The notes beneath the pieces were generated by a model, which ran no database searches, was not told where the DNA came from, and worked only from the letters and a program-made list of their open reading frames with translations. Positions 1 to 31,472 of a stretch of DNA of 31,472 bases are shown here, piece after piece. Each line of letters opens with the position of its first letter. Position 1 is the stretch's first letter. The DNA comes from a virus (taxonomy: Duplodnaviria; Caudoviricetes), in the IMG/VR virus record IMGVR_UViG_3300037424_001374, positions 1 through 31,472 of that record; one strand, given 5' to 3'. A program made the position numbers and the translations under genes.

Positions 1-131
1 AATGGGAACTTACAATAAAAGAAAGAAAACTTGCAACAAATGCAAATTAACCCTTCCAATTGATTCCTTCTATGCTGATGCAAAGAATGTTGATGGATTC
101 AAGGGGACTTGCAAGAAGTGCGTTCTCTTTG
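1..131. repeat. Terminal direct repeat, left copy (circular assembly overlap)
   Basis: Identical to 31342-31472 except position 127 (C) versus 31468 (T). Confidence 0.97.
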
Positions 132-634
132 CACAAAATCAGCTCCGAAGAGGAGAGCGAGTTGGACGAAAAAGGAATGTCATATCAACTTCATTTGACC
201 AAAGAAGTGTTGAATTTGACATCTACACACACTTCAAGTTAATGGATGTGAAGCTCACAGATGACCAGATTCGAACAATCAAAGCAGAACTTGACCAAGC
301 AATCATTAATGGAAATTTCTGGAAGGTCCTGGATAAGCAGAATAGAATTTATGGTGCCAACAAGAAGAAGTGGAAGGTTGATATGCTGGAGATATTTCGT
401 CAAGAGAGGGAGATTCAACTATTTGGAAAGGTGAGGATGCAAGGAGGTGGGAAAGAACAGGTAATGATTGAGCAGCTTGACCTCAGAGGAAATCACATTG
501 CTTTTTATGATTCTCCGAGAGATGCATCAATTGCTCTTCGAGGTGATAGGAAATCTGTATCAATGATATGCAACTGCGCAGGAGCAAGATGCAAATCAGC
601 TTTTGGTTTTATATTTAGATATGTTGACCAATGA
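2..634 (+). CDS. Zn-ribbon plus NUMOD1-like DNA-binding protein
   Basis: N-terminal CNKC...CKKC; C-terminal IEQLDLRGNHIAFYDSPRDASIAL...ICNCAGARCKSAFGFIFRY resembles NUMOD1; no HNH or GIY-YIG catalytic motif seen. Confidence 0.7.
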   Translation: MGTYNKRKKTCNKCKLTLPIDSFYADAKNVDGFKGTCKKCVLFAQNQLRRGERVGRKRNVISTSFDQRSVEFDIYTHFKLMDVKLTDDQIRTIKAELDQAIINGNFWKVLDKQNRIYGANKKKWKVDMLEIFRQEREIQLFGKVRMQGGGKEQVMIEQLDLRGNHIAFYDSPRDASIALRGDRKSVSMICNCAGARCKSAFGFIFRYVDQ

Positions 635-873
635 TAATTGACCAAGAGGTGATTGTAACACCAAATATAAAAGAAGAAGAGCGCTTGAAGTATGCCAAGA
701 AGGCAATAGCTGAGTGTCTGATGAAGAAGATAATGGAATCTGATTTATTGGATATACAGGTGAGCGAAAAATCAGATGGAAGCTTTGGATATTATGCTGG
801 TTTCATAGCTTATACACAGGAGGAACACAACAGAATAGCAAGCGCTCTTAAAAGACATAAAATAAAAGTTTAA
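631..873 (+). CDS. Hypothetical protein
   Basis: 80-aa ORF with ATGA overlap to the upstream stop. Confidence 0.75.
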   Translation: MIIDQEVIVTPNIKEEERLKYAKKAIAECLMKKIMESDLLDIQVSEKSDGSFGYYAGFIAYTQEEHNRIASALKRHKIKV

Positions 874-880
874 AAAATTG

Positions 881-908
881 TTTGGTATTTAAAAAAAAGC
901 TATATTTG
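881..908 (+). promoter_or_regulatory. Candidate promoter with Bacteroidota-type -7 element (TTTG...TATATTTG)
   Basis: TATATTTG at 901-908 matches TAnnTTTG; TTTGG at 881-885 with a shorter than canonical spacer; lies before ORF 932. Confidence 0.45.
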
Positions 909-931
909 TATAAATAAAAAATGAGCTAAAT

Positions 932-1204
932 ATGGAATTCGTTAGAGTATATCAAGGCAAGGTTAACTCAGTTCGGCAAGAGTATATCTCTCCAACTGGA
1001 ATGAGACACTATGAAATAACATTTCGTGATGGGAAGAAGATGACCTACCATCGCAGTCAAAAGCAAGTGATGTTAATTGTGCCTGGAAATGTCATTCGTT
1101 TCACGGCCAACAAAGTTGAACCATTTGACTACTGGGTTATCAATGAAGTTCTGGAGAGTTTCAATCCAGAAGTGAGAATTGTGGTTCACCACATTGTTTT
1201 TTGA
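932..1204 (+). CDS. Hypothetical small beta-rich protein (possible OB-fold)
   Basis: 90 aa with alternating beta-strand pattern (YQGKVNSV, HYEITF, GNVIRFTA). Confidence 0.7.
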   Translation: MEFVRVYQGKVNSVRQEYISPTGMRHYEITFRDGKKMTYHRSQKQVMLIVPGNVIRFTANKVEPFDYWVINEVLESFNPEVRIVVHHIVF

Positions 1205-1220
1205 TTACAAATAAAAGAAT

Positions 1221-1314
1221 GGCCAGGGTGGGATTGCAGGTTTTGACTTCGCTCGTTTTTTCCTGCATATTATTGCATTTGATTTTTTAAACCCACCCTG
1301 GTTTTTTCTTTTTT
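1221..1314 (+). terminator. Long stem-loop with U-tract (terminator or structured RNA)
   Basis: CCAGGGTGGG (1223-1232) pairs with CCCACCCTGG (1292-1301), followed by TTTTTTCTTTTTT; inner TGCAGG/CCTGCA stem. Confidence 0.6.
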
Positions 1315-1340
1315 CAATTGTATTTATATAAAAAAGAGCA

Positions 1341-1430
1341 ATGGAAAAGATATGGAGATTTGATGAAACAACACAGAAATGGGTGTTAACAATTAAACAA
1401 TCAAAGAAAAAAGATGTGCAATCTAAGTGA
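1341..1430 (+). CDS. 29-aa peptide MEKIWRFDETTQKWVLTIKQSKKKDVQSK (paralogue of 31302-31391)
   Basis: Hand translation; follows a TATTTATA motif and A-rich leader; a homologous peptide exists elsewhere in the genome. Confidence 0.7.
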   Translation: MEKIWRFDETTQKWVLTIKQSKKKDVQSK

Positions 1431-1692
1431 TTCATTTGCGGAGTTTTCTGATGAAGCAATAAGAGGTATACAAGAAGCTTGGTATCTTTCAATTGATGGT
1501 GGAAAGAAGGTTATGATACCATTTAACTACAATGAGCATCTTGTGGAGCAATTGAAGGATGAAGCAAATGCAATTATGCACGACATTAAAATGCTGATGC
1601 ATCAGATAAAGAGGAAGCATTGCGGACTTTCTGAAAAAGATAACGAGAACTATTGGAAACAATACTGGGCCTATTATTACGCAAATCGTTGA
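1414..1692 (+). CDS. Hypothetical protein
   Basis: 92-aa ORF in the plus-strand gene run. Confidence 0.7.
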   Translation: MCNLSDSFAEFSDEAIRGIQEAWYLSIDGGKKVMIPFNYNEHLVEQLKDEANAIMHDIKMLMHQIKRKHCGLSEKDNENYWKQYWAYYYANR

Positions 1693-1735
1693 AACATTTT
1701 ATCTTGAGCTGCGTATAACAAATAAAAAAAGAGTG

Positions 1736-2143
1736 ATGAAAAAACTTATGATTATTTTTTTGATGTGTGTTTCTTTTGAAGCAACATCACAATCAAGATT
1801 AAACGAAGTAAATAGAGTTGAGAATAAAATATTCTATTCAGTATCTGCTACACAAAAATTGACACAGATTATTACAGATGGTGACACAACCTATCTGTGG
1901 CAATTCAAAAACTGGAAGTATAATTTGTTGAACCAAGAAGTTCAACTACGTTTTACAACAAAAGAATTATTTGAGTTTATGGATACCTGCCTTGATGTAA
2001 TTGATAATGACAAAAAAGGTAATGCGTTTGGATTTAGTATGAGTCCATCAGCAATGAATACTGCAACATTATTAAATTCAACATCTGAGATTTATGTATA
2101 TAAGATGCATATAAAGAAAATAAAAAAAGAGCTCCAACAATAA
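1736..2143 (+). CDS. Secreted or periplasmic protein with Sec signal peptide
   Basis: MKKLMIIFLMCVSFEATS-Q: basic N-terminus, hydrophobic core, A-x-S cleavage site with Gln at +1. Confidence 0.75.
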   Translation: MKKLMIIFLMCVSFEATSQSRLNEVNRVENKIFYSVSATQKLTQIITDGDTTYLWQFKNWKYNLLNQEVQLRFTTKELFEFMDTCLDVIDNDKKGNAFGFSMSPSAMNTATLLNSTSEIYVYKMHIKKIKKELQQ

Positions 2144-2164
2144 TTGTTATTTGATTACAAAATA

Positions 2165-2202
2165 AAAAGAGCTGGACATTATATCCAGCTCTTTTCTTTT
2201 TT
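2165..2202. terminator. Bidirectional intrinsic terminator between the convergent genome arms
   Basis: AAAAAGAGCTGGA-cattata-TCCAGCTCTTTTCTTTTTT hairpin with T/A tracts on both sides. Confidence 0.85.
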
Positions 2203-2228
2203 CATCGGTACCATTACCTTCCTGGTAA

Positions 2229-2258
2229 TTAAGCAGCCATTAGTTGTTTGTCATTTGT
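2229..2258 (-). other. SsrA-tag-like reading frame TNDKQLMAA*
   Basis: ACA AAT GAC AAA CAA CTA ATG GCT GCT TAA starting at the discriminator base of the tRNA-like domain; resembles ANDENYALAA. Confidence 0.6.
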
Positions 2259-2319
2259 GGAGCTGGAGGTTACGAACCCTCTTCCGTACCTGATGCACGT
2301 CTAAACGATTATCAGCCCC
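2258..2319 (-). ncRNA. Minimal tmRNA-like RNA (tRNA-like domain only)
   Basis: GGGGCUG/CAGCUCC-A acceptor with G3-U70; 13-nt stemless D-loop AUAAUCGUUUAGA; 5-bp CGUGC/GUACG helix; GAA linker; GAGG-GUUCGUAA-CCUC T-arm; CCA not encoded (CAA). Confidence 0.82.
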
Positions 2320-2386
2320 TTGTTTTTTTCCAAGATTCCCAGATAATTACCAGGACAATCACGCTCACAGCAATAAATACATCCAT
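2312..2386 (-). CDS. 24-aa single-pass membrane peptide MDVFIAVSVIVLVIIWESWKKTRG
   Basis: Hand translation; ATG 2 nt after the stop of ORF 2389-2616; hydrophobic helix with basic tail. Confidence 0.6.
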   Translation of the reverse strand: MDVFIAVSVIVLVIIWESWKKTRG

Positions 2387-2388
2387 AT

Positions 2389-2616
2389 TTATTTTTCTGA
2401 TGGTTCATCAGGTACATCTCCACAAGAACCTATTTGTGTGCTCTCTATCTTATCCTTTATCCTCGATTTAATAGCACGCAATTGTGATACGGTCATCCCA
2501 TCCATTTCTTCTTTTATGTCATCACAGGAATCTTTAAACACTTGCCACTGACCATTAAGGTTTATTCGAAATAATTCCTCAAGTTCTGACTTTACTCTAT
2601 CTATTTCTTGTTTCAT
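2389..2616 (-). CDS. Hypothetical protein
   Basis: 75-aa helical ORF tightly packed in the late operon. Confidence 0.7.
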   Translation of the reverse strand: MKQEIDRVKSELEELFRINLNGQWQVFKDSCDDIKEEMDGMTVSQLRAIKSRIKDKIESTQIGSCGDVPDEPSEK

Positions 2617-2619
2617 AAC

Positions 2620-2907
2620 TTACTTTTTTAAAGCTTCAATCTTTGCCTCAATGCTAACTCGCATTAAGTCGATTTCTTTTAACAAAAGCTCGTTTTTAAC
2701 TTTATCTTGCTCAACCATCTTCTCCATAAATGCCATAACTTTCATCAATGCTGTTAGATTTTCTTTCTCAACATCACGAAGCTCTACGTTCAACCTCTCA
2801 ATCTCTGCTTCCTTTTTCTTCTCACGTCCAAGAAAATAGATAACTGCAGCAACGAGCACAGAAAATGCAATACCATATTGCGCTATGTTCATCAATAACT
2901 CTTCCAT
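2620..2907 (-). CDS. Holin-like membrane protein (N-terminal TM helix plus coiled coil)
   Basis: IAQYGIAFSVLVAAVIYFL followed by a charged coiled coil; BhlA-like architecture. Confidence 0.6.
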   Translation of the reverse strand: MEELLMNIAQYGIAFSVLVAAVIYFLGREKKKEAEIERLNVELRDVEKENLTALMKVMAFMEKMVEQDKVKNELLLKEIDLMRVSIEAKIEALKK

Positions 2908-2912
2908 ATCTA

Positions 2913-3476
2913 TTATTTATCTGGGTCATCATAAACTCTCAATCCATCAATAGAGGAGTTGCCTACGTTCTTTGGAATATAAATTCCAGAAAAGTATGAC
3001 TTGCTGGATTTTGCAAGATTCTCCTTTGCATCTGGAGTCATATATGTTGGGAACAAGTTTGAGTAATCACAAAGGTATTTTGTTAGTCTCTTTGTATAGA
3101 ACTCTGCCATATCTCTTACACTGCTTCTAAGGTACTTTATGTCATCAAGTGAAGATGCTTGAGAGAATTCAGAATTCTCCTGTGAGACAGCCTTATTTGT
3201 AAGCTTATAATTAATATGCGGAAGTGCTTCATATAAAGTCCACTCACAAACCATTGGTTGAATGTAGTCTCTTATTAAAGATTCCTCATCAGAGTTTGTT
3301 GTTCCAGATGCAATACCATTTTTAAGTGTGTTATAAAATGTGGTTCCAAGAATCTGTTGCAAATGTGTGTCTTGTGCTTTATATATAAAAGGAACAAGAA
3401 TGTTATCATCAACGTTGTCTTGTATGGTTGTATTCTCCTTGAGATATGTTGTCGAAATGAACTTTACTTTTGCCAT
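2913..3476 (-). CDS. Putative head-tail adaptor (head completion) protein
   Basis: 187-aa helical protein directly downstream of the portal; call rests on position and family resemblance. Confidence 0.55.
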   Translation of the reverse strand: MAKVKFISTTYLKENTTIQDNVDDNILVPFIYKAQDTHLQQILGTTFYNTLKNGIASGTTNSDEESLIRDYIQPMVCEWTLYEALPHINYKLTNKAVSQENSEFSQASSLDDIKYLRSSVRDMAEFYTKRLTKYLCDYSNLFPTYMTPDAKENLAKSSKSYFSGIYIPKNVGNSSIDGLRVYDDPDK

Positions 3477-3488
3477 TGTCTTAATTTA

Positions 3489-4850
3489 TTATTCCTCACC
3501 AACTGAGTCATTGATATTTTCTGTTATTGTTTCTGGTGCTGACTGCCCCTCTTGAACATCTCCAAGAAGTCTTGAAGCTTCTTCTGGACTAAATCCATAG
3601 ATAAGTTCGATTGTTGCTTGTGCTGAACTTCTTGAAGTTGTTCCTGCAGCAACTGAAGTTTGAATCTGAAGTAATGCTTGAACACCACCAGCTGAACCTT
3701 TAAGAACTGCTTGAGCTTGTGCTTGAGCATCATCAACAACAACTTCTTCTTCAACTTTTTCTCCAAGATATGTTTGAAGAGTTATATCTTCTTTAAATCC
3801 TCCTGCAAATAAAACATCATTTAACACACGCTCAATTGTATTTTGTCTCTGAGATATATAAGCATCCTGAAACTCAGCCATAAGCTCTTGTCTTTCATCT
3901 GTACTTCCAAGTTTTCCTGGAGTTAATATAACAAGTTGAGGTGGAATCTCTGCACCTCTAACAATGTTATCATCAATTTGTTCTTTAAGTAAATTAAATC
4001 TTTTGTCTGAATCATTAAGGTCCACTTTTGTAAGCTCTGGGGCTTGCTCTTTACCTTCTGAATAAGTCATTATAATCTTTCCAGCATTCTCACTTCCAGC
4101 GAAATTCTTCTTAAACTCTCTGAAGAATCCGTCTTGCTCCTCTTCTGTAGGAATTCCAGTGGCGAAGTTAAGCATAAAGCTTGGACTATATCCCTGCTTC
4201 ACTTGGTTAAGGTGGAATTTGGATATTTGATAATCCATTTCAATCCAATTGATTGAAGTCGAATACCCAGGAATTGGGTAAAGTCCATCGCAAGACGGAT
4301 TATATTCAGAGAAGTAAACGATTTGCTTACCACTTTTGTTTACTCCATCAAACGAAGTAATAAACATAGGGCTGTATTCATCCTTCTTATACTTAATCCA
4401 ATCATTTGAGAACCAAAAATAAGGCTTATCAATCTCATCAGTTTGAATTCCAATCCTTAATTTGTTCAAAGGCATATGTGCAATTGATACAATTTTTTCT
4501 CCAGCATTATCCCAGATAATCTCAAAAGCAAATCCATTGAATAATTCATAATCAAGAGCTACTCTTTTTAATTCTTCTTCCAATCCATTGTTGTCAACAA
4601 ATGCCGCAAGTGAATCATCATTAATTGTTGATAAGCCATTGCCAGCAATCATTTTAACTTTCTTGTTGATTACAGACTTGTGTGTGGTTGAACCATAATT
4701 GTTGTAAAGATTCAATATATAGGCTGGATAATTATTATCTTTACCCCACTCAACAAAGTTGCTGCTTTTATTATACTTATACGTTGGAGCTTCATATGCC
4801 TCATTAAATTTGAATATCTTAATGAGTTGTCCTTTATTTTCTTTTTCCAT
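3489..4850 (-). CDS. Portal protein
   Basis: 453 aa; DYELFNGFAFEIIW, YPIPGY, FAGSENAGKIIM and PPQLV motifs typical of phage portals. Confidence 0.85.
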   Translation of the reverse strand: MEKENKGQLIKIFKFNEAYEAPTYKYNKSSNFVEWGKDNNYPAYILNLYNNYGSTTHKSVINKKVKMIAGNGLSTINDDSLAAFVDNNGLEEELKRVALDYELFNGFAFEIIWDNAGEKIVSIAHMPLNKLRIGIQTDEIDKPYFWFSNDWIKYKKDEYSPMFITSFDGVNKSGKQIVYFSEYNPSCDGLYPIPGYSTSINWIEMDYQISKFHLNQVKQGYSPSFMLNFATGIPTEEEQDGFFREFKKNFAGSENAGKIIMTYSEGKEQAPELTKVDLNDSDKRFNLLKEQIDDNIVRGAEIPPQLVILTPGKLGSTDERQELMAEFQDAYISQRQNTIERVLNDVLFAGGFKEDITLQTYLGEKVEEEVVVDDAQAQAQAVLKGSAGGVQALLQIQTSVAAGTTSRSSAQATIELIYGFSPEEASRLLGDVQEGQSAPETITENINDSVGEE

Positions 4851-4851
4851 T

Positions 4852-5247
4852 TTATTCGAATGTATATTCAGTTTGTTGGTTAGTAAATGTTGAGGTGGTT
4901 GTGGCTGAACCTATTACCACAAGTTTGCCAGATTCAACAATTGTTGTTGTGTCTGCTGTAAGTGATAATGTATCACCAGTTGTTTGATATGCAAAATAAT
5001 CAAATGTTCCTGGCTCCAAATTAACTGTTGCTGCAGATAGAATTTCACTACCTGGATAAACCTCTGTAATAGTAAACCTGTTGTATCTAATAATATCAAC
5101 AGATGAATCACCAGTTAAAGCAATAACTTTTGAACTATGATTCTGATTTGAGAATATTTCCAAAAGATAAGTTGCACCAGTTAATGTTGTTTTCTCATTG
5201 AGAGTAAACACACATTCATTTGCACTATTTTTATTGATGGTTATCAT
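4852..5247 (-). CDS. Putative virion structural protein
   Basis: 131 aa, Thr-rich and beta-rich, VESGKL motif; lies in the morphogenesis operon. Confidence 0.6.
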   Translation of the reverse strand: MITINKNSANECVFTLNEKTTLTGATYLLEIFSNQNHSSKVIALTGDSSVDIIRYNRFTITEVYPGSEILSAATVNLEPGTFDYFAYQTTGDTLSLTADTTTIVESGKLVVIGSATTTSTFTNQQTEYTFE

Positions 5248-5489
5248 TTGTTTTTTCTGCTTTTCTTGGTATAAGATTTAACCTCTCTCTCTGCTTTTTC
5301 TAAACTTGTCTCTGGCTCCTTAACTTCAACTGTATTCTTCTCGATTACTTCCTCTACATAATCTGCAGAAATCATATTCTTAACATACAGTATTTGTTTG
5401 TCAGTAAGGTTATTGGTAAGTTCTATGAATTCATTTCCTTTTACCAATCTCTTGCCAATGTGTTCTTTTTTTATGCGTAACATAATCAT
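5244..5489 (-). CDS. Hypothetical protein (start moved to ATG 5489)
   Basis: The longer ORF call (5534) runs through the promoter motif at 5498-5524. Confidence 0.65.
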   Translation of the reverse strand: MIMLRIKKEHIGKRLVKGNEFIELTNNLTDKQILYVKNMISADYVEEVIEKNTVEVKEPETSLEKAEREVKSYTKKSRKNK

Positions 5490-5497
5490 CTGTTTTA

Positions 5498-5524
5498 TAT
5501 AAATATAAGTTTTATTGTTTTGTT
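5498..5524 (-). promoter_or_regulatory. Candidate late promoter AACAAAA-N11-ATATTTATA
   Basis: Exact match to a motif that recurs upstream of structural genes. Confidence 0.7.
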
Positions 5525-5535
5525 TATAAATCAAT

Positions 5536-5570
5536 AAAAAAGGTCATCCCATTTTATTGAGATGACCTTT
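5536..5570 (-). terminator. Intrinsic terminator after the major tail gene
   Basis: AAAGGTCATCTC/GGGATGACCTTTTTT hairpin on the minus strand. Confidence 0.8.
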
Positions 5571-5619
5571 ATAAGAATTGGTCATAGGAAGAACCAATAA
5601 TAATTTTTAATACTTAGAA

Positions 5620-6132
5620 TTATCCAACTGTGATGTCAGTTCCAAGTACAGTAGAATCCATAAGATATGCTCCGTTTGCAGACTTCCAAGTAAATGCAAG
5701 TGTTGCTCCGTTCATATCTCCCTGGGCTACCCCAAGAGAAGCGGTTCCTTCTGTAGCTCTTCCTGAGCTTTCAACACCAAGAAGGTAATACTGTCCAGCG
5801 TTTGCCTTAGCAACCGCAAATACAGGGGCCTTCCCAAGTGCAATAATTGTGTTTCTTAATGCAGCATCAAGTTCGATGAACTTCACTGATAATTTTGATT
5901 CGTAGAATACAGTTCCGTTCTCTCTTGAGAATTGTCCTGTTTGTTCTAATCCTGCGAATTCGATGTCTTGTTCAAACAGGTATACTGTTCCACCAGAGGT
6001 TACACCAGTAATAATATTGTCACTATCAAGTGCGTAAGTAGCATCAGAAGTATAAGTTCCAATCCAAACCTTTTCAACACCACCGATTGAGTTACAACCT
6101 AATGTATAACCATTGTCTATAATACAACTCAT
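5620..6132 (-). CDS. Putative major tail (tube) protein
   Basis: 170 aa, beta-rich; CNSIGGVEKVWI and ENGTVFYESKL; follows the capsid gene and has its own terminator. Confidence 0.7.
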   Translation of the reverse strand: MSCIIDNGYTLGCNSIGGVEKVWIGTYTSDATYALDSDNIITGVTSGGTVYLFEQDIEFAGLEQTGQFSRENGTVFYESKLSVKFIELDAALRNTIIALGKAPVFAVAKANAGQYYLLGVESSGRATEGTASLGVAQGDMNGATLAFTWKSANGAYLMDSTVLGTDITVG

Positions 6133-6162
6133 TTTGTCTTAGTTTTTTATTGTTAATAATTT

Positions 6163-6193
6163 AAAAAAAAAGGTGGCAGCGTGGCCACCTTTT
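6163..6193 (-). terminator. Intrinsic terminator after the major capsid gene
   Basis: AAAAGGTGGC/GCCACCTTTTTTTTT hairpin on the minus strand. Confidence 0.85.
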
Positions 6194-6223
6194 AGTTTAT
6201 AATTTTGTTATTTATTCTAAATA

Positions 6224-7159
6224 TTATAGAGTAAATGCTACAACGAATTCTGGGAATGCAACTTGTACACCCATTTTCCATTTTGCTCTGAATCTTACTT
6301 CATCGTTATCTTCGCTGTAGAAGATTGCGAAATCTTCAGCATCAGAAAGAAGGTCAGTTCCAAAGTAGAAGTTTGCACCTCTTGATAAGAACATTTTGTT
6401 CTGAGAGTTAAGCCCTCTAACAGCTACAACTTTGATGTTTGTTCCAGGAATCATTTGAGAGAATCCATCTCCTAATTGATTTTCTGCACCAGTGTATGAG
6501 AACAAGTTAGCATTTCTAAGTGCAGTTGCCCACAATCTGTAGATGTCATAACCCATAAACAATACAAGGTCTTCTGAATCAATGATGTCAGCAGGAACAG
6601 CAGCAGCCATAGCATCAACAACAGCTATTACGTTAGCAGCAGTGATAGCTGTAACTGAACCTGTGTTACCAGCAACAGTTGAACCTGAAGCAGCAGTGTT
6701 TTCGAAAAGGTAAATGAAACCATCGCAAAGAGCAAGGTCACCTGAACCTGAATCTGTATTACCTTTCCAGATAATATCATCAATAAGTGCATTGATTTTT
6801 CCAGCTTTTTCTTCAGCGAAGATTTGCTCGAAAGGAATGTCTGTGTTGTATGAACCAGCATTCATCATTTTTTGAGTGTAGTAAGACTCAAGAGTGTCAA
6901 GACAGATTGCCTCGTTAATCTTAAGTGGACATACAGCCAAGTTTCTTTGTGAAAGTGCAGTAGTTCCTGCAGCATTCCATCCACAAGCCCCAGCCTGTGC
7001 ATCAAGAGTTGAATCAATTATGTTGATTGCAGCACTTGATTTAATGTCAGGTTGAACAGTGATGTACTGAAGTGTACGTCCACCTAAAACTGACTTTTTA
7101 ATAAGAGGCATTTTGTTCTCATCTGTGTAAGTACTTAGCCCTGATACGTTTAAACTCAT
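6224..7159 (-). CDS. Major capsid protein
   Basis: 311 aa downstream of protease and scaffold; IIWKGNT, CDGF, VRFRAKWKMGVQVAFP; followed by a strong terminator. Confidence 0.85.
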   Translation of the reverse strand: MSLNVSGLSTYTDENKMPLIKKSVLGGRTLQYITVQPDIKSSAAINIIDSTLDAQAGACGWNAAGTTALSQRNLAVCPLKINEAICLDTLESYYTQKMMNAGSYNTDIPFEQIFAEEKAGKINALIDDIIWKGNTDSGSGDLALCDGFIYLFENTAASGSTVAGNTGSVTAITAANVIAVVDAMAAAVPADIIDSEDLVLFMGYDIYRLWATALRNANLFSYTGAENQLGDGFSQMIPGTNIKVVAVRGLNSQNKMFLSRGANFYFGTDLLSDAEDFAIFYSEDNDEVRFRAKWKMGVQVAFPEFVVAFTL

Positions 7160-7193
7160 CTTTTAAAGTTTTTAGTTAATTAATATTTTGTTT

Positions 7194-7979
7194 TTATTTA
7201 GCGAAGAATTTTAGTTTCTCTTCTCTGTTTGCTTTTTTAAAGTCAACATTCTTTTTAGTTGGAACAGCTGATGGAGCTCCTGAGAACTTCTCTACCTGTG
7301 CCTTCAATGTTTCATTTTCTTCTTTCATTGAAGCGAAAGATGTCTCAAGCTCACCGATTTTTTCTACAAGCTCTCCTACTTTTCCTACCAATAATTCAAT
7401 TGCTGATTCTTCTGCTACAACTTCTGTAGTTTCATCAACAACTTCTACAGTATCTTCTACTACAACTGGAGCAACTGAAGCAATAACCCCATTCTCTCCA
7501 ACAACAATTGTTCTGTTGTCATTTGTATTGTACTCCCCTGGAGCAGCCTCAACACCATCAATCATCATTTTGTCTCCAGCATCAACTGAACCTTCTTTGG
7601 CAGTAATAATGTGTACAAGTGGACCATCTTTAAGAGTGATGTCCATAAATAATTCTGATGACATCTCTTCAACTGCTGGTTCCTCAACTGCTTCTGGAGC
7701 ATCTCCCTCAGCATCTTCTGGAGCAGACTCCTTAATTTCGTTAATGAATCCTGCTTCATCAACAGAAACAATAAATCCATCTTCTAATTCGTAGTCACCA
7801 GCTGGTGTATCTTTTCTTTCTCCGTTTTCGTCAAGAAGATAGAAAGTATCTCCTGTGTTAATTTGTCCTTCTACTGCAGTAACAATATGTGCAGCTGAAC
7901 CATCCATTAATTTAATGTTCATAAATTTTTCTTCCTTGAACATATCCTTAATTTTGGTAATTATGTTTTTCTTATTCAT
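7194..7979 (-). CDS. Capsid scaffolding-like protein with duplicated domain
   Basis: Acidic, C-terminal coiled coil, between protease and capsid genes; two internal repeats. Confidence 0.7.
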   Translation of the reverse strand: MNKKNIITKIKDMFKEEKFMNIKLMDGSAAHIVTAVEGQINTGDTFYLLDENGERKDTPAGDYELEDGFIVSVDEAGFINEIKESAPEDAEGDAPEAVEEPAVEEMSSELFMDITLKDGPLVHIITAKEGSVDAGDKMMIDGVEAAPGEYNTNDNRTIVVGENGVIASVAPVVVEDTVEVVDETTEVVAEESAIELLVGKVGELVEKIGELETSFASMKEENETLKAQVEKFSGAPSAVPTKKNVDFKKANREEKLKFFAK

Positions 7980-7994
7980 TGTTTCACAATTTAT

Positions 7995-8021
7995 TATAAA
8001 TATAAAATTAAAGTTTTTGTT
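7995..8021 (-). promoter_or_regulatory. Candidate late promoter AACAAAA-N11-ATATTTATA
   Basis: Exact motif match 15 nt upstream of the scaffold ATG. Confidence 0.7.
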
Positions 8022-8037
8022 TACTAAAAACTTGTAA

Positions 8038-8667
8038 TTACTTGATTCTCAAGATATTTGCTATTTTCTTTTCTTTCTCTTCATCAGAGATGTCTGAGAA
8101 GATTATGTCTTTAACTGTATTGTATAGTTCATTAACAAGTTCGTCATCATATACTTGGTCGAACACACCTTCAAGTGAGAATCCTGTGAACTCATCTTTC
8201 ATAATAACGTTGTTCCAATAATCTTCATCTTCAACAAAGAAGCTTGCCATCCAGGTTCCTTCTGGAAGGTCTGGGTATAGATTTGATGTAACTCTTTCTC
8301 CAACAATAAATGATTCAATAAGCATTACACCTTTCACCACTCTTTTTGAGTTGTGTTGTTCGTTAACTCTGTGGATTTTGTTTTGCTTGAAGTATTTCTT
8401 CATCATATTGAAGATTGTTTTGTCACTGAACTTGCAGTAGTAAGGCCCGATAAGGTCAGAGAATCTATAAATTGGTGTGTCTGCTAACATAACAGGTCCA
8501 GTAACAACTCTCTTTGTTTCATTCTTTAAAAATTTAAAGTGTTTATTTTCGCTATATTTGTTCCAAGCAAGTTCTGTTGCTGGTTTGGTTACAAATGATA
8601 TAGCATCAACTCCAGTATCCTGGTCATCGAAGTCTATTTCCAACCATATGATAGGTAAATTTTCCAT
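8038..8667 (-). CDS. XkdF-like putative prohead serine protease
   Basis: KRVVTGPVMLAD, NEQHN, IESFIV, LPEGTW and FTGFSLEG motifs. Confidence 0.82.
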   Translation of the reverse strand: MENLPIIWLEIDFDDQDTGVDAISFVTKPATELAWNKYSENKHFKFLKNETKRVVTGPVMLADTPIYRFSDLIGPYYCKFSDKTIFNMMKKYFKQNKIHRVNEQHNSKRVVKGVMLIESFIVGERVTSNLYPDLPEGTWMASFFVEDEDYWNNVIMKDEFTGFSLEGVFDQVYDDELVNELYNTVKDIIFSDISDEEKEKKIANILRIK

Positions 8668-8694
8668 AGTGTTTTTTTTGTTTTTATTATAAAT

Positions 8695-11448
8695 TTAGAA
8701 TTGAGCTGATTTCTCGATTCTGCTTATTTTCTTTTGTACATCTGTCATCTCACTTTCAACAACATAAGCTTTAACCATTGAAGGCTCTCTGTTCTCCTTG
8801 AATGTTGGATTATTAGTTCCAAGTCCACCTGGACCCTGAGAAGCAATCTCTGGAGCCAGCGATATTCCACCACCAGCTTGGTTGATTGTGCTAAGTAATT
8901 GCGGGAACATACGAGAACTTTCTGCATTTATTACAGTTTCTCCTGGAGCAAGAAAAGCATCAACTGAGTCAATATGACTTGGACCATTACCTGGAACAAT
9001 ACCACCACGTGCTCCCTGGAATTTCTGAGATGAAATTATTGCAATCTGAGCAACACCAAGAGCGCCAGCAATACCAGCCATAATTGGACCAAGTGCAATA
9101 CCAGCAATAGGAATTGCAGCAGCAGATGAGAATGCAGCAAGAACCGCTTGTGCAGTTTGCATTACAGCGTTTGTAATTTGAATTGCTTTATTTTGTTGGA
9201 ATGCTTTTTTCTTAGCATTTCTTTCCTTGTTTCTCTTATCCTGTTCAAGCAATTCTACTTGTTCATTGTATTGTGCCTCTGAAATCAATTTATTTGCATA
9301 CATTGCTTTAAGACCTTCTGAATCTTTTCTGTATTCTTCTTCTCTTTTTGCTGCAGCTGTTTCAGCTTGAGTATCAAATAATAATTGAAGTGTCTGAACA
9401 GTTTGATTTATAAGTCCAGAAAGACCATCAACCCATCCCTGCATTGCAGCGAAGAATCCTTCAATTGCTGTCTTACTCTCTTCCATTGTATCAGCACGCA
9501 ATCTCTCAATCTCAAGGAATGCTGTTTGGTTCATCTCTTGAATATCAGAAAGATACTGAGCCTCAATTTCTTTCTTCTTCTCATCAGTTAAACCTTTTTG
9601 CTGAATATCCTGTTCATATTGAGTTTGACGAAGCTGTCTTTCCTGTTCAACATTTGCTTTTATAGCATCAATCTCTCTTTGAAGGTAGTCTTGCTTTATC
9701 TTTAGAATCTTTTCTTGTTTCTGCTTTTCAGTAAGTTGTTCGTTATTATATATTTCAGCAAATAACAAGTCACGCTCTTTCTGGTAACGAACTTCAGAAA
9801 GCAATCTATTTGAGTTGATTAAATCTGTGTTCTCAGAAGTAAGCTCAGCCTCCATTTGGAATCTTTGATTAATCAATGCAATTTGTTCCAAGTGATTGGT
9901 CTTGTAAGCATCCATTAACTTTTGCTCCTCAGCAATAAGATTGTTGATTCCATTGTCAACAATAGATTGCCTTTGTTGCATAAATTGTTCCTCACTAATC
10001 TTAAGGTCCAAGAACTTTTGCTCAAGAGCTTTAATCTCTCTCTCTATAGCTCCATCAATTAATGCTTGCCTTTCTTCACCATAAGATAACTCTTGAAGTT
10101 CTAATTCTTTTTGTTGAAGGTTTTCTATACGACCAATTTCGATAGCTTCAAGTTCACTATTGGCAGCTTTTTGTCTTGCAATAATTTCATTGATTTCGTC
10201 AAGTAAATCTTTTCTTCTTTCTCTTGCTATTCTTTTTCTCTCTTCTTGAAGTTTTATCTCAGCATCTCTCATAGCAAGATTGTAGTCCAATCCAACAGAT
10301 GTTAGGTCAGCATACATCTCACTGTTTAATGTTCCGTTATGTAATCTAAGTGCAGCAAGTTCATCTTCAAGTGCATTTTTGTCTCTACGAACTTGATTCA
10401 TTGTTTGAACAATCTCATTCCATTTCTCTACATCATCCTCTACTTTTTTTGATTGCTCATCAAGTTTGTTCCAAGTAATAATTGTTTGAGTTAATTGTTC
10501 TTCTTTATTTTTTATAGTCTCTTCAACAGCTTCTTTTTCAAGCTTTGTTGATTCTTTAATGTTATTAACATCAAAGTCATAAAGCTGTTTTTTGATTTGT
10601 TGAATTCTTTCTGAATTTTCTTTTGTTTTTTCTGGAATTAATTCAAGCATCTTAAGCTCCTGTTCAATAATCTTCCTTTGATTAGCTTGCTGAATTTCAA
10701 ACTCTTTCATTGCTTTGTTGGAATACAATGACTGTAAGTTTGATACTCTATTTAATTCATACAATTGTTTCTCAAGAGATTTATTAAGCTGTTCTGCTTT
10801 TTCTGCAGCATCTTCTTCAGCTCCACTAAACAAAGCAAGGGCACCAATAAGAGCACCAATACCAGCAACAATTAAAAGTACAGGGTTGGCTGACATAACA
10901 GCATTAAGTATTCTCATCCCAACTGCAGCAATTTTAGCAGATACACCAGTACCTGTTTGTGCAACAGCCAGTGCTGCTTGCCAAGCTGATAATGTTTTTG
11001 TAATTGTACCAGTTAACTTCATCATTGATGAATAACCTTCCATTGCTCCAGTTACAATCTTTGAAATACCTTCGACTTTGGCCATTGTTTGAACAACCTG
11101 CTCCATTGATTGAGATGATACTCCAACCAACGTAAAACCTGCAGCCATATCTGTAAGTCCACCAGCAACTGATTTAATCTCAGATGCTACTTGTTCGTGG
11201 TCCAATGCTTCAAGTGCAAGCTCCTGGTTCTTAAGTTCAGTGTTTACTTTAATTAACTCCTTGGATAGTTTTTGATATTCTTCAGTACCAACCTCAGTAT
11301 CCTTCAAAGCTTCATTAATAGCTTGTGAAGCTTCCTCCATCTCACGCATTGTTGTGAGTGTGGTTTTTACTTCAGTGTTAACATCACCAATTGACTTAAC
11401 ACCATCTTTGGTATTAATCTTTAAATCTATAATTACGTTCTTGGCCAT
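8695..11448 (-). CDS. Tail tape measure protein
   Basis: 917 aa, long coiled coil, Ala/Gly hydrophobic segments (ANPVLLIVAGIGALIGAL), C-terminal GG.VPG..DSV.A.L.PGE.VIN motif. Confidence 0.85.
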   Translation of the reverse strand: MAKNVIIDLKINTKDGVKSIGDVNTEVKTTLTTMREMEEASQAINEALKDTEVGTEEYQKLSKELIKVNTELKNQELALEALDHEQVASEIKSVAGGLTDMAAGFTLVGVSSQSMEQVVQTMAKVEGISKIVTGAMEGYSSMMKLTGTITKTLSAWQAALAVAQTGTGVSAKIAAVGMRILNAVMSANPVLLIVAGIGALIGALALFSGAEEDAAEKAEQLNKSLEKQLYELNRVSNLQSLYSNKAMKEFEIQQANQRKIIEQELKMLELIPEKTKENSERIQQIKKQLYDFDVNNIKESTKLEKEAVEETIKNKEEQLTQTIITWNKLDEQSKKVEDDVEKWNEIVQTMNQVRRDKNALEDELAALRLHNGTLNSEMYADLTSVGLDYNLAMRDAEIKLQEERKRIARERRKDLLDEINEIIARQKAANSELEAIEIGRIENLQQKELELQELSYGEERQALIDGAIEREIKALEQKFLDLKISEEQFMQQRQSIVDNGINNLIAEEQKLMDAYKTNHLEQIALINQRFQMEAELTSENTDLINSNRLLSEVRYQKERDLLFAEIYNNEQLTEKQKQEKILKIKQDYLQREIDAIKANVEQERQLRQTQYEQDIQQKGLTDEKKKEIEAQYLSDIQEMNQTAFLEIERLRADTMEESKTAIEGFFAAMQGWVDGLSGLINQTVQTLQLLFDTQAETAAAKREEEYRKDSEGLKAMYANKLISEAQYNEQVELLEQDKRNKERNAKKKAFQQNKAIQITNAVMQTAQAVLAAFSSAAAIPIAGIALGPIMAGIAGALGVAQIAIISSQKFQGARGGIVPGNGPSHIDSVDAFLAPGETVINAESSRMFPQLLSTINQAGGGISLAPEIASQGPGGLGTNNPTFKENREPSMVKAYVVESEMTDVQKKISRIEKSAQF

Positions 11449-11461
11449 CTAATATCTTTAT

Positions 11462-11488
11462 TATAAATATTAATTATATGGTTCTGTT
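11462..11488 (-). promoter_or_regulatory. Candidate late promoter AACAGAA-N11-ATATTTATA
   Basis: One mismatch to the recurring motif; upstream of the tape measure gene. Confidence 0.6.
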
Positions 11489-12052
11489 TCCAAGAAATAT
11501 TATCTTGAGTCCAGCAGCCCCCGTTCCAGCTGTATCTATATCAACAGTGAATGTTCCGTATTGAGTTATAGCAGATGTAGAAGATGTGGTTGCAGAATAA
11601 TATTCTCCAGATGGAATTGTAAGTTCAGTTGATAGAACAGATGCTCCACCATAATTAACATCTACAACACAATCAGTTGAACCAGTTGTAGTTAAACTTG
11701 CGGTAATCCCAGTTAGTGTAAAAGTAGCTGGCGAAATAAATGTAACCTTTGAAGTACCAGTTGTTAATGCAGTTGTTTCATCAGAAGCAGCAACAACCAA
11801 ATCATAAGGCATTGAAGTTGGAATGTTTCCAGTAAATGAAATTTCATAATCATTTGTTATGGCAATGTTTGTTCCACCAGTTAGTGTTACATCCAAGCTT
11901 GAGTATGTAAGCCCAGTCCAGTAAGTAACACCATCACCTATCTTATATTTGTTTGTATCAGTTTCTAAAGCAAATTCTCTCTCAGCCAGTATAGGGTTTA
12001 CACTGGCCCAGTTAGCTGCTGTATCTCCACGAAGTTGTATTCTTGTTGCCAT
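11474..12052 (-). CDS. Tail fibre or appendage protein with Mtd/hyaluronidase-type N-terminal domain
   Basis: RIQLRGDTAANWASVNPILAEREFALETDTNKYKIGDG is the common fibre-attachment motif. Confidence 0.8.
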   Translation of the reverse strand: MATRIQLRGDTAANWASVNPILAEREFALETDTNKYKIGDGVTYWTGLTYSSLDVTLTGGTNIAITNDYEISFTGNIPTSMPYDLVVAASDETTALTTGTSKVTFISPATFTLTGITASLTTTGSTDCVVDVNYGGASVLSTELTIPSGEYYSATTSSTSAITQYGTFTVDIDTAGTGAAGLKIIFLGNRTI

Positions 12053-12074
12053 TTCTTTTTATTATAAATATAAA

Positions 12075-12362
12075 TTAACTTGATGCGTTTCCACCATCTA
12101 CGTTTAAGTCCAGAACAATTGAAGCTGCAGTTCCACCATCAATGTTTCCACCCCCAGCTATTGATGATAAGTCAACAGAATATGCTGCAGGTAAATCTGT
12201 TCTGTCAAATGTCACAACAGTGCCAGATAGAGTTGCTCCAGTTGTATAGTAATTATCTCCAGTGGCTCCAGTTAAATTAACAATGGAAACAAGTAGGTTC
12301 CCATCATTGTCAAGTTGAACGTTCTTGAAGAAATCGAATTGGTCATTTATCTCTATTGCCAT
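12075..12362 (-). CDS. Small tail appendage protein
   Basis: Shares segments with 12367-12549 and 14836-15933; IDGG/VDGG motifs. Confidence 0.65.
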   Translation of the reverse strand: MAIEINDQFDFFKNVQLDNDGNLLVSIVNLTGATGDNYYTTGATLSGTVVTFDRTDLPAAYSVDLSSIAGGGNIDGGTAASIVLDLNVDGGNASS

Positions 12363-12366
12363 TGTT

Positions 12367-12549
12367 TTACGGTTTTTCTGTTATAACCAATCTTCCTTCT
12401 AAGTCTAATTTTAGAACCAAGAAGGTTTGATATTGGTCCAAGCCATCTTCATTTGGTGCAACATATGTTTCAAGCTTGCACTCAACATATCCTTCATCTG
12501 TAAGTTTTACATTATTGAAGAAGTTATATTGATTTATTATTGTGTTCAT
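12367..12549 (-). CDS. Small hypothetical protein with internal repeat
   Basis: NQYNFFNNVKLTDEGYV and DQYQTFLVLKLDLEGRL. Confidence 0.65.
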   Translation of the reverse strand: MNTIINQYNFFNNVKLTDEGYVECKLETYVAPNEDGLDQYQTFLVLKLDLEGRLVITEKP

Positions 12550-13280
12550 TATAAGTAGTATATTATTCTTATTAAACCATTAGCTCCATTACCACCACTA
12601 CAATTAGTTCTGTTGTATGAAGAACCACCACCTCCACCAGCTCCATATGCATTACCTGGATTTCCATTATTAAATGTATCAACTGGAGATGCAGTTGCTC
12701 CACCAGAACCACCAGAACCACCAAACTCATCATTACCAACTGAACCTGAAGCCGCTCCTGTAGAACCTGCTCCACCACCACCTGCCCCACCAGGAAGTCC
12801 ACAATCAGATGTACAACCATTTCCACCATTTCCACCAGCATATTTAATATCACCAACTGAAAGAGATGTAAGTCCACCAATTCCACCCGAACCTTGAGCA
12901 GATGGAGATTGACCACCAGATGCTCTACAATATACTGTTACACCAGAAGAGATGGTTGTGGTTCCACCACTTGTACCCTCAACTGTTGAACCTTGTCCGA
13001 CAGATAAAGAAAATTGATTTCCAGATTGAGGAGAATAAATTGTAGTTTTAGCATAAGCACCACCACCACCACCAGGATAACTCTCCTGCATATTTGTTGG
13101 TGCTCTGTCTCCAAAACCCTTTCCACCACCACCCCAAGTTTCAAAAGTCATATATGAAATACCTTCAAATGGAACTGTAAATGTTGTAGATGTTCCTGAA
13201 TAAATGTATTCCACATAATCATATCCTCTATAACCAGGGATTACTCCAGAGCTAATTAAACCATTTCTTATAATACCCAT
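12549..13280 (-). CDS. Glycine-rich tail appendage protein
   Basis: TFTVP..WGGGGKG..GGGGGAY..GGNGANGLIRIIY pattern of phage Gly-rich domains. Confidence 0.8.
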   Translation of the reverse strand: MGIIRNGLISSGVIPGYRGYDYVEYIYSGTSTTFTVPFEGISYMTFETWGGGGKGFGDRAPTNMQESYPGGGGGAYAKTTIYSPQSGNQFSLSVGQGSTVEGTSGGTTTISSGVTVYCRASGGQSPSAQGSGGIGGLTSLSVGDIKYAGGNGGNGCTSDCGLPGGAGGGGAGSTGAASGSVGNDEFGGSGGSGGATASPVDTFNNGNPGNAYGAGGGGGSSYNRTNCSGGNGANGLIRIIYYL

Positions 13281-13897
13281 TATCTTATATATTTTTCAAA
13301 CAGAGTTGGAAATGTTGCTTTAAAAAAGCTCTCCCACTCTTTATGTTCTTGTTCTGTTAATATGTTTGCGTGAAATATTTTTAATTCACCCATTGTTACT
13401 GGACCCATTGGTTTGTATATATTTAAACCAATATCTCTCATCTCTTTAATAGAGTATTCATTTAACCATTCCTCTTCAAGAAATTCTACAACATCTTTAA
13501 GAACTCCAATTAATTTTTCATCATCAATTAAATCTTCATATCTAACAAGCATCTTTGGTCCTGCAAATGATTCATAGAAATTGAAGTTATCAATATAGGA
13601 AGTTCCTATTCCACGACCATTAATGCATCTCTTAATCAATCTTAAATCACTTGTACTATTCTGTCTAATCAAACATTCTTTATAGTTCCTTACAATTAAT
13701 ATTAACTTATCAGCTGTGCGAACAGTATTGTCAATATGATGCCTCTTAACCAAGATTGTTTCTGATTTAGGATTATGTAATGCACCACCAATTGATTGTG
13801 TTCTTGAATATCCAACCGTTGACTTTCCAGTTATCATCTCAACACAACTTCTTAGGAATGTATTCCCACATCTTGGATATGACAATAAGACAGTCAT
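13280..13897 (-). CDS. Sulfotransferase-domain protein
   Basis: 5'-PSB loop LLSYPRCGNTFLR, 3'-PB-like LIVRNYKECLI, and VRYEDL. Confidence 0.8.
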   Translation of the reverse strand: MTVLLSYPRCGNTFLRSCVEMITGKSTVGYSRTQSIGGALHNPKSETILVKRHHIDNTVRTADKLILIVRNYKECLIRQNSTSDLRLIKRCINGRGIGTSYIDNFNFYESFAGPKMLVRYEDLIDDEKLIGVLKDVVEFLEEEWLNEYSIKEMRDIGLNIYKPMGPVTMGELKIFHANILTEQEHKEWESFFKATFPTLFEKYIR

Positions 13898-14104
13898 TTA
13901 ATCTTCGTATTGAATTGTTAAAGTATATGTGAACGTGTTATCACCATTGTCAATAGAACTTCCAACAGAACTGATTATTTGAACCCCTGGGTTATCTTCC
14001 TTGAATCCAGCCTTTAACTCAAAATCAATGAATACATCATCTTCTTGATAGTTAGCTATAAGCTCTTCTTGTGTATATATTCTTGTTAGTATTGCCTCCA
14101 TCAT
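13898..14104 (-). CDS. Hypothetical protein
   Basis: 68-aa acidic ORF abutting its neighbours. Confidence 0.65.
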   Translation of the reverse strand: MMEAILTRIYTQEELIANYQEDDVFIDFELKAGFKEDNPGVQIISSVGSSIDNGDNTFTYTLTIQYED

Positions 14105-14112
14105 TATTATTT

Positions 14113-14817
14113 TTAAGGTGTATCAAGTGGACACGCTGAAGCTGAGCCACCTGCCGCAAGGTCACCAATTTCTGCATCAGTTAATTTCCTTTGCCATATA
14201 GAGAAGTCATCAATTTGACCATTCCAATATCCATTATTTGCGTGGTTTCTTCCTATCCTTAAATTGCCAGTTGTTGCAAGTGATTTTGAGCCAACTGCCG
14301 CTGTTCCTTGTGACACACCGTCCAACCAATACTCAACCAAATTTGAACCATCATATGTCATTGCAACGTGATAGGTAATACCAGTTGCATATGTTGCTGA
14401 AACAGAGTTATTGGTTCCAGCAATTGTTCCAGCTAAATTTGAACCATCCATATAAAATCTCCATCCATCTGAAGCAGAACTTCTGCAAGATGCAATGTGA
14501 GTTGGACCTGCGAAGTTTGGTGAGTTTATCCAGCAGGCAACAGTAATTGTATTTGCAGAACCTTCAAACTCATTATGCGAACCACAATCAATAAATGAAG
14601 ATGTTCCATTAAAATCAGCACCATCACCAAAGTTTGAGTTTACATCAGATGCTCCATAACTCATATCTGTATCGGTTCCATTAAAACTATTTCCAGACGA
14701 GTCAGATGAATCACCATCCATCTTATAGTAACCACCAAGATTCAAAAGTGATATGATGTTTCCAGAACAACCTCCAGCTGAAGTGGCATATATGAAAGGA
14801 TTAATTAAGAATGACAT
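14113..14817 (-). CDS. LamG/concanavalin A-like lectin domain protein
   Basis: GYYKMDG, ITVACWI, YHVAMTYDG, WLDGV, LRIGR, WNGQIDDFSIWQRKLT. Confidence 0.9.
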   Translation of the reverse strand: MSFLINPFIYATSAGGCSGNIISLLNLGGYYKMDGDSSDSSGNSFNGTDTDMSYGASDVNSNFGDGADFNGTSSFIDCGSHNEFEGSANTITVACWINSPNFAGPTHIASCRSSASDGWRFYMDGSNLAGTIAGTNNSVSATYATGITYHVAMTYDGSNLVEYWLDGVSQGTAAVGSKSLATTGNLRIGRNHANNGYWNGQIDDFSIWQRKLTDAEIGDLAAGGSASACPLDTP

Positions 14818-14835
14818 ATTTATAAATTTATAATT

Positions 14836-15933
14836 TTAAACCCTTAAACCTGTTATGTATATTTTTGCTCCAGCACTTCCTGTTCCTGCAGACAAAATAT
14901 CAACTGTCAATTTATCAAACTCAGCAACAGAAGGGCTTGAAACAGTTGGTTGAGTTGATGCATCTGAAGAGTGAAACTCATTAGCATCAATTGTTAGTTT
15001 TGTTGAAAATATTGATGCTCCATTATTCTCAATATCAAACTCACTGCCAGTTGAACCACTTGATGAAAGTGATGCATATACATTTCTAATAGTCATTGCA
15101 TATGGTGCATAGAATGTAAGTTTTGTATTTCCAGTTGTAATTTGAGTTGTCTCATCACTGATTGCAAAACTGAAATCACAAGGAGTTCCAACTAAATTTC
15201 CTGCAACATTAACATTGTTGAAATAAGCTGTATCATTTGCAGATGCTGTTAAATCAACGCCAGATACAAATACATTTCTTAAACCAGATGATATTGTATT
15301 ACCAGAACCTGCGACAATTGCTGAATTGGTTACACCAGTCTCAACAAGATTTCCTGAATAATCAAAGTAATCTCTTGATGTTGCTCCTGAATTAAGAATA
15401 GATACAGTTGTTGCTGATAGTTCCCCCATTGATGTATTTCCAGTTACTGTTACAATTGAGGAAGAAGTTGTTCCTGTTACAACATTACCAAAAATATCAA
15501 GACCAAGGTTTATCCTTGGGGTACCAGAACCAATTGATGATAAGTTCAAGCTTGTACCAGATAAACCACCTGTAAGTGAACCGCCTGAAAGTGGAAGGTA
15601 GTCGCCACCTGTTAACCCAGTCAATGAACTAAGGTCTATTGAGTATGCGTCAAGCGTATCGTTTCTATCAAATATAAGTGTGTTACCAGAAAGGTAAACA
15701 TAATCAGTATAATAGTTATCAGAAGAAACCCCTGACATTGCAACCTCAACGATTCCATTATCTGTTCTAAACCAGAACTTGTCATCAGCAATGTTTATAA
15801 AACCCTCACCAACTAACAAGTCAGTATCCAACCAAGTGTTATCAATTGTGTCTCCAGTAGGAACTGTTGGCTCTACTCCAGTAACGCCTGAACGTTTAAA
15901 TACCAGTCTGGAATACTCTATCTTATTTGCCAT
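14836..15933 (-). CDS. Tail fibre protein
   Basis: LLVGEGFINIADDKFWFR attachment motif, YLPLSGGSLTGGL, Ser/Thr/Gly-rich. Confidence 0.75.
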   Translation of the reverse strand: MANKIEYSRLVFKRSGVTGVEPTVPTGDTIDNTWLDTDLLVGEGFINIADDKFWFRTDNGIVEVAMSGVSSDNYYTDYVYLSGNTLIFDRNDTLDAYSIDLSSLTGLTGGDYLPLSGGSLTGGLSGTSLNLSSIGSGTPRINLGLDIFGNVVTGTTSSSIVTVTGNTSMGELSATTVSILNSGATSRDYFDYSGNLVETGVTNSAIVAGSGNTISSGLRNVFVSGVDLTASANDTAYFNNVNVAGNLVGTPCDFSFAISDETTQITTGNTKLTFYAPYAMTIRNVYASLSSSGSTGSEFDIENNGASIFSTKLTIDANEFHSSDASTQPTVSSPSVAEFDKLTVDILSAGTGSAGAKIYITGLRV

Positions 15934-15949
15934 ATCTTATTTCTTTTGT

Positions 15950-15976
15950 TATAAATATATTTTTTTAACTTTTGTT
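15950..15976 (-). promoter_or_regulatory. Candidate late promoter AACAAAA-N11-ATATTTATA
   Basis: Exact motif match upstream of the tail fibre gene. Confidence 0.7.
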
Positions 15977-15981
15977 TTTTA

Positions 15982-18900
15982 TTATGATGGATTGCTATCA
16001 TCAATAATTGGCCTGGCCTTTGAGTCACCACCTGGATTTCTCACATCATCAATAGTACCATCAACAATATCAATTAAGTTTGTCTTATCAAAGTTGAATA
16101 CCTCGTCTTCACCACCATCAATTATCACAATACCAGCGGCCAATATATTACCATCCTGAGTTATCTTCATATCACCAAAGTAAATGGCACCAGACTCATT
16201 AGCAGTAATACCACTACCAATAACAATTGACCCAGTTACATTCTTTGAGATTGTACTATTATCACCAATAATCATTCTGCTTTTTGAGCCTGCAGGAACA
16301 TAGTTATTTCTACCAGATGTCTTAACTCCAATTGTATTATTTGAGTTACCATCTTTTCCTTGAGATACTGGACCAGTTGGGTCACTTATTCCTGGCTTGG
16401 TTCCACCACCAGAACCACCACCAAATGGAAGATGTGGAAGTTGTGGGCTTGCATCTTCAGATGGATAATCTGGTTTTCCTGGTCCACCTCCCCAAGGAGT
16501 TTCTTGAACAGCGTGACAAATACCATTTATAAACACACCACCAAATGACCTACAACAATCTTCTGTAACCTCAAGTCCACTTGCTGAAACATAAACAGAA
16601 CCATACTTGCTGTCTGGTTTAGGTATTAAAGCAATCATATCTGGCGGACAATGTTGTGTAGATGTGGGGGTTTCAATCAAGTTTGGAGATACAATATTAA
16701 TGTCAATCAACTTGAAAAGAATTACCTTTGTAAGTGAGTCAGAACCAACTGGATTGTAGTCAACAATTTTATTAACTCTCCAGTATGAACCATTCAAGAA
16801 TATAATATCCCTAAAGTCAAACTGAGCAATATCTTGAGGAGTTAAATAAAAGTATGCCTCAAGTAACCTTGAATTAACATCAACAATGCTATTTAGAGTT
16901 CTCTTGTGGAATTCTTCATATAACGTTTTTGTTGTAACCATTGGAGATGACCAATACCTCTTATCAACCATACCAAATCCAAGGTCGTGTTCTGGACTTG
17001 TTGGATGGTCCCACATTCCTACATAAGGATAAACATTATACTGAGCATAAACACTTGACTGATGGTTCATCAATAAATAGTTATTTGAAGGAAGCGCACC
17101 TTTATAAAATAATATCCTTGCGTTTGTTTTCTTTGGTTTGAATCCTTCATCATCCTTGTCAACAAAGAATGGGGCAACCCTTCCATTTATATATTTGTCA
17201 GCATTTGGTGTTGGTGAAAATATTAACTCTGTCTTGTTTGTTACATCAGAAAAGTCATTAATTACATCAATCTTAATCTCTCCATAAATCTTACCAGTCT
17301 CATCAGTATATTCAGTATTATAATAATCACCATCCTTTTTATATGTATAAAAATAAGTCCTTGCATCAAGCTCAGACATAGGGGTGATTTTAATTGGAGA
17401 ATCATTATCTAACTTCAAGTTCCAATCCTTTATTAAAGGTTTTGAATCAAAGAAATCATCTCTTGGTTCAATGATTAAATCATTCTCCTTATTTGGATTG
17501 TCCATAACAATCAAATTAAACATTCTGATTATGTCCAATAAGAAGTCTTTCATCTTCATTTTATCTGGAAGAGTTTGTGATAGGTTTATAAGTTCGTCAC
17601 CAAAAGACTCGTTAGATGCTGGCTCCACAGTAAACTTAGTGAATGCACCATCTAATGATTGTTTAAAGGTAAGAGCAGCCCTGTGTTTGTTATCAGATAC
17701 TCCTTGCCACTTAACTGCAGAAGGATACCTGAATCCAAATCTAACAACAATCTTGTCACCTGGTTGCATAAACAAATCATCAGCAGACATTTGAAATAAC
17801 AATGGATTGTCAATATCATACCAAGGAGATGCGTGAGTTCCAGCTGATGGGTTGAATAACTGTACACCATAAATATCCAATGGGTCATCTGGGTCCTTTG
17901 AAGAGTCAATTTCAATTGAACCTCCACCACCAGCTTTAACAAGGAACATTTGATAACGATATTCGAAGTTACCTTCCTTATGTTCCATATCATTCTTGTT
18001 ATTATCGTGAGTTACTTTAAGAATAAGTTTACCATCCATTCTCACATTGTATCTACCAGCTTTATTGCAAGTGTAAATACCAGAACTGTTCCAAGAACCA
18101 CCCTCATCTTTAAATTCAAAATAATTACCACCATCAATAACATCACCTGACTCTCTTGGAAGGCCAATGTAATATGAACCATATCCCCAAGATGAATCAT
18201 TATAAAACCAGTCAGTTCCTCTCGAACGTGTTGGCGTAATTTGAACATATGATGAAGAAGCGTTAACACCAACGTGTACAGTTCTTTGACTTATTTCTTC
18301 ATCACTTAACTGAAGTTTGTCTCCAGTATAAGGAAGAATTAAAGCTCTAAAGTAATCTGATTGAAAGAACTCAGAACTATATGTAAATCCAGCAAAATCA
18401 AACAAAGAATCAACAATTGTTTTTATGTATGTTGCTGGATATAAATCATAGACATATGTTTTGTTATAGATGTCATCAGAGTTACCATTAATAATATAAG
18501 GATATACATATCCCCTACCCTTATCAAAATAAGTCTCAGTGAGCACCCCATTCTCCATAACTCTCCAGGCCCAGCTCTCAGTCTCTGCTGTTGCATTTCT
18601 GATATGATTCCACTTATCAAGATTTAAGTCACGAAGTGTATAGTCCTCTATTGACTTCATAATATCCTTAAGTGAACCAAGTATAATTACATCATAATCA
18701 ATTTGCTTATTCTTATTATAGATATTTGCCAACCTTAAATAACCATTGAATATTTCATTGTCACCAACTCTAATAATAGCTGGCATTCTCTTATTTGGGT
18801 TGAAGGATATATTATCAATATTTACATCAAATATCTGATTGAAGAATTCATTGTTCTTTGGTGTTCCAGGAATCTTTATTGTTTTTGAGAACGAAGTATT

Positions 18901-19011
18901 CCTTTTAGATATATCAAGTATGTCTTGAATCTGATAATTAAGAGAAATATCAGACTCTTCATAAGTATCAAGTTCAAGACCACTAACTACTATTGAGTAT
19001 TTATTGTTCAT
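15982..19011 (-). CDS. Large tail-tip or baseplate hub protein
   Basis: 1009 aa; DISKRNTSFSKTIKIPGTPKNNEFF N-terminus and IFLNGSYWRVNKIVDYNP typical of tail-tip proteins. Confidence 0.75.
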   Translation of the reverse strand: MNNKYSIVVSGLELDTYEESDISLNYQIQDILDISKRNTSFSKTIKIPGTPKNNEFFNQIFDVNIDNISFNPNKRMPAIIRVGDNEIFNGYLRLANIYNKNKQIDYDVIILGSLKDIMKSIEDYTLRDLNLDKWNHIRNATAETESWAWRVMENGVLTETYFDKGRGYVYPYIINGNSDDIYNKTYVYDLYPATYIKTIVDSLFDFAGFTYSSEFFQSDYFRALILPYTGDKLQLSDEEISQRTVHVGVNASSSYVQITPTRSRGTDWFYNDSSWGYGSYYIGLPRESGDVIDGGNYFEFKDEGGSWNSSGIYTCNKAGRYNVRMDGKLILKVTHDNNKNDMEHKEGNFEYRYQMFLVKAGGGGSIEIDSSKDPDDPLDIYGVQLFNPSAGTHASPWYDIDNPLLFQMSADDLFMQPGDKIVVRFGFRYPSAVKWQGVSDNKHRAALTFKQSLDGAFTKFTVEPASNESFGDELINLSQTLPDKMKMKDFLLDIIRMFNLIVMDNPNKENDLIIEPRDDFFDSKPLIKDWNLKLDNDSPIKITPMSELDARTYFYTYKKDGDYYNTEYTDETGKIYGEIKIDVINDFSDVTNKTELIFSPTPNADKYINGRVAPFFVDKDDEGFKPKKTNARILFYKGALPSNNYLLMNHQSSVYAQYNVYPYVGMWDHPTSPEHDLGFGMVDKRYWSSPMVTTKTLYEEFHKRTLNSIVDVNSRLLEAYFYLTPQDIAQFDFRDIIFLNGSYWRVNKIVDYNPVGSDSLTKVILFKLIDINIVSPNLIETPTSTQHCPPDMIALIPKPDSKYGSVYVSASGLEVTEDCCRSFGGVFINGICHAVQETPWGGGPGKPDYPSEDASPQLPHLPFGGGSGGGTKPGISDPTGPVSQGKDGNSNNTIGVKTSGRNNYVPAGSKSRMIIGDNSTISKNVTGSIVIGSGITANESGAIYFGDMKITQDGNILAAGIVIIDGGEDEVFNFDKTNLIDIVDGTIDDVRNPGGDSKARPIIDDSNPS

Positions 19012-19014
19012 ATA

Positions 19015-21186
19015 TTAAAATCTATTTTCATTAATTGAAGCTGATACCTCAAATCTATAGTTCCACAAGTAATCGCTTTGTTTCTTTTTAAACTGCATAT
19101 CCTTGTTAATGATATTGGCACCAATTAAAGTTCCATCTGGAAGTTGTAGGTAAACACTTACTGACTTTAATAAGTCTTTTATTAGACTGTTTTCAAACTC
19201 CTCAACCCATCCTGAGTTAAGTACATACTTATCTCTGCTTCTAATAAAGAAACTCTTTTGACCTCTACCAAAAGTGTCATATCCAAATGTATTGTTTGAT
19301 AGGTTCCAGGTTCCTTCTGATTTATAGTAATCCTTCCTTTCTACTTCTGTTCTATCTTCAGAGATATACTTAAATGGATATGATAACCAAGAGCCTTTAC
19401 CATCTTTCCACATCAAATGTAAAATGTCATATCTTGAGCAATCATCATTTACCTCAAAGTAAATTGAGTTTGTATTACCTGTATTCTTTTCGGCAAGTTC
19501 TACTGTGTAATAATCAACACTATCAACAACAGAAGATAATGCGGAACCAGATAAAAGAGTTGTATTTGTACAAGCAGTTATCTGATTAATTCCAACAGGA
19601 AAATAATAATCAAAATATGAACTATGATTGATTATATTAATATACTCAGCTCCAAATACTCCTGCAGATACATAAGGTGTGTTTACAGTAATTGATGTTG
19701 ATGAGTTAACTTGTATAACAGTTGCAAATCCATTATAATAAGCTGGACCATCTACAACCTCAATCAAGTCACCAACTGATAATCCGTGAGTTGAAAATAG
19801 GTTAAGCCTAAGGTCACCACCATTGTTCGCATAGTTATTAATGTTAATTGCAGATGCTACTGTTGTATTATAATCAATCTTAGTTACTGAAAGCAAATTG
19901 TTTGCGGAATCATAAAATGAGAACCTTGGCTCCCATAATCCCCCATAAGTATGTGCAAGCAACCAACTCTTTGTTGTTGGCTCAATTCTAAATTTAGAAG
20001 TACCAGACAAAATTGTTGATATGTTATTTGAAGATGAACCTCTCTTTTGAACCACAAATTGGTCAAACTGTGTAGTTGTATAACCATAGTCAAGTGTATC
20101 AATTCTTGCATTATAAATGCTTACACCAGTTATAGATAAGTCATTGATTGTTTCTGTCTTTTTATTGTTAATCAATCTCATCTGACCTGGTATTGGTTGT
20201 GATGCTGCTCCGAATGGAATATCAGTTACAATCACAACACCATAAGTTGCATCCCAGTATATATCTGTGATTGTTGCTGTTGTATTATACTCTGGCCTTG
20301 GCACACCAAATATTGAACCTGGCTCTGCAGGAGTTGATGTGTTGAATTGTTTCCACACAGTAAATGCATATGTATCAACAACCGTTCTTACAGTTGTATA
20401 ACCATTATAATGTGGTGCAGTTATCTGACCAGTTACATTAACTGTCTGTCCAGTCAAGAATGAATGAGGAGTTGAACCTGTGAACCCAAGTTGACCCGAA
20501 TAAAAGAAGTTGTCATTATATTCCCATTCCCATAAATATTGTTCTATAACTACCTGGTCTCCAATTTGAAACGGTAATGTAGTTGCAGTATAGGTTGAAG
20601 GTAGTGAAGAATTCCAGAAGCTTGCATATCCTGATTCAAATCCATTGTCTTCAAACTCAAATATGTAATTACTTTCTTGTCCAAGCAAAAGGTCAAATTG
20701 GAATCTTGTGTTGGGTCCTTCAAATATATCATTTACATCAGATAGATTTTCTGTAACCAAATCTTTAAGTGTATTTGATAGGTCAAGTTTTGCCTCACCT
20801 TCAATGTCTGGACTCATCTTATATTTAATTACCTTATAGCAAGTGCAAGCTCCAAGTGGTGCTCCAAGAACAAGGTTTATTACAACGCTTGTTGATGATG
20901 GGGTTGACATTACATTGTAGTAACCTTGATATTCTCCAGATGTATCATCTAATAGAATTGTGTCTCCAATCTCAAATGAGTGAGCTTCAGTGAATGTAAT
21001 TTGAGTATAAGTGTTTGGACCATAAACTATATTCTGACTTGAAGATAATGTTGATGCACTATATACAATATTAGTAACATATTTGAAATAGTCATACAAT
21101 TGTGAATCACTTGAGGAAATCCTAAGTGGTACTGATGAATATGCTGCCATATAATCATATGGCACTGTCAATGCTGAATAGCTCAT
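19015..21186 (-). CDS. Distal tail or structural protein with repeated inserted beta domains
   Basis: Repeats AHSFEIGDTILL, PFQIGDQVVI, PHSFLTGQTVNV, THGLSVGDLIEV; C-terminal WKDGKGSW..LNSGWV. Confidence 0.65.
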   Translation of the reverse strand: MSYSALTVPYDYMAAYSSVPLRISSSDSQLYDYFKYVTNIVYSASTLSSSQNIVYGPNTYTQITFTEAHSFEIGDTILLDDTSGEYQGYYNVMSTPSSTSVVINLVLGAPLGACTCYKVIKYKMSPDIEGEAKLDLSNTLKDLVTENLSDVNDIFEGPNTRFQFDLLLGQESNYIFEFEDNGFESGYASFWNSSLPSTYTATTLPFQIGDQVVIEQYLWEWEYNDNFFYSGQLGFTGSTPHSFLTGQTVNVTGQITAPHYNGYTTVRTVVDTYAFTVWKQFNTSTPAEPGSIFGVPRPEYNTTATITDIYWDATYGVVIVTDIPFGAASQPIPGQMRLINNKKTETINDLSITGVSIYNARIDTLDYGYTTTQFDQFVVQKRGSSSNNISTILSGTSKFRIEPTTKSWLLAHTYGGLWEPRFSFYDSANNLLSVTKIDYNTTVASAININNYANNGGDLRLNLFSTHGLSVGDLIEVVDGPAYYNGFATVIQVNSSTSITVNTPYVSAGVFGAEYINIINHSSYFDYYFPVGINQITACTNTTLLSGSALSSVVDSVDYYTVELAEKNTGNTNSIYFEVNDDCSRYDILHLMWKDGKGSWLSYPFKYISEDRTEVERKDYYKSEGTWNLSNNTFGYDTFGRGQKSFFIRSRDKYVLNSGWVEEFENSLIKDLLKSVSVYLQLPDGTLIGANIINKDMQFKKKQSDYLWNYRFEVSASINENRF

Positions 21187-21644
21187 TACTTTTTATTATT
21201 TAATGTTTCTAATTGTTCAATAACTATCTTCTCAATATTGTTCATAACATTGTCTTCAAGTTCATCAAACACCTTTCCGTTCATTACTGCTCTATCTGTT
21301 TTCTCATATATGTTTGAAGGTTTAATTCCAAACTTATAAATGGATTTTGCTATTGGGAATGCCGCATCTTTTGAAATGCCTTTTATGCTTGCCCAGTTTG
21401 CAATCTCTCTAATTGGAGGGAAACTACCTGGCCTTCTACCTTCATCAACATACTTAAAGTAATCCTCTGCCAAGAATGTCATATTAACAGAATTTACTTC
21501 ATCTGATAATCTGTAGTCCAAAGAATTAATAAGTCTACCTGTAGCCTGCTTTCTTGATTGTCTCAAAAACTTAATTAGTTCCTTGATATAATCATCACCA
21601 AACCTACGTTTATTCTTCTCATTAAGTAATTCAAAATTCTCCAT
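21186..21644 (-). CDS. Neck or tail completion protein (HK97 gp10-like)
   Basis: ATGRLINSL, YVDEGRRPG..PP, IAKSIYKFGIKP. Confidence 0.7.
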   Translation of the reverse strand: MENFELLNEKNKRRFGDDYIKELIKFLRQSRKQATGRLINSLDYRLSDEVNSVNMTFLAEDYFKYVDEGRRPGSFPPIREIANWASIKGISKDAAFPIAKSIYKFGIKPSNIYEKTDRAVMNGKVFDELEDNVMNNIEKIVIEQLETLNNKK

Positions 21645-21645
21645 A

Positions 21646-22134
21646 TTAATTTGGTATTGAGCAGTTTACGTGAGTTAATTTAAGTGTTACTTCACCTACC
21701 CATCCATTAACTTTGTCTGGAGTTTCATCAAATGCAGGATATACTCTAACATCTTCAGCAATCATAATTCCTCTTGATGTCCAATTTGTATTCATTTCTG
21801 TGATGCAGTCTTGTAGGTATTGGAATGTATCTGATATAACCTCTTGTCCATTGTTTGAATCTTGACCATTAATATTCTGGTAATTACTTTGTATATTAAC
21901 TTGGTCCATAAATAAAAGAACGAACTTAAGTTCTGGTATCTGGGTTTTGTTTGTAATTCTAATGTATGAATCAGACTGATGGCTAACCCACATATATGGG
22001 AATGTCATTTGCTTTGATACTCCTACTTCTGATGTTGGACCATATCCGAATGATTTAAGTTGTTCGTGTGTATTAACGAAATCTTCGAAGTATCCAAGAA
22101 TCTGATTTATTGTAACTATTTGTGTTGTTGCCAT
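21646..22134 (-). CDS. Putative tail terminator protein
   Basis: 162 aa; FPYMWV and DKVNGWVGEVTL; inferred from position and family pattern. Confidence 0.55.
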   Translation of the reverse strand: MATTQIVTINQILGYFEDFVNTHEQLKSFGYGPTSEVGVSKQMTFPYMWVSHQSDSYIRITNKTQIPELKFVLLFMDQVNIQSNYQNINGQDSNNGQEVISDTFQYLQDCITEMNTNWTSRGIMIAEDVRVYPAFDETPDKVNGWVGEVTLKLTHVNCSIPN

Positions 22135-22136
22135 TA

Positions 22137-22936
22137 TTATTGTTTTGATAAAGCTTCAAGAACTTTGCCTCTCTCGTAGAAATAAGCTTGCCAGTTCAAG
22201 ACACTTATGTAATTCATTTTAAATACTTCTTTCTCAGTTATGTTTAGATTATCAATCATCATATGTATTATCTGATGCCACTTCCATTTGGGGTTCATCT
22301 TTGTTGGTCCATTGATGTCTTCAAATCTACTTTTCTTTTCCTTCTTTATTGGCTTTGGTTTTCCAAAGATTCCTTCATATTGCTTATGGATGAATCTCCT
22401 CCATTCGAAAAAAAAAGGAATATGTCATTTACATCAGCAATGCTAACCTTCTTAAAGCTCTCAGCTCTTTCCATAAAACTCTTTTTAAAGCTCTCAAGCT
22501 TTCCATTCTCTTTTTTCTTTCTAAGGAACAAGCAAAGCATATCTGGCATAACTGTCATCAACTTTCCATCTGCCTTCTCCATCAATATTTCTAAACTTAT
22601 AACTTCACCCATTGTAAGCTTATTGAAATCCTTATAAAGGAAATACTCCTCACCATCAACTGTAATAGAATCAACATTGGTTCCTTCAACATCCTTGTTG
22701 GTAAATTCAATAATCTCAGCCACCTTATTAAACTCCACTGGTGTCATCATCATAAGTGAATCAGAATCAATACCAGTCATTAAACTTACAGACTCAACTG
22801 TAAGTTCAATTGGAGTAAATGCTTCTCTGTCAATGCCCCATATCTTTGAGAACGTATCAACAGACACTTCATTCCAAGACTCTGGTAAATCAAATGTCCT
22901 TGCTTCACCATCAATTTCTAAATTTAGAGTAATCAT
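22137..22936 (-). CDS. Tail assembly chaperone, -1 frameshifted long form (gpGT-like, about 266 aa)
   Basis: T9 run at 22408-22416; the -1 frame is open for 90 codons to TAA at 22139-22137, ending next to the downstream ATG. Confidence 0.8.
22346..22936 (-). CDS. Tail assembly chaperone, short form (gpG-like)
   Basis: 196 aa acidic; LPESWNEVS, FNKLTMGEVISLE; slippery FLFF near the C-terminus. Confidence 0.8.
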   Translation of the reverse strand: MITLNLEIDGEARTFDLPESWNEVSVDTFSKIWGIDREAFTPIELTVESVSLMTGIDSDSLMMMTPVEFNKVAEIIEFTNKDVEGTNVDSITVDGEEYFLYKDFNKLTMGEVISLEILMEKADGKLMTVMPDMLCLFLRKKKENGKLESFKKSFMERAESFKKVSIADVNDIFLFFSNGGDSSISNMKESLENQSQ

Positions 22937-22954
22937 ATTTTCCTACTTTTTTAT

Positions 22955-22981
22955 TATAAATATTATTTTTATGTTTTTGTT
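22955..22981 (-). promoter_or_regulatory. Candidate late promoter AACAAAA-N11-ATATTTATA
   Basis: Exact motif match upstream of the chaperone gene. Confidence 0.7.
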
Positions 22982-22987
22982 TTTGAG

Positions 22988-24301
22988 TTATCCAATCTTA
23001 AATGTCCTGGTTCCAACTTTCTTAAACTCAAAGTACATTCGATAGGCCATTGCATCTGAGAAGTCAGGAGAGCGACCAATCAACTTCTTTACCTCACCCT
23101 TATCAACCATTGAGAGCTTGCCAACAACATTGGTTGGTTGATGCCTTACCACTTGAAGTTCTTCAATCATCTCTTGCTTGTGAGAATCAAGCATACATTT
23201 CACTCGATTATCCCTGATAAGTTCCGCAAGTTTAAAATATAATTGGGTTTTAAGGTTCTTGTAGTTCTCATCCTTGAGTGCTCTTGCATTATTAACAATA
23301 GCCTTAGAATTCCTTAAGCGCTGCTCCAGGAATTTACCTACACCATCACTATCAAATGCTATCTGATATTGTGGAACATTATGCTCCTTGGCCAGAGCCA
23401 GAATAATATCCTCAATCTTTCCTGGAGGATTTACAATGATGTCTACAATGGTTAGTTCATCCCATACCATAATTACCATCTTATCAGAGGTAAATGCAAT
23501 ATCAGCTGTAATATACTTCTTGCCATCAATCTTCTTGGCACCATCCCAGATATTTATTATCTCATCATATGACATAAGAGAAGTGGGGTCATCATCATAC
23601 TCCCAGTTTCCGTGAAGCAATCTCTCTCTATCTGCAAATGGAAGTTTCTTGAGGTTATCAAGATAGCTTTGTGGAATATATGGGTTATCTGTTGGCAATG
23701 CTTGAACAAACTTCTGATATGGAAGAATGGTTCCATCAACACTTGGAAGATAGTAATTTCTATAGATGAAATTCTTTGAAGGGTTGCAGGTCATTATCAC
23801 AATAGGTTTAATGTTGAACTCCTCATTCTTCCATCTGCCAAGCCTTGTTTTAAATATCTGGAAGCCTCTCTCATCTACTTCACCAACCTCATCAATGCAT
23901 CCAAACGTCAATAGGTGTCCACCAAGCCTTGTATACTGAGGGTCACTTGGTTTGAATGATAACTCCAGAAGAATAATCTCTGAGTCATTATAGAACTTAA
24001 TAATACCAGCTGTTGAGTTGTATGTAAAATGCTCATCAGGAATCAATCCCCAATCTGCAGCTACCTCAAAGAATGATATAATTGTAGTTTTCTTTAAGTT
24101 AGTTAACTCATTACGTGCCAGTCCAATACGTGCTCCTGGGTATTCTAAAGCTTTAAGTATAATTAAAGCACATATACCGTAGCTTTTGGCTGACCCTGCC
24201 GAACCTCCATATAATATTTCTGTTGTAATATCATCATCAAAGTATTCAAAAATAAGGTCCTGCTTAACAGTTGGTTGAAAGTTAATCTCCAGACTTGTCA
24301 T
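22988..24301 (-). CDS. terL: Terminase large subunit (start moved to ATG 24301)
   Basis: Walker A YGGSAGSAKS, Walker B GCIDEVGE, MTCNP coupling motif, RNase H-like ITADIA and SPDFSDA. Confidence 0.93.
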   Translation of the reverse strand: MTSLEINFQPTVKQDLIFEYFDDDITTEILYGGSAGSAKSYGICALIILKALEYPGARIGLARNELTNLKKTTIISFFEVAADWGLIPDEHFTYNSTAGIIKFYNDSEIILLELSFKPSDPQYTRLGGHLLTFGCIDEVGEVDERGFQIFKTRLGRWKNEEFNIKPIVIMTCNPSKNFIYRNYYLPSVDGTILPYQKFVQALPTDNPYIPQSYLDNLKKLPFADRERLLHGNWEYDDDPTSLMSYDEIINIWDGAKKIDGKKYITADIAFTSDKMVIMVWDELTIVDIIVNPPGKIEDIILALAKEHNVPQYQIAFDSDGVGKFLEQRLRNSKAIVNNARALKDENYKNLKTQLYFKLAELIRDNRVKCMLDSHKQEMIEELQVVRHQPTNVVGKLSMVDKGEVKKLIGRSPDFSDAMAYRMYFEFKKVGTRTFKIG

Positions 24302-24674
24302 TTGGTTTTGTGTAATTAATAGTAATTCCCTTGTGAACAATCTCAGACTTATCAGGTTCGTTATAACCGTGCATACGATTATATATCTCAATTGCTCGAA
24401 GAGCCTGAGAAGTATTGTATCCATCAAGCAGGAACTTTTGGATAACCATTGCCAGATTATCAGCAATATCATCTCTTGTCAATTTAGCAACAATTGACAT
24501 TTTGTTTTGTTCATCCTTTATAGCTGCTGCTACCTCAACATTCTTCAACAACCTCTGCCCTTGGCTATAAGCTGTTTTCTTGCTATATCCTGCACGTTCT
24601 GCTGCAGCTGTAGCATTCATATCAATGAGATATTCATCAATGAATTTAAGTTGCTTTGGTGTTAGTTTTGTCAT
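24282..24674 (-). CDS. terS: Terminase small subunit (start moved to ATG 24674)
   Basis: KLTPKQLKFIDEYLIDMNATAAAERAGYSKKTAYSQGQRLL is the canonical TerS HTH motif. Confidence 0.93.
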   Translation of the reverse strand: MTKLTPKQLKFIDEYLIDMNATAAAERAGYSKKTAYSQGQRLLKNVEVAAAIKDEQNKMSIVAKLTRDDIADNLAMVIQKFLLDGYNTSQALRAIEIYNRMHGYNEPDKSEIVHKGITINYTKPNDKSGD

Positions 24675-25008
24675 CTTTACATTTTTTTGAGCAGTATCTT
24701 TTTCTCTTGTCATCCAAGACAATTGAGCAGACAATGCATTTGTTTTGTTCTGGTTCCACAACAGAATTCAGAAGCATTTGTTTTCTATCTGATATTGTTG
24801 TGGCATTTTTCTCATAGAAATTAATTATTCTCTTATGAGAAAATTTAACTTGGCTGGAGCAGTGAGGGCATATTTGGCACTTAGAATCAATGTACTTGGT
24901 TGTAAAGTTTGCCATCCTTGAAACCTCAGCTGATTTAGCTTGGGTGAACTTTATGATTTGTTCTACTTCTCTTATATCCTCCAGTGGCATTTGTTCAATT
25001 GTCATCAT
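24646..25008 (-). CDS. Cys-rich putative zinc-binding protein
   Basis: CQICPHC and CIVC...YCSKKC. Confidence 0.7.
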   Translation of the reverse strand: MMTIEQMPLEDIREVEQIIKFTQAKSAEVSRMANFTTKYIDSKCQICPHCSSQVKFSHKRIINFYEKNATTISDRKQMLLNSVVEPEQNKCIVCSIVLDDKRKRYCSKKCKDDKTNTKAT

Positions 25009-25238
25009 AATTTTATGTTGTTAAGTTGAGAGTCAAATATGTGCGCCATAAGAGCAGCAACTGCTGAAGTATATGGGTCAAATGTCATTGCAAATGTTGC
25101 AAGAAATGTGATACATTTAAGGCATATGATTGAGTCAAATTTATGCACATTAATTTTATGAAGCATTGCTGTTGCTTGTGAGATAAGCACCCAGATAATT
25201 GAAAAGCTCATTAGTGCGTTTAATAATAGTTCTTCCAT
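25005..25238 (-). CDS. Small membrane protein with CxxC
   Basis: Hydrophobic segments flanking CLKC. Confidence 0.65.
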   Translation of the reverse strand: MEELLLNALMSFSIIWVLISQATAMLHKINVHKFDSIICLKCITFLATFAMTFDPYTSAVAALMAHIFDSQLNNIKL

Positions 25239-25239
25239 T

Positions 25240-25794
25240 TTATTTTATTTTGTATTGGTTTTTGGTTAGCTCTTCAGACATCTTTTTCTTGAAATCCTTT
25301 ATTGTTTTGAATACAACACAGTGGTCGATTCCATATAGTTTCTCTATTGCTCTAAATGTCATATTTTCATCATAATATAACCTGACCATCTCAGACTCAA
25401 ACCAGGTCATCTTAACATTCTCTCTGGCTAAGTATATAAATTGCATCATATCTTCTTTTATTTTTTTATCACCTATTGTTGAGACATCTTCTATTTCCAC
25501 CATATCAAGATTAAAATCATATGTCCCAAACTTATCTGATATTCTTTGCCTAACATTCAGATGGAATGGGCTGGATTTTGAATGTATCTGATTCTTTACT
25601 GCAGATATGAATAGATATTTGAACCAGCCTTCCTCATATGATTTAACAACCTTCTTTTTGTTTTTGTGAAATGATATTGCCAGCTCAGAAATAAGTTCGT
25701 TCTTTAGTTCGAGGTTTGGATAGAGCATATTATCCATTATCTCAGAATAAATGTTGCCAGGTTGTGCTATTTCAGATAATATTTTATTAATCAT
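25240..25794 (-). CDS. Sigma-70 region-4-like HTH protein (possible divergent ECF-like sigma)
   Basis: MTWFESEMVRLYYDENMTFRAIEKLYGIDHCVVFKTIK; N-terminal helical region with weak region-2 resemblance. Confidence 0.6.
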   Translation of the reverse strand: MINKILSEIAQPGNIYSEIMDNMLYPNLELKNELISELAISFHKNKKKVVKSYEEGWFKYLFISAVKNQIHSKSSPFHLNVRQRISDKFGTYDFNLDMVEIEDVSTIGDKKIKEDMMQFIYLARENVKMTWFESEMVRLYYDENMTFRAIEKLYGIDHCVVFKTIKDFKKKMSEELTKNQYKIK

Positions 25795-26332
25795 TTTTAT
25801 TCAAATAATCATCATAGTGTTTATTCATTGCTTCCCTCGATTGTTCTGCAACTCCATCAAGAAAGTCTAAGTCAGAATCAGTCATAATGAAATAGGTATC
25901 AATCATCCTCTTTGCCTCAGCAATTTCAATGTCAATCACCTGTTTTATTTTTGAACATAATTCAAACTCCTGCTCAATCTCATATTTTCTTAGATACAAA
26001 CTCCAGTTAATTGTTGTTGATATTAAAGATTGCAAGACATCTTCTTTGCTGCAGCTTATAAAACCTTCTTCAAGCCAGTCAAAAGCCTCCTTATCTTCTT
26101 TGTCAAGTGTGCTGAACTCGATGATATTATCGAGAACACCAACAATTTCTTCTAATGTCATCATTGTACTTCTTTTTTGTAAGATATATTTCCTGAGGTT
26201 TAATCCAGGGGTGTTAAGAATTTCACGTTTTCTTCTATCCAACGCTTCTTGAAGCTCCCTTAATTTTTGAGACTGAAGCCATTTTCTGTAAACTTTATTT
26301 TCCTCGTTCTTCATTGTATATAGGTTTTTCAT
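25787..26332 (-). CDS. Hypothetical protein with UVR-like helical hairpin motif
   Basis: YEIEQEFELCSKIK resembles the E-x-Y/F-E-x-A-x-x-I/L motif. Confidence 0.65.
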   Translation of the reverse strand: MKNLYTMKNEENKVYRKWLQSQKLRELQEALDRRKREILNTPGLNLRKYILQKRSTMMTLEEIVGVLDNIIEFSTLDKEDKEAFDWLEEGFISCSKEDVLQSLISTTINWSLYLRKYEIEQEFELCSKIKQVIDIEIAEAKRMIDTYFIMTDSDLDFLDGVAEQSREAMNKHYDDYLNKND

Positions 26333-26411
26333 TTATCTCATTTATCAACTCAATAATCTTATCAAGTTTGTTGTTGAGATTTAATAGCTGTTGGAGTATT
26401 TCTTCGTTCAT
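26295..26411 (-). CDS. 38-aa coiled-coil peptide MNEEILQQLLNLNNKLDKIIELINEINEKPIYNEERGK
   Basis: Hand translation; fills an intergenic gap; preceded by TATTTATAA and AGGA. Confidence 0.6.
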   Translation of the reverse strand: MNEEILQQLLNLNNKLDKIIELINEINEKPIYNEERGK

Positions 26412-26451
26412 ATATCCTATGTTTGTGTACTTATAAATAGTAGAAAAAAAT

Positions 26452-26937
26452 TTAGTTTCCGTATTTTATGGTTTCCACAAGATTTTCTTTTGATAATGGA
26501 GCCACGAATTTGAAGACCTTCTTATCTTTATTGTGGTCATTCTTTTGAAGGGATTCCAGTTTCCAACTGTACATTGTTGGGTCCATTGGTAATTCATAAA
26601 TTCTCAAACAATCTTTAAAGAAGTTGAAGTAATATACTGGTAGGGTTTCTGGGTCTATATTTCTCGTATCAAGATGTTGACGGATTCCTTCCACCTTATT
26701 AAACTCAACATAAGCTCCTCCCCATTTATCAATTTGAGATGAAGTATATTGTGTCCTCACTTTTATTTCTACAAGACTTTCTGTCGACCCTGACAACATC
26801 CAGTTATCAAATGGAGCATATTTATACATTGGCTCCTGGTGCAGATAAATCTGTTGCATCTTCTTTGTTGAAGAGAACCAGCTCATCGCTTCTTGTTCCC
26901 TCATTGCTTTTTGTTCAAATGATTGTTCCTTATTCAT
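26452..26937 (-). CDS. PD-(D/E)XK family nuclease
   Basis: EQEA helix, APFDNW and LVEIKVR catalytic pattern. Confidence 0.75.
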   Translation of the reverse strand: MNKEQSFEQKAMREQEAMSWFSSTKKMQQIYLHQEPMYKYAPFDNWMLSGSTESLVEIKVRTQYTSSQIDKWGGAYVEFNKVEGIRQHLDTRNIDPETLPVYYFNFFKDCLRIYELPMDPTMYSWKLESLQKNDHNKDKKVFKFVAPLSKENLVETIKYGN

Positions 26938-26977
26938 CTTCCTATGTTTTATTATAAATATTCAAAAAAATTAAAAA

Positions 26978-27655
26978 TCAGAGAAATCTCGAAAAATAAT
27001 TCATTAATTCCTTATTATTTCTTATAAGATTCATTGTTCGTCTATTGCTTGCTCGAACTGCTTCGCCCGTCATTCCATATATCCTGGCCACCTCTACATC
27101 TGTTTTGACCTCTTGGTCAAGGAGTCCCCATCTGCAAATAAAGATGTCCCAAGCTCTTTGCTTTACTTTTGGTAATTGAGAGTAAACAAGTTCAAGGTCC
27201 AACTCATCCATCTCAAGCTGAATTTCATCAGCAATCTCGATGACCTCACCATCTTCATTCTCCTGGCATAAATCGACATAAGTGGCATAATGGTATTCTC
27301 CGTCAATTTTCGTTCTTCTAATGATATGTGTGTATCTCCTGAGGTATGAAATTATTGCATTAATTATGTTAACGTAGCAGAACAGAGCAAAATCCCTGGT
27401 TGGTTGGTTATACTTGGCAATTGAGTTGGCAATTGCTTCATTTCCAACTTGAATCAGTTCAAATAGGAGGTCATCTGTGCATTCATTCATCCTTACTTTT
27501 TTGTTTATAGCTTTCACAATTAGCCTTTGGCAGGATTCCGCAAGTTTATCTTTTTCTTTTTTTTGAATGGCGAGGGAGTTTGCCTCTTCTCTTGGAAGCG
27601 GGTCATATCTCTTTGCAGATAAAGAATCTCGATATTGGCTAAATGTTTGGTTCAT
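26978..27655 (-). CDS. Sigma-70 family RNA polymerase sigma factor (start moved to ATG 27655)
   Basis: Region 2 ELIQVGNEAIANSIAKYN..FALFCYVNIINAI; region 4 RWGL..KTDVEVARIYGMTGEAVR. Confidence 0.85.
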   Translation of the reverse strand: MNQTFSQYRDSLSAKRYDPLPREEANSLAIQKKEKDKLAESCQRLIVKAINKKVRMNECTDDLLFELIQVGNEAIANSIAKYNQPTRDFALFCYVNIINAIISYLRRYTHIIRRTKIDGEYHYATYVDLCQENEDGEVIEIADEIQLEMDELDLELVYSQLPKVKQRAWDIFICRWGLLDQEVKTDVEVARIYGMTGEAVRASNRRTMNLIRNNKELMNYFSRFL

Positions 27656-27661
27656 CTCTTG

Positions 27662-27684
27662 CTCTCTTTTTAATAAATAGGCAA
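27662..27684 (-). promoter_or_regulatory. 23-bp element TTGCCTATTTATTAAAAAGAGAG (promoter-like), inverted copy of 29277-29299
   Basis: Exact reverse complement of 29277-29299; lies just before the sigma ATG. Confidence 0.7.
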
Positions 27685-27689
27685 AAAAA

Positions 27690-28055
27690 TTAAGAACCAA
27701 GTTCATTAACAAGTTTTTTGAATAGTTCCAGGTGTATATCTTCGAACTCATTGATTGGCCTTCGAAGAAAAAACATCACACTTATAACAAGTTTATTTAT
27801 GAAGGTTGCCTCAATTGCCCTGGATGTTGGTTCGTTGAATGATATGATTGGAGTTGCTGATGGGTCTGCAAGTGGATAATCAAGATAAAACTCATTTAGA
27901 GCTGTTTTAAGCAACTTTTTCTTTTCTTCTACCTCTGAGGTTGACTGGAAGTTAAATCGCAGCGTAGTATCAAGATAAATGCTTCTGGAGGGAAATGAGA
28001 TAACTCCAACTTCTGTTGAACCGAATCTCTTGCGTAATTGTTTTCTTCCTGCCAT
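27690..28055 (-). CDS. Hypothetical protein
   Basis: 121 aa; first gene of the minus-strand arm. Confidence 0.7.
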   Translation of the reverse strand: MAGRKQLRKRFGSTEVGVISFPSRSIYLDTTLRFNFQSTSEVEEKKKLLKTALNEFYLDYPLADPSATPIISFNEPTSRAIEATFINKLVISVMFFLRRPINEFEDIHLELFKKLVNELGS

Positions 28056-28254
28056 ATATAATTATAAGAAATGGAAGGATGAAATTCAAGGGTTGCTTCA
28101 AATTTTGTTGGACTTAATTTACAAGATTAGTTAAGTGGAAGGTGGATTTATTAAAATGCTTATGGAGAACTCTTATATGTAGAGATATATCGTGGATTTT
28201 AATGCACTACACTATATATCCTTCAATTTAATTAATATTCTTAATGTTATATAT

Positions 28255-28415
28255 ATACCTACAAAACGTGTGTATGGAGAGCAAAACACTAAATACCTTA
28301 TTTACAAGTACTTATAGAATTCTCCATACACACAAAACGTGTGTCCTTCCATACATACAAAACGTGTGTATGGAGAATTTACCCATTTCATACATACAAA
28401 ACGTGTGTATGGAAG
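28255..28415. repeat. Four palindromic iteron-like repeats; candidate replication origin or operator array
   Basis: Core ACAAAACGTGTGT at 28261, 28332, 28357 and 28396 inside CCATACAYAC-AAAAC-GTGTGTATGG; AT-rich tract at 28225-28257; located at the strand-switch point. Confidence 0.85.
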
Positions 28416-28583
28416 TTAAAAAGTTATTAACATTTTTGCTTATGTACTTGATTTTTGTTTTTTCAATCTATATACTTAAAAAAGCAGCTCACATATCTGC
28501 AACTATATGTGCGGAGTTCCTGGGGGGTAATTACCCCAGGTTCCCATCTCCGATAAAAATGGGAAGTTAAAAATGGGAATAAA

Positions 28584-29054
28584 ATGATTGCAATTAAAAA
28601 ACACACTCCAACAAAAGGAGATTACTTTCAGCCAAGCACTTCCATCAGGAAGATGTTCAAAGGCAAATTTGAAGCTTGGTATTTATACGAAGAATTTATT
28701 AGCAACACTGAATCTTTTATGGAGAAGAAAACAAAGAAAGATTTGATGAAAGCAACTGGACTTAAAGAGAGAGGTTGGATTAAAGCAATATCTGACCTTC
28801 AGGATATGGGATTTTTGGAGATAGAAACTTCTTATAAAAAAGAAACATTTGGGAAGATATATCACTTCTCTTCTACACCGATTAAATCCAAAAAGAAAAT
28901 AGAAGAAGAACTTGCCGAACTACAAAAAAAGCAGGAACAAGAAAAGAAGGTTAACATAATTGTTGATGATTCCAATATTTCTGTTGTAACAGTTGAAGAA
29001 TTAATGAGTCCACTTGGATGTGGGTTTGATGATAGTGTTGATTTACCATTTTAA
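28584..29054 (+). CDS. Winged-helix protein, putative replication initiator, with SSB-like acidic tail
   Basis: TKKDLMKATGLKERGWIKAISDLQDMGFLEI wHTH pattern; C-terminus GFDDSVDLPF; adjacent to the repeat array. Confidence 0.6.
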   Translation: MIAIKKHTPTKGDYFQPSTSIRKMFKGKFEAWYLYEEFISNTESFMEKKTKKDLMKATGLKERGWIKAISDLQDMGFLEIETSYKKETFGKIYHFSSTPIKSKKKIEEELAELQKKQEQEKKVNIIVDDSNISVVTVEELMSPLGCGFDDSVDLPF

Positions 29055-29088
29055 AGCAAATCTTTAAACAAAAAAAGAAAGAGATTTA

Positions 29089-29120
29089 TTTGCAGGAATA
29101 ATCAGAAGTTATTATCTTTG
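29089..29120 (+). promoter_or_regulatory. Bacteroidota-type sigma promoter TTTG-N20-TATCTTTG
   Basis: Matches the -33 TTTG and -7 TAnnTTTG consensus with canonical spacing. Confidence 0.6.
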
Positions 29121-29122
29121 AA

Positions 29123-29227
29123 AAATCTTTGTTAACAAGTAAGGAAGCACTACCCTAAAAGCAACAAAGTTTAAGCTCTGATGCCAAGTAGGGAAGTACC
29201 ACCCCGAAAAGTAGCAGAGCTTTTTTT
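29123..29227 (+). ncRNA. Candidate small RNA made of two tandem ~50-nt structured units
   Basis: Two imperfect repeats with compensatory base pairs; upstream promoter match and 3' T7 tract. Confidence 0.6.
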
Positions 29228-29276
29228 ATATGCTTCAAGAAAAAAGTTACTAACATTTTTTGGTTTTTCCTTTTTG

Positions 29277-29299
29277 TTGCCTATTTATTAAAAAGAGAG
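29277..29299 (+). promoter_or_regulatory. 23-bp element TTGCCTATTTATTAAAAAGAGAG (promoter-like)
   Basis: Exact inverted copy at 27662-27684; precedes the early gene run. Confidence 0.7.
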
Positions 29300-29365
29300 A
29301 GAAACTCTCTTTGAGAATTTATTAAAAACAATCAGCAAAGTTGCTGACTTAAAAAATTAAAGAAA

Positions 29366-29863
29366 ATGAAATTAATAGCAATTATTTTTACTTTATCGCT
29401 TCTTGGCTGGGGAACGACCAGAATTGTAAAAAATGTTCAATTTGATATTGAATGTGAAGGTCATCTTAACCTTGCAGCAAATGCAAACACAATTGAGATT
29501 GCAAGTTCTGAACTTTGCATTGCACTTGAATATTTAAGAGAACAAGGTTTAACCAAAGGATATACATCAATTGTTTATAATACACCAAATGAAGATATTG
29601 GATTTTGGTATAACAATTTAAAAGAATCTCACAATGAACTTTTATCAATTAGTGATTCTGCCAGTGCTTTAGAAAAAAGCAATGTACTAATTAAGCTAAG
29701 GGAAACTTTAATTGGACACAGTGAAAATGGAGAATATATTACCAAACCTTATGGAATTTCAATTGCACCAAACAATGTAGTATTCTTTTGGTGGGGAATT
29801 GGAAGTTTGATTGGAATGATTGGATTTTGGTTTAAAGCACTTGGAAAATATTGGAAAATATAA
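29366..29863 (+). CDS. Membrane protein with N- and C-terminal TM helices
   Basis: LIAIIFTLSLLGWG and VVFFWWGIGSLIGMIGFWF flank a soluble domain. Confidence 0.8.
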   Translation: MKLIAIIFTLSLLGWGTTRIVKNVQFDIECEGHLNLAANANTIEIASSELCIALEYLREQGLTKGYTSIVYNTPNEDIGFWYNNLKESHNELLSISDSASALEKSNVLIKLRETLIGHSENGEYITKPYGISIAPNNVVFFWWGIGSLIGMIGFWFKALGKYWKI

Positions 29864-30162
29864 GTAGTTACCAGAAGCTTAAAAGAAAAATAGATGAAAT
29901 TGAATTGAAATATATCAATGATATTGAACTACTTGTGAATGGAACAAACTCAGAAAAGTTTTTATTCTCTCAGATATATAATAGGAGAAAAAATCTTAAA
30001 AGAGAATTTGAATCGCACATTTGGTTTGGTTCATCTGAACCAACAACGGTTGAAAAGATGCAAATTATAATGGATGGGATGCCAATAAACAAAACGAAGA
30101 ATGATGAAAGAAGAAATAAACAATGCAGCAGAAGAACTTTGTGCGCTTTGGCGAAAAGATGA
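29851..30162 (+). CDS. Hypothetical protein
   Basis: 103 aa, TTG start, overlaps both neighbours. Confidence 0.55.
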   Translation: MENISSYQKLKRKIDEIELKYINDIELLVNGTNSEKFLFSQIYNRRKNLKREFESHIWFGSSEPTTVEKMQIIMDGMPINKTKNDERRNKQCSRRTLCALAKR

Positions 30163-30721
30163 AGATGCAATTGCAGATGAAGAGTTTGATGGATTTCACT
30201 TCAGATATAAAATAAAGTGCAAATATTTTGAAATGAATACGGTGGTTGATTATCCAAGCGGTCAGAAAAGAACCAATGTATATGTTGACCCAAATTATAT
30301 TGATTTTAATAAATACAAATACGAGTATATTTCAAAGCACAAAGAGTGGAGTTGGAGAAAGTTTCGATTCATCATTGTTGAAGAAACTCATCAAAGCAAT
30401 CTTCTTTACACAAAAGAGTTGATTGAAACATTGTATTACAAAATTAATTTTTGTAAAAATAACAAAACAACTCTGTTTCCGCTTCCTTATTTAATTGAAA
30501 AACAAAAGAAGGAAATTACTGTGTTTGAAATGCCAATATATAATTCTCTCATTGAGAAGGAAGGTGAAGAATTTTATTTATCAGATAATGATTTTGATAA
30601 TCTTCTTTCGGAGATTCAACTAAAATGGTTTAGAATCCCTTCAATGTCAGAAAAAGATATAATGGCCATTAAACTGCCAGGTACAAATAAAATAGCAAAA
30701 AGAATAACCACAAAAGAATGA
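30101..30721 (+). CDS. Hypothetical protein
   Basis: 206-aa ORF. Confidence 0.75.
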   Translation: MMKEEINNAAEELCALWRKDEDAIADEEFDGFHFRYKIKCKYFEMNTVVDYPSGQKRTNVYVDPNYIDFNKYKYEYISKHKEWSWRKFRFIIVEETHQSNLLYTKELIETLYYKINFCKNNKTTLFPLPYLIEKQKKEITVFEMPIYNSLIEKEGEEFYLSDNDFDNLLSEIQLKWFRIPSMSEKDIMAIKLPGTNKIAKRITTKE

Positions 30722-30945
30722 TGGAATCAAATTATATACATCCTAATTTTAGTCCAAGCGACAATCAAGAATATATTGATGTAGTCAATGCAATAAGAAT
30801 GAAATGCAGCAAAATGAAAAGTGGGGATACTTTATACATCACACAGGAAGAATATGACATTCTTGAAGATGCAGCACACGAAACAATGAAAGGTCAAGGT
30901 CATCAATGTTATGGTGTATTTTTGGAGATAAAGAAAGAAGAATGA
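30718..30945 (+). CDS. Hypothetical protein
   Basis: 75 aa with ATGA overlap. Confidence 0.7.
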   Translation: MMESNYIHPNFSPSDNQEYIDVVNAIRMKCSKMKSGDTLYITQEEYDILEDAAHETMKGQGHQCYGVFLEIKKEE

Positions 30946-31139
30946 TGGAACCAGGAAAAATATTGCGAACTGACGAAAGCAGAAGAACAATAATATATTA
31001 CTTTTCAAATTCAAACAATTTATTAAATAATAATTCATTTGTAAGAATTGATGATTCTGGAGCAAGAATTGGTTCGATTGATTACGAACTATATGACATT
31101 CAAAAGTTGATGGAGAAAATAAAAAGAAAACATTGTTGA
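30942..31139 (+). CDS. Hypothetical protein (start moved to 30942)
   Basis: ATGA overlap with the upstream stop. Confidence 0.65.
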   Translation: MMEPGKILRTDESRRTIIYYFSNSNNLLNNNSFVRIDDSGARIGSIDYELYDIQKLMEKIKRKHC

Positions 31140-31327
31140 TGAATAATTGGTGCAAACTTCCTGAAGGAAAAACTGAATTATGGCTGGAATACTTATGGTG
31201 GAGGCACGAAGTTCTACAGAAGAAAGAATATGATGATATTGACTTATACTTTAAAGAAGAAGAATTTGCGCAGGAATTGATTGATAAAAGAAAAATAAAA
31301 GATGAAAGAGAAAATCTGGAGATATAA
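31139..31327 (+). CDS. Hypothetical protein (start moved to 31139)
   Basis: TGATG overlap with the upstream stop. Confidence 0.65.
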   Translation: MNNWCKLPEGKTELWLEYLWWRHEVLQKKEYDDIDLYFKEEEFAQELIDKRKIKDERENLEI

Positions 31328-31391
31328 TGAACAAACTGGCCAATGGGAACTTACAATAAAAGAAAGAAAACTTGCAACAAATGCAAATTAA
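31302..31391 (+). CDS. 29-aa peptide MKEKIWRYNEQTGQWELTIKERKLATNAN (paralogue of 1341-1430)
   Basis: Hand translation; A-rich leader; shares EKIWR..E....W.LTIK. Confidence 0.65.
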   Translation: MKEKIWRYNEQTGQWELTIKERKLATNAN

Positions 31392-31472
31392 CCCTTCCAA
31401 TTGATTCCTTCTATGCTGATGCAAAGAATGTTGATGGATTCAAGGGGACTTGCAAGAAGTGCGTTCTTTTTG
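31342..31472. repeat. Terminal direct repeat, right copy
   Basis: 130/131 identity to 1-131. Confidence 0.97.

Follow-up and report, generated by a model that had tools for sequence, protein, structure and literature searches.

The stretch of DNA that we analysed, here called the window, is a complete 31-kb virus record (31,472 nucleotides) whose minus strand encodes portal, terminase and tail proteins. The terminase has its closest matches in Flavobacterium phage 11b (40%) and in Cellulophaga, Bacteroides and Polaribacter phages, and the host is likely to belong to the Bacteroidota. (Two other minus-strand ORFs in the window, at 26978-27751 and 25240-25794, have sigma-factor-like PHROG matches with E values of 3.6e-10 and 1.3e-4.) At the 3' end of the late operon lies what we take to be a rearranged phage tmRNA gene. 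A complete tRNA-like domain (TLD) stands first, and after it come an SsrA-type tag frame, a predicted hairpin and a terminator-like hairpin. Upstream, on the same strand, are syntenic genes in common with relatives (2389..3476). These encode a 187-aa DUF6712 protein (2913-3476), a 95-aa holin-like protein (2620-2907) that has no match in Pfam and that we infer to be a holin, and a 75-aa ORF (2389-2616). The start of the 75-aa ORF is like that of a 70-aa ORF in the related locus L343 and its last 14 residues are like the end of the L343 67-aa ORF, which suggests that it may be a fusion and that an endolysin gene between the two parts has been deleted in the window phage. A 24-aa hydrophobic ORF (2312..2386, minus strand) follows, the stop codon of which (2314-2312) falls inside the TLD.

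The one-piece TLD (2255..2319, minus strand) is supported by its fold and by the Rfam model RF00023, which scores 28 bits (E 8.9e-8) where the gathering score is 47, and which aligns at both of its ends with its interior deleted. ARAGORN, when run on the window, did not report the TLD. The domain has a 7-bp acceptor stem with a G3-U70 pair and a discriminator A at 2258, and a D-loop end that reads GAC just before helix 2; there is no D-stem and no anticodon arm, helix 2 is 5 bp in length, and the T-arm is shortened. For comparison we used a host set of tmRNAs, drawn from genomes of the phylum to which a Bacteroidaceae genome belongs; of 101 genomes, 97 gave a match, and 90 of the 91 loci fetched were parsed. 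The CCA position of the window TLD reads CAA (2257-2255); because ACAA is the most frequent gene-encoded 3' end among the host tmRNAs (24/89), the missing gene-encoded CCA is normal. The window TLD is without the T-loop A58 found in 90/90 hosts and without the D-loop GG found in 88/90. Both are retained in the TLDs of three relatives (L343, L396 and L527, described below) and, given these losses, the window copy may be a weaker member of the group.

Starting at the discriminator A, the sequence of the minus strand reads directly as T-N-D-K-Q-L-M-A-A-stop (2229..2258). This is what a preliminary description of the locus had reported, and we confirmed both of its further observations, namely that the frame is closed upstream by a TAG (2303-2301) and that it has no ATG ahead of the final M-A-A. 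The frame ends in hydrophobic-Ala-Ala-stop with no start codon required. The likely tag frame proper is D-K-Q-L-M-A-A-stop (2229..2252, minus strand), which would open with the resume codon GAC (2252-2250) and close with TAA (2231-2229); before it stands CAAAT (2253..2257), which is like the frame-setting motif at positions -5 to -1 of tmRNA and which overlaps the CCA position. A predicted hairpin (2207..2238, minus strand) takes in the last tag codons and the stop and is placed like tmRNA helix 5. Beyond it, at the boundary between the late operon and the convergent gene, is an intrinsic-terminator-like hairpin (2164..2196); in the scoring of such hairpins, done on both strands, 2 were found where 0.3 were expected. 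The whole module comes to ~155 bases, compared with 350-400 for a standard Bacteroidota tmRNA. That a Logan contig spanning 1700-3500 is identical to the window argues against an assembly join as the source of the layout, though the contig may have the same origin and is no independent sample. When every position that starts with A was examined on either strand of the window (20,543 in all), only five opened a 6-16-codon AA-stop frame, and all five share the same stop; the chance of an in-frame [LMV]AA-stop after ACAAAY in random sequence is 6e-5 to 2.5e-4. (Note that 8 bases of the acceptor 3' strand, at 2260-2267, are repeated on the minus strand in the 3' arm of the terminator, at 2169-2176. 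The idea of a second acceptor 3' strand at the terminator was dropped, as the repeat was equalled by 20/500 shuffles and is unseen in relatives.) Between the window TLD and the terminator there is no second 5' acceptor half.

Relatives with the same layout were sought through the 187-aa neighbour protein, for which 38 of the 120 listed homologues were aligned and the best 80 of 96 related viral loci were taken. A structure scan of these 80 loci, run without a tag term, found a sole TLD, that of L343, which is followed in the same frame as the window tag by TNNNESMAMAA-stop. A covariance model built from the window and 39 tag-less TLD-like sequences (out of 41, with L208 and L269 excluded) confirmed the L343 TLD at 57.7 bits and detected no TLD beyond it in the 80 loci, in which ARAGORN reported three tRNAs and zero tmRNAs. 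Of the 80, 53 have at least 1.5 kb downstream, and the module is present in one of those 53; it is sporadic among relatives. A pattern requiring AA-stop gave 13 matches, the two TLDs among them being L343 again and L396, whose TLD is followed by TNNKQPMAMAA-stop. Although L396 was first met with this tag-requiring pattern, it was recovered by two patterns that have no tag term. A scan of metagenomes, again with 13 matches, returned the L343 and L396 elements (counted once) and added L527, in which the TLD is followed by TNDTY-stop (TLD and short frame, 815-881, minus strand), so that the junction is kept and the AA end is lost. This D-T-Y-stop could have arisen by decay, or it could be a tag that releases ribosomes but leaves the protein unmarked. 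By its neighbouring proteins, L527 is the relative nearest to the window. The four loci are syntenic, with a DUF6712 protein, a holin-like ORF and a ~70-aa ORF, and then an M15 peptidase in L343 or an amidase in L396.

The tagged examples number three only (window, L343 and L396). No TLD was among the four matches of a pattern scan of GTDB genomes; in the last viral scan, with 94 matches, the only tagged TLDs were L343 and L396 again; GenBank phages contained nothing that matched beyond short terminator or chance pieces; and a pattern of GGTTCG plus AA-stop, which is unable to match L343 or L396, gave 73 viral matches and no tagged TLD. Two of the three close relatives retain the in-frame tag; the preliminary description would have been contradicted by relatives that had no AA-stop frame downstream of the domain. 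Its claim that the frame is of the SsrA type is supported. We also considered whether translation might read through in frame from the upstream gene into the tag. In L396 a 34-codon frame (923-1027, minus strand), with an ATG that overlaps the first base of the TLD, does run through the whole domain into the tag; no such frame exists in the window, L343 or L527. Read-through was rejected, since the frames of the upstream genes differ and an ATG frame is open through the TLD in L396 only.

The preliminary description placed the start of the tag at the discriminator itself. According to PMC3929946, the resume codon is determined by positions -6 to +1, the TLD and base -5 are bridged by a single SmpB, and the frame does not depend on how far away PK1 lies; PMC2481249 states that A86 sets the frame four bases downstream, and PMC8363625 that Tyr55 of SmpB stacks on A86. 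In every one of the host tmRNAs (90/90), position -4 is A, position -1 is a pyrimidine and the resume codon starts with G. Scored against 89 host tmRNAs (median 7.4 bits, minimum 0.9), the best register in the window is CAAAT followed by GAC, at 6.5 bits; the register starting at ACA scores -18.8 bits, and its five upstream bases are paired in the acceptor stem. The start at the discriminator is thus not upheld, and the resemblance to an 'xND' tag is probably that of a frame-setting motif joined to a common A/C-rich trailer. We infer that the A at 2256 is the equivalent of A86 and consider (Ala)-DKQLMAA the likely tag. The same description cautioned that 3' maturation would cut into the first codon. 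A cut at that place is still envisaged, but its consequence is reversed, as a cut right after the discriminator would leave exactly positions -5 to -1 on the 3' piece, with the motif whole and the tag (Ala)-DKQLMAA behind it. In L527 the top register is CAAAC followed by GAC (4.7 bits). An A at -4 with a pyrimidine at both -5 and -1, followed by a resume codon that starts with G, is thus seen in only two of the four loci, the window and L527; L343 and L396 would instead resume at AAC, a register that scores -1.9 bits in L343 and is outside the top four in L396. Note that the junction motif is partly generic, in that YARNY occurs in 11/88 host trailers and 2/41 tag-less TLDs, and YARNYG in 4/88 and 0/41, respectively. 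(The first 16 trailer bases of L631, a standard phage tmRNA, are those of L396.) Host tags end in MAA in 40 and LAA in 47 of 90 cases, and in MAMAA in none.

The tag is identical to that of the window at 24/30 bases in L343 and 26/30 in L396, and the TLD at 37/61 and 39/61, respectively. The 60 bases after the stop are at shuffle level when compared to the window (142/200 shuffles reach the score for L343 and 47/200 for L396), four-fold sites in three adjacent genes agree with the window at 15/34 and 8/18, and the neighbouring proteins are 30-55% identical across lineages. There is one silent difference in the last four codons (12 bases) of the tag, although the partner strand of the hairpin in the window differs and is weak, and the longest invariant run in the four-way alignment extends from the acceptor 3' strand to the resume codon. 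The tag has changed less than the TLD, an indication that selection acts on the tag. Because the 6-base difference in tag length sits between direct repeats, the fact that this difference is in frame is weak evidence. L343 and L396 are identical to each other at 38/60 bases after the stop, a value that 0/200 shuffles reach, and both have an extended helix round the stop; comparison of the post-stop sequence with host and phage tmRNA pseudoknots gave no match and no score above shuffles. When a host tag-region profile (30 regions) was applied to 137 trailers, the three tagged elements came out on top, at 8.8, 6.6 and 5.7 bits, with the next at 0.8. Among 92 distinct TLD-like bodies collected automatically without a tag term (and uncurated), an in-frame [LMV]AA-stop is found only in L343 and L396, and an AA-stop in the discriminator frame in these two and L489 (3/92), where TNKKAAA ends, judged by eye, inside a palindromic hairpin. 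(One more of the 92, L203, has a TLD of the tag-less type followed by LLPNMIIAA-stop in frame +1, possibly by chance.)

In each of the four phages the upstream gene has its stop codon inside the TLD or on the first TLD base, in differing frames and in at least three different genes (window 2312-2386; L343 4601-4678; L396 1017-1616; L527 854-1057). As a baseline, an upstream stop lies within 30 of 89 TLD-like elements (L343 and L396 included) and 7 of 31 tRNAs. At the same place as the window 24-aa ORF, L343 has a similar one with 6 identical residues. With the stop inside the TLD, a cut at G1 would leave the upstream mRNA non-stop, and in L396 this would be the endolysin mRNA. Given this baseline, the arrangement is no more than suggestive of a non-stop upstream mRNA arising from 5' maturation of the TLD.

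Aminoacylation requires a free 3' CCA. The RNA would therefore be unchargeable while the tag is attached, and the tag could be used only via a separate molecule. As the best explanation of the locus, held with somewhat less than even confidence, we propose that the precursor is cut at the discriminator and that the freed 3' piece is a separate message working with the alanine-charged TLD. The RNA would be made as the 3' end of the late (lysis-region) transcript; host RNase P would cut at 2319 and a 3' endonuclease after 2258, whereupon CCA would be added. The Ala-charged TLD, together with host SmpB, would then take over the chain of the stalled ribosome, and PMC2481249 describes a TLD that alone supports alanine transfer or takes part in peptidyl transfer. 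In the least supported step, this SmpB would also hold the freed piece, which would start at the CAAAU motif, and the ribosome would read it from GAC onwards and append (Ala)-DKQLMAA; the stop of the displaced tag would free the ribosome, leaving a tagged protein marked for Clp-type proteases. Against this two-RNA mechanism stand the AAC resume codon of L343 and L396, the loss of the AA end in L527, the eroded D- and T-loops of the window and the fact that no tether joins the pieces: in a nested pairing model for base-paired tethers, 168, 69, 189 and 195 of 200 shuffles bind equally well. (Pairing of the helix-2 loop with the 3' piece, with 9 possible pairs by eye in the window and 7 in L343, was rejected as a tether, since it is at shuffle level and unseen in L396.) Moreover, C74 is given as the main inhibitor of RNase Z in PMC3161902, so the 3' piece may be lost to trimming during maturation; a counterpoint is that hosts mature their own ACAA-ended tmRNAs.

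It is possible, though doubtful, that the TLD is the sole working product, as in phage DS6A, either sequestering SmpB or adding alanine without a tag, and that the tag is a decaying left-over of a permuted ancestor. The relatives can be ordered as an erosion series, from ~100 structured post-stop bases in L343 and L396 through one hairpin in the window to three codons in L527, and the want of a tether fits as well; in addition, 89/92 TLD-like bodies have no AA-stop in frame, and after the DS6A acceptor end there is no tag-like frame in any of three frames. In the permuted viral gene L604 the trailer is ACAAAC and the tag ends in MAMAA, as in L343 and L396, so the junction could have arisen by loss of the DNA between two copies of CAAAY. 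However, the L604 trailer was selected by the search pattern, and the L604 post-stop sequence shows no detectable likeness to those of L343 and L396. Moreover, a discarded trailer should have been erased, whereas the tag is better conserved than both the TLD and the flanks. We consider it unlikely that the tag region is instead kept as RNA, whether as an uncut or slowly cut precursor that would bind SmpB or ribosomal proteins and so, unable to be charged, act as a decoy of host tmRNA, or as a trailer that sets the rate of maturation. The conserved bases do coincide with those that touch SmpB (-5 to -1) and with helix 5, which contacts the SmpB tail (PMC8363625); TLD-like RNA inhibits tmRNA, chargeable or not (PMC4131195, citing Mao et al. 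2009); and the eroded D- and T-loops of the window could slow processing. Yet M-A-A-stop is kept with a silent change while its partner strand in the window is different and weak, which fits a constraint on the peptide better, and base -5 in an uncut precursor would, from tRNA geometry, lie at the tip of the acceptor, a long way from where SmpB binds.

We regard as highly improbable a resume codon ACA at the discriminator, with a tag TNDKQLMAA of the AND type fused to the acceptor end. The resulting tags would have 9-11 residues with N-D or N-N at positions 2-3, like the host tags ANDYSYAMAA and ANNNYALAA, and this register may well describe the ancestry of the junction; as a working register it has against it the score of -18.8 bits, the pairing of -5 to -1 in the acceptor stem, and the need for the discriminator to remain on the charged RNA. 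Just as improbable, in our judgment, is a conserved minigene (MAA or MAMAA) read from its own ATG, which might for example drain a tRNA or peptidyl-tRNA hydrolase. All three tags do have the ATG after an A-rich unstructured stretch, but MAA is just the usual host tag end (40/90), and the invariant junction and L527 would be left unexplained. As for a nine-codon chance match, the match is short and A/C-rich trailers readily yield T-N-D or T-N-N; nevertheless, in-frame recurrence in two relatives that can be recovered without a tag term, at ~1e-4 per trial, leads us to count this explanation as refuted.

The TLD-then-tag layout is real and conserved in a small group of Bacteroidota-type phages and is apparently undescribed. 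In PMC11915505, 97,179 genes fall into five forms (standard, permuted, intron and two that lack a coding region), and a whole TLD followed by a tag is in none of them as set out in its main text, the 9 'standard, no CDS' entries being compared by class only. The preliminary description was to that extent right in placing a complete domain followed by a tag outside the known forms. No published report of the layout was found in the literature searched, most subscription papers being outside it. A tag-less phage TLD has already been published, that of DS6A; the downstream tag is absent from it. We tentatively suggest, as something doubtful, that the locus represents a new form of tmRNA in which a whole TLD and a free unpaired message come from one transcript and meet only on SmpB. 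If true, there would be trans-translation without a pseudoknot ring and without any base-paired link, and the same cut would make the lysis-region mRNA upstream a non-stop substrate, possibly acting as a timer. In the tmRNA forms described with a tag, a covalent bond or base pairing ties the message to the charged domain, and the displaced tag makes it testable whether such a link is needed or whether SmpB alone brings the message to the A site. A small phage could in this way reroute ribosome rescue and protein decay with ~155 bases, below detection by ARAGORN and the Rfam cut-off. The layout also suggests a possible ancestry for the many tag-less phage TLD RNAs and would, even as a relic, bridge permuted and tag-less tmRNA genes as an intermediate form. 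(Viral contigs commonly carry tag-less TLD-only RNAs, with at least 92 distinct TLD-like bodies in scans of 20 to 45 of 64 collection parts; they occur in short, ~60-base, and longer, ~78-base, forms, such as L003, L045, L200, L406 and L446.)

Several known systems resemble the window module in part. Mycobacterium phage DS6A has a TLD-only tmRNA that is likewise phage-borne, one-piece and of the alanine type, with a short loop on helix 2, and the window TLD falls within the 60-85 bases of that type. PMC11915505 and PMC4131195, citing Mao et al. 2009, describe the DS6A RNA as inhibiting host tmRNA. It has no tag frame, as is true of most other phage TLD-only RNAs, whereas in the window a conserved tag, a hairpin and a terminator follow the TLD. 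The Jakoba libera mitochondrial tmRNA gene, which PMC3590771 describes as re-permuted and tag-less, also has a contiguous TLD thought to be permuted-derived (PMC3590771 and PMC11915505); it differs in being an organelle RNA with no tag frame. Standard Bacteroidota tmRNA (RF00023) shares with the window the acceptor identity, the ACAA 3' end, the A at -4 and pyrimidine at -1, the MAA-stop end and a stop in or beside a hairpin. It carries its tag and pseudoknots between the TLD halves, where the window has a 5-base loop closing helix 2; the window tag is outside the TLD, there is no pseudoknot ring, and the tag is without the Tyr or Phe of the hosts. In permuted two-piece tmRNA (RF04321, RF01849-RF01851; L604) the acceptor 3' end also comes before the tag and the transcript must be cut, and the L604 tag ends in MAMAA like those of L343 and L396. 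Five such genes are on viral contigs (L604, at 1130-1424, L638, L644, L124 and L208), three of them selected by a trailer-requiring pattern; tags in the group include GAQVEMAMAA and ANSENYALAA, and L644 has a spacer of more than 200 bases. A trailer-to-tag deletion in an L604-like gene, with the 5' half supplied upstream, might have given rise to the window layout, a proposal that is a lead only. Permuted genes run from 3' acceptor half through spacer and 5' half to tag; the CCA end is separated from the tag by the 5' acceptor strand, the D-loop and PK1, and the TLD is split over two base-paired pieces. In the window, by contrast, the 5' half comes before the 3' half, and the TLD is whole, has no predicted pairing link to the tag and directly abuts the frame-setting motif.

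Follow-up and report, generated by a model that had tools for sequence, protein, structure and literature searches.

Genes for tmRNA have been catalogued in five forms (standard, permuted, intron and two without a CDS), to which 65-bp plastid forms are added (PMC11915505). In the permuted two-piece form, one precursor is cut into two pieces by tRNA-processing enzymes (PMC11915505). Ordinary two-piece tmRNA occurs in marine phages (PMC9004378), a reduced cyanobacterial form has been documented (PMC1242208), and in the available part of PMC10085705 the permuted genes named for tmRNA are circular ones only. Phage DS6A is listed as ‘TLD only’ (TLD, tRNA-like domain, here also called the head; PMC4131195), and a DS6A-like molecule is reported to inhibit tmRNA strongly in E. 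coli, perhaps by titration of SmpB (Mao et al. 2009, cited in PMC4131195 and PMC11915505). Here we analyse a phage locus in which a whole head is followed by a tag-like reading frame.

The window, meaning the whole stretch of DNA analysed, is an entire record of 31,472 bases (34.6% GC, 96% complete by CheckV, with a 131-nt terminal overlap). Among the 38 proteins scanned, the minus strand carries genes for terminase, tail, protease and portal proteins that run toward the element, after which a terminator follows, in keeping with the preliminary description, which had placed the element last in the late operon.

2164–2196, no single strand: bidirectional intrinsic terminator, separating the late operon from the convergent ORF 1733–2143

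The sole cultured relatives of the portal protein are those of Nonlabens phages P12024S and L (25% identity), and a Bacteroidota host is our guess for this phage. No SmpB was found in the window phage or in the record of its relative L071, described below. Two sigma-factor-like ORFs are present in the 31-kb phage (25240–25794 and 26978–27751, minus strand).

The head is a 62-nt domain on the minus strand, listed here with its parts in the direction of the RNA and with the evidence for each.

2258–2319, minus strand: tmRNA tRNA-like domain (sequence, RF00023 match, fold, core model)
2319–2313 with 2265–2259, minus strand: acceptor stem of 7 bp with G3.U70 (sequence, centroid fold)
2312–2300, minus strand: stemless D-loop of 13 nt, ending in GA (sequence, RF00023 match, fold)
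2299–2285, minus strand: P2, 5 bp and a 5-nt loop (sequence, fold)
2284–2282, minus strand: linker of 3 nt (sequence, fold)
2281–2266, minus strand: short T-arm of 16 nt with a 4-bp T-stem (sequence, centroid fold)
2258, minus strand: discriminator A, with CAA where CCA is expected (sequence)

Sequence and centroid fold agree on this anatomy (−22.3 kcal/mol, z −2.4; 4 of 200 shuffles are as stable), which is that given in the preliminary description, down to the T-arm that is one base short and the CCA that is not encoded. The identity proposed there is borne out by RF00023, the Rfam tmRNA model, whose local match to the head reaches both model ends at 28 bits (E 1.7e-8, 6 kb searched), below the gathering score of 47; ARAGORN, also suggested as a check, called 0 genes on the head. 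When 78 other phage cores were used to build a covariance model, with the window's copy left out, the head was the sole match in 31 kb (24.4 bits; its E of ~2e-4 is rough). Identical letters occur in a Logan contig of the probable source run at a depth of 8.3, so the short T-arm is not peculiar to one assembly, although the reads are possibly the same. At the level of sequence, window 2319–2258 is thereby confirmed as a tmRNA tRNA-like domain.

The D-stem and anticodon arm of a tRNA-Ala are absent. P2 does not enclose a tag frame and pseudoknots, as it does in standard tmRNA, but closes on its 5-nt loop, and the 5′ acceptor strand precedes the 3′ strand, unlike in permuted two-piece tmRNA, whose model RF04321 gave no row for the window and a partial row for L071 (17 bits, E 0.38). 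Nor is the head a 3′ fragment of the kind expected of an ssrA attP remnant, both ends being present. In place of a 5-bp T-stem and 7-nt loop with A58 there is the 16-nt arm, without A58; A58 in a 7-nt T-loop was not required by the patterns that collected the cores and is found in 99 of 100 of them (among the matches listed), the window's head being the one exception. The 5′ arm of the terminator (2184–2191) is complementary to 8 nt of the 3′ strand of the head (2260–2267), and its 3′ arm repeats them; this repeat is possibly a remnant of a second 3′ end.

Head-only tmRNA is already known, both from DS6A and from ~100 viral cores (among the matches listed). Pattern scans for heads in viral contigs gave 38 and at least 119 stretches, with at least 100 distinct head-like cores including the window's (59–85 nt; a few ordinary tRNAs were dropped from later counts), and a short-T-arm pattern gave 0 matches in viral contigs. 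The novelty implied by the preliminary description thus falls away, a TLD-only tmRNA having been published for DS6A and such cores being common in viral contigs. Four of the head-only RNAs (L217, L232, L282 and L294) are 59 nt long, shorter than the window's, with normal T-arms. In one viral contig, two tRNA-like elements, each with G3.U70 in its acceptor stem, are separated by 95 nt (L264:2001–2076 and 2172–2246), and another (L378:2824–3141, minus strand) carries, amid tRNA genes, a circularly permuted tmRNA called by ARAGORN, with the tag GNNTIQINNYVGLMSA.

Behind the discriminator of the window's head lies a trailer with the following features.

2253–2257, minus strand: 5-nt leader CAAAU (pyrimidine in position −5, A in −4); identical in L071
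2229–2252, minus strand: tag-like frame DKQLMAA-stop, lacking a start codon (frame translation, tag score)
2207–2238, minus strand: H5-like hairpin over the last codons and stop (predicted fold; weak alone, z −1.9)
2203–2211, minus strand: stretch able to pair with the loop and 3′ strand of P2 over 9 bp, interrupted by one bulge; a weak candidate tether

The DKQLMAA frame is in phase with a T-N read from the discriminator and has an in-frame stop upstream, in the D-loop; read-through from the upstream ORF into the tag was ruled out, as the frames differ and the D-loop stop stands in the tag frame. In the structural and genetic literature, H5 of tmRNA is a hairpin holding the last tag codons and the stop (PMC3968760), SmpB binds the four bases preceding the resume codon and contacts H5 (PMC8363625), and A86 is the key base of the resume register, U85C being tolerated (PMC2481249). 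The trailer has the marks of a tmRNA message (no start codon, AA ending, stop in H5, A at −4) but lies downstream of the head, and CAAAU would fit the SmpB resume register by its pyrimidine at −5 and A at −4. The statement in the preliminary description that the mRNA-like region is replaced by a 5-nt loop is therefore incomplete: the P2 loop is 5 nt, and a tag-like frame and H5-like hairpin follow at 2257–2207.

The same layout is present in one relative, L071, which was found by a structural scan among 160 relative loci fetched via the head–tail adaptor-like protein, and not by a tag pattern. Its head is at the same place and is followed by CAAAU, NNESMAMAA-stop, an H5 and a 5+7-bp pseudoknot. 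L071 and L152 are identical over 4686 nt, so only two independent head-then-tag sequences are available; as these are two only, with common ancestry, selection on the tag is not measurable. The window and L071 are not close: their adaptor proteins are 52% identical, with rank 33 of 67 when ordered by distance in the tree. Four-fold sites of the neighbouring gene are still identical at 10 of 19. Their trailers keep CAAAU, the frame offset and M-A-A-stop with a synonymous change, the tags differing in length by 6 nt in frame, and in each ~19–20 unpaired nt precede a hairpin covering the stop; P2, the T-stem and the 3′ strand of H5 diverge. Common to both is a cassette of ~290 nt (GGUUC/GAACC hairpin, 24-aa ORF, head, tag and H5), of which the hairpin is appended to otherwise unrelated ORF ends. 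The peptide motif at the 5′ edge of the cassette is in no other of the loci fetched. A 75-aa ORF of the window resembles a 70-aa ORF of L071 with this 5′ edge appended, and in the lysis region (window 2389–2907, L071:10552–11604) the holin-like ORFs of L071 are followed by a gene for a peptidase M15, where the window has none.

Among the 160 relative loci, 89 (67 distinct) extend at least 1.5 kb downstream. Beyond L071 and L152, no head was found in the 160 loci scanned or in the model-searched records, a coarse first filter making these absences soft: relatives at least 90% complete gave 0 of 15 records, and model searches of relatives matched 1 of 80 metagenome loci and 2 of 50 and 0 of 29 viral records, the second match among the 50 being an ordinary tRNA and rejected. 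The absences in the whole-record search are soft because its filter missed the window's own RF00023 match. With the head missing from the other relatives examined, the cassette appears as a patchy module, and the structural conservation in related phages raised by the preliminary description extends to L071/L152, with the same layout, and to no other relative examined (absences soft). BLAST of the element against cultured phages gave 12 partial chance matches, none spanning it, and the L071 cassette behaved likewise. In a check for expression, one run (X1) gave nothing for the L071 cassette. Pair counts on the alignment A4 are circular, its rows having been selected for pairing.

The tag-like frames were compared with real tags by a score, designed after the tags were seen, that was trained on the 597 distinct tags of the ARAGORN list. 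Among 103 cores, which include ones picked for AA-stop, L071 ranks first (18.7) and the window second (9.5; both ranks among the matches listed). No background window in 40,000 reaches the L071 level and 2 of 40,000 reach the window's, which falls in the lowest quartile of real tags (quartiles 11.7, 16.7 and 19.1). On the sense strand within 400 nt either side, a score of at least 8 occurs only at the window and L071 of 102 cores (among the matches listed), with 1 case in the antisense control around 102 cores; on the upstream partner of other head-only RNAs, no tag frame scored 8 or more (among the matches listed). For the window, sampling of 8984 positions found a plain AA-stop frame at 6, and 20,000 shuffles gave 22; for L071, the counts were 17 among 3902 positions and 180 among 20,000 shuffles. 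Of the 1275 entries in the ARAGORN list, 1185 end in AA and 50 in MAA, the MAA-ending tags including Cytophaga, Chitinophaga and Marivirga (several Bacteroidota); none of the 1275 starts with N, and L071 would resume on an Asn codon.

Four pattern scans for a head plus tag, giving 99, 12, 16 and 16 stretches, yielded no third convincing head with a tag-like AA-stop trailer, returning only L071 and L200. The latter was dropped because the frame of the L200/L430 trailer is the antisense of a small membrane gene, from which it follows that chance AA-stop trailers do occur. The trailer at L430:4090–4125 holds a complement to the 5′ strand and D-loop of its own head, inside the antisense of the membrane gene. 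The heads of L436, L440 and L442 were set aside with low tag scores (3.2, −1.6 and 2.6). AA-stop frames NKKAAA and VSTAPAA stand at the same frame offset after the heads at L436:4001–4102 and L442:4001–4097, that of L436 coinciding with a terminator-like hairpin. In a Palauibacter MAG, a 70-nt tRNA-like element with G3.U70 (L428:6001–6116) lies just after a tRNA-Thr and is followed by a TYSGLAAA-stop frame and a hairpin; it could represent a degenerate tRNA or else a further head followed by a tag.

Because the tag-like frame lies directly behind the head and not inside it, the gene is likely to be a rearranged tmRNA that would be cut into separate pieces and might still tag proteins. That it is a rearranged tmRNA gene with a displaced tag is very probable, and this identity is much more secure than continued tagging. 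As a tentative proposal for its function, the head and a separate coding piece would be cut from the late transcript and, together with SmpB of the host, would free stalled ribosomes and append a degradation tag. The late transcript would end at the terminator; by analogy with established tRNA processing, RNase P would cut at 2319 and RNase Z after 2258, the latter because CCA is not encoded. RNase Z cuts right after the discriminator and is slowed by a C there (PMC7479834), and the base directly after the window's discriminator is C. The head would then gain CCA and an alanine charge and bind host SmpB. Judged from tmRNA–SmpB structures, the coding piece would start exactly at −5 of the resume register, so that SmpB might take hold of the head as well as of the A at −4 and of H5, H5 being the second contact for SmpB and the 30S subunit. 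The product would be Ala followed by DKQLMAA, and the damaged T-arm may lower or abolish activity in the window phage.

The weakest step is the tether, as the coding piece would have to be kept near the head by SmpB and 30S contacts, by pairing of the trailer with P2 or by a leader splint. Trailer–P2 pairing reaches p 0.049 in the window and 0.135 in L071, with a net ~−0.4 and −0.5 kcal/mol; cofolding of trailer and head cannot represent P2 docking, which crosses the acceptor stem, and was not relied on. The tether is not firm: the trailer–P2 pairing is weak and the leader splint is clear only in the window. PK1, or a hairpin substituted for it, is thought necessary for tagging (PMC3968760), and the window cassette has neither PK1 nor a hairpin in its place.

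The absence of a firm tether favours a reading that we regard as less likely but serious, in which the head alone, as in DS6A, competes with host tmRNA for SmpB or frees stalled ribosomes without tagging, and the tag and H5 are a fossil of a full tmRNA gene in which a copy of the 3′ half replaced PK1. The start of the trailer, which resembles an A-N-D tag with its first base replaced at the junction, agrees with such an origin; the ~100 cores without a nearby tag (among the matches listed) imply that the head works alone elsewhere, and the inhibition of tmRNA by the DS6A form in E. coli supplies a precedent (PMC4131195 and PMC11915505). A tag is useless to a decoy, however, and although P2, the T-stem and the partner strand of H5 have turned over between the two phages, both preserve the frame, the register, M-A-A-stop and the hairpin spanning the stop. 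The decoy function put forward in the preliminary description offers no account of the tag frame, resume register and H5-like hairpin that lie behind the head in both the window and L071.

Upstream of the head, the cassette holds a leader with a small ORF and two segments antisense to the elements downstream.

2312–2386, minus strand: hydrophobic ORF of 24 aa with its stop inside the 5′ strand of the TLD; in L071 the stop of the 24-aa counterpart makes use of G1
2344–2355, minus strand: leader segment, a perfect 12-bp complement to the stop/H5 region 2231–2220 (complementarity search)
2402–2430, minus strand: leader hairpin GGUUC/GAACC with a loop that is antisense to the TLD in two parts (5′ border of the cassette in common with L071)

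The loop matches 2262–2255 across the discriminator by 2425–2418 (8/8) and 2295–2286 in P2 by 2415–2406 (10/10). In the window, the 10-bp helix is equalled in 6 of 3000 shuffles and the 12-bp helix in 1 of 3000. At homologous offsets L071 has different letters, which pair with its own P2 (8/10) and its own trailer (12/13) and hardly pair with the P2 or trailer of the window. The L071 pairings are not significant when unanchored (2439 and 1242 of 3000 shuffles); anchored, they are equalled in 1019 of 20,000 (p ~0.05) and 89–224 of 2000 (p 0.04–0.11), and the L071 leader has an 8-bp local alternative pairing. P2 docking is not a general feature of head-only RNAs, since p ≤0.02 is reached upstream by only 4 of 78 and downstream by 1 of 78 (among the matches listed). 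Some 79-nt head-only RNAs (L004:1897–1950, L010 and L003) have, ~30 nt upstream, a stretch complementary to the internal loop of P2 or to the D-loop.

With this leader included, the rearranged-tmRNA reading can be extended to a sixth, non-circularly permuted split form of tmRNA, with the head first, the message after it and the break 5′ of the tag. Its three pieces, released by RNase P and RNase Z, would make up a self-contained trans-translation module of ~120 working bases, in which the leader would splint the head (by P2) to the coding piece (by the stop/H5 region) and would itself be a non-stop mRNA for the 24-aa membrane peptide. We consider this extended version doubtful.

The same leader also allows an unlikely reading in which the element is a processing switch for a small membrane peptide: the head would be an RNase P site whose excision removes the stop of the 24-aa ORF, leaving a non-stop mRNA of the arfA kind (a precedent described in PMC8012679), and the antisense leader would make cutting depend on translation of the final late gene. 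The stop overlaps the 5′ end of the head in both phages, and a hydrophobic ORF so placed is found only in the window and L071 of 99 cores (among the matches listed); against this, some ORF ends there in 22 of 99 cores (among the matches listed), as UGA occurs within the acceptor strand. Pairing with the leader covers the discriminator and P2, and in folds of the full cassette the leader-paired form is favoured over the TLD form in the window, by 3.5 kcal/mol, but loses by 2.9 in L071, where its probability is 0.01. The switch has no need of the tag frame; it is compatible with the tagging proposal and does not exclude it.

That the short T-arm lacks A58, alone among 100 cores (among the matches listed), means that the window's copy may be decaying. 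A cassette once functional and now a pseudogene in the window phage is nevertheless rather improbable. Its model score of 24.4 bits compares with 52.1 for L071 (which is in the training set), the tag score lies in the lowest quartile of real tags, and no other relative examined has the cassette, all 15 records of 90% completeness or more among them. Yet random decay would not spare what is still intact here: the acceptor stem, G3.U70, the end of the D-loop, P2, the open tag frame, a GC content of 53% against 35%, and three perfect long-range complements. A scar of integration at the host ssrA with a coincidental AA-stop frame is very improbable, as the head has both ends, a tyrosine integrase (PF00589) matched in neither of the 2 records (window phage and L071), AA-stop frames are rare by chance (6 among 8984 window positions, 22 among 20,000 shuffles), and the trailer, on the far side of the terminator, shows no evident plus-strand gene, even though the L200/L430 trailer, an antisense of a small membrane gene, was a third AA-stop case.

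In tagging tmRNAs catalogued so far, the message is tied to the head on the head's 5′ side. A message behind an intact head makes it testable whether the 5′ link is needed and what the minimum size of a working trans-translation RNA is, and head-then-tag, if true, would amount to a non-circular permutation of tmRNA that occurs in nature. Should the tag be no more than a fossil, a route from full tmRNA to the many head-only phage RNAs is still shown by the cassette. Standard tools overlook all these head-type genes.

Like the TLD-only tmRNA of DS6A (JN698994; tmID 11587), the window has a phage-encoded one-piece head with G3.U70, a stemless D-loop, a closed P2, a T-arm and a CCA that is not fully encoded. 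The DS6A RNA differs in its 80 nt, internal loop, second small hairpin and normal T-arm, and its trailer is without a tag-like frame, whereas the 62-nt head of the window is followed by a tag frame and H5; the window head thus fits the phage head-only core model but departs from the DS6A type, in which no tag frame is present. The CDS-less organelle tmRNAs (jakobid mitochondria and the ~65-bp Mallomonadaceae plastid form) are of similar size and likewise head only; unlike the window, they are organellar, with a host-encoded SmpB and no tag described. With standard one-piece tmRNA (RF00023), the window shares the head anatomy, the AA-ending tag, the stop in a hairpin and the Y-A resume register, but its tag stands after the acceptor stem's 3′ end and not between the strands of P2, PK1 is absent and the total is ~120 nt. 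The head-then-tag order was not found in the open-access literature; by the form descriptions it is none of the five catalogued tmRNA forms, though such a gene could be filed in the tmRNA database as ‘standard, no CDS’. Permuted two-piece tmRNA (RF04321, RF01849–51) resembles the proposed RNA in its reduced pseudoknot ring, but in that form the head is divided between the pieces, which pair through it, whereas the window head is whole. In known two-piece tmRNAs, the break lies after the tag; in the window it falls just before the tag, an order that no circular permutation gives.
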